Notes: a model not told the origin generated them from the letters alone. Shown: positions 1 to 64,000, numbered from the stretch's first letter. The stretch: DNA of 64,000 bases from Candidatus Hodarchaeota archaeon (GCA_048887225.1 JBHLJY010000001.1:100335-164334); one strand, 5' to 3'. Numbers and translations: made by a program.

Positions 1-37
1 TTGTGCTGCGCCAGAAGATTAATGGAGGGATATTAAA

Positions 38-1264
38 ATGAGTATTGAACCAATGAGAATATTCTTTAAGGAGATTAAAGAGCCCGTTGAAACCACAATG
101 ATTGGAAATTATGCTGTTGCTGGAGGAGTTACCCAAACAGACCCAGATGTAATTTGTGCATTCCCCATAACCCCACAGACTCAGAGCGTAGAAGGGTTGT
201 CCGATGTAGTACATCATGGCAGATTAAAGGCAGCTTTTGTGAATGTTGAGTCAGAATTAGCAGCAATTAGTTATTCTACAGCAGCTTGTGCAGCTGGGGC
301 AAGAGCGTTTACGGCCACTGCGAGCCAAGGGTATTTATTGATGACTGAAGGTCTGCCAATAACAGTAGGTTGGAGACTGCCATTAACTATGATGATCAGT
401 GCCAGAGCTTTCAATTCCCCAAACTTGAATATTTGGAATACTTGGGAATTTACTGAAGTTAATTCTGAACTTGGTTGGAATATAATCGTCTCGGAAAATG
501 TTCAAGAAACTTACGACGCCGCAATTCTATCGGTAATGATCTCAGAAGATTCATTGTTTCCGACTATTTTTGTTCATGATGGATTTATAATCAGTCACTC
601 GGTCCAAAAGCTCTGGTTAACCCCTGATGAAATTGTTAGGAGATTAACTCCAAAGAAGGCAAGACACCATATTAATCCCGAGAAACCTGGAACGTGGGGG
701 GGCATTGTAACTCCTGATTTTTTCATGGAAGGCCGCAAAAACTTAGATGAAGCAAAAAAACCAGTTTTAAATATCATGAAAAATTGTTTCAAGGAATATA
801 CCTCTGCGACTGGGCGTGAATATAATCTAATCGAGACTTATAATTTAGATAATTCATCTAGAACCGCATTTCTTACCATGGGTTCAATGTGTGGGAACAT
901 AATTAGTTGGATGACCAACAATAGGGATGTTGGGCTTATTAAAGTACGAGCTTATCGCCCATTCCCCTATAAGGAATTACAAAAAATTGTTCAAGACCAC
1001 AACATTGAAAAACTTATAATTTTAGAAAAATCAGATTCTTTGAATGGACTTTTACCACCATTTTCAATGACTATTGCATCAGCATTATACCCTCTCAAAA
1101 CGTTATTTAGAAGTTTTATTGTTGGTTTAGGAGGTCGAGATGTGACTCGAGATGAATTAGATATAGCTAAGAAAAAAATAGAGGCGATTTCGGATATGAA
1201 AGGACCGTTATATATGTATTTAGGTGTAAGAGAAACTAAAACTAAAGTTCATGGGGTGGATTAA
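38..1264 (+). CDS. 2-oxoacid:ferredoxin oxidoreductase, alpha subunit (PorA/VorA/KorA type)
   Basis: 408-aa ORF. The segment GNYAVAGG...CAFPITPQT...ESELAA...AGARAFTATASQG matches the alpha-subunit signature. A GGAGGGA SD-like motif lies 8 nt upstream of the ATG. Confidence 0.85.
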   Translation: MSIEPMRIFFKEIKEPVETTMIGNYAVAGGVTQTDPDVICAFPITPQTQSVEGLSDVVHHGRLKAAFVNVESELAAISYSTAACAAGARAFTATASQGYLLMTEGLPITVGWRLPLTMMISARAFNSPNLNIWNTWEFTEVNSELGWNIIVSENVQETYDAAILSVMISEDSLFPTIFVHDGFIISHSVQKLWLTPDEIVRRLTPKKARHHINPEKPGTWGGIVTPDFFMEGRKNLDEAKKPVLNIMKNCFKEYTSATGREYNLIETYNLDNSSRTAFLTMGSMCGNIISWMTNNRDVGLIKVRAYRPFPYKELQKIVQDHNIEKLIILEKSDSLNGLLPPFSMTIASALYPLKTLFRSFIVGLGGRDVTRDELDIAKKKIEAISDMKGPLYMYLGVRETKTKVHGVD

Positions 1265-2357
1265 AAAAATGTCAGAACCAGAGAGAAATGTTCTAAAAGT
1301 TGATGATATATTAACCAGATCAGGAAAGGCTAATGTGCTGTTCCTAAATTACGATAACGAGGCATTTATGAATACAGGTATTCAAGAAAGTGGAGGAACT
1401 CCCCCATATGCATCAACTACAACTGGGCCTGCGGGTGAAAAAATACCTGGAAAAGTAGGAGTGAAACAGGATTTAGTAACTCCATTTGCATTTTATGGTT
1501 CAAATTCTCTATTTTTAGCAACTGTAAATCCTGCCTATCCCAACGATTTTATGGGAAAAATAATTGAGGCAATGAAAACAAATGGTTCTGCATTTATTCA
1601 AGCATATTCAGATTGTATGAGAGGTTGGCGTCATTCAGCAGAAAATGCTGCAAAAATCTCAAAATTAGCAACAGATTGTGGATATTGGCCCCTTTATACT
1701 ATTCGAGTGAATGATGGAATTCCTACATTTTCTTATTATAGGGGATTAGATATTGATAAGGATAAATTTGTAGAATATCTGAAATCTATGGGTCGATTTA
1801 GACATCTATTTAAGCCAATATTTAGAGAAAAAGAAATTGATGAGATTATTTATTTTACTGAACAACGAAACAAGAAGTTAAAAGGTTTAATTGAACAATT
1901 TGGTGCGGAAAAACCCGTAGATATCTACAGATTAAATAGAAAAGCACTAGAACCTCAAAAACATCTACAACAAGGTCACGGGCTATGCCCTGGTTGTGGT
2001 GCTGGAATGTTTTTAAATCAACTAGCAACAGCAGCTCAATTAGTTGCTGGGAACAACGTAATTTATGTAAATAATACCAGTTGCACCGAAGTCTCTACTT
2101 CAAAGGATTTTGTTACCTCGTGGACGGTACCGTGGGTTCACCATCTCTTCGAATCTGGGGCAACCATCGCAGAAGCAATAAGTACTGCTTATAAAATCCG
2201 TAAAGCAAAGGATGATTATAATGGAGAAGTTCCTTATGTAATACATATAGGCGGTGATGGCTCAACATATGATATCGGATTTCAATTTCTTAAAGCAGCA
2301 TTAGTAAGAACGAGCACAATGGTAGAAATGCATGAATATTTAAAAGATCAGAAATAA
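1251..2357 (+). CDS. 2-oxoacid:ferredoxin oxidoreductase beta (TPP-binding) subunit, circularly permuted order of halves
   Basis: The N-terminal part (NVLFLNYDNEAFMNTGIQESGGTP...CMRGWRH...YLKSMGRFRHL) is what is normally the C-terminal half of PorB. The C-terminal part (GHGLCPGCGAG...WTVPWVHHLFE...IGGDGSTYDIGFQFLKAAL) is normally the N-terminal half. The ORF overlaps the alpha-subunit stop by 14 nt. Confidence 0.75.
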   Translation: MGWIKKMSEPERNVLKVDDILTRSGKANVLFLNYDNEAFMNTGIQESGGTPPYASTTTGPAGEKIPGKVGVKQDLVTPFAFYGSNSLFLATVNPAYPNDFMGKIIEAMKTNGSAFIQAYSDCMRGWRHSAENAAKISKLATDCGYWPLYTIRVNDGIPTFSYYRGLDIDKDKFVEYLKSMGRFRHLFKPIFREKEIDEIIYFTEQRNKKLKGLIEQFGAEKPVDIYRLNRKALEPQKHLQQGHGLCPGCGAGMFLNQLATAAQLVAGNNVIYVNNTSCTEVSTSKDFVTSWTVPWVHHLFESGATIAEAISTAYKIRKAKDDYNGEVPYVIHIGGDGSTYDIGFQFLKAALVRTSTMVEMHEYLKDQK

Positions 2358-2368
2358 TTTTTTTTTTT
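2358..2368 (+). terminator. poly-T tract (archaeal-type terminator candidate)
   Basis: A run of 11 T follows directly after the TAA at 2355-2357. Confidence 0.4.
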
Positions 2369-2385
2369 AACATCTTATTTTCTTT

Positions 2386-3147
2386 ATGCCTATCTATGTT
2401 GAAAAAAATTATCCAGTTTTTACCGTAATTATTGATAATCCCGATGTGAAAAATGCAGTCGATGGACCAACAGCCCAAGAATTGGGGGATGAGTTCCGAA
2501 ATTTCGAAAAAGACGAAAATGCATTAGTCGCTGTTTTATGGGGAGCTAATGGAACATTTTGTGCGGGGGCTAATTTAAAGGCTATCGCTGAAGGACACGG
2601 TAATAGGGTAGATTCTAGAGGAGATGGTCCAATGGGACCTTCTAGAATGGTTCTTTCCAAACCGGTTATTGCGGCAGTGGCAGGATATGCTGTAGCAGGA
2701 GGTTTAGAACTTGCTTTATGGTGCGATATGAGGATTGTTGAAAAAAGTGCAATTTTTGGGGTTTTTTGTCGACGTTTTGGAGTCCCTCTTATTGATGGTG
2801 GAACTGTTCGTCTTCCCAGATTAATAGGTCTGAGCAGAGCAATGGATATGATACTTACAGGACGCCCTATCTCTGCTAAAGAAGCACTCGAATGGGGTCT
2901 CGCAAATCGAGTAGTTGAAGATGGTACGTCAAGAGAAAATGCTGAAGAATTGGCTCGAAATATCGCATCATTTCCCAAGATTTGTATGCGCAATGATAGA
3001 TTGTCTGCTTATGAACAATTTGGGATGAATCTTAAGGATGCGATGGCTAATGAATTCGAATGGGGCTTAAAGACCTTGGCAAGTGGAGAATATTTGATGG
3101 GAAGCGATGCTTTTACTCAGGGAAAAGGAAAACATGGAAAATTCTAA
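2386..3147 (+). CDS. enoyl-CoA hydratase/isomerase (crotonase) family protein
   Basis: 253 aa. Crotonase oxyanion-hole segments are present: TFCAGANLKA and AAVAGYAVAGGLELALWCDMRI. Confidence 0.85.
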   Translation: MPIYVEKNYPVFTVIIDNPDVKNAVDGPTAQELGDEFRNFEKDENALVAVLWGANGTFCAGANLKAIAEGHGNRVDSRGDGPMGPSRMVLSKPVIAAVAGYAVAGGLELALWCDMRIVEKSAIFGVFCRRFGVPLIDGGTVRLPRLIGLSRAMDMILTGRPISAKEALEWGLANRVVEDGTSRENAEELARNIASFPKICMRNDRLSAYEQFGMNLKDAMANEFEWGLKTLASGEYLMGSDAFTQGKGKHGKF

Positions 3148-3178
3148 AAGAAAAATTTTGAAGCTAAAAGTGATTTCA

Positions 3179-4684
3179 ATGAGCGAAAAGATGAATGTAT
3201 TATTAATTATATCTGATCAACACCGTGCTGATCATATGAGCTGCGCAGGCAATCCAGATGTAAAAACTCCAAATCTTGATGCGCTTGCTAATGATTCTGT
3301 GAGATTTACAAGTGCCTTCTGTACCAATCCCATGTGTATGCCTAATAGAGCAACAATATTTACAGGGCTCTATCCTAATGCACATGGCGTTCGGTCGAAT
3401 GGTATAAACCTTTCTGATCAATTTCCAACTTTTGTTGCTACTTTAAGAGACAGAGGTTATATTACTTCAAGTATCGGAAAGATACACCTGCAGTTCTTTG
3501 CCCCTCCCTTTAGAATAAGGACAAAATCAGCAGAGGCAATTCACGATTGGCTTGAGAATCCTAAGGCCATGAAAGAAAACTTCCCTAAACCGTATTATGG
3601 TCTCGATAATGTGGAAATTGTGTGCGGGCACGGTGATTTATGCACTGGACATTACACAGACTGGTTGGAGGAGCGTGCCCCAGAATATCTTGAAAAAATT
3701 AAAAGAGGATTTAATAATTTTTTTAGCCTGCCGTTTTATGATACTGATATACCAGAAGAACTATATAATACTACATATGTTGAGGAGAGAACGATTAATT
3801 TTCTTGAAAAATATGTGAAAGGTGATTTTGGAGATAAACCATTCTTTATGCATTGTTCTTTTCCAGATCCTCATCACCCTGTCACTCCTCCAGGAAAGTA
3901 TAAAGATATGTATGATCCCGAAAAGATTTCAATACCAGAAAGCTTTTATCATAGAGATGAATTAAAAAATCATCCATATATTGGTCCGGCTTGGAAAAAT
4001 CCGATTTTTAGAGGAGCATTGCTTCGCTATTCTACAGAGGGGGAGGTGAGAAAATTCCTTGCTGGTACTTACGGGATGATTTCTATGATGGATCATAGCA
4101 TTGGTAAAATCTTAGCTTCTTTAGAGGCACTAGGATTATCCAAGAACACGATTGTTGTTTATACAAGCGATCACGGAGATTTTTGTGGTGATCATGGAAT
4201 GATTCTTAAAGGACCTTCACCTTTTAATGGAATATTGCAAGTTCCTATGATTTGGAAGGTGCCAGCTGTAACCAAACCTTCTACTACTGATGCTTTAATG
4301 AGTTCTGTAGACATACCAATGACAATTTTAAAATTGTTAGGAATTAAAGAAAGATATTTTCCTCCACAAATGCAAGGTGTTGAGATAACACCCGTGTTAA
4401 ATGATCCTAATATAGATGTTCGGGATTCTTGTTTAGTAGAACACGACGAAGATGTAAAATCTTCTATAACCAGGTTAAGACATCTAATAACTAAAGACCA
4501 CAAGTTAACTCTCTATCAAAATCTGGAAAGTTATGGTGATATTTATGATAGAAAAAACGATCCTCATGAGTTGAATAATTTATGGGATAAAGATAAAGAA
4601 CTTAGAAATAAGTTAATTTATAAATTATGCATGGAAAATATTAAAGCTCAGAGCCATTTACCACAGAGAGTATCTCTAACATAA
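3179..4684 (+). CDS. Cys-type sulfatase (arylsulfatase family)
   Basis: LLIISDQHRADH is followed by the formylglycine motif C-M-P-N-R (CxPxR) and ATIFTGLYP; YTSDHGD occurs later. I prefer the ATG at 3179 to the ORF-track start at 3107, which overlaps the crotonase gene. No signal peptide is visible. Confidence 0.85.
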   Translation: MSEKMNVLLIISDQHRADHMSCAGNPDVKTPNLDALANDSVRFTSAFCTNPMCMPNRATIFTGLYPNAHGVRSNGINLSDQFPTFVATLRDRGYITSSIGKIHLQFFAPPFRIRTKSAEAIHDWLENPKAMKENFPKPYYGLDNVEIVCGHGDLCTGHYTDWLEERAPEYLEKIKRGFNNFFSLPFYDTDIPEELYNTTYVEERTINFLEKYVKGDFGDKPFFMHCSFPDPHHPVTPPGKYKDMYDPEKISIPESFYHRDELKNHPYIGPAWKNPIFRGALLRYSTEGEVRKFLAGTYGMISMMDHSIGKILASLEALGLSKNTIVVYTSDHGDFCGDHGMILKGPSPFNGILQVPMIWKVPAVTKPSTTDALMSSVDIPMTILKLLGIKERYFPPQMQGVEITPVLNDPNIDVRDSCLVEHDEDVKSSITRLRHLITKDHKLTLYQNLESYGDIYDRKNDPHELNNLWDKDKELRNKLIYKLCMENIKAQSHLPQRVSLT

Positions 4685-4699
4685 TTTTTATTTTTTTTT
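4685..4699 (+). terminator. poly-T tract (terminator candidate)
   Basis: The sequence T5-A-T9 follows immediately after the stop at 4682-4684. Confidence 0.4.
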
Positions 4700-4734
4700 A
4701 TTTATTCTTAATTATTATAAATCAAGGTGAAATT

Positions 4735-5139
4735 ATGATAACTTTCGAAGAATTAAGAGTGAAAACTCCAAAAAGAGAAGTTCTTGTAAATATTACTAGT
4801 GAGATTAATGATATTGTAAGAAACAATAATATTAAAGAAGGCGTTTGTCGAATTTTTGTTCCACATACTACCGCGGGAATTACTATCAATGAAAATGCGG
4901 ACCCAGCTGTAATGAAAGATATAATAAATTATTTGAATAAATTAATACCACAGAGAGAAAGTTATTCTCATATGGAGGGAAATAGTGATGCGCATATAAA
5001 GTCTTCCTTAACTGGCCCCTCTTTAGATGTTATTGTTCACAATGGTAAATTGGTATTAGGAACTTGGCAAGGTATTATGTTTGCAGAATATGACGGCCCC
5101 CGCCATAGAAAAATATATGTACAAGTTCAAGGGGAATAA
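4735..5139 (+). CDS. YjbQ/UPF0047 family protein (secondary thiamine-phosphate synthase-like)
   Basis: 134 aa. VPHTTAGITINENADP...DAHIKSSLTGPS matches the family core. An AGGTGA SD lies 4 nt upstream of the ATG. Confidence 0.8.
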   Translation: MITFEELRVKTPKREVLVNITSEINDIVRNNNIKEGVCRIFVPHTTAGITINENADPAVMKDIINYLNKLIPQRESYSHMEGNSDAHIKSSLTGPSLDVIVHNGKLVLGTWQGIMFAEYDGPRHRKIYVQVQGE

Positions 5140-5144
5140 AATAA

Positions 5145-6374
5145 TTATTCTGCTAATTGAATACTACAAGGAAAAACCGCTACCTTAGGAGAATTGCCAT
5201 GGACTTTACTTAATTCACCAATTAATTTATCCCAATCATCAAATAATTTCACGGATTTTGGATAGAAATGATATAAATCAGAATTACTAATATTGGGGGA
5301 AAAAAAATAAACTTTTCTTTTCTTTACAAAAGCTCTCCATATAATCACATCACCAAAATTCTTATATAATCTTGCACCTGTTTCAGCTATAAGACTATGA
5401 TACCCACGGCCTTCATATGAGGAAGACATTAATACTATACTACCTTTTCTTTTTAGGATATTAGTAGGAGCCGTCATTAAAAGGTTAAAGCCTTTAATTG
5501 ATTGATTTAATTCAGAATCTTCTGGAAATAAATTGAAGAAACAAATATTATTATCGAGAGTTATTTTGGTACTATACATCTGTTTAGCGGCTTCCATTGC
5601 TTTTCTGTGAGCGTTTCTAAAATGACCAGAAAAAATTCCTGCGATCTTTCCAGATTCATTCAATAAAATGTTAACTGAAAAATCTAAACCTACTTTTTCA
5701 GCAATTTCTTCAATATCTTTTCTTATATCTGTTATTCTCCCAATCCCCGCGCCAATTCCTCTAATTCCAGCAGAATGATTATCTTCAAGAGTACGAATCC
5801 CGCAAACTCCTGGCAATACAATTTTTGCTCCGCCTCCAAATCCTGCGAGTGGATGTGGGATAACACCTCCTATAGCAATTTTTAAATCAGAATTACAATA
5901 TGTTGTATTAACCTCTATTCTCGTACCTATTTTAGATTCTCCAAAATTCGTTGTATTTTCATAAGGATGATGATTTTCTATTCTTATAGTATCCACTACT
6001 TCTCTTCCTAATTTAAGAATACAATCATGTCTATTCATAGGTCGGTGGGCTCCCAATGCCAGAATAATGGTTATTTGTTCTCTTGTAATAGTTGCTTTTT
6101 CCAATTCTTCAAAAATGAATGGCAAAATTTTTGATACAGGAGTAGTCCTTGTCATATCATCCACCACAATTACTACGTTTTCCTTTCCTTTCGCTAATTC
6201 TGATAATTTAGATGTATTTATAGGATTAAGAATTGATTCTTTAATTTTATTATCATCTATTTCAGGTCCACCTTTCATTTTACATAAACTTATGTCCCAT
6301 GAGTCAGGAAATGACATTTCTAAAAATTCAGGCTCTCGCCACGCTGCCCAAGGGATTTTAAATGTCTTTACCAT
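5145..6374 (-). CDS. LarA-like nickel-pincer-dependent (lactate) racemase family protein (DUF2088)
   Basis: 409 aa. VVIVVDDMTRTTP, LALGAHRPM and PHPLAGFGGGAKIVLPG (with Lys at the cofactor-tethering position) resemble LarA. Confidence 0.7.
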   Translation of the reverse strand: MVKTFKIPWAAWREPEFLEMSFPDSWDISLCKMKGGPEIDDNKIKESILNPINTSKLSELAKGKENVVIVVDDMTRTTPVSKILPFIFEELEKATITREQITIILALGAHRPMNRHDCILKLGREVVDTIRIENHHPYENTTNFGESKIGTRIEVNTTYCNSDLKIAIGGVIPHPLAGFGGGAKIVLPGVCGIRTLEDNHSAGIRGIGAGIGRITDIRKDIEEIAEKVGLDFSVNILLNESGKIAGIFSGHFRNAHRKAMEAAKQMYSTKITLDNNICFFNLFPEDSELNQSIKGFNLLMTAPTNILKRKGSIVLMSSSYEGRGYHSLIAETGARLYKNFGDVIIWRAFVKKRKVYFFSPNISNSDLYHFYPKSVKLFDDWDKLIGELSKVHGNSPKVAVFPCSIQLAE

Positions 6375-6539
6375 GTATCTTCACTTCAATATTTTTAATT
6401 TTTATTATTATTATTATTTCAATTCTCATAATTAATTAATTTTTTAAATTTCCCTTAAAATATAAAAATCATAAAGAATGGAATATTTACTTAAACATCA
6501 AATTTCTAAGAAAATATTCCCTATTTTACATTTACTCAA

Positions 6540-7361
6540 ATGATTGATAATATAAAGATTTTTGATTCACACATGCATTACATAGGAAAATTTAAAAAAA
6601 GGGATGAAACATTAATTGATTTTTTAGACAGATTTGGAATTGATAAAGCAGTTGTTATTACGTTAAATAAGGCTGCCAATAAAAATTTGCTAATTAGAAA
6701 CGATAAAGAATTTAGCGAGAAAGAATATGCTGAGAAAATGTTTGCGAAGACTCAATATGATCACGAGGAAATTAGAGAACTAATTAAAAAAAATTCAGAT
6801 AGATTAGTAGGGGTTTATTGGTTTAATCCGAGAATAGCAGATGACGAAGATTGGAAAATATTAAAAAGGTACATTAAAGACTACAATTTTAAAGGCGTAA
6901 AAATTCAGGCCTCGCTTGATAATTTGAAAATTCCAAAAGATTTGTTTCAATTAGCAGAATTTTGTATAGATTTCGACTTACCACTATTCTTTCATTTCGG
7001 ACCATCTTTTTTTTTCCAAGAGCCATTCCACGTTAAAGATGTTTATTCCTTAGTTAAAAAATACAGAGAGCTTAAATGTGTCGTTTTACATGCAGCATAC
7101 ACTATGGAATATTGTGTCAATTGTTTGAGATATTTTCCTAAGTGTTCTAATGTATATTTTGAAACGAGTTTATCTGTCCCGTATGGGATAAATATTTTGA
7201 TTAAAGTCATGGGGAATCACCGGGTATTATATGGTTCCGATTCACCAGCAGCAACTACACCAGACATAGAAATTAATAAAATCAGAATTCTTAATTTAGA
7301 TAATAACACATTAGAAAGTGTATTTTATAACAATATAAGCAATCTTATAGGTGAAACCTAA
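6540..7361 (+). CDS. metal-dependent amidohydrolase (amidohydrolase_2 / TIM-barrel) family protein
   Basis: 273 aa. It has the N-terminal IFDSHMH (HxH) motif, HAAYTMEY, and GSDSP near the C-terminus. Confidence 0.7.
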   Translation: MIDNIKIFDSHMHYIGKFKKRDETLIDFLDRFGIDKAVVITLNKAANKNLLIRNDKEFSEKEYAEKMFAKTQYDHEEIRELIKKNSDRLVGVYWFNPRIADDEDWKILKRYIKDYNFKGVKIQASLDNLKIPKDLFQLAEFCIDFDLPLFFHFGPSFFFQEPFHVKDVYSLVKKYRELKCVVLHAAYTMEYCVNCLRYFPKCSNVYFETSLSVPYGINILIKVMGNHRVLYGSDSPAATTPDIEINKIRILNLDNNTLESVFYNNISNLIGET

Positions 7362-8221
7362 TAAATCAATTTAAAATATTTGATTCACATATGCATTCTT
7401 ATGGCAAGTTCTTAAGTCCTAATAAAGATGTACTAGAATACATGGATAGATATAATGTTGAAAAAGCAATAATTACAACAGTGAATAGAGTAAAATTTTT
7501 TTCAGAAGAAAATAAAGACCAAATGAAAAGAATGTTTGAGAGTAAAAATATATCGGATATTTTAGATAATTTCAAAAAAGTTATTTTAAGAGGACAGCTC
7601 CCTCATCACGATGTAATAGATATCGCAAATAAAGCACCTGACAGAATTTTTAAACTTTTTTGGTTTAATCCTAATTTAAAACAAGAAGAGGAAGAATCAA
7701 ATTATCAAATTTTAGAAAATCATTTTAAACAAGGATTCTGTGGAGTAAAAATTCACCCAATGTTTCATATGTTTAAAATCCCTAGAGATATTTTAAAATT
7801 GGCCTCTTTTATTCAAGAATATAACAAAAATTTGATATTGTTCGTACATTCTCTACCTAAAGTCTCACTACATAGTGGGGTTTCAAGTAAAGATATAGCA
7901 AAATTAGCAATAAAGTTTCCTGATTTGCGAATAATTGTTGGGCATGCCGCATATTCAATGGAATATAGTATTGATGTAGCCTTTATTTTAAGAAAATTTA
8001 AGAATGTTTACTTTGAAACATCTGCTTCAGCATCATATGGGATATATAATATACTTAAAGCAGTTGGCCATAAACGCATATTATTCGGTTCTGACAGTCC
8101 AGTTGTATCTCCAGTTCAGCTTGAAATCGACAAAATATTGACATTGCCAATATCTAATATGGAAAAACAAGAGATATTATACAACAATGTAAGTAAGCTA
8201 CTTGAATTTTGTCGAAAATAA
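7361..8221 (+). CDS. metal-dependent amidohydrolase paralogue (probable non-ATG start)
   Basis: This is a paralogue of the 6540-7361 gene. The ORF track starts at ATG 7391, but the conserved KIFDSH of the HxH motif lies in frame upstream of it. An ATA at 7361 is preceded by GGTGA (7350-7354). The end coordinate is secure; the start is uncertain. Confidence 0.65.
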   Translation: MNQFKIFDSHMHSYGKFLSPNKDVLEYMDRYNVEKAIITTVNRVKFFSEENKDQMKRMFESKNISDILDNFKKVILRGQLPHHDVIDIANKAPDRIFKLFWFNPNLKQEEEESNYQILENHFKQGFCGVKIHPMFHMFKIPRDILKLASFIQEYNKNLILFVHSLPKVSLHSGVSSKDIAKLAIKFPDLRIIVGHAAYSMEYSIDVAFILRKFKNVYFETSASASYGIYNILKAVGHKRILFGSDSPVVSPVQLEIDKILTLPISNMEKQEILYNNVSKLLEFCRK

Positions 8222-8379
8222 TTTTATTATTAACCAATTAATTTTTATTGGTTTTTTAATTAATTTTTGCAATCATTATTATTGATTAAACTTCTTATTT
8301 TCATTTTAATAATAAAATAATTAAAGTATGTAAATCCTTTTTATTATTAAATAATTAAAAATTATTTTATGTTGATTAA

Positions 8380-8916
8380 GTGGAATTTAATAAATCGAAT
8401 CACAAGATATTAGAAATTTCTAAAGTAGACGACAAAATCATAAAAAAGTTAATCGATAATTTGAAATTGGATTTATCTGATAACTTTTTTATTTCCTTTG
8501 AAAGTCTAATAAAGCTAGGAAAAAAGGCTGAATCTGCATTAGAAACCGTTATTCATGAAATAGACGATCATCATCAATTTAAAAAAGAAATATTTAATCT
8601 ACTTCTGAATTTTATTAAAAACAACGAAATTGAAAATCCTTTATTACTTAAATTATATCATCCTGATTTTATTGTTCGAGCAAATGCTCTAGTGCAAATT
8701 GAAAAAAATGACGCTTTAAAAAATCTTAATTTCATTTTGCCATTAATATCAGATCCAGATGATTCTGTGCGTTGGGCAGTTATGAGATTACTAGATTCAC
8801 TTAATCAATCAGAAAATCAAAATCAAATTATTTTTAAAAAATTAAAAAAGCAAGTAGAGATTGAACCAAATCCAGTAATTCAAAAAAAAATTAAAAAGAT
8901 ATTAAAAATAGCATAA
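8380..8916 (+). CDS. hypothetical protein with HEAT/PBS-lyase-like repeat
   Basis: 178 aa with a GTG start. The helical repeat DPDDSVRWAVMRLLDSL resembles HEAT-like repeats. Confidence 0.45.
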   Translation: MEFNKSNHKILEISKVDDKIIKKLIDNLKLDLSDNFFISFESLIKLGKKAESALETVIHEIDDHHQFKKEIFNLLLNFIKNNEIENPLLLKLYHPDFIVRANALVQIEKNDALKNLNFILPLISDPDDSVRWAVMRLLDSLNQSENQNQIIFKKLKKQVEIEPNPVIQKKIKKILKIA

Positions 8917-8939
8917 GAGTTTTTAAGATATTCTTTTAT

Positions 8940-9962
8940 TTAGAAAAGATTTTCAACAAATCTAAATGCAAATCCCTTTAGAACTGGCTTTAAATCATTA
9001 ACCCAAGCAGCTCCATCTAACTCTTTTATTTTATGAATAGATCTGAATTCTGTTAACACATTTGAAATTAATTTTTTCAAGACATCTAAAGAGCTAGGTT
9101 TTCTCATTTGTTCAGTTAATCCTGAGTTTATGTAATCTGCTAGAGATTGAATTAAAATATCCTTGAATTCTTCATATTTATAAAATTTACCAAATCTAAA
9201 ATATGAATGTAAAAATTGTGAAACAGCGTTTTCAATTTCGATTGATCTAATTTTCTTTTTATCGAAACAATATGTTTTAATCAATCTTTCTAATAATGAT
9301 CCATTAAATTCAAAGACTATTTTCTTTTTAGGAGCAAAATATTGTGTCGGCGTTAAGTCCTTCATTTGTTTTTCTTCTTTTCTAGATGATAATACTCCCT
9401 CATAATCTTTTTTAATAATTTCTGACAAGCCAGCGCGTAGTGTCATTATTTTTGTATCTATTCTCTCATTTTCTTTAAATATTGTTGGAACCTTATTCTT
9501 ATGCTTTTCTAAGATTTGAGAAACATTAAAGTCCTTAGCTTCAAAAGTTGCGAAAAATATATCGTAAAGCGTACTAATCTCATATTCTTTAATATTATTT
9601 TTAAGCAATTTCCTCATATAATTATCATAATTAAGGAAAAAGAGAAATATACAATCGTCAACCGCTAAGTTAAAATTAGAATATTGTGCTCTTATAAGAT
9701 ATTTCTTGTATTCCAAGCGAATTTTTTGAGCTCGGATCCATTCGAATGCAAAATCAAGTATTTTTTTTTCTATTTTTCCTTTATAATGATTAAGAATACT
9801 GGCTATTTCATCTATAGATTCTCCAATTGATTGATTATTTAGGAATTTTGCAATAATCTTTAGTGGATCTAAAAAAGAAAATTGATTTTTAATTCTTTCA
9901 TAGTAATTATATAAACGTGCCTTATCAATCTTGTAAACTTGTTCAAATTTGATTTCTTCCAT
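8940..9962 (-). CDS. hypothetical protein (mostly helical, aromatic-rich)
   Basis: 340-aa ORF lying 27 nt downstream of the 9990-11030 ORF on the same strand. I recognised no motif. Confidence 0.5.
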   Translation of the reverse strand: MEEIKFEQVYKIDKARLYNYYERIKNQFSFLDPLKIIAKFLNNQSIGESIDEIASILNHYKGKIEKKILDFAFEWIRAQKIRLEYKKYLIRAQYSNFNLAVDDCIFLFFLNYDNYMRKLLKNNIKEYEISTLYDIFFATFEAKDFNVSQILEKHKNKVPTIFKENERIDTKIMTLRAGLSEIIKKDYEGVLSSRKEEKQMKDLTPTQYFAPKKKIVFEFNGSLLERLIKTYCFDKKKIRSIEIENAVSQFLHSYFRFGKFYKYEEFKDILIQSLADYINSGLTEQMRKPSSLDVLKKLISNVLTEFRSIHKIKELDGAAWVNDLKPVLKGFAFRFVENLF

Positions 9963-9989
9963 ATCTTCTTTCTTTACAATAATCTTAAA

Positions 9990-11030
9990 TTAATCTATAA
10001 TATCAAGGCATGACTTAATTTTATTTAGATCCTCATCTGAAGATGTACACCATTTTTCATTGGAGAGCCGTGGATTAAGATTATGAATTAATTCAATAGG
10101 ATTTTTATGCTCGTCTAAAATAAATCTTAAATTTCTTTTATAAAATGATAAATTATTATTATTATCAGTAAACTCATTTTCAGGAATTAAAATACCTCCA
10201 TAACTTTTTTTTACACTATTTTCGACTGAATATTCTTCTAAATAAATCATGTGTTTATCTTGTTGACTTAATTTTATCGTTCTAACATTAGGATAAACTG
10301 TAGTCATGTTAAATAATTTTAAAGTCTCGTTTATTAGATTTTCATAATAATCTGGAATAATTGCAGTAATATAATAAGAAGGAGTATAAGATAAAAGTTG
10401 TTTTCTTAAAAGATCATCTTTATCAAAAGTAAAAAGATGAGAAATTTTTGACCCATCATCATTTATTATTCTTTCTATTACTCCAACGCAATAGTACTTT
10501 TGTTGTTCTTCCCAGTACATTTTTCTTGTAGCACCTAGCGAATATTCAATTAGATTAAGTCCACGTTCCAATTCCTTTTTAATAAAATCTTTGAAATTAA
10601 AATCTCCTCCTAATAGACTCTCATTTACGATTCTACCTTGGATGATACTAGGGTGAATATATTCAACTAATTTAGTATGTAATAATTTGACATCTTCAGT
10701 ATGAGGAGAACCAATTAAAGCGGAGAGATGAGTAGGCAACCCATCTTCGGAAATAATTGTAGAATTAAGATTGAAGAAAGATTGAATAATATCAACATCC
10801 ATTAATATATCTTGGTGTAAAGATAAAGTAGATTCTATAAATTCAATTTTCCAATTGGCTCCAGAGGTGCTGGCTGAAGTTAAAAATAATGGCCCTAAAT
10901 ATTTATATGAAGTCATTTTTAAATTTGAAATTGCATCTTCGGATAATCCCTCTGAAAATTTAATATTGTCGAAAACTAAATTATTTTCGTCAGAAAAAAA
11001 CAATCCTAGGATAAATTCTGAGTTTTTCAT
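9990..11030 (-). CDS. hypothetical protein
   Basis: 346-aa ORF, first gene of a two-gene minus-strand unit. I recognised no motif. Confidence 0.5.
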   Translation of the reverse strand: MKNSEFILGLFFSDENNLVFDNIKFSEGLSEDAISNLKMTSYKYLGPLFLTSASTSGANWKIEFIESTLSLHQDILMDVDIIQSFFNLNSTIISEDGLPTHLSALIGSPHTEDVKLLHTKLVEYIHPSIIQGRIVNESLLGGDFNFKDFIKKELERGLNLIEYSLGATRKMYWEEQQKYYCVGVIERIINDDGSKISHLFTFDKDDLLRKQLLSYTPSYYITAIIPDYYENLINETLKLFNMTTVYPNVRTIKLSQQDKHMIYLEEYSVENSVKKSYGGILIPENEFTDNNNNLSFYKRNLRFILDEHKNPIELIHNLNPRLSNEKWCTSSDEDLNKIKSCLDIID

Positions 11031-11274
11031 AAGCTAGTAAGAAAGTTTTATTTTTAGCGGCATTAAGTCCGTTTATTAGACAAATCCTAGACAAATAATA
11101 AAATATAAATTTATAAGTTTTAGGTTTTCAAAAATTTTCGTTCCTTTCTGTCAAATGATAATTTTTTTTAGTTTTTTACAATAATTATTCTTTTTCACAA
11201 TAAAAATTAATTCAATAGGTAATTATGAGAACTTATGAGTATTAATATTAATTGTTATAAAATGTTTTATTGCA

Positions 11275-12102
11275 ATGATTAAATTAGCTATAAATCAAAA
11301 TTCGTGCAAAAATCTTTCATTGTTAAGATTTATTAAATTTTCAAAAGATTTTAAGGGAGTAGAATTAAATTTTAAAGAGATTAAAAAAGAGGTCTCTGAA
11401 AATGTTAAATTAAAAGACATTTTAGAAACCTTAGAAAGATACAATCTTAAAGTATATAGCATTTTTAGTCTAAAGGATTTTTCATTATGCTCAGAAAGAG
11501 ATTTTAAAATTAAAATCCTTAGTAATTTAATCCAAATGTTTAATTTCTGTCATAAATTAGAATCAGAGTTAATAATTGTCAATCCTTCTAAACTTGAATT
11601 TTCCTTAGAATCTGACATAGTACCAAAATGGAGAGTTATTAATAAAACAAGAAAAAGACTTGAAGAAATTTTAAAAAAAGCAAATAGTGAAGATATTAAT
11701 ATAGGCTTTGAATTTTTATCTGATAGTTCAATATCAACCTTAAGCGATGCTAAAGAAGTTTTAGAACCTTTTGAATCGCATGAAAATTTAGGGTATATTA
11801 TAGATTTATTCCATGTAGTTAAAAGTGGATCAGATCATAATCAGCTTAAAATTATTAAAGATTTTATCTTTTTAATTCAATTATGTGATTTAGAATACGA
11901 TAAAGAAAACATAACAGATACATCCAGCTCTTTAGTAAAAAGAGTTTTCCCAGGAGAAGGTTATTATGAATTAAAAGATTTTATAAAATTTTCTCAAAAA
12001 ATAGGGTATCTCAAAACATATTCTCTAGAATTATCGAAATATGAATGTTCAGATAATTTATATAAAAAATTGCATATTTATTATCTAAACAATATTCAAT
12101 AG
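11275..12102 (+). CDS. xylose isomerase-like TIM-barrel protein (sugar phosphate isomerase/epimerase family)
   Basis: 275 aa. The pattern NIGFEFL...LGYIIDLFH...IQLCD is typical of the AP-endonuclease-2/xylose-isomerase-like barrel. Confidence 0.5.
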   Translation: MIKLAINQNSCKNLSLLRFIKFSKDFKGVELNFKEIKKEVSENVKLKDILETLERYNLKVYSIFSLKDFSLCSERDFKIKILSNLIQMFNFCHKLESELIIVNPSKLEFSLESDIVPKWRVINKTRKRLEEILKKANSEDINIGFEFLSDSSISTLSDAKEVLEPFESHENLGYIIDLFHVVKSGSDHNQLKIIKDFIFLIQLCDLEYDKENITDTSSSLVKRVFPGEGYYELKDFIKFSQKIGYLKTYSLELSKYECSDNLYKKLHIYYLNNIQ

Positions 12103-12168
12103 CTTAAGATTATATTATAAAATTCCTATTATATCATAATAACCAATTAAATAGTTTTATGATCTTTA

Positions 12169-12693
12169 ATGACTACTTATGACTATACGTTTAAGATCTT
12201 GTTGTTAGGCGATGCTTCAGTGGGAAAAACTTCGTTCACTAAGAGGTATTGCTATAATGTCTTCAATCCTAGCGAACGTTTGACGATAGGAGTCGATTTT
12301 CACGTAAAAACCATCGAGTTGCATAATAAAAAAATAAAATTACAAATTTGGGACGTTGGTGGAGAAGAGCGTTTTAGATTCCTGCTACCTACGTATTGCC
12401 TTGGCGCGAACGCGGCGTTTCTGTTGTATGATATTACGAGAGCTCCCACTTTAGATAATATACCAGAATGGACTTCTATAGTAAGGGAAAAGGGAGGCTC
12501 AATCCCTATTATGTTAGTTGGTTCAAAAGTCGATCTTGCTGAATCTCAGCGGGAAATTCCTACAGAACATGGTGTTCAAATTGCCGAGAAAAATAATTTT
12601 TCTGATTTTGTCGAGATTTCAGCAAAAGAAAATCTTAACGTTAACAATGCCTTTAAAGATCTAACTGAGTTTACTATTCAAAATATGAAATAA
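12169..12693 (+). CDS. Rab-like small GTPase (Ras superfamily)
   Basis: 174 aa. Motifs: G1 GDASVGKT, switch I TIGVDF, G3 KLQIWDVGGEERFRF, YDIT, G4 GSKVD, G5 SAK. There is no C-terminal Cys prenylation motif. Confidence 0.9.
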   Translation: MTTYDYTFKILLLGDASVGKTSFTKRYCYNVFNPSERLTIGVDFHVKTIELHNKKIKLQIWDVGGEERFRFLLPTYCLGANAAFLLYDITRAPTLDNIPEWTSIVREKGGSIPIMLVGSKVDLAESQREIPTEHGVQIAEKNNFSDFVEISAKENLNVNNAFKDLTEFTIQNMK

Positions 12694-12712
12694 AAAATAA
12701 ATAGATTATTCT

Positions 12713-13678
12713 ATGACCACACAAGACGAATTTATTCAAATATCGAATTTATTCAATTCATTAGGCATAATTGAAAAAGGTATTGAACGAGTTTATCATT
12801 ATTTGTTAAAAAATAAAAGAATTGATAATTTAAAAGAAGTCTGTGATCAGTATGATCTATCTTTAAAAAGAGGTTATAAAATCTGTTCTGTATTGAACGA
12901 TTTAGAATTAGTTCAAATTTACGATAGACCAATGAAAGTCAATTTAACAACTCCTCTTGTCTCGATTTGGCAAAAATTGATCAACAAGCGTATAGAAGCC
13001 TTGAAATATGAATTTGAGGACGAAAAGCAGCGATGTTCTGTTTATCTTGACGAATTTATTAAACAATATAATTTGAAATCCTTAGAGGCTCCACAAGAGC
13101 CTGTAGAATTGCTTCTTTTCGATATTAAAAAAATCGATGAGATGTATTATCCATTTTTAACCCGCAGTGAATGTAAAATTGCGGCAGGTATTAGATACGA
13201 AAATCCATTAATTTCTTTCATCAGGACCAATTCGATAGAAGAGATCGGAAAGAACTTAAAAAAGTCTATAATAGAAAGTATGAATAAAATTAAAGAAAAC
13301 CTCAGTAATATTAATATAAAAGTTGTTTTTAATAACGAGTTAATTATTGAATTGCTAACAAGTAAAGAATTTGCGGTTTTATACGAACAAATCGAACCTG
13401 TTGAATTTGAATTTAAAAGCCTTAAAGTTCATATAACAGAAGAACACTTTAGTAATTTTATTTTAACCGATGAAGAGTTAATCCAGCCAAGTTTCGATCC
13501 TACCAACAAGCTAATGGGTTCTTTTATATCTCGCAACGAAAATATTTATCACATTTTTTATGCTAAATTTAACGAGTTATTTGAAAAAGGAATTCCGATA
13601 AATAATTTTATCTCAATATCTGATATTTCAATTAATTCCCTATCGGAAAAACAAACATTTACCTTGTGTTTATTGTAA
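12713..13678 (+). CDS. TrmB-family winged-helix transcriptional regulator-like protein
   Basis: 321 aa, 19 nt after the GTPase stop. The N-terminus (LGIIEKGIERVYHYLLKNKRIDNLKEVCDQYDLSLKRGYKICSVLNDLELV) fits the TrmB wHTH. A coiled segment and a C-terminal domain follow. Confidence 0.6.
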   Translation: MTTQDEFIQISNLFNSLGIIEKGIERVYHYLLKNKRIDNLKEVCDQYDLSLKRGYKICSVLNDLELVQIYDRPMKVNLTTPLVSIWQKLINKRIEALKYEFEDEKQRCSVYLDEFIKQYNLKSLEAPQEPVELLLFDIKKIDEMYYPFLTRSECKIAAGIRYENPLISFIRTNSIEEIGKNLKKSIIESMNKIKENLSNINIKVVFNNELIIELLTSKEFAVLYEQIEPVEFEFKSLKVHITEEHFSNFILTDEELIQPSFDPTNKLMGSFISRNENIYHIFYAKFNELFEKGIPINNFISISDISINSLSEKQTFTLCLL

Positions 13679-13763
13679 AAATCATTCAATTAACTATTGT
13701 TTAAATAATAGCCCCAGCACTAATTTTTAAAAATAAAAAAGAAAGCAAAAATAGTGATAGATT

Positions 13764-14498
13764 ATGTCAGAAAAAGTATTGTATGTAGAATTAACACCTC
13801 GAGAATTTAAGGAGCGATTATTAAAGGCTCCGATTGCATATTTACCTTTAGGTACTCTTGAATGGCATGGTAGGCATATGCCATTGGGAGCAGATGGATT
13901 GATATCTTCTGGATTTTTTATAGAACTTGCGAAGAAGGTTGGTGGAATAGTTCTTCCAATGCTCTTTTTAGGACCCGACAATTCAAGAATTGTTGATGGA
14001 AAAGAATATTATGGGATGGATATTAAAAGTTATCCTTCGCAGCACCCTCAAAAACTTTTAGGTAGTGCTTATTGGATAAATAAAAAGCTTTTTAGGGATG
14101 TCCTTATAGAAATCTTAAAACAACTTAAAAGGGCAAGTTTTAAAATTGTTGTAGCACATGGCCATGGTCCATCTACATTGGTTTTCTATAAGAGTATTAA
14201 AAAATGGAGGAAAGAATTTGGTCTTGAGCTTTTTATATGCTGGAGAGATAAAGAAACAGATGGGCTTGGAATACAAACGGATCATGCTGCTGCAAATGAA
14301 ACATCCCTTATGATGGCTTTAAGACCAGATCTCGTCAAAATTGAAAATCTTTCAAAGGAAAAGGATAAAAAACCACTTGGACTTCAGGGCAAAGATCCCC
14401 GTGAATTTGCGAGCTCTGAGAAGGGAAAGAGAATAATATCTTTACAAATAGAGCGAATAGCAGAAATTCTTAAAGAAACATTAAATAAAATTAATTAA
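13764..14498 (+). CDS. creatininase family amidohydrolase (ArfB/MftE-like)
   Basis: 244 aa. It carries LPLGTLEWHGRHMPLGADG and HGHG...TDHAAANETS. Confidence 0.8.
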   Translation: MSEKVLYVELTPREFKERLLKAPIAYLPLGTLEWHGRHMPLGADGLISSGFFIELAKKVGGIVLPMLFLGPDNSRIVDGKEYYGMDIKSYPSQHPQKLLGSAYWINKKLFRDVLIEILKQLKRASFKIVVAHGHGPSTLVFYKSIKKWRKEFGLELFICWRDKETDGLGIQTDHAAANETSLMMALRPDLVKIENLSKEKDKKPLGLQGKDPREFASSEKGKRIISLQIERIAEILKETLNKIN

Positions 14499-14567
14499 GA
14501 GATCATAAGTTATAGTATGATGATATTTTTGATTCTTTTAAATATTTAATTATAAAAGTATATTGTC

Positions 14568-17219
14568 ATGAAAAAAAACAGTCGGAATATTGCATTAATA
14601 ATAATTTTAATTTTGGGACTTCAAATCTTCTCAATTCTTATATCTAATTTCTATAATAATGATTATTATAGAGCCTTTAAAGAAACTGAATATATTTCCG
14701 ATAAAATACCAAAAATACAAAATGGTTATCCCAAAACTCTTTTAATAGATGATATGGAAAACATAGATGATTGGGTAAATCTTAGCTGCGAAAAATCTCT
14801 CTCAACTGACTGTACGCAAGGATCTTATTCGTTGAATATGACGGTTAATTCAACTAATGGACAACAATCAGTTGTAAAGGATGTTAATTCTACATCATTA
14901 GGATTTAATTTTTCGCTTTATGATACTCTCGAATTTGACCTAAAAATCACAGGATCAAATTTCACAGCATTTTCAGTCGCATTAAACCAGAGGCCTCAGT
15001 TTGAATTTGTGATATGGTATCGTAGTTATCGAGATTCTCAATGGCACCATGTAGTCATCAATTTAAAAAAACCAGCAAAAGTTAATATGGCATACTTCGA
15101 CTTACACGTTCTAGTACTCTCTTTATGGGGTCATGAAGATTATGAGGAAGAAATTTTTTCCATTTTAATAGATAATATGTATTTATCGTCATCGGGGATT
15201 AGATTAACACCTGATTTAGATTATAAGGATATTTCACCAGGGAATTCTGTGAACTTTGTAGTCGAATTAGAACATATACATGGTACGGCATCTGAAGATT
15301 TTTCAATTACTCTTAATAAAAATAATCTAATTGAATTTGACGCTAATCTCAATTGTTCTATTCTTTCAATCTTACCAAACAAGAGTAAAAGTTTTACTGT
15401 AAATTTCACGGCTCCCATTCCTGCTAGTGTAGACGTATGTGAATCTGTAAATGTGTTTGTCCAATCTCAATCCCAACCAGGAAAGAATTATTCAATTACT
15501 TTAACATGTGGCGTCCAAACGAATAGAGATCGCATATACTTTATGTCTGATTATTATAATGGAAGTTATGAGTTATTCTCAATGAATCCCGATGGAACTA
15601 ATGTAACGAGATTAACGTATAATAAAGATGACGAACATACAGTAGTGTGTTTATCACCTGATGGAACATTAATAGCATTTACTCGCTCCAATGAATCTAA
15701 TAATGCTAATTATAGAGAAATTTGGGTATTGAATCTTACCGATATGACAGAATGGCAAGTTACGCTTAATAATTGTTCTGATTCCCATCCTGATTTCTCC
15801 CCTGATGGAAAAGAATTATGCTTTTTTTCTAATAATCGATTTCCAGGAGATAACGCTTCAGTTTATATAATAAGTATTAACGGATCTAATGAACGACAAT
15901 TAACTCCAGAGAATTATCTTTGTGCCGATCCATCTTGGTCAAGAAAAGGAGATAAAATTGCTTTCAATGCATTGCCACCCGGCGGAACTAATACATGGGA
16001 TTTTGAAATTTTTACTATAAATGCGACAGATGGAACTAATTTAACACAAATAACTAACGATAATTTCTGTGAGACCGATCCCTATTGGTCTAAGGACGAT
16101 GAATGTATCTTATACGATCGTTATGTTGGTCCTGGCGATTGGAACGATTTAAATAATGTTTTCGCAGATTGGGAACCTTGGGAAATACTTGAGTTCAATA
16201 GAACCTCCACTTTGGAAGAAAAATTACTTGAAACCATCGGTGATAATGAGGCTAAATATGCAATCATCCCTACTTATTCTCCCGATAATAAAAAGTATAT
16301 GTATTCTCGATATATTGACGAATATGGAATTTTCCGTTGTTTTATTGACGATCGCAAAGGAAATACAGTTGAATTAGACTTACCATATAATGTTTTATGG
16401 GCAGATTGGGGTCCTCGTAGGGATTATGTCCCTCGCCCAGACTTAGCCGTTGTAAATATTTCTTCTAATCCAGCGTATAATCCAACAAATCCGGCATGTA
16501 ATGAAATAACAGCAACAATTAGAAATGTTGGAGATACTCATTTGACTTCTGCAAAAGTAATATTTACAGATGGACATCCAAAATTTGGTGGTACCTCAAT
16601 TGGAAGTGTAAAAACAATATCTAATTTGGCACCGGGTCAATCTATAGAAGTATCATCCGATTTATGGTTAAACCCAATGCTTGGAGAACATTTTGTATAT
16701 GCAACTATTTTAAATTCAACTCCTCAAGAAAATAATATTTTAAACAACCGTAACTTCACAAAATTTTACTTTAAACCACCAATGAGTTTTATATTAAGCT
16801 CTAATGCAGGAGAACCACATAAAAATGGAGCTTTTATGTTAAATTGGTCAATTTCCATTGGTGCTGATAATTATTCGGTTTATATTTACAACCGCAATAT
16901 AACTATCTTAAACGATAGTATTACATTAGTACAAGAAGGAATTACTAAAATCAACTATTCAACTTTAAGATCTAACGGAAATTATTATTTTGTTGTTGTT
17001 GCGGTTAATAAAACTGGTCGCACACTATCTAATTGCATTTTAGTTTCAATTCAAATTCCATCTATCGGTGAAGGTGATGATGATGACGATGATGAAAAAG
17101 TTATTGATATGGGGGTTATTATCGTAGTCATACTTCTTGCTAGCATCGGCGGTGGTGTTGCTGTTGTTGTATTAATTAAAAAGGGAATATTTAATATCTC
17201 TAAACTGAAAAGAAAATAA
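14568..17219 (+). CDS. large surface glycoprotein candidate: N-terminal anchor, TolB-like beta-propeller repeats, CARDB-like domain, C-terminal TM anchor
   Basis: 883 aa. It has an N-terminal hydrophobic helix and repeated SPDG/W-S blades (SPDGTLIAFTR, FSPDGKELCFFS, DPSWSRKGDKIAFN, DPYWSKDDECILY, YSPDNKKYMY). DLAVVNISS...ATIRNVGDT looks CARDB-like. I count about 30 NxS/T sequons. A D6 acidic tract precedes the C-terminal TM helix. Confidence 0.75.
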   Translation: MKKNSRNIALIIILILGLQIFSILISNFYNNDYYRAFKETEYISDKIPKIQNGYPKTLLIDDMENIDDWVNLSCEKSLSTDCTQGSYSLNMTVNSTNGQQSVVKDVNSTSLGFNFSLYDTLEFDLKITGSNFTAFSVALNQRPQFEFVIWYRSYRDSQWHHVVINLKKPAKVNMAYFDLHVLVLSLWGHEDYEEEIFSILIDNMYLSSSGIRLTPDLDYKDISPGNSVNFVVELEHIHGTASEDFSITLNKNNLIEFDANLNCSILSILPNKSKSFTVNFTAPIPASVDVCESVNVFVQSQSQPGKNYSITLTCGVQTNRDRIYFMSDYYNGSYELFSMNPDGTNVTRLTYNKDDEHTVVCLSPDGTLIAFTRSNESNNANYREIWVLNLTDMTEWQVTLNNCSDSHPDFSPDGKELCFFSNNRFPGDNASVYIISINGSNERQLTPENYLCADPSWSRKGDKIAFNALPPGGTNTWDFEIFTINATDGTNLTQITNDNFCETDPYWSKDDECILYDRYVGPGDWNDLNNVFADWEPWEILEFNRTSTLEEKLLETIGDNEAKYAIIPTYSPDNKKYMYSRYIDEYGIFRCFIDDRKGNTVELDLPYNVLWADWGPRRDYVPRPDLAVVNISSNPAYNPTNPACNEITATIRNVGDTHLTSAKVIFTDGHPKFGGTSIGSVKTISNLAPGQSIEVSSDLWLNPMLGEHFVYATILNSTPQENNILNNRNFTKFYFKPPMSFILSSNAGEPHKNGAFMLNWSISIGADNYSVYIYNRNITILNDSITLVQEGITKINYSTLRSNGNYYFVVVAVNKTGRTLSNCILVSIQIPSIGEGDDDDDDEKVIDMGVIIVVILLASIGGGVAVVVLIKKGIFNISKLKRK

Positions 17220-17232
17220 GGATAAATATAAA

Positions 17233-17255
17233 TTTTTTATTTTTTCTTTTTTTTT
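17233..17255 (+). terminator. T-rich tract (terminator candidate)
   Basis: The sequence T6-A-T6-C-T9 lies within 40 nt of the stop at 17217-17219. Confidence 0.4.
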
Positions 17256-17448
17256 AATTTTGTCTTAGATTGAATCATATATCCGTTCTAAGATATAAGA
17301 TTTATCATTTTAATCATTCATAATCTTCAATATTGGATAATAATTAAATAAATAATTCATAGATGTAAATCTTATATATAGCATATGATTCTACTAGATT
17401 ATATTATCATATCGTTTTTAATTATTAAAACAACTTGTACTTTAACTT

Positions 17449-18333
17449 ATGAAACGCAGATATAAAATTATTATTGAACTTCTGCTAATTATAATTCTTG
17501 CTTATGTTGGATATTGGTTCTACTTTTATTCTGGTTTAAATCAAATCTTAATTAATTTAATTTTATTAAATATTTTAATTTATATCGTACGCACTTTTCT
17601 TATTAATTTTGTAAACGCAATAATAAAAAATCGCATATTTAAATTCACATTTTCTCTTATTGTTAATCTTATTTGGATTATATTTCTATTTACACTATTA
17701 TTTTTCATCTCACCTACATTCACAATTTCAATTATTTCTTTCTTAATCATAGCAATCTCTTTAACATTTCAAGATGTTATCAACAATATTGCTTCAGGCC
17801 TTATGATAATCTCGAAAGAGGATGTTGAAATTGGTGATTTAGTGGAAATTAATGGTATACAAGGAATAATAAAGGAAATAAATCTAAATTATACAGTTAT
17901 AGAAGATTTTGATGGAACTTTAACATATATTCCTAATAGAATAGTTTACAATGCGTCAGTGGTTAAATTTACGCATAGAAGATTAAAAATAGGTAAATCA
18001 GCAGATGAAAGAAGAAAGTTAATGAGATACGTTAAGGATTTTAGCAAATTTCTTTCACGTGGAAAAAAATTAACAAACTATACTAAAATTGTTGAAATTA
18101 CATCGGCTGTAAATCCTGATGAATTAGAAGCTCTATTATCCTCCGTTTTCGATAAATATCAGCCAATCTTTGGAATAAGACCCGATTATGTAATAGAAAA
18201 AACAGCTTTGGATAGATGTGTGATAACATTACTAGTCATGTCAAAAGAGCCAATTTTGGTTATTAAATACTTAGATAATTTCTTAAAAGATATCGTTTAT
18301 AAATTATATTCTAATAAAATCGCTGGGGGATAA
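17449..18333 (+). CDS. mechanosensitive ion channel (MscS family)
   Basis: 294 aa with N-terminal TM helices, then NIASGLMIISKEDVEIGDLVEINGIQGIIKEINLNYTVIEDFDGTLTYIPN, which is the MscS pore/beta domain. Confidence 0.8.
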   Translation: MKRRYKIIIELLLIIILAYVGYWFYFYSGLNQILINLILLNILIYIVRTFLINFVNAIIKNRIFKFTFSLIVNLIWIIFLFTLLFFISPTFTISIISFLIIAISLTFQDVINNIASGLMIISKEDVEIGDLVEINGIQGIIKEINLNYTVIEDFDGTLTYIPNRIVYNASVVKFTHRRLKIGKSADERRKLMRYVKDFSKFLSRGKKLTNYTKIVEITSAVNPDELEALLSSVFDKYQPIFGIRPDYVIEKTALDRCVITLLVMSKEPILVIKYLDNFLKDIVYKLYSNKIAGG

Positions 18334-18384
18334 CATAATTTAAAATTAGGTGATAAATTGAAAAAAAAAGAGGTTCCGTATTAA

Positions 18385-19257
18385 ATGGCACTTTTTAATT
18401 CTGATATAGAAGCAATTATATATATCATAATCATTGGCATAACTTTATTCATCATAAGTAAAACCGCAACATATCTCATGAGACATGTTAAAAAAATATC
18501 TATAAAGACAGAGAATAAAATCTCATTCATATTGAGTCTTATTTTTTTTGTAATCATAGTTTATTTAGTTATTGAAGGATTTCCTTCATTTGAGCAAATT
18601 GATCCGACATACGCAGCAATTCTTACCGGTGCCATTAGCACGGCTTTAGCATTTGCCTCTAGTGGAGTTTTCAAAAATTTGGTGGCAGGAATTGTTTTAA
18701 TGTTTGTGGGGCCATTTGATATTGGAGATATTGTAAAAGTTGAAGATAATAAAGGAATCATACGGCATATTACTCTCTCTAAAACAATATTAGAAACGTT
18801 TGATGGAAAATTTATTGAAATCTCAAATACAGAAGTTTTCTCATCTTCTATTGTAAATTATACAAAAAAGTTATATAAAGTTCGTAATTTTGAACAATTC
18901 TTGAAAAAAATTCAAACCCCTCAGGTTAAAGCAATGGCGGAATTAAAGGAATTGGACGAGACGTATTTAAGAAAATTATTTGAAGATTGTAAAAAAATTC
19001 GTAATCCGATAATTCATAAATATACATTTAGAATGGAATATCCTATAGAACGATTTCGTAAGAAAATGGAGGAAACTCATGAATTATGTCTAAAATATAG
19101 AGAAAATTTTGGAGCACGTCCATGGTACGATATTGTAAATTTTGGAGCTGAAATTCACGTTAAATTTACAATATTAACATTAGATTCCAATACAATTCTT
19201 GAAGATCAACCGAAATTTGCCCATGATCTCTATAAAATTATACTTCAACATAATTAA
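18385..19257 (+). CDS. mechanosensitive ion channel (MscS family), second tandem copy
   Basis: 290 aa. NLVAGIVLMFVGPFDIGDIVKVEDNKGIIRHITLSKTILETFDGKFIEISN matches the MscS core. Confidence 0.8.
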   Translation: MALFNSDIEAIIYIIIIGITLFIISKTATYLMRHVKKISIKTENKISFILSLIFFVIIVYLVIEGFPSFEQIDPTYAAILTGAISTALAFASSGVFKNLVAGIVLMFVGPFDIGDIVKVEDNKGIIRHITLSKTILETFDGKFIEISNTEVFSSSIVNYTKKLYKVRNFEQFLKKIQTPQVKAMAELKELDETYLRKLFEDCKKIRNPIIHKYTFRMEYPIERFRKKMEETHELCLKYRENFGARPWYDIVNFGAEIHVKFTILTLDSNTILEDQPKFAHDLYKIILQHN

Positions 19258-19425
19258 TATCCATTTCATTAATCATACTAATAACTACTTTATATTTCTC
19301 GAAATGCATAGCTTAATGAATTTCTTTGAGATCTACAGATTAATATTTTATTAAGATCAGATGTTTATATTAATCGGCATTTATCCGTTTACAAACTAAG
19401 GAAATAATCTCTAAGGGTGAATAAA

Positions 19426-19822
19426 ATGATAAATATATGGGCAATTTTAGTTTTTATTGCGATATATTTTATATTGGGTGCTCTTTGATACTCGCCACTT
19501 CTTTTTGGTAAAATATGGGCTAAAGCGATGAACTATAATATTGATGAGTTAGAAATGAAACTAATTAATTTTATAGGGGGCTGCGATTGCTGCTTTCGTT
19601 GCTAGGTTTTTCCTTGCTCTTCTCTTAGAAATAATTGGGACTTATAATATTTTTATAGGGATTCTTGTAGCATTAGTCGTAGGAATAGGTTTCGTTTTAA
19701 CAATAGGATTTTATGACGTATCATATGAAAATAAAAATATTAAAGTATATTTAATTGATGCGGGATACCATATAGTAGCTCTGATAATTGCGGGATTAAT
19801 TCTCGGATTTTGGCAAATTTGA
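19426..19822 (+). pseudogene. DUF1761-family membrane protein pseudogene (in-frame TGA plus frameshift)
   Basis: It is absent from the ORF track. The ATG at 19426 is preceded by a GGGTGA SD. The translation MINIWAILVFIAIYFILGAL*YSPLLFGKIWAKAM has TGA (19486-19488) where the family has Trp (GALWYSP). The reading frame shifts at the G5 run 19576-19580. The hydrophobic C-terminal part continues in another frame to the TGA at 19820-19822. Confidence 0.65.
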
Positions 19823-19957
19823 ACTCATATCTATTGTACGAATTGTTTTTAATAGTACTAAAGCTCATAGTTTTCAAGTTCATATAGCCATTAAAAATAT
19901 AACTTATATCTCAATTTAATTAAAAATAACATAACATTTCCCTAAATTATTTTAGGC

Positions 19958-21745
19958 TTATGCTGGAATTAAAACAATAAAATTAGAACCTTTCTTATAA
20001 TCATCTTTTATTCTATTGTCTATCCAGATTTTTCCATTATAACTGTCTATTAGTTGTTTTACAAGTGATAATCCAATTCCCATACCTCTGGTCGAGTTTT
20101 CATCGTTGCTTCTCCGCTGAAAAATTGCTACTTTTCTTTCATCATGTATTCCTACACCATTATCAATAAATTCAATTTTACAATATTTTTTATTCTCTAA
20201 TTGCATCTCAGAAATTCTTATTTGAATTTCTATTACTAGATTAATATTATGTCTTACTGAATTCATTAAGATATTTTCGAAAAGATCTAAAATAAGCTCG
20301 TTCGCTATTGCATAATGATCTTCTTCAATTGCCTCTACATTTATATGGAGGTTTCGATTTTGATAAATTTCGTCAATAAATACAATTGCATCCATTAAAT
20401 TTTTATTAATGTTAACTAACTCTAATGGCATTTCAGTTTCTTCGAGTTTAGACAATTTAATAACATTCGAAACAAGTTTTGAACCTCTGAAAACATTTTC
20501 TGTTATAGAACTTAAAAAATCCTTTTTGTCTTCGAACATTTCTGGCCTTTTTTTAGATAATTTATACAATTCTACGGAAGATTTTATTGATTGAAGTATG
20601 TTATTCATGTCATGAGCAATTAGTTCTTTATAAAAATTCGCACGGTTATATGCCTCTCGGTATCTTTTTTCTGATTCCTTAAATTTTTGTTCCGCTTTTT
20701 TTCGCTCAGTAATATCCCTTCCAATCGCTACAATTAGAAGATTACCATCAAAACTCCTAAAAGTTTTTCCAGTATATTCAAATGGAATAGTGCGACCTTC
20801 TTTTGTAATAAGAGACATTTCAACAGTTGTTTCTCCCGTGCTTAATGCCTTTTGTGTTGCTTCTGCTGCTTTCTTTAAATCTTCCTCGCTATAATAAGAA
20901 TCAGGAGCTTTCAGTGAAGCTATCTCATCATCAGTATAGCCAGCAACTTTGCGAAAAGCCTCATTCCACCTAATTGCTTTGCCAGTTTCGGGTTCAAAAA
21001 CAAAAATTGTATCGATTGATGTATTTAAAATATTATCAGTAAATTCTTTTACGTTTTTTAAAGCTTCCTCTGAGATTATTCGTTCTGTGATGTCAATTCC
21101 ATAAATATTTATATATTTTTCTTCTTGAATTGGTGTAATATTAAATGTATAAATTCGATCATTTAGTCCTATTTCTATAATTTTAGTAGAGTTTTTTGAA
21201 ATTACACTATTAACGCCTTCCATTAATAGATATGGAATTTTTTTACCTTCGGTTATATTAAATAATTTTTTACCAGCTTCATTGATATACAAGATTTTTT
21301 CACTATCAACTCTTAAGACGGGGTTTGGATTTTCAGAAGGAAACCTTGCAAGATCGGCAATTTTTTTTTCAGATTTTTTGCGCCCTGAGATATCTATAAC
21401 CATTGAACGTGATTCAAGTACATTTCCATTATTATCTATGATTGGATTTACTGATAAACTAATCCAGATAATATCCCCATTTCTATGTTTAAATTGTAAT
21501 TCTTCGTCTTTTATTTGCTTACTTTCTAAGAATCTTTTAAAAAGCCTCTTCGCTTTCTGTAAACCATTCTCTGTGTTAGCATATAAATCAAAAACTTTCA
21601 TATTTAAGAGTTCTTCTTTACTATAACCTAAAAGTCTTTCTGCTGCTTTATTACACCTTATAATTGATTTATCAGGGCTTATAGAGAAATAGGCATTTGG
21701 AGCTTCTTCATATAGATCTTGATATTTATTCTTCGATTCTTTCAA
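19958..21745 (-). CDS. PAS-domain sensor histidine kinase
   Basis: 595 aa with a TTG start. It has several PAS modules, the H-box ELIAHDMNNILQSI, and a HATPase_c region (NSVRHN...DNGVGI...GMGIGLSLV). Confidence 0.85.
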   Translation of the reverse strand: MKESKNKYQDLYEEAPNAYFSISPDKSIIRCNKAAERLLGYSKEELLNMKVFDLYANTENGLQKAKRLFKRFLESKQIKDEELQFKHRNGDIIWISLSVNPIIDNNGNVLESRSMVIDISGRKKSEKKIADLARFPSENPNPVLRVDSEKILYINEAGKKLFNITEGKKIPYLLMEGVNSVISKNSTKIIEIGLNDRIYTFNITPIQEEKYINIYGIDITERIISEEALKNVKEFTDNILNTSIDTIFVFEPETGKAIRWNEAFRKVAGYTDDEIASLKAPDSYYSEEDLKKAAEATQKALSTGETTVEMSLITKEGRTIPFEYTGKTFRSFDGNLLIVAIGRDITERKKAEQKFKESEKRYREAYNRANFYKELIAHDMNNILQSIKSSVELYKLSKKRPEMFEDKKDFLSSITENVFRGSKLVSNVIKLSKLEETEMPLELVNINKNLMDAIVFIDEIYQNRNLHINVEAIEEDHYAIANELILDLFENILMNSVRHNINLVIEIQIRISEMQLENKKYCKIEFIDNGVGIHDERKVAIFQRRSNDENSTRGMGIGLSLVKQLIDSYNGKIWIDNRIKDDYKKGSNFIVLIPA

Positions 21746-22152
21746 TTTTAGTTCTACCTTTTTGTGTATATCTTACTATTAAATAAAAAATTGACTTCAA
21801 GTTTTTAAGAATTGTTTTTATATTCCATAAAAACTCAATCCAAACTTAAGATTTAGAATTATTTTAAATAAAAATTATAGATATATCTTTACTTAGTTGT
21901 AAAAGAGTCTTTATATTTGATAAGTCCTCTTTTATTAATATTAATTTTATATATAGTGTTAGGATTGAGGATAAAAACATAACCTATATCTCGATAAATT
22001 TATAAATTAATTTAGCCATTTTTTATTTGTTTCTATTATACTTCATGGTATAATTATATAAGATAAATAATAAAATCAGAAAATATTTGATTCTCATTTA
22101 TTAATGAGACAGTTTTTATTTCTTATAATTTTAAAAAATAAAATGATTTAAC

Positions 22153-25100
22153 TTGAATGCTATAGAAAACCAGCTTAAGGAATTAAATAAAAAATTAATT
22201 GAATCAGAAGAGAAGTTTAGAGCTATTGCCGAACAATCAAATTTGGGTATTTGTATTCAGCAAGATGACAGGATTAAATATATAAATCAACGATTGGCAG
22301 ATTTAGTAGGATATACAATTGAAGAATTAAAAAGTTGGCAACCAAGAGAGTATGCAAAAGTAATTCATCCAGATGATAGGGAATATGCAATAGAACAAGG
22401 AAGAAAAAAACAGTTAGGGAGCAATAATGTTGATACTAATTATCAATTTCGTTTAATTAAAAGCACTGGTGAAATTATATGGGTTGATAATTATTCAAAT
22501 GCAATTATTTACAAAGATAGCCTAGCTAATTTAGCTACTATTATTGATATTACAGAAAAAAAAAAGGCAGAGATAGAGTTGAAAGAATCCGAAGAAAAAT
22601 TTAGATTAATTTCAGAAAAAGCAGATGACTTAATTTCAATTTTAGATAAAAAAATGAAATTTGAATATGTTAATGAACCAGTTCATTATCGATTGATGGG
22701 ATATTCAAGAGAAGATCTAATTGGAAAAACTGGGTTAGAACTTATACATCCAGAAGATCGTGCAAAAGTTTTACAAGAATTTAATAAAGCTTTTAAAACC
22801 GGTGAAGCAATCGCAGAGGCAAGAATTAGAAATAAAGATGGGCAATATATCTGGACAGAAACTAAAGGTAAATCTTTTATCGATAAAAATAATGAACCAA
22901 AAGCTCTATTAATCACAAGAATTATTACAGAGCGTAAAAATGATGAAAAAAAATTAAAAGAATCCGAAGAAAAATTTAAAGCTCTTTTTAAAGGAGGACC
23001 AGTTCCTACATATGCATGGCAAAAAGTAAGAAACGATTTTAAATTAATTGATTATAACAATGCCGCCGAAGAGTTTACCTATAGAAATGTGAGAAATTAT
23101 TTAGGATTAAAAGCTTCTGAGATGTATAAAGATCGACCAGATATCTTAAAAGATTTACATAGTTGCTTTGACACAAAATTCAATATTACTCGTGAGATGA
23201 AATATTACATCAACATTTTAAAAGAAGAAAAAGATCTTATAGTGAAATATAGTTTTATTCCTCCAGATCTGGTCTTAGTTCATACAGAAGATATAACTCG
23301 TAGAAAAATAGCCGAAGAAAATTTGAAAGAATCAGAAGAAAAATATCGATTAATTATTGAAAATGCTCATGAAGGAATCTGGGCTATTGATAAAGACGCC
23401 AATATTACTTTTGTTAATCCAAGAATGGCAGAAATATTGGGTTATACTACTGATGAAATGCTTGGAAAGCATTTATTTGATTTTATGGATGAAAATCTTA
23501 TAGAAATTGCTAAACAATATCTTGAACGCAGAAAAAGAGGTATAAAAGAACAACACGATTTTGAGTTTCTTCGAAAAAATGGAACAAAAATTACAACAAG
23601 CTTGAATACCTCGCCTATTATAGATAAAAACGGGAATTATGTTGGAGCTGTTGCGTTCATAACTGATATAACTGTTCGCAGGAAAGCAGAATATGAATTA
23701 AAGGAATCCGAGGAAAAATATCGACATTTATTTGAAAACTCACCATTCATTATAGTAATACTGGATTTAGAGGCTAATATTATAGATCTAAACTCAGCCG
23801 TCAATAATTTTCTCACTTCGCGTACGAAAAATGATTTAATCGGAAAAAATATAAGAGAAATCTTTTCTATACGTGAAGAGGAAAAACCAATAATCCCAAT
23901 AATACTAGATCAAATAAAAAGAACGGTTAATGGAGAAACTACAGAACCATTTGAATTTCCTTTAATAAGGTCAGATGAAAGTATTCAATGGATACGTTTC
24001 CAAAGTTCTTTAATAAATTTAGAAGATCAAAACTTAATACAATTTATAGGACAAGATATTACCAAGCGGAAGAAAGATAGAGATGAATTACGTTTACATA
24101 GTCAAATCATGAAAAATATGGCTGAGGGCGTGTGTCTTATTCGAGCCGACAATGAAACATTTGTCTATATAAATCCCAGATTTAAGAAGCTATTTGGTTA
24201 TGAACCTGATGAGTTGATAGGTAAGCATGTTTCAATTATAAATGCTCCAACTGCCATAAGTCCTATGGAAACAGCAAAAAAAATAACAGATATCGTGGAA
24301 AGAACAGGAGAGTGGCATGGGGAAGTTAAAAATATCAAGAAAGATGGTACAACATTATTTTGTCATGCTAATATCTCAACCTTTAAACATCCTGAGTATG
24401 GTAAAGTTTATGTCAACGTCATTATTGATATGACCGAAAGCAAGAAATCAGAACAAAAATTAGAAGAATCAGAAAAAAAATATCGCTATATTTTCGAGAA
24501 CTCACGCAATGCTATACTTTTAATTAATCCTGATGGAATAATTATTGATTGTAATCCAAGTACAGAAAGAATAACTGGATACAAGAAAACAGAACTAATA
24601 AACAGGAATTTTAAAGATCTCTCAGTAATTCGTAAAAAATACTTAAATTTGAGTGTTAAACTTTTTAGAAAACTTTTCGATGGAGAGATTGTACATCGTG
24701 TAGATGTAGAATTTATAAAAAAAGGTGGTAGTTTGATCTGGGTGAGTATACACGCATCTATAGTTAATATCAGCGAAGAGAAATTTATGATTGTGCTAAT
24801 TTATGATATCACAGAGCGTAAAAGAGCCGAATTTCTTGTTGAAGAAGAATTAAAAAAATTGAAAGAATTAGAGCAAATTCGAAAAAATCTAATTCTTAGA
24901 GTATCACACGAGCTTAAAACACCATTGATACCTGTATGTAGTGGAACTGAATTTCTTTTGTATAAATATGAAAAACAATTAGAAGAAGAAGTAAGCGATA
25001 TACTTAAAATGATAGAAAAAGGAGGCAAACGGTTGAAAATGCTGGTGAATAAATTACTTGATGTATCTCGATTAGAATATGATATGCTTTTATTAGAAAA

Positions 25101-25575
25101 ACAAACAAAGGATTTATGTGAAATAATAAAAGAATGTTGTAATGACATGATGCATTTAATTAAAGACAGGGGTCTTACACTTAATCTAGATATTCCTAAC
25201 AATTTTTATCTCGATATAGACGCTATGAGAGTTGAACAAGTAATTATAAATCTATTGTCAAACGCTATAAAAAATACTCCACCTAAAGGAAAAATTTCTA
25301 TTGGTTTGCGAGAAGAGAATAATTGGGCTACATTAGCTGTAACTGATACGGGAGTTGGTTTTACTAAGGAAGAAATGAGTAAAGTTTTCACTAGATTCGG
25401 TAAAATAGAAAGACTTGATAAAGGACTTGAATATATGGATATCCAAGGTTCAGGATTAGGACTATATCTCTCTAAAGAAATTGTTGATTTACATGGAGGT
25501 AAAATCTGGGCAGCGTCTGAAGGTCGAAATAAGGGTTCTACATTTTACTTTTCTCTGCCTATCATTAAAAAATAG
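22153..25575 (+). CDS. multi-PAS sensor histidine kinase
   Basis: 1140 aa with a TTG start. About seven PAS modules are joined by recurring LKESEEK(F/Y)R linkers. It has the H-box RVSHELKTPL and a HATPase_c region (LLSNAIKNTP...DTGVGF...GSGLGLYLSKEIV). Confidence 0.9.
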   Translation: MNAIENQLKELNKKLIESEEKFRAIAEQSNLGICIQQDDRIKYINQRLADLVGYTIEELKSWQPREYAKVIHPDDREYAIEQGRKKQLGSNNVDTNYQFRLIKSTGEIIWVDNYSNAIIYKDSLANLATIIDITEKKKAEIELKESEEKFRLISEKADDLISILDKKMKFEYVNEPVHYRLMGYSREDLIGKTGLELIHPEDRAKVLQEFNKAFKTGEAIAEARIRNKDGQYIWTETKGKSFIDKNNEPKALLITRIITERKNDEKKLKESEEKFKALFKGGPVPTYAWQKVRNDFKLIDYNNAAEEFTYRNVRNYLGLKASEMYKDRPDILKDLHSCFDTKFNITREMKYYINILKEEKDLIVKYSFIPPDLVLVHTEDITRRKIAEENLKESEEKYRLIIENAHEGIWAIDKDANITFVNPRMAEILGYTTDEMLGKHLFDFMDENLIEIAKQYLERRKRGIKEQHDFEFLRKNGTKITTSLNTSPIIDKNGNYVGAVAFITDITVRRKAEYELKESEEKYRHLFENSPFIIVILDLEANIIDLNSAVNNFLTSRTKNDLIGKNIREIFSIREEEKPIIPIILDQIKRTVNGETTEPFEFPLIRSDESIQWIRFQSSLINLEDQNLIQFIGQDITKRKKDRDELRLHSQIMKNMAEGVCLIRADNETFVYINPRFKKLFGYEPDELIGKHVSIINAPTAISPMETAKKITDIVERTGEWHGEVKNIKKDGTTLFCHANISTFKHPEYGKVYVNVIIDMTESKKSEQKLEESEKKYRYIFENSRNAILLINPDGIIIDCNPSTERITGYKKTELINRNFKDLSVIRKKYLNLSVKLFRKLFDGEIVHRVDVEFIKKGGSLIWVSIHASIVNISEEKFMIVLIYDITERKRAEFLVEEELKKLKELEQIRKNLILRVSHELKTPLIPVCSGTEFLLYKYEKQLEEEVSDILKMIEKGGKRLKMLVNKLLDVSRLEYDMLLLEKQTKDLCEIIKECCNDMMHLIKDRGLTLNLDIPNNFYLDIDAMRVEQVIINLLSNAIKNTPPKGKISIGLREENNWATLAVTDTGVGFTKEEMSKVFTRFGKIERLDKGLEYMDIQGSGLGLYLSKEIVDLHGGKIWAASEGRNKGSTFYFSLPIIKK

Positions 25576-25685
25576 TTTTAATCTCTTTTTAGATCCTCTT
25601 AGTTTAATTTAAATATTTTTTAATTATTTCGAAGTTTATTTGCTCATAATCCAAAAAGAATTTCTATGATTAATACTCCAATATT

Positions 25686-26135
25686 TTATTTTTTTAAATC
25701 TATTTTAACTTTATCTCTGTCCTCAAACTTAAGTTCGAGAATTATTCTACCCCATCCCCCACATTTTAATCCTATATCGAAACAACCAACTCTTTTAATA
25801 CGCATTTCATTAGGATCAACACCCGCGTAAAATAGCTCTTGAGCAGCAAAAATTAACCTTTCCATCTCACTTAATGCATAAATACAAATTCGCTTAGGAT
25901 TTAATTTAGTAAGAAGATTTCCAGGACCATCAAAATAAAATTTATGACCTACTTTATGTAAACTACTACATCCATGTGATTGAACTACTTCAATAATGAT
26001 CGTTTTTTGCAATAAAGCTGGCGCTTTCATAATTGCTTCCTGATTTCTCGGATTTTTCATCCAAAGCTCCATTTCTTCATCTGAATAACCTAAATGTTTT
26101 TGGATAAAACGAGCATAATTTTTTATAGATTTCAT
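25686..26135 (-). CDS. hypothetical Cys-containing protein (distant TIGR04076-like pattern)
   Basis: I prefer the ATG at 26135 (MKSIKNY), because the upstream extension to 26204 is low-complexity K/I/N. Conserved-looking segments are SHGCSSLHKVGHKFYF and VGCFDIGLKCGGWG. The family assignment is weak. Confidence 0.45.
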   Translation of the reverse strand: MKSIKNYARFIQKHLGYSDEEMELWMKNPRNQEAIMKAPALLQKTIIIEVVQSHGCSSLHKVGHKFYFDGPGNLLTKLNPKRICIYALSEMERLIFAAQELFYAGVDPNEMRIKRVGCFDIGLKCGGWGRIILELKFEDRDKVKIDLKK

Positions 26136-26360
26136 TTTCTCTCCATCCTTGTTTTTTTTCTTAATATTATTTATTATTTTTTTTATTATAGATATTTTAA
26201 TCAAATTATATTTTTAAGAGGAATGAATTTTACTAAATATTATATTTAGTTCAAAATATAAGATTCTCTAAGTTTTAACATACAAGAAAGCTAAAATTCA
26301 AACGATATTTTCAAACTAAAAAAGAAAGTTAGAACCTTAAATAAAAAAAAGTTGAAAAAA

Positions 26361-26750
26361 TTAGATAAAAGCTAAAATTCCGAATATGAGCACGACTAAG
26401 GCAATGAGGAACACTATTCGACCAGCCATAATGTGCATCTTTCGCATATTTTTATCCTGCTTTTTAGACGCAATATACCCCCCAAAAATTTCGCCAATTA
26501 CCCAGATAATGACAATTAATCCAAAAACTGCATGAATTAAAATTAAATTTAATCCACTCAAGACAAGAAGGCCGATTAGAGTGAGTATTATTCCAGCAAC
26601 GGCAAAAATTTTATGGAATAAAAACCATTTTTCCGGTTTATGGATGGTTACTACAATGATTGAAAGTGCCAAAAGCGAGATTCCAATCAGCATGACCCAA
26701 AAATGGGGAAACGTTAAAAGGGCTGTTATAGACATCTTTTTTATACACAC
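26361..26750 (-). CDS. four-TM membrane protein with one His per helix (possible b-type haem-binding protein)
   Basis: 129 aa with four hydrophobic helices, each carrying a His (FPHFW, LFHKIF, LIHAVF, KMHIMAG). Confidence 0.5.
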   Translation of the reverse strand: MCIKKMSITALLTFPHFWVMLIGISLLALSIIVVTIHKPEKWFLFHKIFAVAGIILTLIGLLVLSGLNLILIHAVFGLIVIIWVIGEIFGGYIASKKQDKNMRKMHIMAGRIVFLIALVVLIFGILAFI

Positions 26751-26868
26751 TTCTTTTTAATAATTTTTTATTGATTTTTACGCATGTTCATTATTAAAAT
26801 TTACTTAACTAAAGTAAAAATATAAAAAAAAAAATAATAAATAAATAATGAGTAATAACTGAGAATTA

Positions 26869-27642
26869 ATGATCGAAAAAAAGATTTTGATTACTCGAAG
26901 TGTCGGTGGGCATTTGCACGCAGTTCATTTTTTAAGTCGCGGTGAAAAATCTTCTGAAAAAAATGAAAGATATCCATTTGTAATACTCTGCCATGGATTA
27001 ACAGGTGATAAATATGAGTGGGGGCGTTTCACTAAGACTGCGAAATCTTTAAATGAAGTGGGATTTGACGCATTAATTTTTGATTTTTCTGGTTCTGGTG
27101 AGAATGAACGTGAATCCATAACATTATCTAAGCAGGTCAAGGATCTTGAAGATGTATATACATGGGCAAAAAATAAAGGTTATACAAAAATTGCTGTTAT
27201 AGGGCTTTCGTTTGGTGGACTCACAGCTTTAGTGGCACACCTTCCAGGGATTAAAACATATGTATTTTGGGCTCCTGGTTTCTATGTAAAAGAAGAATTT
27301 TTTAAAATGACAGCATTACAGAAAACTCTTGAAAAAGGAGTTCTAAAATTACCTTCCTCTGGGGATTATGAACCTATAATGATAGATAATTCGTTTTTGG
27401 AGGCTCTTGCCAATTATGAAGTTAACTCTTATCTAAAAAAATTATTGACCCCTACATTACTAATACAAGGTACTCGTGATATGGTTGTTAAATGTAATTC
27501 TACAAAAGAAGCATTCAAACAATTGCCACAAGAGGACTCTCATAAACTCGTTGAGATTGAAAAAGCAACTCATAATTTTGACGGAGTCTATTTAACAAAA
27601 TTTATTGATGTTTCTATTCATTGGTTAAAAAAATATCTCTAA
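26869..27642 (+). CDS. alpha/beta hydrolase
   Basis: 257 aa. It has the nucleophile elbow GLSFGG, CHGLTGDK, and a late HNF His. Confidence 0.75.
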   Translation: MIEKKILITRSVGGHLHAVHFLSRGEKSSEKNERYPFVILCHGLTGDKYEWGRFTKTAKSLNEVGFDALIFDFSGSGENERESITLSKQVKDLEDVYTWAKNKGYTKIAVIGLSFGGLTALVAHLPGIKTYVFWAPGFYVKEEFFKMTALQKTLEKGVLKLPSSGDYEPIMIDNSFLEALANYEVNSYLKKLLTPTLLIQGTRDMVVKCNSTKEAFKQLPQEDSHKLVEIEKATHNFDGVYLTKFIDVSIHWLKKYL

Positions 27643-27815
27643 AAAAATAAATTAATGTTCCGTTAATATCTTCCCAATAGCATCCATTGGAATTTAGAAT
27701 TAGTGTTTATTATTTCTTTTAGATTAGTTTAAAAATCTTTTTTTTGAGTCATAAATACTGGTTATTTAAGATATAATTAACAAAAACGAAATGATAATTT
27801 AGTAATGAGGATGAA

Positions 27816-28247
27816 ATGACAAAAGAAGCACCTTTAACGATGTGTTGGTTTGGTTTGTACCAACCTTATGCTACTTCAATAGTTCATGTTCCTGAACAGG
27901 AAATTAGTCCAGATGAAGTTGATGAGAAAGATTTAGTTTTTATCTGGGATAAATATATGAAGGCTGATATACTAAGTGAATTTTTAGGAACACCAGTGCC
28001 GTGGTCACCTGCTTTGATTAAAGGGTATTCTCGTGAATGGAAAAAGCAAGATGATGGAAGTTTCATTTGCGAATTGGTTCAAAAAGAATATGGGGAATGT
28101 CTTGGTGCAGTATTATTGGTATCGAGATTAAGCAACGAAAAATTAATTCCCCTTGTTGAGGATTACAAAAAGCGAGGTTATTCTTTAAAAAAAGCTAAAG
28201 TTCTTATTGGAGATTTAACAAGAGATATCTTGGCCTTTTTACCCTGA
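27816..28247 (+). CDS. hypothetical protein
   Basis: 143-aa ORF with a GAGGATGA SD adjacent to the ATG. I recognised no motif. Confidence 0.5.
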   Translation: MTKEAPLTMCWFGLYQPYATSIVHVPEQEISPDEVDEKDLVFIWDKYMKADILSEFLGTPVPWSPALIKGYSREWKKQDDGSFICELVQKEYGECLGAVLLVSRLSNEKLIPLVEDYKKRGYSLKKAKVLIGDLTRDILAFLP

Positions 28248-28569
28248 TTATGCTTGTTTGATAAGGTGATTTTAAGGATTTTAAGATTAGTTAATGTCTT
28301 CCCCAATCGTAAGAGAGTCGTCAAGTCTCGGGTCCCCTCTTAAAAAATAAATTGAGAAATATTGCTATCAGAGATATAATCAGTATCAGAAAAAAGATTT
28401 TTAAAAAAAGGGCGGAATCAAGAATTTATTATAATATTAGATGATTTCTATTAAAAAAATATAGAAAGAAATATCTTTAATTAACTGTGGTTTTCTTTAA
28501 TTATATTTTCAGTTTTTTAAGATTAATCAATTCTTTAAATAAAATAATACTAAAACAAAAATTTAATTG

Positions 28570-29433
28570 ATGAATCTGAATTACAATAAAATTGTAAAAG
28601 AGAATCTAGTGAAGAGAATCGGCGCGAAGAATATTACACCAGGAAATAAAATTATTCTAATAGGCGGAACACATCAAAATGAAGAGCCACATAGCATTTT
28701 CAGTATAAGAAAAGCGTTAAGTCGTAGAAATAATAGAGATTTTATCAATTTTTTACAAAAATATAGTTTTCAAGTTGTCCTTTTCTCATATCCGCAAGAA
28801 CTGGTGCTTGAGAATTTTTCTGAAAAAAGGCAAAAAGATAAAAGAAGAGAATTTAAACTTAAGATTATTCAGCAAGAAGGCCCAAGCATAATTCTAGCAG
28901 TGCACAACAATCATTGGGCAAAATCGGCAGAGGTCTATACATTAGCCGGTGAATATGGCGAAGATGGAGTCCTCGAAATACCTGACTCCGAAAAAATCTG
29001 TCTCAACCCTGCTCCTTTAATATTTGAATCAGAAACACAAAAATGGGTTAGGCGACATGACCCTATGCTAATAATAGTTTCTGATGGAATGGATTCAGAA
29101 ATAGATATTGGCAAAGCCTTAATAGATCACTCTATGATCCCTACGAACATTGTTAATATTAAACTTATGTGGTGGAAAGACTTTGAAATCCGCAACTCCT
29201 TTTGCTTAGAATTGCCATATCTAGGGAAAGACTGTTACAATCAGGATGCGCAAAAATTGATTGAATACGGCAAAAAAGTGCTCCAAGACGTAATTAAATG
29301 CATCATCCGACATAAACTTAAACTCCCTCAATCATCAGAGAAGATTATGCTTACATTAGGAAAGAAAAAGCCTCTGGCCTGGTATACTGGAAAAATTTAT
29401 TATAAAACGCCTCCAATGAAGAGGTTTAGATAA
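28570..29433 (+). CDS. hypothetical protein (weak HxxE zinc-hydrolase-like motif)
   Basis: 287 aa from ATG 28570. GGTHQNEEPHS resembles the GGxHxNE motif of M14/AstE-AspA-type deacylases, but the similarity is weak. Confidence 0.4.
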   Translation: MNLNYNKIVKENLVKRIGAKNITPGNKIILIGGTHQNEEPHSIFSIRKALSRRNNRDFINFLQKYSFQVVLFSYPQELVLENFSEKRQKDKRREFKLKIIQQEGPSIILAVHNNHWAKSAEVYTLAGEYGEDGVLEIPDSEKICLNPAPLIFESETQKWVRRHDPMLIIVSDGMDSEIDIGKALIDHSMIPTNIVNIKLMWWKDFEIRNSFCLELPYLGKDCYNQDAQKLIEYGKKVLQDVIKCIIRHKLKLPQSSEKIMLTLGKKKPLAWYTGKIYYKTPPMKRFR

Positions 29434-29586
29434 AAGAGATTTACTGATCAATAAAATAGATATTAGGATTATGATTAATTAATTTAGGATTTAACACCTA
29501 TGTAGATTTAAGAAAAAAATTCAGAATATAGTTTAGTTTGTATTTAATAGAACAAAATTTATAACTATCTTAAATTTAATTTTATT

Positions 29587-31191
29587 ATGACCCATAATTT
29601 TGATATTAATTCTTTTGATTTAACAAGTAGAAGGATTTATGAAAAAGCTAAGAGGGAAAATAGGCTAATAGAAAACCCTCCAATGAAAGAATTAAGAAGA
29701 TTAACTGAAAATGAACCGGGTATTAAAATATCAAAATTTAATAACATTATAGCTAATTCTGAGCCAACATCGCGGAGTGCAATGTTCACCAAAAACAGCA
29801 TTGACGATGAATTTGGTTCAAACGAAATTGAATTGTTGAGGCATTGCGAAGATGCCTTAGATAAAGAAGAATTAGTTAGCATTGATAGGATAGTAGGTAA
29901 TTTACAAAGTAATATTACCGTAAGACTAATTGTTCCTTTAAGATTTGTTCATGTTGCCTATGGTGGAGGATTGTTATTTGCCCCTACAAAAAAAAAACTG
30001 GAAGTCCCAACCTATGTAGTAATAATGTTTACAGATGGAAGTTGGGAATCAAATAAAACTAAAGATCTACCTAATAAAGATATCACCATTAGGTTAGCAA
30101 TGTTAAATAATGGAAGAATGATAAAAATATGTCGTAATTCAAACTATATTGGAGAATTTAAGAAGGCTGTTTTTGCAGCAGAAAATTGGAGGGCAAAATT
30201 TGAAAATATTGGAATATTTTTACATGCAGGATGTCGTGAAGATTATCTTCAATCGGCTCAAGGTGATTATCAATATGTTCATTCACTTTTCATAGCGTTA
30301 AGCGCCAATGGAAAAACTTCCACGACTTGTAAAGTTATAGGAAGAAAAGATAAAGAGAAATCTTGGCTTATTCAAGATGATGGTGGTATTTTAATGAATG
30401 ATGGGTCATTTAAAGGGTTTGAATATGGAGGTATTTTTATTAAAACAGAAGCTGTGAATCCTTCAAACCAAATTGAATCATATTATGGACTTTTAAAACC
30501 AAAAACCTTTTTAGAAAACGTTTACGTTGATGATGATGGCGATTTTGACTTTTTTAATTTCGAACGAACCTCAAATGGTCGAGCGATAGTACGTAGAAAG
30601 GATTTTATGCACGCTAGTTCAAAGATAGATGTACCAAAGATAGATAACATAATTCTAATTACTCGAGGGACAATAATTCCTGCGATTTCAAAATTAACAA
30701 CAGAGCAAACTGCTGCATTCATGATATTAGGACAATCAATGGAATCATCAGCCGGTGATCCAACGCAAGCAGGAAAAATTAGAAATATATTTTTCTATGA
30801 TCCATTTGTTGCTGGTGATCGTGTTGATCATGCTAATAGATTCTATGAGATTATAAGAAATTTACCTCATATTCATTGCTATTTGTTAAATACAGGGGGA
30901 ATAGGAGAAGGGAGGCATTATAATGAGATTACTATTAAGCATACAATGGGTATCCTTGACTCTTTATTAAGAGGAGGCCTTACTAACTGGGAGAAATCTC
31001 CAACTGGGTTATTAGTTCCAACTGCGATTAGAAAAGTCGATAAATTATATGTCCATCCAGAAAGATTGTACACTAGTCAAGAATTTGAGGAAAAACAAAA
31101 TCAACTAGAAAATATGCGATATGAAACAATAAAAAAATATGGAGAAAATTTACATCCAAATATAAGGTCAGTATTTAAAAAGATTATCTGA
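29587..31191 (+). CDS. pckA: phosphoenolpyruvate carboxykinase (ATP)-family protein, divergent
   Basis: 534 aa. It is collinear with ATP-PEPCK motifs: LSANGKTSTT (kinase-1a), DDGGILMNDGSFKGFEYGG, LENVYVDDDGDFDF...TSNGR, ISKLTTEQTAAFMILG and YLLNTGGIGEG. Confidence 0.6.
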   Translation: MTHNFDINSFDLTSRRIYEKAKRENRLIENPPMKELRRLTENEPGIKISKFNNIIANSEPTSRSAMFTKNSIDDEFGSNEIELLRHCEDALDKEELVSIDRIVGNLQSNITVRLIVPLRFVHVAYGGGLLFAPTKKKLEVPTYVVIMFTDGSWESNKTKDLPNKDITIRLAMLNNGRMIKICRNSNYIGEFKKAVFAAENWRAKFENIGIFLHAGCREDYLQSAQGDYQYVHSLFIALSANGKTSTTCKVIGRKDKEKSWLIQDDGGILMNDGSFKGFEYGGIFIKTEAVNPSNQIESYYGLLKPKTFLENVYVDDDGDFDFFNFERTSNGRAIVRRKDFMHASSKIDVPKIDNIILITRGTIIPAISKLTTEQTAAFMILGQSMESSAGDPTQAGKIRNIFFYDPFVAGDRVDHANRFYEIIRNLPHIHCYLLNTGGIGEGRHYNEITIKHTMGILDSLLRGGLTNWEKSPTGLLVPTAIRKVDKLYVHPERLYTSQEFEEKQNQLENMRYETIKKYGENLHPNIRSVFKKII

Positions 31192-31277
31192 GAATTTAAA
31201 AAGTTCTTATAAACTTAAGCTATTAATAGTAAATTATGCTTTATTTGATTCATCATTTATGATTTGAGCAGAATAAT

Positions 31278-33110
31278 ATGGGAATAAATAGAAATCAAGA
31301 CATAAATCCATTTCAGCAGAAAGATGAATTTTATTTTCAACCGCGATTTAAAGATTTTTCCGTCAGTTCTACTTATATTACAATGAGAGATGGGGTGAAA
31401 ATTGCCTTAACGATTTGTTTACCAAAAGGCTTAGCACCTAAAGAGAAAATCCCAACATTACTTTATCAGACCCGTTATCATAGGACTCACCATCTTCGGT
31501 TACCTTTTAGATGGATATGGAACGAGACAATAGATCATTATCCAAAAACGGAGTTAATTACTGCCAATGGATATGCATGTATATATGTTGATGTAAGAGG
31601 GAGTGGGGCTTCATATGGTTTTAGATTAGGGCCCTTTTCTGAAGATGAGGTAAAGGATGGGAGTGATATTGCAGATTGGATTATCAATCAACCATGGTCA
31701 GATGGTAATATAGTATCTAATGGTATATCTTATACGGGATTTACATCAGAATGGTTAGCAACTAATAATCATCCTGCTGTAAAAAGTGTAATGACGGGCC
31801 ATAGCGGTTGGGACCCTTTTATAGATATGATTTTGCCAGGAGGCTGTTATAATACAGCATTTATACAATTATGGTCCTTTTATGGAAAACAGCTTGATAA
31901 AAATATTATGAAACAAATGAAAATGTTAATGCCATATCGTTGGATACTAATGAAGGGGGTAAAACATATCCATTCAGATAATGATTATACTCATTTAAAA
32001 GAGGCCATAAAAGAACACAGCAATAATCAAGCTGTTTATGATAATATTAGTGATGTAAATTATCGCGACGATGTTATCAAAATTGACAATGAAGAAAGTT
32101 CATTTAATTCTAGGAGCATTTTTCAACGTCAACAAGAATTGCAAAAGTTAAATATCCCCATTTATAGCTGGGCTTCGTGGTTGGATGCTAACTTTGCGGA
32201 TGTCGTCATAGAACGTTTTATAAATTTAAATAATCCTCAAATTGCTATAATAGGTGATTGGAATCACGGTGCCCATCTTCCCGCTAATCAATTTGATCCC
32301 TCAAGACCAAAAGTAATTCCTTCTCCACATGATCGTATTAAAACTGAGATAAGTTTTTTTAATAGATGTCTAAAAGGAGGTGGATTAAAGAGTAAGACAA
32401 TTTATTATTATACAATGGGGGAGGAAAGGTGGAAAAAATCTCACATATGGCCCCCAATAGGTCACTCTTTGCAGAGATGGTATTTTCAAGAAAACAATAG
32501 TTTAGCTAAAGAGGAACCTGAAGCAAATGAAGGAGCAGATGATTATAAGATAAATTTTCGAGCAAGTACCGGTTTTTTTAATCGTTGGATGGGTCCACTT
32601 GCTACGCCTATTGATTATAGCAATAGAACAAAAGCAGATGAAAAATTACATTTGTATACGAGCCTTCCTTTCGAAGATGATTTAGAAATTACCGGAAATC
32701 CTATAATTACTTTATATCTTTCTTCGACACACGAAGATGGAGCAGTATTTGTATACTTAGAAGATATTGATCAGAAGGGCAACGTAATTTATGTAACTGA
32801 TGGAAACTTGCGACTCACCCATAGAAAAATATCGTCAGATAATCCCCCATATAAAACACTCATCCCCTATCATACATTCTTAAAAAAAGATGCTCTTCCC
32901 CTTGTTCCGAATGAGGTTTCAAAAATAAAATTTGGATTACATGCAACATCTGTTTTAATTAAGAAAGGTCATAGAATTCGTGTAGCAATCGCTGGGGCAG
33001 ATAAAGAGACGTTTATGCGTTATCCTGCTAAAGGAAAACCCATAATTACTATTGAACGGAATAAAAAATATCCATCTTTTATTGATATTCCAATTATACT
33101 TAGGGAGTAA
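31278..33110 (+). CDS. CocE/NonD family hydrolase (S15 X-Pro dipeptidyl-peptidase-like)
   Basis: 610 aa. It carries MRDGVKIALTICLPKG, DVRGSGASYG and GISYTGF (GxSxG), and has a C-terminal beta-sandwich-length extension. Confidence 0.8.
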   Translation: MGINRNQDINPFQQKDEFYFQPRFKDFSVSSTYITMRDGVKIALTICLPKGLAPKEKIPTLLYQTRYHRTHHLRLPFRWIWNETIDHYPKTELITANGYACIYVDVRGSGASYGFRLGPFSEDEVKDGSDIADWIINQPWSDGNIVSNGISYTGFTSEWLATNNHPAVKSVMTGHSGWDPFIDMILPGGCYNTAFIQLWSFYGKQLDKNIMKQMKMLMPYRWILMKGVKHIHSDNDYTHLKEAIKEHSNNQAVYDNISDVNYRDDVIKIDNEESSFNSRSIFQRQQELQKLNIPIYSWASWLDANFADVVIERFINLNNPQIAIIGDWNHGAHLPANQFDPSRPKVIPSPHDRIKTEISFFNRCLKGGGLKSKTIYYYTMGEERWKKSHIWPPIGHSLQRWYFQENNSLAKEEPEANEGADDYKINFRASTGFFNRWMGPLATPIDYSNRTKADEKLHLYTSLPFEDDLEITGNPIITLYLSSTHEDGAVFVYLEDIDQKGNVIYVTDGNLRLTHRKISSDNPPYKTLIPYHTFLKKDALPLVPNEVSKIKFGLHATSVLIKKGHRIRVAIAGADKETFMRYPAKGKPIITIERNKKYPSFIDIPIILRE

Positions 33111-33141
33111 AAAATATAAAATTAATAATTAAAAAGAATAG

Positions 33142-33531
33142 ATGATTGTAATGGAAGAATTATTACCAAAATTGAGTAATTTATTAAATGATGCGGTAGA
33201 AATCAGAGAAAATAAAGAACAATTACTAATTGAGTTGAAAATAAGAAAAAAAGATCTTATTCTTGGAGATTTAGGGAAACCAAATGAAGTAAAAGAAATG
33301 ATAAAAGTATTTGGTGGAGTTAAACAGGATATACCGATAGATGTTGCTGTTGATGAGAAAACCAATATCATCACTTTAAAATTACTGTACAAAGAAGATT
33401 TTAAATTAATAAGTACTGCTATTAAAAATCTCTGGGAGCGTGTATCTGCTCTTTTAATAGAAGCTTTTAATGCGGAACCAGGAAAAATTGGAAAATTTAA
33501 AGATCTTGGAGATTTTGATGAAACTTATTAA
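33142..33531 (+). CDS. hypothetical protein
   Basis: 129-aa ORF with no recognisable motif. Confidence 0.4.
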   Translation: MIVMEELLPKLSNLLNDAVEIRENKEQLLIELKIRKKDLILGDLGKPNEVKEMIKVFGGVKQDIPIDVAVDEKTNIITLKLLYKEDFKLISTAIKNLWERVSALLIEAFNAEPGKIGKFKDLGDFDETY

Positions 33532-33626
33532 ATACCAAGCAATTAAAATTAAATAGAATTATTAATGAATATTCTAAGATAGTAAGTATAAAATAACACG
33601 TATATAACAATTTGAATGATAGAATT

Positions 33627-34796
33627 ATGGCAGAAAAATTTTCAATGTTTAATTTCATTAAAGAAGTGTGCGATAAGATTGGCCCTCGATTTGGAACGAC
33701 TGAACAAGAGTTAAAGGCAGGAATGAAAATTAAAAGTATCTTGGAGAGCCGAGTAGATGATGTAGTTATGGAGGAATTTACGTGCCATCCAAAAGCGTTT
33801 TTAGATTTTACAAGGATTGCATTTATCGTCGCTGTAATAGCTACTATTTTATTTATATGGGTGCCCTTAATTAGTTTCTTTCTGTATCTTTATGGGATCT
33901 CCATATTTGCGTTTGAACAAATGTTTCTGAAGGAATATGTAGATTTTTTCTTTCCAAAAAGAACGGGTTCAAACGTGATTGGTAAGTTAAAACCTACAAA
34001 GGAGCCTAAGCAAATTATTATTTGTAGTGCACACCACGATAGCGCTTACCAATTTCCACTGTTCGAAAAGTTCAAATCAAAATTCCGCATAATTGCGTAC
34101 TTTACGGTTGGTTTAGTATTCCTAGCGGCAATTTTATCTCTCGTAAAATTTATTCTTGATATCTTAGGCATCACATCGATAATGATAACTTTAATATTAC
34201 TTATCGTTCCTATCCTTTCGGTTGTGATGGTGGGTTATATCACTCTCAATCTTCATTCCAAAAACGTAATTCTTGGCGCAAATGACAATTTATCAGGTGT
34301 CGCTGTTGTATTGGCCCTTGCTGATCATTTTTCAACCCGAAAACTTCAAAACATTGAACTCTGGTGTATTTCATTTTCGTGTGAAGAATGCATGAGAGGA
34401 TCGAAACGATTTGTGAAAAGGCATCTGGACGAATTAAAGGATTCAAAAACCATTAATTTGGATATGGTTGGTGAGGGAGCAACACTTTCTATTATTTCTG
34501 CTGAACCGTATTATGTAACAAAACATTCTATGGAATTGGCAAAAGAATTCCAAGAATCTACTAAACGTGCGAATGTAGAAATGCCTATTAAAGCGGTAAT
34601 GTTTGGCGGAACGGACGCTGCTTCTTTTAGTAAAAAGAAGCTCAAAGCCATTTCAATTATCGCTTTGACTCCACAAGATCATCCGAGTACTTGGCATGAA
34701 TTAAAAGATAAACCTGAAATTATTGATGAACAACTTCTCGAAAACACGTTGAAGGCAATTATTCAATACTTACAAGATCTTGACGCTAAATTATAA
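33627..34796 (+). CDS. M28-family membrane-associated metallopeptidase
   Basis: It carries CSAHHDSAY and GANDNLSGVAVVLALA (M28 zinc ligands) with internal TM helices. I prefer the ATG at 33627 to the TTG at 33612. Confidence 0.75.
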   Translation: MAEKFSMFNFIKEVCDKIGPRFGTTEQELKAGMKIKSILESRVDDVVMEEFTCHPKAFLDFTRIAFIVAVIATILFIWVPLISFFLYLYGISIFAFEQMFLKEYVDFFFPKRTGSNVIGKLKPTKEPKQIIICSAHHDSAYQFPLFEKFKSKFRIIAYFTVGLVFLAAILSLVKFILDILGITSIMITLILLIVPILSVVMVGYITLNLHSKNVILGANDNLSGVAVVLALADHFSTRKLQNIELWCISFSCEECMRGSKRFVKRHLDELKDSKTINLDMVGEGATLSIISAEPYYVTKHSMELAKEFQESTKRANVEMPIKAVMFGGTDAASFSKKKLKAISIIALTPQDHPSTWHELKDKPEIIDEQLLENTLKAIIQYLQDLDAKL

Positions 34797-34868
34797 TTTT
34801 TATAATTTTAGCTTTCTTCTAATATAATAATTTTTTTCTTTCTCGGTTAGCATGTTTTTTCAACCCAT

Positions 34869-35762
34869 TCAAGGATTATTTTTAATAAATTCTATAATGA
34901 CTTCAGCCAGTTCAGGACCTTTATCCTCCTGTACAAAATGGCCTGCGTTTTTAATTGTGGTGTGATTTTGTCCTCGAGCACCTGGAACAAGTTTTTGCCA
35001 AGGGATATACCCTCCTGCAGTTATACGATCTTTATCGCTAAATGCCGTTAAAAATGGTTTTTCCCATTGTCTAAATTTTTCCCATGCGCTTGTATTAGCT
35101 TCGAACTCTGGATCATCTTTACTAATTGGAACTAATGACGGCATAATTCGGGCCCCAGCTTTATAAGTATCGTCAGGAAAGGGAGCATCATAACCTCTTA
35201 AAATATCTTTCGATAATTCTGTGATTGTTCCACCTTGGATAATCCGTTTAATATCAAATCTAGTTGCCGTTCGAGAAAACTCGCGCCATCGTAAAAATGC
35301 TTCAGGCATGCTTTGCGCTCCTGTTGGTAAGCCTCCATTTGACAAAAGAATTCTATTGAATCGCTCCTGATTTTCAATAGCAACTCTTAATCCTATTAAA
35401 GAACCCCAATTTTGGCAAAATAAAGTAATATTTTGAAGGTCAAGTAATTTTACCCATTTTGTCATCCATTCTACATGTTTACGGTATGTATGATCGCTTT
35501 TTTCAGTGGGTTTGTCAGATCGACCGAATCCTACTAAGTCTGGTGCCACCGTTCTATAGCCGGCTTTCACGAGAAGGGGAATCATATTCCTATATAAAAA
35601 GGACCATGCGGGTTCACCATGCATTAATAAAATAACGTCCCTATCTTTTGGTCCTTCATCCACGTAATGAATCCTGATATTATCCACTTCTATATAATTA
35701 GGTTCATAAGAAAAATCGGGGAGATCTTCAAATCTTTCGTCAGGTGTTCGCAATAATTTCAT
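34869..35762 (-). CDS. haloalkane dehalogenase (HLD-I, DhlA-like) homologue with Asn at nucleophile position
   Basis: 297 aa and collinear with DhlA: RTPDERFEDLPDF, HGEPAWSFLYRNMIP, APDLVGFGRSDKP, GHFVQE. The nucleophile motif reads QNWGS rather than QDWGG. GC content is visibly higher than in the neighbouring genes. Confidence 0.8.
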   Translation of the reverse strand: MKLLRTPDERFEDLPDFSYEPNYIEVDNIRIHYVDEGPKDRDVILLMHGEPAWSFLYRNMIPLLVKAGYRTVAPDLVGFGRSDKPTEKSDHTYRKHVEWMTKWVKLLDLQNITLFCQNWGSLIGLRVAIENQERFNRILLSNGGLPTGAQSMPEAFLRWREFSRTATRFDIKRIIQGGTITELSKDILRGYDAPFPDDTYKAGARIMPSLVPISKDDPEFEANTSAWEKFRQWEKPFLTAFSDKDRITAGGYIPWQKLVPGARGQNHTTIKNAGHFVQEDKGPELAEVIIEFIKNNP

Positions 35763-35897
35763 TTTTTTCCTTCCTTTTTTGAATTTAAATATTTAATTTT
35801 AATATTAAGATTATTTTTTTTAATATTTATTCATTCAATATTTTCTATTTTTTATTGTGAATATGAAAAATTGCAAATAAAAAAAGAAAAAAGAGAT

Positions 35898-37001
35898 TTA
35901 ATTAGTCGTAAGTTTTGGGGGCGGAACAAACACCTTTCTAGGTTCGATTCTTACTAGCGTCATTGCTTTCTCAGGGCAGAAATGAGCACAGATACCACAT
36001 CCAATACATCTATCTTCGTTTACAACGGCAAGAGTATCTTCAAGCTCTACAGCCTCTGCGTTACACATTTCAACGCATGTACCGCACCCTATACAGTCAT
36101 CTTCGTTCACATTTGCCACATGGGAAGCCAAACTCATTAAAGGGATCCCACCAGCATAATGGATGTCAAAAGTTCCACAGCAACATTTACAACAATTACA
36201 CATTCCGTCAAGTTCTCTTTCTGGATCCAGATGAACGTGAAATCCTTTATGAACAAGGCCGTCATCTTCGCATTGTTTCAATATTGTTTTTGCTTCTTCT
36301 TTTGAAATTTGTTCGGCAAAACCTTCTGAGATGAGAAATGAAGCGGCTTTACCAAAAGAGAAACAATTTTTTCTATCTTTTGTCTTTTTACAAGGATCGT
36401 TAAGAAGATCTTTTCGATGTCTACAATAACAAGTCATTAATCCTATAGGATCATATTTTTCTATAACTTTGGAGATTTCTTCAAAAGTAAACACTTTTTC
36501 TTCCTTTATTTCGACTTCTTCTTCAACAGGAATAATTCTATCAATTGGATTAGCGTTCTTTAACGCTTTCATTATTCGATCGTAATTACCTTGAGTCATT
36601 TCGACTAACTCTTTAAAAAATTTATCGAATAATTTTGCTAATTTCTTCTCTTTTTCTCCCGTTTCACCTCGCATTAAAGTAAACTCAAGTACACCAGGAA
36701 AGAAAGGCGTTAATCGATACACCATTATTCCTGTACTTCTACTAGGAATTCCAGTAATTGCCCCAATGTGCATAAGATCTTTTAACATTTTCATAAGCGA
36801 ATCTTCGTCTAAATTGCTTATAGTTTTTACTTCATCAATGTTATATGATGATTTTTTAAACAACAGAAGGAATTTTGCTTGTTCTTCGGTCATTATTGTT
36901 TTCATTACCTCAATAACAGTGTCATTTATAGGGAATGGAAGTTTCGCAGCGTTGATAAAATTACTCGCAACCTCATACCAAATTTTTTCGGACATTTTCA
37001 A
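35898..37001 (-). CDS. Fe-S protein with C-terminal 2x[4Fe-4S] ferredoxin domain
   Basis: 367 aa. It has CIGCGTCVEMC and CIGCGICAHFCP, plus the upstream Cys clusters CYCRHRK...C and CNCCKCCC. It is a paralogue of the 39523-40371 gene. Confidence 0.7.
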   Translation of the reverse strand: MKMSEKIWYEVASNFINAAKLPFPINDTVIEVMKTIMTEEQAKFLLLFKKSSYNIDEVKTISNLDEDSLMKMLKDLMHIGAITGIPSRSTGIMVYRLTPFFPGVLEFTLMRGETGEKEKKLAKLFDKFFKELVEMTQGNYDRIMKALKNANPIDRIIPVEEEVEIKEEKVFTFEEISKVIEKYDPIGLMTCYCRHRKDLLNDPCKKTKDRKNCFSFGKAASFLISEGFAEQISKEEAKTILKQCEDDGLVHKGFHVHLDPERELDGMCNCCKCCCGTFDIHYAGGIPLMSLASHVANVNEDDCIGCGTCVEMCNAEAVELEDTLAVVNEDRCIGCGICAHFCPEKAMTLVRIEPRKVFVPPPKLTTN

Positions 37002-37195
37002 ATTTTTCCTAACTTTTTTTAATTTAGAATATATTACTTATGTTTTTTATTTTTGCTAAGAAAGTATTTTTTTTATTTTTTAAAACCAGATGGGAGACAT
37101 CCCGCTCCTTTACTAGACCAAGAAAATTCTCTAAATAGAAGTAAAACCTAATTATAAGAGCGAATTAAAAAAAAGCAATAATCCATTATTGATTT

Positions 37196-38548
37196 CTATT
37201 TTAAATTATTTTGAATTTTTTGAATCCTAAGATCTAGTTTCTGTAATTGTTTATCATGTTTTCCATCATCATTTTCAGCAGATAAAATATTCTTAATTTG
37301 AAACAAATATTTTAGCGCAATTACATAGTCTTTTTTCTTTTCTGATTTGTTTGCTTGCTCCATGGCGAATTTTAATTCAACTTCTTTGTTGAGTTTAATA
37401 ATTTCTAAAATTTTAAACGAGATTTTACCCATCTCCACATCTAAATTGAATTCTCTTGCGTAATTAAGTGCCTTTTGATATTCAGTTAACGCCTCTTGAT
37501 ATGCAGCATTTTTTTCTGCGATTTCACCTTTCTTCACTGAAGAATGAATTTTTATATGAGCTTCTTCAAGACTCATATCATGACATTCAAAAATTATATC
37601 TTCCATATCTCTTATTTCCATGATTTTTTCAATTACATATTCCCTACTTTGTTTTTCTTGTCTTTCAGATTCTAATTCTTCCTTTTGATATTCAAAATTT
37701 TGCCAAATAATGATATTTTCTCTTATCATCTGATATATATTCCAAAGAATTTCTTCATTCGATATCACTCCTAATAGTTTTGAAGTTGTATCTATAAGTG
37801 GTGATATAAAAAAATATGTATCTTCTTTTAATAAATCCTTAGCACATTCATATATGGCTTTTTGAACTATAGAAAAATTTTCGATTTTATTTGGTGGTAT
37901 TTGAGTAGAGAGGGTGTGAGGATTAATCAGAGTTATTTCAAAAGTTTTTCCTACTAAGCTTCTAACTGGGTCTAGTATACTTAAATCACTTTTTTGCTCA
38001 AATTCCTTTAATTCATCTTGATAGTTATATTCACATATATTCGTGAAATTTAAGAGTAATTCTCTTAAATTATTTGAAGCTCTTCTATCAAGAATTAAAC
38101 AAATTCTGCATAATTCACCATTACACAAAAGAATATGAAAATTTTTATACTCAAACTCGTAAAATTTTTTATCTGGATTAATTTTATCTATTAACGTTAG
38201 TTCTTCGGACGAAAATGCTATATTTGCATGGATAAAACCAGATATTAGAGTAGCATCAATAGGTAAATCGCTTACAGCCATATTAAATGCGGGTACGCCT
38301 CCTTTAGTAAGAATTATTACATGTCTTATACTTGTTATATCTTGGTACTTCCTCCAAATATGTTTATATAATATTTTTTTTCTTTTTTGTTCTGAATCTT
38401 GTTCAATAGCTTCAATAATATCCACTAAAAAATTAGCGTCGCTAAATTTTTTCGATAAACACCTAAAGCAGTTTTCTGGATATCCCTCTTGACAAACCGA
38501 TTTGTCCACTCCGCAATCAAATCCCGAGATCAATTTAAAATATGTCAA
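37196..38548 (-). CDS. hypothetical protein: N-terminal Cys cluster, longin/roadblock-like alpha/beta domain (IDATLISGF), C-terminal TPR-like/coiled region
   Basis: 450 aa with a TTG start 7 nt after an AGGTGG SD. It has a CX6CX7CX2C cluster at residues 12-30. Residues about 75-185 share a domain with the C-terminus of the 48970-51324 protein. The C-terminus (AAYQEALTEYQKALNYA) is TPR-like. Confidence 0.6.
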   Translation of the reverse strand: MTYFKLISGFDCGVDKSVCQEGYPENCFRCLSKKFSDANFLVDIIEAIEQDSEQKRKKILYKHIWRKYQDITSIRHVIILTKGGVPAFNMAVSDLPIDATLISGFIHANIAFSSEELTLIDKINPDKKFYEFEYKNFHILLCNGELCRICLILDRRASNNLRELLLNFTNICEYNYQDELKEFEQKSDLSILDPVRSLVGKTFEITLINPHTLSTQIPPNKIENFSIVQKAIYECAKDLLKEDTYFFISPLIDTTSKLLGVISNEEILWNIYQMIRENIIIWQNFEYQKEELESERQEKQSREYVIEKIMEIRDMEDIIFECHDMSLEEAHIKIHSSVKKGEIAEKNAAYQEALTEYQKALNYAREFNLDVEMGKISFKILEIIKLNKEVELKFAMEQANKSEKKKDYVIALKYLFQIKNILSAENDDGKHDKQLQKLDLRIQKIQNNLK

Positions 38549-38812
38549 ATAACCACCTTATGCTTAAAATTAAATATCTAATTACTTAATAATTTAATAA
38601 AAGTTTTTTTTATACTGTATCTAATAAAAAAATCCATATATTTAATTCTTAATAGTTATATTAGCATCTTTTAAAATTTTAATGAAAAATTCCCTAGGAC
38701 CTGATTCTCGCCTCTATTAAGCTGTTAATGCTTTCACCTTGAAAAAAATATAAATATAGAGCTAGATAAACTTTAAGTAATACTCATTTTACAAAAAGAG
38801 GAGATACTGAAA

Positions 38813-39328
38813 TTGAAAAAAAAATTACAATTTGGATTTATGTTGACAATTTTTTTAGTCTCAGTTGTAACAGCAATTATTTTGTTCTCAAGCGCAAATA
38901 CAAACATCACTAATAATTCTGCTATTGATGATGAAGCAAAATTAACAGTAGAAGCTGAAATCGACAATAGAAAGGAGCCAAACACGGCACTAACTGAACC
39001 ACAAGAGGGTGAAGTTGACGTTGTATTTAATCTTACAGTTGATGTTGGATGTAAGATAGGACTTGGAAATGATAAAAAAAAAATAAATCCATCCAAGCAA
39101 TGGCAATATCATTTAGAATTCATAAATATTCCCGGAATATACGATACAGAAGCTAAAGAGATTAAAGATTTGGACATAATTATTGAAGAGTTCGTTGAAA
39201 ATTGGCTTGAAAATAATGTTAAGAATAAGGGAAGAAAAAAGAAGATGCTTGAACGATATGTTATCATTGATTATGAGGTTATAATGGAATTGCTACCGGA
39301 GCCACCAGAGCCACCAGGACCCGCATAA
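38813..39328 (+). CDS. small membrane-anchored/secreted hypothetical protein
   Basis: 171 aa with a TTG start after a GAGGAGA SD. It has an N-terminal hydrophobic helix and a C-terminal PEPPEPPGP tail. Confidence 0.5.
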   Translation: MKKKLQFGFMLTIFLVSVVTAIILFSSANTNITNNSAIDDEAKLTVEAEIDNRKEPNTALTEPQEGEVDVVFNLTVDVGCKIGLGNDKKKINPSKQWQYHLEFINIPGIYDTEAKEIKDLDIIIEEFVENWLENNVKNKGRKKKMLERYVIIDYEVIMELLPEPPEPPGPA

Positions 39329-39343
39329 TTTTTAATTATTCTC

Positions 39344-39359
39344 TTTTTTTTTATTTTTT
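39344..39359 (+). terminator. poly-T tract (terminator candidate)
   Basis: The sequence T9-A-T6 follows shortly after the stop at 39326-39328. Confidence 0.4.
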
Positions 39360-39522
39360 AAGGAGTCTAATAATTAGAGCAAGTATAATACTGAAAATTT
39401 TAAAATTTTATTGAAATTAATTCTCTTCCGTCGAAGTTAATAATTAATCCTAAGAAATTTATACTATGTATTTTTTATATTAAATTACTTACTTCAAGTT
39501 AATTTTTAAAGGTGGGATATCT

Positions 39523-40371
39523 TTGTGTAAAATCTGTAGAATGCATGCTGAGGGTCATGGTAAGTGGTATTTAAATCCCAAGGGCTATTCAGAGGAATTA
39601 TTTTATAAATTATCATTACTTGATCGTATTTTAGGCAGAAAATCCAAAAAAGTCAGAGTTGCGCTTAAAGACAATGATTCGTCTTGGTTTCCTCTTGGTA
39701 TTTCAAAACTTATGGATCAGGTTGACTTGGTGAGTAAGCCTCTAATTGGCCGCTTAGTTAGAATGATCGGAAATCGTGTCGCTCTCCGTTCTCACTCAGG
39801 TCAGGTTGTTCCATTAGAAGATGCGTTTAAAATTGTGGATTTGAGTTACGATCACGTTGTTTACCCTTGCATGTGTAAAAGACTTTTTAAAGGTCATGAC
39901 GAATATAAATGCCTTAATTTTGCTCCACTCACAGAAGAAAATAGAAAAAGTCCGAGAGCTTGGAAGGAAAAACATCTCAGTCCTGAAGAAGCAAAAGCAA
40001 AGTTAGAAGAATTCTCAGAAAAAGGATACGTTCATGCGGTTTTCTGGTGGTATGGAATGCCCCAGGCAGTTTGCATCTGTAACTGTGATAACAAGTATTG
40101 TTTTGCGGCGAGACCTAGATTGTGGTATGATGTAGAAAATACATACAGAAGGGCAGAGTATGTAGCCAAAGTTAATGGTGATGAATGTATCAGTTGCGGC
40201 AATTGTATAGAACGCTGCCAATTTGGGGCAATATCCTTAGGAAAGGACGACCGGGCTATAATAGAACCAACAATTTGCTTTGGTTGTGGGCAATGCAGAG
40301 TTGTATGCGAGCAGAACGCCATAAAGCTTCTTGATAGAAACACTCATTTAGTAGCGCAAAAAATTTGGTAA
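39523..40371 (+). CDS. Fe-S protein with C-terminal 2x[4Fe-4S] ferredoxin domain
   Basis: 282 aa with a TTG start after a GGTGGGA SD. It carries CISCGNCIERC and CFGCGQCRVVCE, plus the upstream Cys clusters CMCKR...C and CICNCDNKYC. Confidence 0.7.
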   Translation: MCKICRMHAEGHGKWYLNPKGYSEELFYKLSLLDRILGRKSKKVRVALKDNDSSWFPLGISKLMDQVDLVSKPLIGRLVRMIGNRVALRSHSGQVVPLEDAFKIVDLSYDHVVYPCMCKRLFKGHDEYKCLNFAPLTEENRKSPRAWKEKHLSPEEAKAKLEEFSEKGYVHAVFWWYGMPQAVCICNCDNKYCFAARPRLWYDVENTYRRAEYVAKVNGDECISCGNCIERCQFGAISLGKDDRAIIEPTICFGCGQCRVVCEQNAIKLLDRNTHLVAQKIW

Positions 40372-40387
40372 GAGGGAAGCATATAAA

Positions 40388-40651
40388 ATGGTAAAATTCT
40401 ATTATGATAACAAGAAATGCGAATTACTTTACGATCAAGCAGAATATCGACCCACAAAATGTTTAAAATGTCTTGATATCTGTCCTTATTCTCTGTTAAT
40501 GTTTGTACCAATGAAGGAAATGCGTAAGGATGGAGCCCCTTCAAAATTTAAAATTCACCTAACTTTCAGGTCCTATGCTGATAAATTTTGTCCTGAATGC
40601 TTGAAATGTGTTGAAGAATGCCCCTCCAATGCTATAAAAATAAAGATTTAG
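40388..40651 (+). CDS. small ferredoxin-like protein
   Basis: 87 aa. CLKCLDICP and CPECLKCVEECP form a dicluster-like arrangement. Confidence 0.6.
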   Translation: MVKFYYDNKKCELLYDQAEYRPTKCLKCLDICPYSLLMFVPMKEMRKDGAPSKFKIHLTFRSYADKFCPECLKCVEECPSNAIKIKI

Positions 40652-40716
40652 ATCTAATTCTTGTATATTCAAATATTATACATATTAATTATTTAGTCAA
40701 ATTAGTAAAATATAAT

Positions 40717-40878
40717 ATGAGCAATAAAAAAAAACACATTGATGATTGTGGTTGCGAGCATCATCCGCGTGGAAAAAATCCCTCACACCACATAGATGAT
40801 AAATGTCCTACTGATTTAGTTTTTGATAATCTAATAGAGACCTTAAAAAAGGAATTTAAAAAAGATTTCGAAGATTAA
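40717..40878 (+). CDS. small Cys/His-rich hypothetical protein
   Basis: 53 aa from the internal ATG (MSNKKKHIDDCGCEHHP...). The longer track ORF from 40618 overlaps the preceding gene. Confidence 0.3.
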   Translation: MSNKKKHIDDCGCEHHPRGKNPSHHIDDKCPTDLVFDNLIETLKKEFKKDFED

Positions 40879-40975
40879 TAAGTTCAAAATAAGTTAATCT
40901 TTAAAGGACTGAATAAAACGTATAGAAACACTGGAATTGAAAAAGTAAAAAAATTTAATTTTAAGAGCTTTTTAC

Positions 40976-41560
40976 TCATAATGAGTAAGAAGTTGAAAAT
41001 TCAGGGTAAACTAACTTTTCTTCATGCATTTGCTGTAATGCTAACTCAAATACGAGTCTGAAAACATTATTTACATTATATCCCGTTTTAGAAGATGCTT
41101 TTATGTAATATTCTTTTTTTATTTCGCACATTTCTGCTATCTCAAAAACTACATCATCTTGAATCCCAGGATAATAATTTTCATTAATAAGATCGTGTTT
41201 TGTACCGACTAGAATTAAAGGAAGTCTATTATTCTTTGAACGAAACATGTTTGCCCAGTACGGTATGTTTTCTAAACTGTGTATACTCGTTAAATCAAAG
41301 AGTAATACGCCAACATCTGCCCCATTTACATGGCATTCGTGTAAAAAACGAAATCTTTCTTGCCCTCCCAAATCCCATATTTGCAGCTTACAATGTGTAG
41401 AGTTAAAACTCCATTCTTTTACAAAAAAATCTAAGCCTATTGTCATAATCATATTTTCTACGAATATTCCTTTGGTATATTTATTGAGCATTGTCGTTTT
41501 ACCGACTCCTCCGTTACCGCCCATTATTATTTTAAAAAGGTAATTTGTCATAGACGACAT
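40976..41560 (-). CDS. Rab-like small GTPase (Ras superfamily)
   Basis: 194 aa. Motifs: G1 GGNGGVGKTT, switch I TIGLDF, G3 KLQIWDLGGQERFRF, G4 GTKHD, G5 SSK. There is no C-terminal Cys lipidation motif. Confidence 0.9.
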   Translation of the reverse strand: MSSMTNYLFKIIMGGNGGVGKTTMLNKYTKGIFVENMIMTIGLDFFVKEWSFNSTHCKLQIWDLGGQERFRFLHECHVNGADVGVLLFDLTSIHSLENIPYWANMFRSKNNRLPLILVGTKHDLINENYYPGIQDDVVFEIAEMCEIKKEYYIKASSKTGYNVNNVFRLVFELALQQMHEEKLVYPEFSTSYSL

Positions 41561-41805
41561 TTTTGACTAAAGATATATTCTTATTAATAAAAAAAAAATA
41601 ATCTTCATATTTAAATAAACGGTTATTTCCCTTATGTCGCAAGACAAAAGGAAAAATTAACTAACTTAAAGAATAAATATAATCAATAATTTCACTTAAT
41701 ATATTTTATTCGGTTTAGTAATACAACTTAAAAAACATGAAATCGTATTTTAGATTATACGTTCTAATTTGAAATATTTAAAAACACTATGTTTAAATTT
41801 GGAAA

Positions 41806-43713
41806 TTATAGGTATTTTTCTAATCCAAGGGTTTTAACTTTCTCTTGAGTAGGGAGACCATTCTCTTTATCCCACCCCCGCTCGTCATAATAATCGTTGA
41901 GCAATTGATTTGCGATTTCAGGTGTTATCTTAGTTTCGCCAAAAAAATCCAGAAAGTTAAGCGTATTTTTTCCAAATTGTAATGGTTCAAACCATCCTTT
42001 TGGAAAATTATCATCATTTCGAGTAAAACCTACTTTTGCGTTCAATAATTTAAGTAAATTCCAAGTGCGTTCGGCAGCTAACATCAAATCTTCAGGGAGC
42101 ATATCAAAACTAGTCACAGCATTAAAAAATTCTGTAGCAGATTCCAGACTATAGAAACGATTTATTTGAGCCCTAGCACATAGTCCAAGGGAAGTTAGCA
42201 CAGTATACCAATCCTCTGAGTAGCGAGTTAATCGTCCAACATTAATGACCATTTCTTGCATAGGAGGAGAGAAAATTCTATTTATAGCAGGATCAGGAAT
42301 GCCCATTCGCTTGAAATGAGACTTGAATTTCTCTGGGGAGGAACCTGCGCCAATATAAGTAGGGGAGCCTCCTGATGCTACATGAGCACCTTTAGGATTC
42401 ACTACTTGTTCAAATTCCATCGTGCCAAGGTGTAATAATCTTGGTTCAAAGACGATGTCTAAACCTTTTATAGCAAGTATTTTATCAGAAAGATCATCGT
42501 AAGCTTTAGTCAATTTACTGAATCCATCAGCCAAAATATCTCCAAACCCTTTTCTACGCGCAATCATTTCAATTGCTCGGATTAAAGTATTGTAATCCTG
42601 TTTAAATTCCATATTGGTGTTTTTTTTGGTTAAGATTCCGGTTTCATATAATTTGGTACATAAATCTAGAAGCGCTGTTACCATCATGTAATCTAAGCCA
42701 TATCTATTGCATAGATCACACGCTTTAATTGCCTCATAGTTATAATTTAAATCTTCAAGCTCCGTAAACAATAAAAAGGGATTAATAATCGAAGAGGTAT
42801 AATGAATAAGCCCTTTAAAATCACCCTCTTTAAGTTCAAGAATATCTTTATCACCCATTGGGCAAGATGGACAAGCTATGCGCCGTTTTTTCAATTCTTT
42901 AAGGTAAATACGTTCACTACATTGTCGAGCCTTTTGATTTTGTCCTGATGCTTTGAAGAGCATTCCTACTGGCAGACTTCTTAGCATTCCAAGGTCGTGC
43001 CAAGATTTTCTATGCGGGTAATTTCTGATGCGCTCAAAAAGCTTTTTATACAATTTATTAAATTCCTTTGGGCGTGCGATGGAAATGCCTTTTGTTCCTT
43101 TCGCAACAATTGCCTTAAGGTTCTTAGAACCCAAAACAGCTCCAAGTCCACCACGACCTAATGTTGAAGTTTTATCAATTAAAGCCATAGAAATTTTAAC
43201 TAAATTTTCTCCCGCTTGACCAATTGCAATAGTTCCGCAAGAGTTAAATTTTTTTCTGAGGGCGTTGTGCGTTTCTATGATATCTTTACCCCATAAATTT
43301 TCAGCATCGCATAGTTCAATGTGGTCGTTCCATATTAGCAAATATACTGGTTTTTCTGCTTTTCCCGATAATATCACATGGTCATATCCAGCGTGCTTTA
43401 AATTGAATCCGAAACTCATACTACCACAAGAATAGGCAATTGCCCCTGTCGAGGGGAATTTAGTGTTGCCAACAATTCGAGAAGAGCCAGGCGTAATAGT
43501 ACCGACTAAAGGACCTGTGCCTATTACAATAAAATTTTCAGAAGAAAGAGCGTCGATCTTGGGTTTAATCAATTCAGTGATAAGCTTAGTATTTATTCCG
43601 AGGGCCCCAATAAATTGTTTAACGTCGTCGAGGCCTAGTTGAGCGATTGAAATTTTGTTATTTGTTAAATCTATATTAAGAATATTGCCTGTATAACCGA
43701 ACCATTCCCTCAA
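41806..43713 (-). CDS. aor: aldehyde:ferredoxin oxidoreductase (tungsten/molybdopterin AOR family)
   Basis: It has the canonical N-terminus FGYTGNILNIDLT, plus GGLGAVLGSKNLKAIV and a CPSCPMG cluster region. I place the start at TTG 43713, directly after a GGAGGTGGAGG SD and overlapping the upstream ferredoxin stop (TTGA). The ORF track uses TTG 43752. Confidence 0.85.
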   Translation of the reverse strand: MREWFGYTGNILNIDLTNNKISIAQLGLDDVKQFIGALGINTKLITELIKPKIDALSSENFIVIGTGPLVGTITPGSSRIVGNTKFPSTGAIAYSCGSMSFGFNLKHAGYDHVILSGKAEKPVYLLIWNDHIELCDAENLWGKDIIETHNALRKKFNSCGTIAIGQAGENLVKISMALIDKTSTLGRGGLGAVLGSKNLKAIVAKGTKGISIARPKEFNKLYKKLFERIRNYPHRKSWHDLGMLRSLPVGMLFKASGQNQKARQCSERIYLKELKKRRIACPSCPMGDKDILELKEGDFKGLIHYTSSIINPFLLFTELEDLNYNYEAIKACDLCNRYGLDYMMVTALLDLCTKLYETGILTKKNTNMEFKQDYNTLIRAIEMIARRKGFGDILADGFSKLTKAYDDLSDKILAIKGLDIVFEPRLLHLGTMEFEQVVNPKGAHVASGGSPTYIGAGSSPEKFKSHFKRMGIPDPAINRIFSPPMQEMVINVGRLTRYSEDWYTVLTSLGLCARAQINRFYSLESATEFFNAVTSFDMLPEDLMLAAERTWNLLKLLNAKVGFTRNDDNFPKGWFEPLQFGKNTLNFLDFFGETKITPEIANQLLNDYYDERGWDKENGLPTQEKVKTLGLEKYL

Positions 43714-43955
43714 ACCTCCACCTCCTTTAGTTCTAAAGCACCATAAAGACAATGTTTAGCACACTGACCGCAACGAAGGCAGCTATTTAAAAAAGAGATT
43801 TTCGGACTTAAACCATGTCCATTTACCACTTGAATATGCGCTTCAGAGAGATTAAATTTTTTCGAGTGAAAAAGAGAACATGTTAATTGGCAAATCAAAC
43901 ATCCTGTACAATTATTTTCGTGGACAATAATAACTATGGAAATTTTTTTTGCCAT
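43710..43955 (-). CDS. 4Fe-4S ferredoxin-like protein (AOR-associated)
   Basis: 81 aa. It carries CTGCLICQLTC and CLRCGQCAKHC, and its stop overlaps the AOR start. Confidence 0.7.
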   Translation of the reverse strand: MAKKISIVIIVHENNCTGCLICQLTCSLFHSKKFNLSEAHIQVVNGHGLSPKISFLNSCLRCGQCAKHCLYGALELKEVEV

Positions 43956-44090
43956 AGTAATAATTTTTCTTAAATATTAAATAAGTATTTTTTTAAAGAA
44001 AATAAATTTTGCTGAAATTATCTTTTTGTTTTCCTTACTTTCTAAAAACCGCTTTTTTCCTTAAATTATTAAAAAAGGATAAAATGATAT

Positions 44091-45164
44091 CTAACGCCAC
44101 TCACAGCCACATTCGCCGCATCTCAATTTCTTGCCGTAAATTCGTGGATAAACCGAAATAAGGTTAGTTTTATCAAGGATTTCGTGAATAAATCTTCTAT
44201 TTGTATTACCACATTTAGGACAGCTTTTTCTCCCTACAGAGGATTCAATTGGTGTTTCTTTTTCCATTAGTAATGCTGATCCCGTTCCATATTCTTTATC
44301 GTAAAATGGGGTCGAGATTTTTGGTTTCTCCATTGATCTTTCTCTGATCATTCTTGCTACAATCCCTTTTGGAATTTCAGGAAATTTTTCAAAAGACCTT
44401 CTTTTCACTTTTACGCTTACAATTTCTTTTTCTTTCCGTTGGGTGATTTCAGGAGTCACTTCCACAATTCCTTTAAGGTTTAAATTTTCGATCTCTAATT
44501 CAGTAATTTTTTCGTTTAAGTCAATAATTAGTTTTTCTAATTTAGCAATGATAAATCTATCACTTTTTAGTTTTTCGCAATATTTATTAACTCGTTTGTT
44601 CTCCTCTTCTAAATTGGAGATTTTTTCGTTTAAACCAAGAATATGTTCTTCGAGATCAACAATATCTAACTGGTAATGCTTTTTGGCCTCATCACTTTTA
44701 GAAAGTAATTCTTTCTCCTTTTTAAGCTCTAATATTTCTTGGTTTATTGTTTCTTTGCTTTTAAGTAACTCTCTATTTTCCACTTGTAACTTACTAATTT
44801 GTTTTTCTAAATTAGCAATTTCTTCGTTTAACCAATCAATTTCTCCTTGTAGCTCTGTTTTTTCGTCCTTTATCTTCTCTATTGTATCGGATTTAATTCC
44901 TAAAACTATTAGATCATCAATATCTTTGCTTTTTTCTAATTCTGTAGCTAATTCATCGATTCTTTCTTTAAAAAGTTGTTTCTCGTGTTCTTTTTGAGCT
45001 AACTCTCGTTTTTGTGAAGCTATAATACTCTTAAAATTTAAAATCTCGTCGTTTTTTAATTTATTTATCACGTTGCGCAGTTTTTTAATAGTATTTTCCA
45101 ATTCAGAGCGAGTTTTTTGTTCGCTATCGTAAGAATCAAGCAAGTTTTCTATATCCTTAGTCAT
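44091..45164 (-). CDS. long coiled-coil protein with C-terminal zinc ribbon
   Basis: 357 aa. About 240 aa form heptad-rich E/K/L/N sequence (LEKQISKLQVENRELL, ISNLEEENKRV, ITELEIENLNLK). The C-terminus reads CPKCG-x28-CGECGC. Confidence 0.6.
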   Translation of the reverse strand: MTKDIENLLDSYDSEQKTRSELENTIKKLRNVINKLKNDEILNFKSIIASQKRELAQKEHEKQLFKERIDELATELEKSKDIDDLIVLGIKSDTIEKIKDEKTELQGEIDWLNEEIANLEKQISKLQVENRELLKSKETINQEILELKKEKELLSKSDEAKKHYQLDIVDLEEHILGLNEKISNLEEENKRVNKYCEKLKSDRFIIAKLEKLIIDLNEKITELEIENLNLKGIVEVTPEITQRKEKEIVSVKVKRRSFEKFPEIPKGIVARMIRERSMEKPKISTPFYDKEYGTGSALLMEKETPIESSVGRKSCPKCGNTNRRFIHEILDKTNLISVYPRIYGKKLRCGECGCEWR

Positions 45165-45331
45165 AATCCTAAAGCCCAGATTATTTTATAATTTTATAAA
45201 ATTAACCTTGTTTAAAAATTAATCAAGCTTATATTAAAAACTTAAGGAAACTAATCTAATTTTTAATTTCAACTTTTTTATTTATTTGGGCAAAATTACA
45301 GATAATATACGGGCAAAATTAATTATTAATG

Positions 45332-45775
45332 CTATTTTTCTAATATTTTTTTCAAATTTTCTCCTTCTTCAATCATATGCTGAGTAATAGATCTTACTGA
45401 CTTCTTAGCTAGTTTTGAAAGCAGCTTGCCTATACGAAAATCAAGAGTAGCAGTGAAAATACTACCATTTTCAGTAGGTTCTATTTCAAAGGTTCCGCCA
45501 TAGAGTAATAATTTTAATGATCCAACTGTCTTAAACTCAAATAATTTATTAGAGATAAGTCTTTTTAATTTAGCCCTTAGTTTAAGTAATTCACCTTTAA
45601 CTTCTTCTTCAGTATACATTATTGAACCGACTTCATTTGGTTCTCCTTTTTCCCAATTTGCTTTTATATGTGCTGGATGCCATTCGCAATAATTATCAAC
45701 AAAATTTAATAACCAATTCCAAATTTTTTCCGGCTGGACATTTATTTCAATAGATTCTCTAAGTGTTTTAATTAT
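45332..45775 (-). CDS. SRPBCC (START/polyketide-cyclase-like) family protein, probable non-ATG start
   Basis: The track ORF (95 aa from ATG 45619) lacks the N-terminal half of the fold. The in-frame upstream sequence IIKTLRESIEINVQPEKIWNWLLNFVDNYCEWHP is open back to the stop at 45779-45781. It contains no ATG, GTG or TTG. GGTGA precedes ATA (45775-45773) and ATT. Confidence 0.55.
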   Translation of the reverse strand: MIKTLRESIEINVQPEKIWNWLLNFVDNYCEWHPAHIKANWEKGEPNEVGSIMYTEEEVKGELLKLRAKLKRLISNKLFEFKTVGSLKLLLYGGTFEIEPTENGSIFTATLDFRIGKLLSKLAKKSVRSITQHMIEEGENLKKILEK

Positions 45776-45790
45776 TGTTCACCAAATATA

Positions 45791-46954
45791 TTATTTTTTC
45801 AATAATCCTTTATCTTTTCTTAATTTTCTTTTTTCTAAGCGTTTTTTGACAACACAATATACCTCGCCTGTCATCATTGTCATAAGACAAGAATTACAAC
45901 TAATACAGAGGGCTGGTGAAAGATCGCCGTTCTTCCAACGATTTGGGAGATCCGGCTCGTAAATCAATGGTCTACACATCGATATAAAATCTGAGTGATT
46001 CTCTTTGAGAATTTTTTCGGCAGATATAGGATTTTTAATTCCTCCTACGAGAATTAACTTACAATGATTCATTATCGGCTTTAATTCTTTAGCGGTTGGT
46101 AGAAAGTAATTCTCATCCTCTGGTGTTTTAATCATTTTGCTGGGGATTGCGTTTCTTACCTCTGTCATCATCTCACTACCTCCTCCACTCGGCTCAATCG
46201 CATCATATCCCGTGTCTACAAGAATTTTAGTAATTTTTTTTGCTTCAGTTATGGTGAGACCACCTGGAACAAAATCATCAGTTTGTAATTTGATAATAAT
46301 AGGAAAATTTTTTCCAACCTCGTCTCTAAGTTGATTGTAAATATCAACGAAGATTTTTGTTCGGCTTTTAGTATCTCCTCCATATTTATCTTCCCGTCTG
46401 TTTATGTGAGGTGAAATAAAATTGTTTAGTAAATACCCATGAGCGGCGTGTAATTGTACCATATCATAGCCAGTTTCGTAAGCCCTCATTCCTGCTCCTA
46501 CAAATTTTTCAATAATTTCTCCAATTTCTTCGGCTGTCAATTCTCGTGGTATTAAATTTGTTGCTTTATTTAGTATTGGTGAGGGGCCTACAGGAGGATA
46601 TTTAGGATGAATCCCTTGACGACCAATATGAACTAATTGGGCTGCAATTTTTACGCTAGAATAATTGTGAACCGCCTCAACTAATTGTTTTTGTCCTGAA
46701 ACATAAGAATCTTCATATAAATAAGCCTGATTTTGGCTACCTGAACTTTTAGGATCTACAGCAATAGCACCCGTGATTATTAATCCTGTGCCACCTTGAG
46801 CTAAGTCGGTATATAATTTTATAAGTCGATCGGTAACGTAGCCATCTTTAGTCGCCCTTTTTTCGTACGTCGCAGACCGGACAATTCTATTTTTAATTTG
46901 GACGTTTCTTATTTTTCCAGGACGAAAAAGATATTTTAATTCTATTTTAATCAC
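45791..46954 (-). CDS. Old Yellow Enzyme family NADH:flavin oxidoreductase (2,4-dienoyl-CoA reductase-like) with C-terminal Cys motif
   Basis: 387 aa with a GTG start. It carries IKNRIVRSAT and HAAHGYLLNNFISPHINRREDKYGG, with CISCNSC...C at the C-terminus. Confidence 0.85.
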   Translation of the reverse strand: MIKIELKYLFRPGKIRNVQIKNRIVRSATYEKRATKDGYVTDRLIKLYTDLAQGGTGLIITGAIAVDPKSSGSQNQAYLYEDSYVSGQKQLVEAVHNYSSVKIAAQLVHIGRQGIHPKYPPVGPSPILNKATNLIPRELTAEEIGEIIEKFVGAGMRAYETGYDMVQLHAAHGYLLNNFISPHINRREDKYGGDTKSRTKIFVDIYNQLRDEVGKNFPIIIKLQTDDFVPGGLTITEAKKITKILVDTGYDAIEPSGGGSEMMTEVRNAIPSKMIKTPEDENYFLPTAKELKPIMNHCKLILVGGIKNPISAEKILKENHSDFISMCRPLIYEPDLPNRWKNGDLSPALCISCNSCLMTMMTGEVYCVVKKRLEKRKLRKDKGLLKK

Positions 46955-47050
46955 CTAAATAAATTTATATACTAATATTTTTATTGTTTTTTGATTTATA
47001 ACATTCATATTTCAATAAAGTCAATACTTACAATTATAAAGGAAAGATAA

Positions 47051-47974
47051 ATGCCAAAATTCGAATATAACGATTATTGGTTTAATTACGTTCTTAACGC
47101 TGATCCTCATGAAATCAAAAATATTATTAAAGAAGAATACATCACTTCTGATGGCTTAAAAATCCACATAGATATTTACGATAAAGAAGAGTCATTAAAT
47201 AAAACAGTTATTTTTATCCACGGGACTTCAGTTTATAGCCGATTTTATGCCGAGTTTTTGTATAATCTTTTTCAAAAAGGATTTCGTATCGTTGCGCCCG
47301 ATATGATAGGACATGGGTTAAGTGAAGGAAAAAGAGGGCACTTTACTATGGAAAAATTCACGAACACAATTTACGACGTAAATAATTATGTTAGAAAAAA
47401 TTTTGGAGAGAGCGTTGCGGTTATGGGTTCGAGTTTGGGTGGTATCACTACTCTCTATAGTGTTGCTTATGATAAGAGGTTTAAAGCAGGAATTTGTCAT
47501 AACGCAGCAATATTTAATGAGGAAGCATATAAAAAAATTCTTAAAATCGAAGGTAAACTGAAGGATTTGGCTTCAGAAGTTCCGATGTTAGCAAAAAGTG
47601 CCCCAAAATCAAGATTAAGTGTTTTTACTTATTTAGATTTCTATAAGTTAGCGAAATCAGAAGATATAATTAAAAGGATTGATTTGCTGATGAAAGACAA
47701 GATACTTTCTGATAAATATTCTATGACTGCTATTTATACTCAAATGAGTGCACCATTAGCAAGACAAATTGAAAAAATTGATACCCCAATAATGATAATT
47801 AACGGAGATGAAGATGTATTATTTACGGTCGATTATATGCAAGAAATTTACGATAGATTAAAGTGTAAAGATAAAAAATTGGAAATTTTAAAAGGAGCAT
47901 CTCACTTAATTCTGCATGAAAACATTGAAGAAGTTATAAAACGTATTATCCCGTGGTTAAAAATACACCTATGA
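47051..47974 (+). CDS. alpha/beta hydrolase (lysophospholipase/monoacylglycerol lipase-like)
   Basis: 307 aa. It carries HGTSVYSRFY, GHGLSEGKRGH, GSSLGG and ASHLILHE. Confidence 0.75.
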   Translation: MPKFEYNDYWFNYVLNADPHEIKNIIKEEYITSDGLKIHIDIYDKEESLNKTVIFIHGTSVYSRFYAEFLYNLFQKGFRIVAPDMIGHGLSEGKRGHFTMEKFTNTIYDVNNYVRKNFGESVAVMGSSLGGITTLYSVAYDKRFKAGICHNAAIFNEEAYKKILKIEGKLKDLASEVPMLAKSAPKSRLSVFTYLDFYKLAKSEDIIKRIDLLMKDKILSDKYSMTAIYTQMSAPLARQIEKIDTPIMIINGDEDVLFTVDYMQEIYDRLKCKDKKLEILKGASHLILHENIEEVIKRIIPWLKIHL

Positions 47975-47979
47975 TTTTT

Positions 47980-48864
47980 TTATTTCATTTTAGCGATTTC
48001 TTCGTTTACTTGTCGTATGCGCTCATCAATATCTTCAATACCTAATTTTTTCGCAAATTCCTCGAGCTTATCTTCATCTTGGTCCAAAATCTTTCTCCAA
48101 ATCAAACCTCCATCAACAACAAGAGCGTGTCCAGAAACAAAATTGGAATCATCACTGGCTAGCCATAGAGCAGCTTTGGCAACATCCTCTGGGAGGCCGG
48201 CACGTTTAATTGGTTGTATGTCAGCTAAAAAAATTTTCGCTAATACACCCAATCGTTCCGCCATATCTTGTGGCATTCCGAGCCCTCTTCCAAATATAGC
48301 AGTCGCAATTCCTCCGGGGCATATACAATTCACACGAATATCATATTCACCTAATTCTACAGCGACTGTGCGAGTTAAATGGATGATAGCTGCCTTAGCA
48401 GCACTATAAATATGAGGAGCCATGCCTGTTCGGAGACCTGCAACACTTGCGGTGCTAATAATACAGCCTGAACCTTGTTTTTTCATCACTGGAATAGAAT
48501 GTTTCATTCCGAGAAATACACTGCGAAACATAACTTCCATAGTCACATCGAACGCATCTGTGGGTATCTCTTCAATCGGCCCTCCAGCACCTCCAAAACC
48601 TGCGTTGTTAAACATAATATCTAGGCGTCCGAATTTTTCTACAGCGAGATCGATAGCAGCCTTGATTTCAGATTCATTGCGTACATTCATATGAAAATAC
48701 ATTGCATTTTGTCCTAGCTCTTCTGCGAGGGCCTTGCCTTTATCGTCTTGGATATCACCGAATATAATATGAGCCCCCTCTTCAATAAAGAGGCGAACCG
48801 AGGCATTACCGATACCACTTGCCCCACCCGTAATTACTCCAACCTTTCCATCGAGTCTTCCCAT
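47980..48864 (-). CDS. short-chain dehydrogenase/reductase (SDR)
   Basis: 294 aa. It has TGGASGIGNA, NNAG, and YSAAKAA (YxxxK). A charged 45-aa C-terminal extension follows. GC content is visibly higher than in the flanks. Confidence 0.85.
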   Translation of the reverse strand: MGRLDGKVGVITGGASGIGNASVRLFIEEGAHIIFGDIQDDKGKALAEELGQNAMYFHMNVRNESEIKAAIDLAVEKFGRLDIMFNNAGFGGAGGPIEEIPTDAFDVTMEVMFRSVFLGMKHSIPVMKKQGSGCIISTASVAGLRTGMAPHIYSAAKAAIIHLTRTVAVELGEYDIRVNCICPGGIATAIFGRGLGMPQDMAERLGVLAKIFLADIQPIKRAGLPEDVAKAALWLASDDSNFVSGHALVVDGGLIWRKILDQDEDKLEEFAKKLGIEDIDERIRQVNEEIAKMK

Positions 48865-48969
48865 TCTAACACATCCTTTTTAATATTAAATTGTCTTAAT
48901 TTTTTTTATTTAAAATATTATTAGAATTTTAGAATTTTTATAGATTTAATTTTTATTAACTGATGTGGA

Positions 48970-51324
48970 TTAGAAAGAGGTTGTAGTAGTTGGTTGAAAG
49001 ATTTTTTTTTTGATTAAATCTAAGATAATTTCAACATCACGCGGCTTAAACTTTTGTTCAGAGATAAGAAAAGTAGAATGGATATAATTTAAATTAAAAT
49101 CTTTCATGATTTGTTTTGCTTTATCTATCATTGCTCTTTCGCCTATAGTAAGTTTGACATCTATTTTCTCCACAACTTTTAATGGGGAAACAAACGATGT
49201 GTGGAGGTGTTCTTCAATTAACTCACGTATCCCTGCAAATTGACTTTTAATCCCCTTAAAACGCTTTATTTCTTCGCCAAATCTACTTTCAATACTATAC
49301 GATAAAGCTGTAACTGATCTTAACAATTCTTCTGAGGGACGTTCTTTCAAAATAAGTATTATTCTAAAATTTTTAAATTCTGACATTAAAACCTTTGATT
49401 CTTTATATTCTAACGAAATAGTCTGAGACTGATCGAAAGATTTCGTAAGTTCAATTCCAAAGGCACGAATAGCTTCCAAAAATCCGGATATCAATGTGGC
49501 ATCAATCTCTTTCCCAGCGATATATTGCTCATAAATATTTAATCCACTTTTCTTCTCTATTACCATAATATAATTTAAATTAATTATATCTCTAATTTTA
49601 TTGGTGAGATTTTCTCTACGTTCATCGCGTGTTCTCTTTAACATTTTAACACTTTTATAAGATATAATACTTCCTGCTGAAATTATACCACCAATTAAAA
49701 CAATAGCAAAAATTAACAGTGGATCAATACCTCCAGCTTTTTCTGTATCATCACCATTATCGTCTCCAATAATTAAAATGGAAACACCAGTAATCTGAAA
49801 CGATTGTAATTGAACACCTGCATCAGTACTATTCGTCCAAAACACGAAGCATTTCCAGGTTCCAGAAATAGCTGCAGAAGATAACGTTAAGTTAAAATCA
49901 AATTCAGATGTTGTTGTTCTTTCTTTTGTCTCTTGGTGGATTTTAATTGATCTACTATCGATTAAAATAAATGTATATTTACCTAATTTTGCTGGAGCCT
50001 TTACAACAAATCCTAAGTCATCACCTGCATTATAATCTGTTTTTGAAACGGTTAATGCAATTGGAAGTTCATTTGAATTAGCGGTAATTATCAATTGCCT
50101 TCCTCCGATTGTGGAATTATTACCTATAAATAATGTATTTCCATCATTTAAAATGGACGGTTCTGATGTTACATTTATAACTCCGTCAAATACACTAACA
50201 TGGAACCAATTATCGGGATAATCATAAAATAGTGAATAATTATATCCAAATCTATTAAAAGGTGGTTCAAACGTCCAAATATTATCTTGATTTTCCTTAA
50301 TATAAACCGTTCCATAACATGATAATGAGTTATTTAGTTTGATATAATAACTTAAATTAAGGAGCAATACATCAGATGTATTGTGTATAAATTGAATATT
50401 TAGACTAGAACTATTGGGAAAGTAATCTGTAAATGTTAAGGTTAAATTACCGGTTCCAAATATGATACCATCTTGGATAGAATAATCTGTTTCGTTTATT
50501 TCAGCCTTCAGATCAAGATTTGAGGGTTTAACAGTTCCGAGTGTTTGTGATTCTAATTTATAGAGAAACGTTTCATTGACTATTCCCGCTTCCCATCCAA
50601 TTCCGTTCCATCTCCAATTTAACAAATCTGGATATTTAGGAAAAATATCATTATAATACCAAAAAAAAGTTCCAGGATCGGGTGGAGGACCCGTCATTTC
50701 TGTACAATTAAATACTAACGAATAATACCCCGGAGAAAGAATTACTGGTGTAGAAAAAGTATGATCCCACCATAGTGGATTCGCTGATGTTACATTCAAA
50801 GAAGCATTAGCGTAAAGGATATTGTTTGGTCTTTGAGTTCCTGGATTATAACCATAGATTTGAAGATAACATTGAGCATCCGGAACTTTTGTTCTTAAAG
50901 CATATATTTTAACACCATATATTTTAGTAGAGGCCGTAAGATTAATCTGAACAGCATATGCTTTATCAGTAAATTTTATCTGTTTTGAGGAGATTGGGAT
51001 ATCCTCAATTACCTTAATCCCTCTTTGGAAAAAGATATTACTTATATCAAGGTGTAGTTTTGAAACATTCCATGTTGACCTTCCTAAATTTATATCAAGG
51101 AAATTGATGTTTTCCTCTGTTCCATTATTTTCCGCAATTTCAACTAAAGAAAAATTTTTAGTTATGGTTAAAGCTTCATTACTATATACGACTTGAGAGT
51201 TACTTGGATTTTTTTTTTCTATTGGAAACTCTGAATTTTTTGAATTAATCCCTGAAAAAACCAGTGCACTAAATAGAAAAATTAATCCTAAAAGAAAAAC
51301 AAAACCCAATCTCTTATTTGTCAT
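48970..51324 (-). CDS. single-pass surface glycoprotein candidate with cytosolic longin/roadblock-like domain (IDATLISGF)
   Basis: 784 aa. It has an N-terminal signal/anchor helix and a roughly 520-aa ectodomain with about 19 NxS/T sequons. A TM helix (IDPLLIFAIVLIGGIISAGSIISY) and a basic stop-transfer segment follow. The roughly 230-aa cytosolic region is homologous to residues 75-185 of the 37196-38548 protein. Confidence 0.7.
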   Translation of the reverse strand: MTNKRLGFVFLLGLIFLFSALVFSGINSKNSEFPIEKKNPSNSQVVYSNEALTITKNFSLVEIAENNGTEENINFLDINLGRSTWNVSKLHLDISNIFFQRGIKVIEDIPISSKQIKFTDKAYAVQINLTASTKIYGVKIYALRTKVPDAQCYLQIYGYNPGTQRPNNILYANASLNVTSANPLWWDHTFSTPVILSPGYYSLVFNCTEMTGPPPDPGTFFWYYNDIFPKYPDLLNWRWNGIGWEAGIVNETFLYKLESQTLGTVKPSNLDLKAEINETDYSIQDGIIFGTGNLTLTFTDYFPNSSSLNIQFIHNTSDVLLLNLSYYIKLNNSLSCYGTVYIKENQDNIWTFEPPFNRFGYNYSLFYDYPDNWFHVSVFDGVINVTSEPSILNDGNTLFIGNNSTIGGRQLIITANSNELPIALTVSKTDYNAGDDLGFVVKAPAKLGKYTFILIDSRSIKIHQETKERTTTSEFDFNLTLSSAAISGTWKCFVFWTNSTDAGVQLQSFQITGVSILIIGDDNGDDTEKAGGIDPLLIFAIVLIGGIISAGSIISYKSVKMLKRTRDERRENLTNKIRDIINLNYIMVIEKKSGLNIYEQYIAGKEIDATLISGFLEAIRAFGIELTKSFDQSQTISLEYKESKVLMSEFKNFRIILILKERPSEELLRSVTALSYSIESRFGEEIKRFKGIKSQFAGIRELIEEHLHTSFVSPLKVVEKIDVKLTIGERAMIDKAKQIMKDFNLNYIHSTFLISEQKFKPRDVEIILDLIKKKIFQPTTTTSF

Positions 51325-51576
51325 TTTTTTAATAATTTTTTAGGAATTTAACAATAATGATAATCATTTAGACTCAGATCAAAATTAATTAGTTTAATTA
51401 TTTAAATTTTTATCGTTGGGAATCAAATTTAGTATTTGATTTAATGGTTTTTTATTAGAAAAACTTGAAATCGTAATCATCATAATTGAACATAAATTAT
51501 ACCCATATCAAAACTAAATAAAACCAATTATTTAAGCTTTGATTCTATCATTTAAAAAATAAAAAAAAATAATGTA

Positions 51577-52161
51577 TTAACTCTTAAGTTTTTGGAGCAA
51601 GAAAGCAAAATTTTTTCCTAAATTTTTAAAAGTTTCTAGTCCTTCTTCGTCTTTCTTGATGTCTTCTGGATCCCTTACATTAGGATTCACCCCTAAATTC
51701 CAATAGCTAGAACCAACAACAAACATTTGATTAATTAAGAAAAAATAATTTAAACTCGAGAACACATGAGTTGCTCCTGCTCGCCTCACAGCAACTACTG
51801 CTGCGCCGACTTTATGTTTAAGAAGGTCCCCATTAACTTTACTTACAAGACCAGCTCTTTCAATTAAAGCTTTCATTCTAGTAGAAGTATCTGCAAAGTA
51901 TGTAGGAGAGCCTAATATTATTCCATCTGCTTCAAGCATCTTTTCAATATATTCATTCATTTTATCAGTTTTGACTGCACATCTCTTATCTTGATTTTGT
52001 TTACATCGATAACAAGAGATACATCCTTGGAGTTTATCCATACCAATCCAATTATAATCCACTTCAACTCCAGCAGCCTTCAATTCGTCCATTACAATAT
52101 TTAAACATTGATGGGTAACCCCTTCATTCCTAGGACTTCCATTAAACAAAGCAACTTTCAT
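51577..52161 (-). CDS. iron-sulfur flavoprotein / NADPH-dependent FMN reductase family
   Basis: 194 aa. It carries FNGSPRNEGVT, a compact CX2CX2CX7C motif (CISCYRCKQNQDKRC), and GSPTYFADTS. Confidence 0.75.
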   Translation of the reverse strand: MKVALFNGSPRNEGVTHQCLNIVMDELKAAGVEVDYNWIGMDKLQGCISCYRCKQNQDKRCAVKTDKMNEYIEKMLEADGIILGSPTYFADTSTRMKALIERAGLVSKVNGDLLKHKVGAAVVAVRRAGATHVFSSLNYFFLINQMFVVGSSYWNLGVNPNVRDPEDIKKDEEGLETFKNLGKNFAFLLQKLKS

Positions 52162-52495
52162 ATCTAAAATGATCTCATCAGTATTTAATTTTTAATTTAT
52201 AAAAACAATTTTATTGTTAATAAGCTTTTTTTTATATAATAAAGATTATAATTGAGAAGATCAATTAATAATTAGTGGAAAAGGTTCATACCGTACTGAA
52301 AACATAAAAAAAATAATATTTAACGGAGAAAAAGTTAAATCAGTAATTAGAGAAATAAACGACAATCCTATTAAAATTAATTTATCCTTAAAAAAGGAGT
52401 GTTCTTCGAACGAAAAAATATGTATCATTTCCAAAACCTAACTCTAATCATTTTAATTAAGAATGTTTTAATTAGGGTATAATTTAAGATCCAAA

Positions 52496-53167
52496 ATGAG
52501 TTTTAAAGAAAAAAGAAAAAAATTAGTGGAAAGCCTAATTAAAAGGAAAATTTTAATTTCACAAAAAGTAATTAACGCAATGCTTAAAGTCCCAAGAGAC
52601 AAATTTTTACCAGAAAAAGCGAAATCATCAGCATATTTGGATACACCATTATCAATTGGTTTAGGACAAACAATAAGCGCTCCTCATATGAACGCTATGA
52701 TGTGCGAATATCTTGAGCTTAAAGAAGGTGATAAAGTTTTAGAAATTGGAACAGGTTCGGGGTATCACGCTGCTTTATGTGCTGAGTTAGTTGCGCCAAA
52801 GAATTCTAAGAATCCTGGTCACGTTTATACTATTGAAAGACATAAAGAATTAGCAGAAAGAGCGAATAAATGTATAAAAGAAAATGGTTATGATAGCTCT
52901 GTTACAGTTATTCATGGCGATGGTACCTTAGGATACGAGGAGTCAGCACCTTACGATAAAATTTTAGTTACTGCTGCATCTCCAGAGAAGCTCCCTCCAC
53001 CTTTCAAAAAACAACTAAAAGATGGGGGTATTCTTTGTATTCCTGCTGGTTCTAAATCATTTGGGCAAAATTTATACGTAATTACAAGAAATGGGAAAGA
53101 ATTTAAAAGTAAAAAAATTACAGGGGTTCGCTTTGTCCCTCTTATTGGAGAATTTGGATTCAATTAA
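52496..53167 (+). CDS. pcm: protein-L-isoaspartate O-methyltransferase
   Basis: 223 aa. It carries PRDKFLP, GQTISAPHMNAMM, VLEIGTGSGYHAA and VRFVPL. Confidence 0.9.
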   Translation: MSFKEKRKKLVESLIKRKILISQKVINAMLKVPRDKFLPEKAKSSAYLDTPLSIGLGQTISAPHMNAMMCEYLELKEGDKVLEIGTGSGYHAALCAELVAPKNSKNPGHVYTIERHKELAERANKCIKENGYDSSVTVIHGDGTLGYEESAPYDKILVTAASPEKLPPPFKKQLKDGGILCIPAGSKSFGQNLYVITRNGKEFKSKKITGVRFVPLIGEFGFN

Positions 53168-53183
53168 AGAATTAGAAAAAAGG

Positions 53184-53330
53184 TTAATTTATCAATTTTT
53201 GATTGATTTTTTTTTTCATTAATTCGGTTCTCACTTTTTTAACAAATTTACTTCTTCTGATACAATTTATTAAGGCTTCCTCATCACCATTCCAGCAATA
53301 CCATTTTTCAATATTATCGCACGCAGCCAT
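53184..53330 (-). CDS. candidate micro-ORF (48 aa), basic C-terminus
   Basis: Translation: MAACDNIEKWYCWNGDEEALINCIRRSKFVKKVRTELMKKKINQKLIN. It is not in the ORF track because it is under 60 aa. It shares a C-terminal motif with the 53519-53659 ORF. Confidence 0.3.
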   Translation of the reverse strand: MAACDNIEKWYCWNGDEEALINCIRRSKFVKKVRTELMKKKINQKLIN

Positions 53331-53518
53331 TATATTTCAACACCTTAATTTTTACAATCTTTCATATTTACCCATATAAAATATAAAAAAAGACAATATG
53401 AACTTAATACTTATAATTTCTGATATTTTTCATAAAAAAAAATTACAAAAGATAAGGAATTCAATGCTTAAGATTATAAAAAGTAAAATAAAATTTTGTT
53501 AAAATAAAGAGGATTAGT

Positions 53519-53659
53519 TTAGGGAGGTGTCTTTTTATTTTTTTTTTTAAGTAGTTTTGCTCGCACATTACTTACGAATTCGTTTTTTTGAATGTTTTCA
53601 CGGACGGATTTGTTTGAGTAAGACCAAGAATTACGTTTTTGGATTTTAATGTTTCTCAT
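53519..53659 (-). CDS. candidate micro-ORF (46 aa), basic C-terminus
   Basis: Translation: MRNIKIQKRNSWSYSNKSVRENIQKNEFVSNVRAKLLKKKNKKTPP. It shares I-x4-FV-x2-VR-x2-L-x-KKK with the 53184-53330 ORF. Confidence 0.3.
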   Translation of the reverse strand: MRNIKIQKRNSWSYSNKSVRENIQKNEFVSNVRAKLLKKKNKKTPP

Positions 53660-53779
53660 AAGATCTACATTTTTCCAATGATATTAGTACATTAATAATA
53701 AAGTTACATTTAAAGTATATAAAGATAGTTAATTCCGACAAAAAACCTATCAGACTTACAATATTGTAAAAATTAGAAT

Positions 53780-55954
53780 TTATTCAATTTTTAATTTAAG
53801 ATTAATTTTAAAATTTTTATCAAGTTTAAAAAGAGGAGCTACGTTTATTCCTTGATAAATACTCTTATATCCCATATCGGTGTACACATATGCAGATATT
53901 GGGAATTTATTAATATTTACTAAATCTGTATTACTTGAAAGCAATAGTTCAAAATTTAAATCGTAGGTCTCGTCGTAAGCTTTAAAATCTGACCCTTTAT
54001 ACTGAAACGGTTCCATTAAATCTTTTTCTTTTTCGTCTTTAAATTCGACTTCCACACTCTCCCACTGAAATTTTTTTGTGTCTCCATTAAAAAAAAAAGG
54101 TATGTCAGCGATAATACATATATTTTCGATAATATTTTTCAAGATTTCTTCCTTACCAGGGATCTCCTTAAATCTGCCGTCAATGGTTATTAAGATAGTA
54201 TTTGCTTCGATATCTATATTTTTGGACATTTCGCAGGTTATCCTCTCATTAGAATAGGGATCTTTTATGCTTCCAACTTTTTTAAGCTCAATAATAGCTG
54301 ATGTTCCGTATTTTTCGTTTTTGGTAACTTTAAAATCACCCTCAACAAAATCTCCAAATTCATAATAGGTGTCTTCTTGAATTTGTTTGAGAGTCACGTT
54401 CTCGTGTAAAAATCTTAAGCGTAGCATACTTCTTCTATATCTATCAATAACAATTTCTTGTGTTTTGATTTTCTCGTCTTTATGATATGCTTCATGCCAT
54501 CTTGTTAAAGTATTTAACAAATTATAGGATTTTGGTTTGTAATCTAATTCAAATATTGTTCCTCCATCAGAAGGATCAAAATACACGTTAAGAACATTTG
54601 ATTCAATTAAAACGTCCATTTTACTATTTTTATTAAAATCTATAGGAGTTATTGTTATATAGGGACTTAGAATAGGATAAATAACAGGCATTAGTTCGTC
54701 AATTATTTTTTCAGCATTTATTAAATGCGTATATACGGAAAATCGTAAGAACTGTAGATATACTCCTCCAAACAATCCATGCCAATAACAATCGTTGCAT
54801 TGCGCTTTATAAATTTCGTCCCACGCCTCGTTTATTTTTACTGTAATGTTTGAATCGAAAGCTACATTTTGCAGTTTTTTTAACTGTTCTTCAACTTGTA
54901 TTAGTTTTTCTCTTACATAAAGCATTTTTTTATGCATGTTATTTGATTCTGGATATTTTACCAAAAAATACCGCCAAAAGCCTCCCGATAAAAATTGATA
55001 CGCTTCCTTCCAATTTTCATCCTTTTTAATGTTTTTTCTTATTTTTTTAAATTTTTTCCTAATGTGTGTTGGTAACACCCATTCTTCCATTTTATCGTAG
55101 CTTGCTGTTGGAATGTACAATAAACTTTTCGCGGGATATTGTTGCATATATTCAGATAAGGTTATGGATTTAATCCAATCATTTTTTACTATTTGTTCAA
55201 AAAAAGCGGGAATAAAAGGTTTGTTATCATCCCCATCCCAATGCCCTTGTCCTTCTACATAGCATATTTCGTGAGTAGATCCCCAAACACCCATTTTTTC
55301 AGCATCAGATATTAAAAGTGCAATTCGATCTCCATTATTATCAGCTGCATTTCTTAAATAATCAATTGATAAATAGGTGGGTTTCCACGGAGTTAAATAT
55401 CTTAACTCTTCGTTGATTGGAAATATCCTCAAAGTCTTTCCTTCATCTTCAGTAACATAGGTATAAAAAGTATCCTCTTCTGTTAATCCACAGGACCTAA
55501 GATGATTATCGTCAACAATAATATATTTTAATCCAACTTCGTTTAAAAAAGAAGGATAACTCGGTTCCCACACTCTTTCCGACAGCCATGCTCCTTTAAC
55601 ATCTAAACCAAATTCTTCTTTAATAAGAATAGAGAGCTTCTTCATTTGAGCTATTCGATCTCTATGTGGAATAATTGCAAACATAGGTTCGTAGTATCCG
55701 CCACCTATTATCTCGATTTGTTCTCTTTTAGCCATGGTTTTTAATTTATTAATGAATTCTGGTTTGTTTTTTAAAAACCATTCTAGTAAATTTCCAGAAA
55801 AATGCAGTGTTACTTTGATCTGAGGATAATTATATATATTATCAATTAAAGGACTATAAGCTTTTTTAAAACAATCTTCAAATACCCATTGAAAGTTATC
55901 GACTGGTTGGTGAAAATGAAAAACTATGGGTAGATAAATTGTTTTTTCAGCCAT
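53780..55954 (-). CDS. glycoside hydrolase family 57 enzyme (alpha-amylase / 4-alpha-glucanotransferase type)
   Basis: 724 aa. It carries VFHFHQPVDNF, EIIGGGYYEP, WLSERVWEP and ISDAEKMG, in the canonical GH57 order. Confidence 0.85.
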   Translation of the reverse strand: MAEKTIYLPIVFHFHQPVDNFQWVFEDCFKKAYSPLIDNIYNYPQIKVTLHFSGNLLEWFLKNKPEFINKLKTMAKREQIEIIGGGYYEPMFAIIPHRDRIAQMKKLSILIKEEFGLDVKGAWLSERVWEPSYPSFLNEVGLKYIIVDDNHLRSCGLTEEDTFYTYVTEDEGKTLRIFPINEELRYLTPWKPTYLSIDYLRNAADNNGDRIALLISDAEKMGVWGSTHEICYVEGQGHWDGDDNKPFIPAFFEQIVKNDWIKSITLSEYMQQYPAKSLLYIPTASYDKMEEWVLPTHIRKKFKKIRKNIKKDENWKEAYQFLSGGFWRYFLVKYPESNNMHKKMLYVREKLIQVEEQLKKLQNVAFDSNITVKINEAWDEIYKAQCNDCYWHGLFGGVYLQFLRFSVYTHLINAEKIIDELMPVIYPILSPYITITPIDFNKNSKMDVLIESNVLNVYFDPSDGGTIFELDYKPKSYNLLNTLTRWHEAYHKDEKIKTQEIVIDRYRRSMLRLRFLHENVTLKQIQEDTYYEFGDFVEGDFKVTKNEKYGTSAIIELKKVGSIKDPYSNERITCEMSKNIDIEANTILITIDGRFKEIPGKEEILKNIIENICIIADIPFFFNGDTKKFQWESVEVEFKDEKEKDLMEPFQYKGSDFKAYDETYDLNFELLLSSNTDLVNINKFPISAYVYTDMGYKSIYQGINVAPLFKLDKNFKINLKLKIE

Positions 55955-56222
55955 TAGTTAGAACACCAATTATTTGAGAATATAAACAAAAGTAAGATTT
56001 GGTAACATTTAAGATTTTAAATTATTTTTGAACTAAAACTTTTTTTCGAGATTATACATTTTCTACTAATTTTTTTTAAGTTAATTTAATTATCTTAAAG
56101 GATTTTTCTTAATAAATTTATAAAAATAACATATTTTTTCTTATTAAAAAAGTTCTATAATGGAGAAAACCTATAATTATTTGTAAAAAATTACTAATTA
56201 TTAAGAGAATAGAACCTCACGA

Positions 56223-57953
56223 ATGGTTAAAATGTTAGAAAATTTAGATAAAAGTCTTATGCAAAATATTTTCAATTCTAACGAGTTTAAAGGATGGCTT
56301 ATTTCGAGAAGATGGTTCGGATATAAGTCAGCCTTGTCAAATTTAGAGTTTAAAGTATCTATTGATTATTTTGTAATTATTTCGGAAAGGATTTTTATTA
56401 CAGTAATAAAAATTATAACTGAAATTTACTCCAAATCTTATTATTTGCCCTTGATTTTTTATAGAAAAATTCAAGATATTCTCGAACAAAGCGAAAATAA
56501 TAGAAATAATATTATAAGATTGACTGAAATTACATTTAGTAAAAAACTTGCTCTTACTATAGGAAGCACCCAAAAAGTTTTTACGCTAAACTTGGTAGAA
56601 GCAGAATATTGTATATTCTTCTGGAAAAACATATTATTTAATAAAGATGTTATTGAGAAATTTCCTTCACTTTCTTTGGAACTAACCTTATATAGTGAAC
56701 AATTTCAAGATGATATTAGAATGAGAGAAGTTCAGACCTTAATAGAGGCCAGTCTTTTTCCTAATAGATATGCATTATCGATGCAGCAATTAGGTGGAGG
56801 GGATACGACTAATTCACTATTTTTATTAAATTTAATTGACAAGAGAATCCCAGATCAGAATGCAATTTCATTTGTTTTAAAATCGTATAAGGAATATCTA
56901 GAAAGTTTAGAGCCCTCTATTTTATTTGTTTTAGTTAAAAATAACTTTCCTAACGCCCCAAAAATCTATGGAACGATAAAAATAAAAGGAATCGAAACGG
57001 TTGGGATAATTGAAAACGTCCAAAATATTGGAAATATAGGAGATGTTGTATGGAACGAACTCAACGACATGATTTACGATGTATTCAGTAACATTAAAGC
57101 GGATTATTCGCATCTTTCTGAAAAAAGCGAGATCTCAAACTTAACAAAAAATTATTTCGTCGAAACTATGAAAGTTTCTGAGGAAATTGGCACCTACATT
57201 AGTAAATTACACGAATCGTTAATATTACCTGATGAACGAGATTATAGCATAGAAACTGTAAAAAGCACGAATTATTTAAAAAATTATACAGATAAACTTA
57301 ATTCAATTATATCAGATCTCCAAAATAACATAAGTCAACAATCTGAAAAAACTTTTTATAATCTACCAAAAATAAATTCTATATTAATTGATATAAAAGA
57401 AATCATGGAAAAATTCCGCTCCGAATTTCCAGAAGATAAAATAAAAATCCAACCGGTTCACCAAGATTTACATATGGAACAGGTATTATATAACAAAATT
57501 AATGAGCAATACCAGTTTTATTTTATTGATTACGAAGGAGATCCGCAACTTACTGTTGAAGATAAAAAAGGAAAATTTCCAATTGAAAAAGATGTAGCGT
57601 CATTTCTGAGATCTTTAAGTTATATTAAGTTTAACACATTTTTGAATTTTATAGAGAAAAAAATTATTCAAAGAGACCGATACGAAGTACCCGAAGAGAT
57701 CCTATATAGCCTTTTTTTCCGAAAAGCTGTTATTAGCAAAAATAAAGTTTTAGACGTAATTTTAAAAGTACTTAATGTGTGGGAGGAAAAATTAATGGCA
57801 AAACTTATTAGAGGTCTTAAACCAAATATTATATTAACTAATTATTTCACTATAGAAAGAGCTTTATACGAATTAAACTACGAACTACTATTTAGACCGA
57901 ATAAAATTATTGTCCCAATTCTAGGCTTAAAAGAAATTATTGAAAAATATTGA
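56223..57953 (+). CDS. maltokinase-like (Mak/Pep2) protein kinase-fold phosphotransferase
   Basis: 576 aa. HQDLHMEQVLY...FYFIDYEGDP...EKDVASFLRSLSY parallels the maltokinase motif HGDLHLGQVL...DFEGEP...RDVAGMLRSFDY. Confidence 0.65.
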   Translation: MVKMLENLDKSLMQNIFNSNEFKGWLISRRWFGYKSALSNLEFKVSIDYFVIISERIFITVIKIITEIYSKSYYLPLIFYRKIQDILEQSENNRNNIIRLTEITFSKKLALTIGSTQKVFTLNLVEAEYCIFFWKNILFNKDVIEKFPSLSLELTLYSEQFQDDIRMREVQTLIEASLFPNRYALSMQQLGGGDTTNSLFLLNLIDKRIPDQNAISFVLKSYKEYLESLEPSILFVLVKNNFPNAPKIYGTIKIKGIETVGIIENVQNIGNIGDVVWNELNDMIYDVFSNIKADYSHLSEKSEISNLTKNYFVETMKVSEEIGTYISKLHESLILPDERDYSIETVKSTNYLKNYTDKLNSIISDLQNNISQQSEKTFYNLPKINSILIDIKEIMEKFRSEFPEDKIKIQPVHQDLHMEQVLYNKINEQYQFYFIDYEGDPQLTVEDKKGKFPIEKDVASFLRSLSYIKFNTFLNFIEKKIIQRDRYEVPEEILYSLFFRKAVISKNKVLDVILKVLNVWEEKLMAKLIRGLKPNIILTNYFTIERALYELNYELLFRPNKIIVPILGLKEIIEKY

Positions 57954-57967
57954 AATTTCCTTAATAT

Positions 57968-58618
57968 TTACTCTTCTTTTTCTAATTTCGCAAACTCAAA
58001 CGCATAATAAGATTTAGTTCTATCAATAGGACCTATTTTTTTAACGTAATCTTTTTTTTTCTTGCTGTCTTTGTTAATCGCTTCTGTTGTAAACAATGCT
58101 ATTTCATATTCATCTTCAGGAGTATAATTTATTAGTTTATATACAAATCCTTCAACAAATTTCGCCGGACCGAACTTATTTGAAAATAAGATATAATTCT
58201 CTTTATCGATAAATTTTGGAAAAAAACCTAAATGTACACATAAATCAAGCTTATAATCTAAATTTTCTAATTGATTTTGAACCCTCGCTATATCATTTAT
58301 AAGGCGTGCAAACTTTATTCCCAACTCCATTTGAGCTTCTTCTTCTAAGTTTTCGAGAAATTTCTTAAATGTGGATCTTTTTATAACTATTAAATCCCTA
58401 TCGTCTAATGATCTAATAGAGCTTTGATCTATTATCAAATATTTTGCCATTTCCAAATAGTTTCTAATGACATTAGCTTTAGTTAAGTGCTTTCTGTCTT
58501 TTATTTCTTCTAAGATTTGATCCAATCCTTGATCAATTCTAACTGTTAAAACATTAGTTACCTCTTTTTTTTCAGAATTTTTACCCTTTTCATCAATACT
58601 CATTCTTTTATCCTCCAT
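57968..58618 (-). CDS. ribbon-helix-helix (CopG-like) domain protein with uncharacterised C-terminal domain
   Basis: 216 aa. LTVRIDQGLDQILEEIKDRKHLTKANVIRNYLEMA fits an RHH fold. Confidence 0.5.
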   Translation of the reverse strand: MEDKRMSIDEKGKNSEKKEVTNVLTVRIDQGLDQILEEIKDRKHLTKANVIRNYLEMAKYLIIDQSSIRSLDDRDLIVIKRSTFKKFLENLEEEAQMELGIKFARLINDIARVQNQLENLDYKLDLCVHLGFFPKFIDKENYILFSNKFGPAKFVEGFVYKLINYTPEDEYEIALFTTEAINKDSKKKKDYVKKIGPIDRTKSYYAFEFAKLEKEE

Positions 58619-59184
58619 GCTTGAAATATAATTCTAGATTTTTAATATTTAATCTCTAATTTATAGATTTTATATAGTAATATTTGTATTCATTTTTATT
58701 CATATATAAATATTATTGACAAAAGAATTTAAATTTAAGTAGTAATATATTGAAGGATCCATGATTGTTTAAATAACTTACGAATAGAAGCCGTATATTC
58801 CTAATTTTTAAGAATTATTTTATCTCAATCCCAAATTATTAATGGTTGGATATTTCTTTTAAATCAAAAAGAAATCCATATTGAATCTCTTTATCTATTT
58901 TTTACCTTAATTGATATAATTGGATGAAATTTAATAAGATATTCCTACAAATTTACATAATTTTTAAAAGTATAAGAAATCCAATTACCTTTTAATCAAA
59001 TATTTGTTTAATTAAATACAATTTCGTAAATACAAATGCAATTTTTATTCAAATTGCGACTACAGATGAATATAAAGTAATTTTTTACTTTAATTTTCAA
59101 CATTTGTTACAGTATAATGTTATTTAAATTACGAATTCTATTCTTATATTGTTAAGTTAAATAAAAAATAATGGCATAATAATA

Positions 59185-59508
59185 ATGGAAATTTCAGAAA
59201 GCGATATATTGGGGGTTGAGTTAGTAAACAAAGATCATTCCATTATAATTCATACCGATAAACAAATAGAAAATATTGTAAAAGCTCTATCCAGTCAAAC
59301 CAGACGAAAAATTTTACAACAAATCCAAAACAAGCCCATGGATGTAAGTAATATTGCCTCGAATTTAGGCATGACTGAGGCAAATATCTCTGCCCAAATT
59401 AAAAAGTTAGAAAAAGCGGGATTAGTAATTTGTGAATATAGCTCAGGGCAGCATGGAGTAAGAAAAATTAGTCGGTTAAAATATGATGAGATAAATATCA
59501 AGATCTAA
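59185..59508 (+). CDS. ArsR-family winged-helix transcriptional regulator
   Basis: 107 aa. It carries ALSSQTRRKILQQIQNKPMDVSNIASNLGMTEANISAQIKKLEKAGLV. Confidence 0.8.
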   Translation: MEISESDILGVELVNKDHSIIIHTDKQIENIVKALSSQTRRKILQQIQNKPMDVSNIASNLGMTEANISAQIKKLEKAGLVICEYSSGQHGVRKISRLKYDEINIKI

Positions 59509-59597
59509 ATTTTCTTGATTCTTGTTTACGTTAATCTTAATTAAACTTAACCTTTTATGATCACTTGAAGGGCGAATTTTTTAAACAAATATTAGGT

Positions 59598-59870
59598 TTA
59601 CCCCTTAATCAATTTTAATAAGACTTCTTTCAAATATAATTTCATAAGATATCTTTCAAGGGAACAAAAGTCTATTTTTTGCTTATTAGTCAAATCTTTG
59701 TAATTCAAAAAGATAGAACGATTTTTTTTGAGTAATTCAAGATAAGTTTTTTTCTCATTTCTAAGACCCTGATCAATAAAATCTTTCTTTATAAAGCTAG
59801 ATGATAATTTTAGTGTGGTATTACTCTCTAAAATAGCAGGATAATTTTCCTTAACTATACGTGAACTCAT
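59598..59870 (-). CDS. hypothetical protein
   Basis: 90-aa ORF with no recognised motif. Confidence 0.35.
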   Translation of the reverse strand: MSSRIVKENYPAILESNTTLKLSSSFIKKDFIDQGLRNEKKTYLELLKKNRSIFLNYKDLTNKQKIDFCSLERYLMKLYLKEVLLKLIKG

Positions 59871-60040
59871 ATAGAATTGGGGGGCTTTTCTATTTTAGTA
59901 AAAAATTATTTTTTGATCCTATTAAAAAAGGACTCCCTTTTGGTTTAGTATTTTTTAAGGAAAATAAGGTAAATCTAATAAGACGATAAAAAAATAGATA
60001 ATAAATGAGACGAATTTTATTTTTCGGGGGTTAATATAAC

Positions 60041-61570
60041 TTATTCTTGAGGTGTTAATATTGGAGGGCCATTTACAATTTTTTCCATATTTTCTTTATG
60101 ATTTTTCATTTGTCTTAATTCGTCAGAAACGACGTGGTGAGACATTCCATTAGTATGGAGCATTGTAACACCGCCTTTAATTCCTTGTTTACACAATCGA
60201 AATATACAGTTAAGCATCCAATTAAATTTGCCGAATGGATTAAGATACTCCTTTACTCTTCTTCTAAACCAACCGCTGTCCAAATAATAGTAAGAATATG
60301 CTTCTGCAACTAGACGATACATTTCGATATTTGTTAATTGCTCGGTCTTCATCATAGTATGAAATAGATCGTAATGTTTATAATTATGGCTCGTGACCAT
60401 ACCTTTTGCATTCATCTCGTCGTAAAAAGGAGTTCCAGGGAAGGCAGTTATTGGAGTAAATTGCACGACATCCATATCGAGTGATTTAGCATAATAGATA
60501 TTTTGTCGTACCATTGTCTTAGTTTCACCTGGAAAGCCAATTATTACGCCTCCAAAAATTGAGATACCTCTATCTCTTAGCATTTTTATTACTTTTCTTA
60601 CCATAGTTGGTGTAAGGTTTTTTTTATTCATCGCATTGAGGCTTTTTTGATGAACCGATTCAATTCCAAGGAAAACTTGCCTAAAACTCGCTTTTTCTAA
60701 TAGATCTATTAGCCAAGGATTGCGATATAGGGTGTCGACGCGAGATTGACAACTAAATCGCATTATATTATTAACTCCTGACTGTATGATCGCATCCAAT
60801 ATTTTTTTAGTGCGTTTAACATTAATAGTAAAATTATCCTCGCAGAAAAAGATAAAATTATTTCGCCAATCGACATCGTAAACTTCTCTCATTATTCTTA
60901 TTAGGCTCTTAGTTCGATACACAATATGTTGCTTTGGATCTTTCCACATTTTAATAATACAACAAAACTTACAGTTATGCGGACACCCTCTTGAAGTTTC
61001 TACTTGTCTTGTGGTTGTACCAAGATAAGTATAAAGTTTACCCTCTAAAAGATCTCGGCGTGGCATGGGAAATTTGTCTAAATTACATTCTAATCTTCTA
61101 TCGTTGTTATGAATGACTTTCCCTTCTTTATTTTTATACGAAACGCCATCTATATCTTTTAAAGACACATTATTCTTATTGCCATCAATATAATCTATAA
61201 TTTCTTTAAAGGTATGCTCACCCTCTCCTCTAACTGTATAATCCACAGCAGGATGATTGGCTACATATTCTGGAACCAATGTGGGATGATATCCTCCGAG
61301 AATTGTAGTGCAACCATGTTCTTTAGCCATTTCAGCTACTTCAAAAGCGTGATAAATTTGAGGTGTCATACTGGTTATAGCAACTACATCATATCGATTT
61401 AATTCGTTATGGAATCGTTTTTCTCTATATTTATCGACTTTAAAATCAAATAATTTTGCTTCGTGTTCAGGAACCATAGCTGCAATTGAAATAAGACTTA
61501 ATGGGGCACCTGTAATTATTGAATCCATTCCCGAGTCAATTCTCGCGGGATTAATGTAAAAAATTTTCAT
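60041..61570 (-). CDS. B12-binding-domain radical SAM protein
   Basis: 509 aa. It has an N-terminal cobalamin-binding-like Rossmann segment and SRGCPHNCKFCC (CX3CX2C). Confidence 0.85.
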   Translation of the reverse strand: MKIFYINPARIDSGMDSIITGAPLSLISIAAMVPEHEAKLFDFKVDKYREKRFHNELNRYDVVAITSMTPQIYHAFEVAEMAKEHGCTTILGGYHPTLVPEYVANHPAVDYTVRGEGEHTFKEIIDYIDGNKNNVSLKDIDGVSYKNKEGKVIHNNDRRLECNLDKFPMPRRDLLEGKLYTYLGTTTRQVETSRGCPHNCKFCCIIKMWKDPKQHIVYRTKSLIRIMREVYDVDWRNNFIFFCEDNFTINVKRTKKILDAIIQSGVNNIMRFSCQSRVDTLYRNPWLIDLLEKASFRQVFLGIESVHQKSLNAMNKKNLTPTMVRKVIKMLRDRGISIFGGVIIGFPGETKTMVRQNIYYAKSLDMDVVQFTPITAFPGTPFYDEMNAKGMVTSHNYKHYDLFHTMMKTEQLTNIEMYRLVAEAYSYYYLDSGWFRRRVKEYLNPFGKFNWMLNCIFRLCKQGIKGGVTMLHTNGMSHHVVSDELRQMKNHKENMEKIVNGPPILTPQE

Positions 61571-61725
61571 TTAAATACGCATTTTAATTAGTAAAAAATT
61601 TCTATAATTAATTTTATTTATCGGAGGAATTAATTGATAACAATTTAAGAAATCCCTAAAATTCATATGTTAGATTTATTGAATTTAAATTGATTTATAA
61701 ACTTGCATATAAAAAAAAGAGGTTC

Positions 61726-62871
61726 TTAGGCTTCTAGAAAGTAAGTAACTAAAGTATTTTTAATTTCCTCGAAATGTCCTAAATGCACCTTTGAAAGGTC
61801 GATTAGAGATTCGCGGAGGCCTATTTTTTCAATTCTTTCTGTAATCTTGAAATATGGCGTTTCTTTAAGCTTTTTAATTAATAATTTGTGTTTTTCGCTC
61901 TCTGCTAAAAGTAATTCAATGGGATTGATTTCTTCAACTCCTAATATTTTTTGAACAAAGGACAGCAACATTGTGTCAAAAGTTATTCTCATTATGACTT
62001 CTTTATCAAATTCGGCTTTTTTATAAAATAAATAGGTTTTAAGAAGGGATATCGATTCTTTAAATAGTTGAATAGAATCATTACTGAGTTCTTTTATTTT
62101 CTCATTGTAAGCTCGATTTTTAGAAACTCTCAAACATATAACAGCTAAAGTTTGATATTCAGCTACAAAATGAATAAATCGCGCTTTAGCGTTAAGCATT
62201 GTCTCTTTTGATTTTTCCTCATCTAATATTTCTCCAAGATTATCAAGAGATCTTCTAAAATAAGTAGCAATATCGTAAAATTTATTTGCAGCAGCTTCAT
62301 ATTCTTTCATAATTAATAAATTAAGCGCCCTTTTTTCTTCTACCTCGTAAAGCTCGTCAAATTTATTGATTTTCATCACAGCCTGTAAAATCAGTCTTTT
62401 ACCTTTATCTTTTGTTAAACTAGAGCGTTCATAAGTTTGTCCTGCTTTTAGCAATAAAAAAGAAGAAAGTTTATGAAATTCTTCGGGATCAGCCTTGTAT
62501 AAATAAGAAGAAGCCTTTTCCCAACTTTCTCCAGCAGACTCCCAGTCATTCATCTTATATAATATATTCGCTAGACTCATGAGCAATTTGGCAGAAATTT
62601 CGTATAATTTTAATTGTTCCGTCTTTCTAATGATTAAATTTAGACGGTGAATCGCATGAATATTATTTTTAAATTGCGAAATTATTTTAGCAATTTGAAT
62701 ATAAAGCTCATCTAATTTGATATAGCTTCCAAAATCAAGATATATTTGAGCAGCTTTTTCATAAAGTTTTAAAGCTTTTTCTCCTTTGCCTTTATCGACT
62801 AGATTTTCTGCTTCGTCTATTAATTGTATTGCCTCGATTTCTTTCTGTTCTCTATCGCGATTATTGATCAT
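61726..62871 (-). CDS. TPR-like all-helical hypothetical protein
   Basis: 381 aa with repeated A/Y/L helical hairpins (ALKLYEKAAQIYLDFG, WESAGESWEKASSYLYKA). Confidence 0.5.
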   Translation of the reverse strand: MINNRDREQKEIEAIQLIDEAENLVDKGKGEKALKLYEKAAQIYLDFGSYIKLDELYIQIAKIISQFKNNIHAIHRLNLIIRKTEQLKLYEISAKLLMSLANILYKMNDWESAGESWEKASSYLYKADPEEFHKLSSFLLLKAGQTYERSSLTKDKGKRLILQAVMKINKFDELYEVEEKRALNLLIMKEYEAAANKFYDIATYFRRSLDNLGEILDEEKSKETMLNAKARFIHFVAEYQTLAVICLRVSKNRAYNEKIKELSNDSIQLFKESISLLKTYLFYKKAEFDKEVIMRITFDTMLLSFVQKILGVEEINPIELLLAESEKHKLLIKKLKETPYFKITERIEKIGLRESLIDLSKVHLGHFEEIKNTLVTYFLEA

Positions 62872-62959
62872 TTTTAATCTATTCGGAGTGTTTTACTATA
62901 ATTGATTATAAAAAATTTTTATTATATTATAATAGATCCATTAAATAAATTTAATTTTT

Positions 62960-63844
62960 CTATAGATTATCAAGGAGTTTTATATTTTTACTTTTTAAAA
63001 TATTTCTAAACTCTAAAGCTTGGGAAGTTGAAGCAAAACATTCTTTAGCGTCTTCAATGGCTCCGTAAAAAATAAAATTTGAGAACCATGAAGCAATAAA
63101 CATAATGCTTGCTCTTCTATAGCGAGTGTGAAATTTTACGTTTAACCGAGGTGAGGAATATTTATAAAGAAATAGATTTGGAGCTGTACCAACCGGTAGT
63201 TTTAGCGAAGTACAGATTATTTGTTGAGTCTCTAAAATGTGAGCTAGGCTCTCTAAAGTTATGACACCCCCATCAATCCAGATTTTCTCAATACCTAAAT
63301 TATTTAATCCTTCTAACAAACTGATGTTATTAGGTTGGTTTTTATCAGTTAAATACGCATATCGTTGAGTGGATGTCATATTATCTGAGCCAAGAATTAG
63401 CACTACAACTGAATTAATTTTATATTTTTTAAGAATTTCCAGTTCTTGTTTGTTTTTAAGATTTGAAATGGCATTATATATATATTCATCTGGTTTAATG
63501 CCCCTTTCTTTAAGATATTTTATTCCTTCAACCCGCGCATCAAAAGTTCCACCTAAGACTAATGGAGTTTCAAAGTGATCTAAATAAAATTCTAGATATT
63601 TTATCATAGCTTTTTGTGTGTTTCCCGAAATCTCTATTAAATTTGGCAATTTATATTTTTCAGCTAAAGACTTTTGGGTTAAAATCCGCTTTTTTGCTTT
63701 CTCTTCATTGAAAATTTCTTCATTTTTTCGATTGATAAAAACCTGACCTTGATAAAATAGAGTTCCAATCATAACGGGAGGTAAATTAAAATTTCCTCGA
63801 CCAAGTTTTATATTTTTATAAATATATGGACTATTATTCGTCAT
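62960..63844 (-). CDS. MtrH-like methyltransferase (tetrahydromethanopterin S-methyltransferase subunit H family)
   Basis: 294 aa and collinear with MtrH: GTLFYQG...IFNEEKAKKRI...ISGNTQKAMIKYLEF...TPLVLGGT...IYNAIS...VVVLILG...WIDGGVITL...LPVGTAPN. Confidence 0.65.
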   Translation of the reverse strand: MTNNSPYIYKNIKLGRGNFNLPPVMIGTLFYQGQVFINRKNEEIFNEEKAKKRILTQKSLAEKYKLPNLIEISGNTQKAMIKYLEFYLDHFETPLVLGGTFDARVEGIKYLKERGIKPDEYIYNAISNLKNKQELEILKKYKINSVVVLILGSDNMTSTQRYAYLTDKNQPNNISLLEGLNNLGIEKIWIDGGVITLESLAHILETQQIICTSLKLPVGTAPNLFLYKYSSPRLNVKFHTRYRRASIMFIASWFSNFIFYGAIEDAKECFASTSQALEFRNILKSKNIKLLDNL

Positions 63845-63927
63845 AACAAATTTTTAATATTCTTTGATTTACTGTTATTAAAAATTATTAGATAATGTTT
63901 GAGAATTAATATTTATGTACAAAAATA

Positions 63928-64000
63928 GTATATATGTTTAATACAGATGTAATTTATTCCCACAGCTCTTACATTGTCCATTCTCTAATTTTTGAAAACA
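63928..64000 (-). CDS. 3' end of a gene running off the window (C-terminal CxxC motif)
   Basis: The reverse-strand frame reads ...CFQKLENGQCKSCGNKLHLY then a stop (TAA, complement of 63928-63930). The gene is partial, so it cannot be identified. Confidence 0.3.

Follow-up and report, generated by a model that had tools for sequence, protein, structure and literature searches.

A Lokiarchaeia-like Asgard archaeon encodes protein A, an N-glycosylated surface protein that crosses the membrane once; one continuous transmembrane-plus-juxtamembrane helix links its beta-sandwich ectodomain to a module in the cytosol, about 200 aa long and with a longin/roadblock fold. The family of this module recurs at the cytosolic end of single-pass proteins whose ectodomains differ widely, and it also has a soluble form, found once per genome (protein B), that is extended by a Cys4 motif and by a helical C-terminus. 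The tail of A is a real, hitherto undescribed, receptor-like use of a known fold, and by analogy with other longin and roadblock domains it may serve to dock a small GTPase.

Protein A is a single-pass surface glycoprotein

Positions below refer to the window, that is, the whole stretch of 64,000 nucleotides that was analysed. The features of protein A are the following:

48970..51324, minus strand: protein A, 784 aa, surface glycoprotein with one membrane pass and a cytosolic module of longin/roadblock fold (ORF, AF2)
51238..51318, minus strand: signal peptide or signal anchor, residues 3-29 (hydropathy scan)
49741..51237, minus strand: ectodomain spanning residues 30-528, all-beta, made up of several beta-sandwich domains and bearing 20 NxS/T sequons (AF2, sequon count)
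49780..50064, minus strand: membrane-proximal macroglobulin (MG)-like beta-sandwich, residues ~421-515 (sub-threshold Pfam MG2)
49648..49740, minus strand: transmembrane helix, residues 529-559 (hydropathy scan, flank charges)
49582..49647, minus strand: juxtamembrane helix, residues 560-581, which is the module's N-terminal helix (AF2)
49255..49581, minus strand: longin/roadblock-fold domain, residues 582-690, beta-beta-alpha-beta-beta-beta-alpha (AF2, Foldseek)
49480..49506, minus strand: IDATLISGF, start of the central helix and core family motif (alignment)
48985..49254, minus strand: small alpha/beta domain, residues 691-780, winged-helix-like (AF2)

The initial annotation had described this ORF as carrying a signal or anchor segment, a sequon-rich ectodomain and one transmembrane helix, with the terminal domain in the cytosol, and both points hold. 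A hydropathy scan gives two hydrophobic segments, residues 3-29 and 529-559, and the acidic flank that precedes the second (DDNGDDTE) and the basic flank that follows it (KMLKRTRDERR) agree with the positive-inside rule. The distribution of NxS/T sequons points the same way: 20 of the 21 lie in the ectodomain, where 7.8 +/- 2.5 are expected and none of 2000 composition-preserving shuffles reached 20, while the tail has 1 against 1.1 expected by the same shuffles. Signal or anchor segment, transmembrane helix, flanks and sequons are together those of a single-pass type I-like N-glycosylated surface protein. In the full-length AF2 model (pLDDT 85.8), residues 2-25 form a helix followed by a low-confidence linker, residues 51-512 contain only strands, and residues 535-581 are one unbroken helix running from the membrane to the first strand of the module. 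End-to-end homologs form a family of about 750-800 aa.

The Foldseek matches of the ectodomain, namely MG-domain arrays of complement C3/C5, phage baseplate proteins and galactose oxidase, have low TM-scores throughout, and we therefore regard the fold match as generic. In its membrane-proximal part, Pfam MG2 gives a sub-threshold trace on residues 444-494 (E = 0.042), and the paralogs P0258 and P0214 show comparable MG2/MG4 traces shortly ahead of the transmembrane helix.

The tail has a longin/roadblock fold and is a sequence orphan

The cytosolic tail of A comprises 225 aa (residues 560-784), which AF2 models with a pLDDT of 88 and a pTM of 0.81, the longin/roadblock-fold domain being mostly above pLDDT 90. 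Levine et al. 2013 characterise the superfamily by a five-stranded sheet whose strands and helices follow one another as beta-beta-alpha-beta-beta-beta-alpha, plus one more helix at the N- or C-terminus; the tail model has this strand/helix order (H2-22, E24-31, E37-42, H50-63, E75-81, E84-91, E94-100, H106-128) and the full-length model reproduces it. All of the best 50 Foldseek PDB matches of the tail model are longin or roadblock proteins (E 3e-4 to 4e-3, target TM-scores <=0.67): AP sigma, SEDL, Ykt6, Sec22b, SRX, Fuzzy-Inturned, Mon1-Ccz1, GATOR1, Rag C-terminal domains, LAMTOR and MglB. The fold proposed from the sequence pattern in the initial annotation is thereby borne out. The order of strands and helices that it gave stands, but the extent was too narrow: the module also includes an N-terminal helix and a C-terminal winged-helix-like domain, common to A and B. 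The juxtamembrane helix, with D579 present in 96% of family members, belongs to the domain since it is conserved in the soluble B family too, which has no transmembrane helix. The small C-terminal domain is found family-wide (order H-H-E-H-H-H-E, pLDDT >90 in A); it is probably a winged-helix-like fold, as judged from the model, and its sole outside trace is to an APAF-1-like winged helix (E = 0.051, in 2 of 28 members).

Within the A family, the longin/roadblock-fold domain is the most conserved part, with 53% identity as against about 31% in the ectodomain. Residues conserved family-wide are G594, D608, L611, S613, G614, F615, A618, F622, E625, Y640, R654, S664 and F689, and the motif IDATLISGF contains the most conserved of them (D608, L611, S613, G614, F615). 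In the central helix G614, F615, A618 and F622 are near-invariant, and the small-xxx-small pattern of G614 and A618 would suit helix-helix packing.

Known profiles fail to recognise the module. Robl_LC7 (PF03259) has no Pfam match in A or B at E <= 1 and only one, sub-threshold, over 28 module sequences (E = 0.25); no Pfam Longin or Synaptobrevin match occurs in A; Pfam on A, B, the 28 module sequences and seven long paralogs returned sub-threshold traces only; and the A1 and A2 profiles found nothing meaningful among all PDB sequences. No sequence-profile link of the module to any characterised GTPase regulator was found. By these profile comparisons, with Pfam, PDB and NPRL2 alike, the module is a sequence-orphan family of known fold.

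NPRL2 received a separate comparison. The module might be a membrane-anchored catalytic longin of the GAP type (NPRL2, FLCN, SMCR8), a sub-case of the GTPase-docking function proposed below, with the glycine of the beta1-beta2 loop and the arginine of the beta4-beta5 turn forming a catalytic pocket. The GP motif and the arginine finger are defined here after PMC12290439, and the human NPRL2 sequence was checked against PDB 6ces_N, in which G20-P21 precedes beta2 and the arginine finger R78 directly precedes a strand. [quoted passage not shown] However, A itself reads S-G-L-N, and across the family the glycine of the GP motif is kept in 93% of members while a proline at +2 is found in 29%. The positional equivalence is argued from strand order, not from superposition; Pfam NPR2 and Folliculin have no match; and G and R are retained in both copies of the tandem paralogs described below, in contrast to eukaryotic pairs, in which one member is catalytic and the other is not. 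Alignment by hhalign of the module profile with NPRL2, as a single sequence and as a homolog alignment, gave probabilities of 0.15-0.17%, the template profile being shallow, with vertebrate NPRL2 the only homologs found, which limits sensitivity. We therefore rejected membership of the NPRL2 family, both values lying below 1%, and keep the Gly/Arg positions as a lead only; catalysis of this type seems improbable to us.

A soluble paralog carries the same module

The second protein has these features:

37196..38548, minus strand: protein B, 450 aa, TTG start, soluble paralog with the same module (ORF)
38459..38515, minus strand: residues 12-30, C-x6-C-x7-C-x2-C motif (alignment)
37706..38356, minus strand: residues ~65-281, helix, longin/roadblock-fold domain and small C-terminal domain (BLASTP, profile)
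38234..38260, minus strand: IDATLISGF in B (codons compared with A)
37199..37651, minus strand: residues ~300-450, helical TPR-like C-terminal region (TPR_2, E = 0.41, sub-threshold)

A hydropathy scan of B gives no hydrophobic segment. Its 72 homologs, of about 450 aa and a mean column identity of 67%, are all from Asgards where named. The four cysteines (C12, C19, C27 and C30) are invariant across 26 sequences, and the motif probably binds zinc. The long membrane paralogs P0244, P0250 and P0258 have helical extensions after the module comparable to that of B.

BLASTP aligns A (576-742) with B (67-242) over 177 aa, at 26% identity and E = 5e-10, and about 200 aa of the A tail are homologous. 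An identity as low as this might be a chance or low-complexity match between proteins with no shared domain, but the pairwise E-value, the module profile (matched by 70 of 70 B homologs, which cover profile positions 1-198, 67 of them over essentially its full length), the 2,537 clusters of the search described below and the confidence of the structure prediction refute this explanation, to which we give practically no credence. A six-frame profile scan of the window finds the module in the A and B ORFs only. The exact 9-mer IDATLISGF common to the two proteins (49480-49506 and 38234-38260) is written with different codons at 5 of 9 positions, amounting to 6 nucleotides, all synonymous. That A and B share a module, and that it is conserved at the protein level and is not a recent DNA duplication, as the initial annotation had argued from this 9-mer, agrees with the profile matches and the HMMER search, which describe an ancient family.

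The module defines an Asgard family of membrane-anchored tails

An exhaustive HMMER search with the module retrieved 2,537 clusters (50% identity). All members that bear a source name come from Asgard genomes, and all named members are annotated 'hypothetical protein'. The module is almost always C-terminal and begins 15-20 aa after the transmembrane helix, while the ectodomains range from roughly 100 to about 1,450 aa. The literature that we searched contains no description of this architecture, which had been supposed uncharacterised; an earlier cataloguing under an asCOG number is possible.

Genomic contexts were compared in 52 related loci obtained with the A1 profile, a set made up of A-type genes only because the pattern SQTI[KS]LE[YF][KQH] was used; contigs with exactly A, or with its closest full-length homolog (P0156), are too short for neighbourhood data. 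In 23 of the 52, two or three module genes stand in tandem in a fixed order. Copies in the first position are 64-74% identical across genomes as against 36-42% to their own neighbour, the order being older than the divergence of those genomes. Both tandem paralogs retain all conserved residues, with no catalytic/non-catalytic asymmetry. A pair kept in order fits folds that tend to act as heterodimers, as has been stated for longin and roadblock domains (PMC10933270; PMC3747258).

GTPase genes are mostly uncoupled from the module genes

The two Ras-family genes of the window (Pfam E = 4.6e-46 and 1.6e-35) had been taken as support for a GTPase connection, an argument that does not survive comparison. 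Their distances are 7.4 kb and 36 kb to A and 2.4 kb and 24.5 kb to B, and neither of them shares an operon with A or with B. Related loci contain about 1 GTPase gene per 75 kb, so that 2 in 64 kb is not significantly above expectation (Poisson P about 0.2). No GTPase gene lies within 7 kb of A, whose neighbours are genes for an SDR, an FMN reductase and a PCMT. The Ras-family gene at 40976-41560 is three genes from B, but this proximity is not conserved, as three B homolog loci (L001, L002 and L060) have no GTPase gene within 8-10 kb; neither are B neighbourhoods in general, and at L002 the 1,343-aa neighbour of the B homolog lacks the module.

Most loci homologous to A and B have no GTPase gene within 8-10 kb. 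An adjacent one occurs in 4-5 of about 60 related loci, against 1.4-2.2 expected, or roughly twice chance: an Arf-family gene begins 7 bp after the A-type gene (L024), a same-strand Ras-family gene is located 131 bp upstream (L054), a membrane protein, a RagA-like GTPase and an X-Rab fusion form a conserved cluster (L055 and L059), and an Arf/Ras/Roc gene is convergent at 63 bp (L061). The adjacent GTPases span different subfamilies (Arf, Ras, RagA-like), and no GTPase domain is fused to any of the 258 family proteins that were retrieved. Coupling of the MglA type, with the GTPase within four genes (PMC4316618), is not a feature of the family. A lack of co-occurrence with GTPases across genomes, named in the initial annotation as an observation that would speak against it, is nearly what the neighbourhoods display, save for those 4-5 loci. 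Asgard GTPases are reported to lie, in general, outside operons with their own roadblock/longin genes (PMC10933270), however, and missing linkage is for that reason weak evidence either way.

A rival explanation is a GTPase-independent scaffold, a dimerisation or adaptor domain which would cluster abundant surface glycoproteins or tie them to cytoskeleton, ESCRT or coat-like proteins, in the manner of dynein LC7/roadblock, the regulatory longin domains of SNAREs or adaptor sigma subunits. SNARE longins and dynein LC7 are cases of longin/roadblock proteins with no GTPase role (PMC10933270). The inconsistent GTPase neighbourhood favours a scaffold; adaptor sigma subunits, SEDL and SNARE longins, not MglB or LAMTOR, head the Foldseek matches; the ectodomains are generic beta-sandwich arrays of surface-coat or adhesin type with no recognisable ligand-binding domain; and the helical TPR/MIT-like extensions of B and the long paralogs, sub-threshold as they are, look like protein-protein adaptors. 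A gelsolin-repeat gene also stands in conserved synteny beside the tandem pair in 20 loci, but only in closely related genomes, and it is absent from the window. Several paralogs, moreover, have operon-like GTPase neighbours, and the higher conservation of the cytosolic face than of the ectodomain argues for a specific partner, whatever its identity. We consider a pure scaffold possible but somewhat unlikely. Were the module to have no GTPase role, it would still probably be a major organiser of the Asgard cell surface, known only as 'hypothetical protein'.

A proposed function

We tentatively propose that the tail is a dimeric platform that docks a cytosolic partner, most likely a small GTPase, and so couples a surface protein to GTPase-controlled processes, a proposal drawn by analogy that we believe almost as readily as we doubt it. 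Two papers describe longin and roadblock domains as platforms of general use to small GTPases (PMC3747258, PMC10933270). On the inner face of the membrane, the module would form a homo- or heterodimeric platform like other domains of this kind, its possible partners being the tandem paralog or B. Members of the superfamily dimerise through the edge of the sheet and the central helix, and the conserved tandem pair and the small residues G614 and A618 give indirect hints of a dimer here. The platform would dock one of the many Asgard small GTPases and might act on it as an anchor, GEF or GAP, which would link the surface protein's position or state with the processes that the GTPase controls. 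The operon-like GTPase neighbours of some paralogs speak for such docking; neighbourhood adjacency only about twice chance, mixed subfamilies and the absence of fusions argue against it.

The unbroken helix between membrane and module in the AF2 model, which appears rigid, would permit conformational coupling in either direction, and the module could conversely be a cytosolic sensor or regulator that binds a small molecule or a signalling protein and exerts inside-out control with no GTPase role. Asgard longins have indeed been reported fused to two-component signalling domains (bioRxiv 10.1101/2020.10.19.343400), but no two-component genes are consistently adjacent in the related loci and no PAS, GAF or V4R protein is found among the best 50 Foldseek matches; we hold this explanation to be quite unlikely.

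Returning to the GTPase-docking platform, it is tempting to speculate on an Asgard-specific outside-in signalling system, in which each lineage would have dozens of single-pass surface glycoproteins, different in their ectodomains but alike in their membrane-tethered platform. Through pairing with a tandem paralog or with the universal soluble B, this platform would recruit Arf-, Rab- or Rag-like GTPases or switch them. This extension is rather unlikely in our estimate; if true, it would represent a prokaryotic forerunner of receptor-to-GEF/GAP-to-small-GTPase signalling and of platforms of the Ragulator/GATOR type. Asgard archaea encode many small GTPases and roadblock/longin proteins, and the matching of regulators to GTPases from genome layout has been called difficult (PMC10933270); this family hard-wires such a fold inside surface glycoproteins. 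The 225-aa tail, the soluble paralog, the tandem pairs and the few loci with adjacent Arf-, Rab- or Rag-like genes are concrete, expressible candidates for tests of whether the archaeal relatives of eukaryotes already had eukaryotic-type signalling or trafficking that leads from a surface protein to a GTPase platform.

Comparison with known systems

The nearest relatives by organism and fold superfamily are the roadblock/longin expansions of Asgard archaea (Liu et al. asCOGs; Tran et al. 2024), with 130 Roadblock/LC7-superfamily asCOGs reported (bioRxiv 10.1101/2020.10.19.343400). The published descriptions that we consulted concern soluble proteins, GTPase fusions and two-component fusions, and do not mention a single-pass ectodomain-transmembrane-module architecture.

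Longin SNAREs (Sec22b, VAMP7, Ykt6) and SRX, the domain of SR-alpha that goes with SR-beta, share with A a longin fold that faces the cytosol in a membrane-bound protein or complex, and Sec22b (1ifq) has the highest target TM-score, 0.67, with SRX (1nrj) at rank 10. SNAREs, however, are tail-anchored and built as N-terminal longin, SNARE motif and C-terminal transmembrane helix with no ectodomain, whereas A reads ectodomain, transmembrane helix, module; SRX is soluble and binds a transmembrane GTPase. In NPRL2/NPRL3 (GATOR1), FLCN and SMCR8, too, a longin-fold domain is accompanied by a small C-terminal domain; GATOR1 chains rank among the top matches by fold, and the conserved Gly before beta2 and Arg before beta5 would correspond in topological place to the GP motif and to the arginine finger. 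The module differs in being membrane-anchored, in the hhalign result below 1%, in the missing Pro of the motif in A and in the Arg kept by both tandem paralogs.

Ragulator/LAMTOR-Rag, found on eukaryotic lysosomes, offers the likeness of membrane-held roadblock platforms that dock small GTPases, docking being a proposal in our case. LAMTOR and Rag C-terminal domains are among the Foldseek matches, and one family member gives a trace of MAPKK1_Int (LAMTOR3; E = 0.068), but Ragulator has no sequence-detectable homology to the module, is anchored by lipidated LAMTOR1 and not by a transmembrane helix with ectodomain, and has no extracellular part. [quoted passage not shown] The module differs from MglB in having no Robl_LC7 profile match, in its covalently attached transmembrane helix and large ectodomain, in its extra winged-helix-like domain and in being mostly uncoupled from a GTPase gene, whereas for 390 of 449 MglA genes an mglB is no more than four genes away (PMC4316618).

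For the logic proposed here, the closest prokaryotic precedent is the actinobacterial conservon (the membrane histidine kinase CvnA, the roadblock/MglB-like CvnB, CvnC and the GTPase CvnD), which runs from a membrane sensor through a roadblock protein to a small GTPase (PMC4316618). No operon of the conservon type, with genes for a histidine kinase, a roadblock protein, a DUF742 protein and a GTPase, was found in the 52 related loci, and A has no kinase domain. The conservon distributes its parts over four separate proteins in a conserved operon, with CvnA a histidine kinase, whereas the module, in a family whose named members are all from Asgards, is joined to its sensor-like ectodomain in one polypeptide, with neither kinase nor operon.

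A longin/roadblock-fold module in a surface protein and a soluble paralog

Both genes described in the initial annotation are present:

48970-51324, (-) strand: ORF of 784 aa, protein A
37196-38548, (-) strand: ORF of 450 aa with a TTG start, protein B

A residues 576-742 align with B residues 67-242 (26% identity, E = 5e-10, BLASTP), and the two proteins have the 9-mer IDATLISGF in common (49480-49506 in A, 38234-38260 in B); as had been stated, it is encoded differently, 5 of its 9 codons being changed, every time synonymously. The module profile found no third copy in any of the six frames of the window, which has a G+C content of 30.6% and whose closest relatives are MAGs labelled Promethearchaeota, i.e. 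Lokiarchaeia-type Asgard archaea.

The tail of A (residues 560-784) was modelled with AlphaFold2 from an alignment of 46 sequences (pLDDT 88, pTM 0.81).

Predicted elements of the A tail (tail numbering)
Residues 2-22: helix
Residues 24-128: beta-beta-alpha-beta-beta-beta-alpha domain
Residues 140-219: second small alpha/beta domain

The best 50 PDB matches of this model in Foldseek are exclusively longin/roadblock proteins (E-values 2.9e-4 to 3.9e-3, target TM-scores up to 0.67), including adaptor sigma subunits, SEDL/TRAPPC2, Tca17, Ykt6, Sec22b, VAMP7, SRX, Fuzzy-Inturned, MON1-CCZ1, DENND10, GATOR1 chains, Rag C-terminal domains, LAMTOR subunits and MglB, which supports the longin/roadblock fold initially proposed, as does the strand and helix order. 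The fold class of the tail is thus established at the level of predicted structure, and the order of helices and strands suggests that the second domain is a winged helix. Pfam yields zero matches for A or B, the module profile was negative against PDB sequences, and 28 module sequences scanned singly gave traces only (MAPKK1_Int 0.068, Robl_LC7 0.25, APAF-1-like WHD 0.051).

Topology of protein A

The single-pass topology claimed for A agrees with three features of its sequence: (i), hydrophobic segments are found at residues 3-29 and 529-559; (ii), the TM helix is flanked by acidic residues before (DDNGDDTE) and basic residues after (KMLKRTRDERR) and, (iii), 20 of the 21 NxS/T sequons fall within the ectodomain, vs 7.8 +/- 2.5 in shuffled sequences (0/2000 shuffles reach 20), the tail having 1 sequon for 1.1 expected. 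When A was modelled at full length from 57 sequences (pLDDT 85.8), the ectodomain came out all-beta (residues 51-512) and the acidic linker disordered, and residues 535-581 formed a single unbroken helix, which would run through the membrane straight into the module. Both the topology and this rigid helical connection are established in as much as they are predicted. Fold matches of the ectodomain are generic beta-sandwich arrays only, with low TM-scores (complement C3/C5 MG domains, phage baseplate proteins, galactose oxidase); a sub-threshold MG2 trace adjoins the membrane in A and recurs in its paralogs P0258 and P0214.

A large Asgard protein family

Homologs were found of the tail (n = 47) and of B (n = 72); all the named ones are from Asgards, are annotated as hypothetical proteins and have no precomputed Pfam domain. 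In the wider family, named members belong to Promethearchaeota/Lokiarchaeota and Helarchaeota MAGs. The 52 loci recovered also come from Asgard MAGs exclusively, labelled Promethearchaeota, Hermod-, Hod-, Thor- and Sigynarchaeum. The size of the family was estimated by an exhaustive HMMER search.

Clusters at 50% identity matching the trimmed, mixed module alignment A2 (HMMER)
E <= 1e-3: 2,537
E <= 1e-10: 816
E <= 1e-30: 247

Among the best 150 matches, the module is C-terminal in nearly all and starts 15-20 residues past a hydrophobic helix; in the Met-starting proteins of this set, the part preceding it can be as short as about 60 residues (P0200) or as long as roughly 1,450, long versions being sequon-rich. 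Some still shorter entries are incomplete pieces of long proteins; P0221, for instance, clusters with a 1,333-aa protein. Members of the A family (~750-800 aa) are homologous end to end, and the longin/roadblock-fold domain is their most conserved region:

Mean identity to A within the A family
Longin/roadblock-fold domain: 53%
C-terminal domain: 38%
Ectodomain: about 31%

The B family (about 450 aa) is tightly conserved (mean column identity 67%), with an invariant N-terminal C-x6-C-x7-C-x2-C motif. Residues conserved across the module family are, in A numbering, D579, G594, D608, L611, S613, G614, F615, A618, F622, E625, Y640, R654, S664, F689, G691, P714 and F748. The conservation pattern, the architecture of the family and the existence of a soluble paralog are firm. 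Sub-threshold TPR/MIT-like helical sequence follows the module in B and in a few long proteins:

37199-37651, (-) strand: C-terminal helical repeats of B (TPR_2 0.41, below the Pfam threshold)

Such repeats, of which KNAAYQEALTEYQKALNYAREF is an example, are also seen at the C-termini of P0244, P0250 and P0258, with a sub-threshold MIT trace (0.017) in P0258.

Tandem pairs and conserved synteny

In 23 of the 52 loci (L006-L029), two to three A-type genes stand in tandem on one strand (e.g. L006 5910-8186 and 8390-10663). Copies in the first position are 64-74% identical between genomes vs 36-42% to their own neighbour, so the duplication is old and the order has been kept; both copies retain all the conserved residues. 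The window contains only one copy, with no tandem partner. It is ~38% identical to all the tandem copies, those of the second position being nearest, and its synteny with FMN reductase and PCMT genes matches the tandem loci. A gelsolin-repeat protein is syntenic ~1.5 kb downstream of the tandem pair in L006 (12137-12985, (-) strand; Pfam Gelsolin 22.9 bits, cut-off 21) and 19 other loci; no homolog was found anywhere in the window. Two further ORFs of the window are worth recording:

44091-45164, (-) strand: 357-aa ORF, a homolog (E = 1.3e-21) of a coiled-coil protein of 155 aa
38813-39328, (+) strand: ORF of 171 aa without Pfam match, with a hydrophobic segment at its N-terminus, between B and a ferredoxin-like gene

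In 24 related loci, the coiled-coil protein is encoded in synteny with A-type genes, and part of the ancestral neighbourhood has therefore been kept ~4 kb from A. An antisense 107-aa ORF overlapping the second is probably spurious.

Resemblance to GAP longins

The GAP longins FLCN, NPRL2, SMCR8 and C9orf72 are defined by a GP motif directly ahead of beta2 with an arginine finger next to it, features also present in some Asgard longins (PMC12290439). In human NPRL2 (sequence checked against 6ces_N) the motif is G20-P21 and the finger is R78, which is followed at once by a strand. In the module, the beta1-beta2 loop carries G594, kept in 93% of sequences (G-x-P in B, S-G-L-N in A), and R654 (86%) directly precedes beta5; judging from topology, the two loops would be neighbours in the 2-1-5-4-3 sheet. 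This Gly/Arg resemblance is a lead only. Profile-profile comparison with NPRL2 was negative (probability 0.15-0.17%), and the module was therefore not filed as an NPRL2/FLCN-type longin.

A putative docking platform and the small GTPases

Longin and roadblock domains dimerise as a rule, and the module may thus form homodimers or pair with a tandem paralog or B. It would then expose a conserved surface on the inner side of the membrane, the candidate residues being G614, F615, A618 and F622 of the central helix together with G594 and R654, and this surface would dock a cytosolic partner, most likely a small GTPase. We propose this whole reading, GTPase partner included, tentatively, giving it slightly short of an even chance.

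Small GTPases are sparse near A-type genes: the loci and the window (873 kb) hold 11 Ras-superfamily ORFs, 12 with a RagA-like ORF missed by the iterative search. Four independent adjacencies to module genes were found:

L024: Arf family, starting 7 bp past the stop, same strand
L054: Ras family, 131 bp upstream, same strand
L055 2149-8414 and L059 10001-16160: one conserved co-directional three-gene cluster
L061: convergent Arf/Ras/Roc gene, 251 aa, 63 bp away

The L055/L059 cluster encodes, in order, a ~1,450-aa module-bearing membrane protein, a Gtr1/RagA-like GTPase and a fusion (355/358 aa, 85% identity between loci) of an unannotated ~180-aa N-domain to a Ras-family GTPase. This N-domain has IIAGIVFSKYDEIAGPDAFYWVP, where a GP motif resembling the one in GAP-type longins may be present. 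At L061 (3023-10820), two same-strand LRR proteins precede a 1,333-aa module-bearing membrane protein; ROCO proteins combine LRR and Roc parts, here on separate genes. Taking GTPases as 1.3-2% of genes, ~1.4-2.2 adjacencies are expected by chance in about 57 loci. The four cases observed amount to a weak enrichment at most.

The GTPases of the window itself had been counted as support for the link, a point that we do not retain. The neighbourhood of B is not conserved among L001, L002 and L060, and no GTPase gene lies within 8-10 kb of the B homologs in these loci, so that the proximity of B to a Ras-family gene, three genes away, is best read as coincidence. Elsewhere in the window we observed:

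12713-13678, (+) strand: 321-aa ORF without Pfam match, starting 20 bp past the Ras-family GTPase gene 12169-12693, its candidate operon partner
19958-21745, (-) strand, and 22153-25575, (+) strand: two divergent histidine kinases, both rich in PAS domains; five or more PAS units occur in the larger one, of 1,140 aa

The main rival explanation, that the module is a GTPase-independent scaffold or adaptor, would fit such sparse linkage, and we consider it somewhat less likely than the GTPase reading. In MK-D1, GTPase genes are generally outside operons with roadblock/longin genes (PMC10933270), and 328 of 749 MglB homologs, bacterial and archaeal, are 'orphans' (PMC4316618); absent linkage therefore neither refutes nor supports a GTPase role.

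Comparison with known systems

Published surveys catalogue 130 roadblock-superfamily asCOGs in Asgards, and one more longin/roadblock family would not surprise a specialist. What probably would is that a fold already familiar in Asgards appears, from sequence, to serve thousands of predicted surface glycoproteins as a shared cytosolic tail; the main texts of the published Asgard roadblock/longin descriptions do not mention an ectodomain-TM helix-longin/roadblock module architecture. Although it matches neither the sequence nor the operon organisation of Ragulator, MglB or the actinobacterial conservon, the module of A, as a putative docking platform, is most like the first two, both membrane-held roadblock/longin platforms, and resembles the conservon in its logic of membrane sensor, roadblock protein and GTPase.
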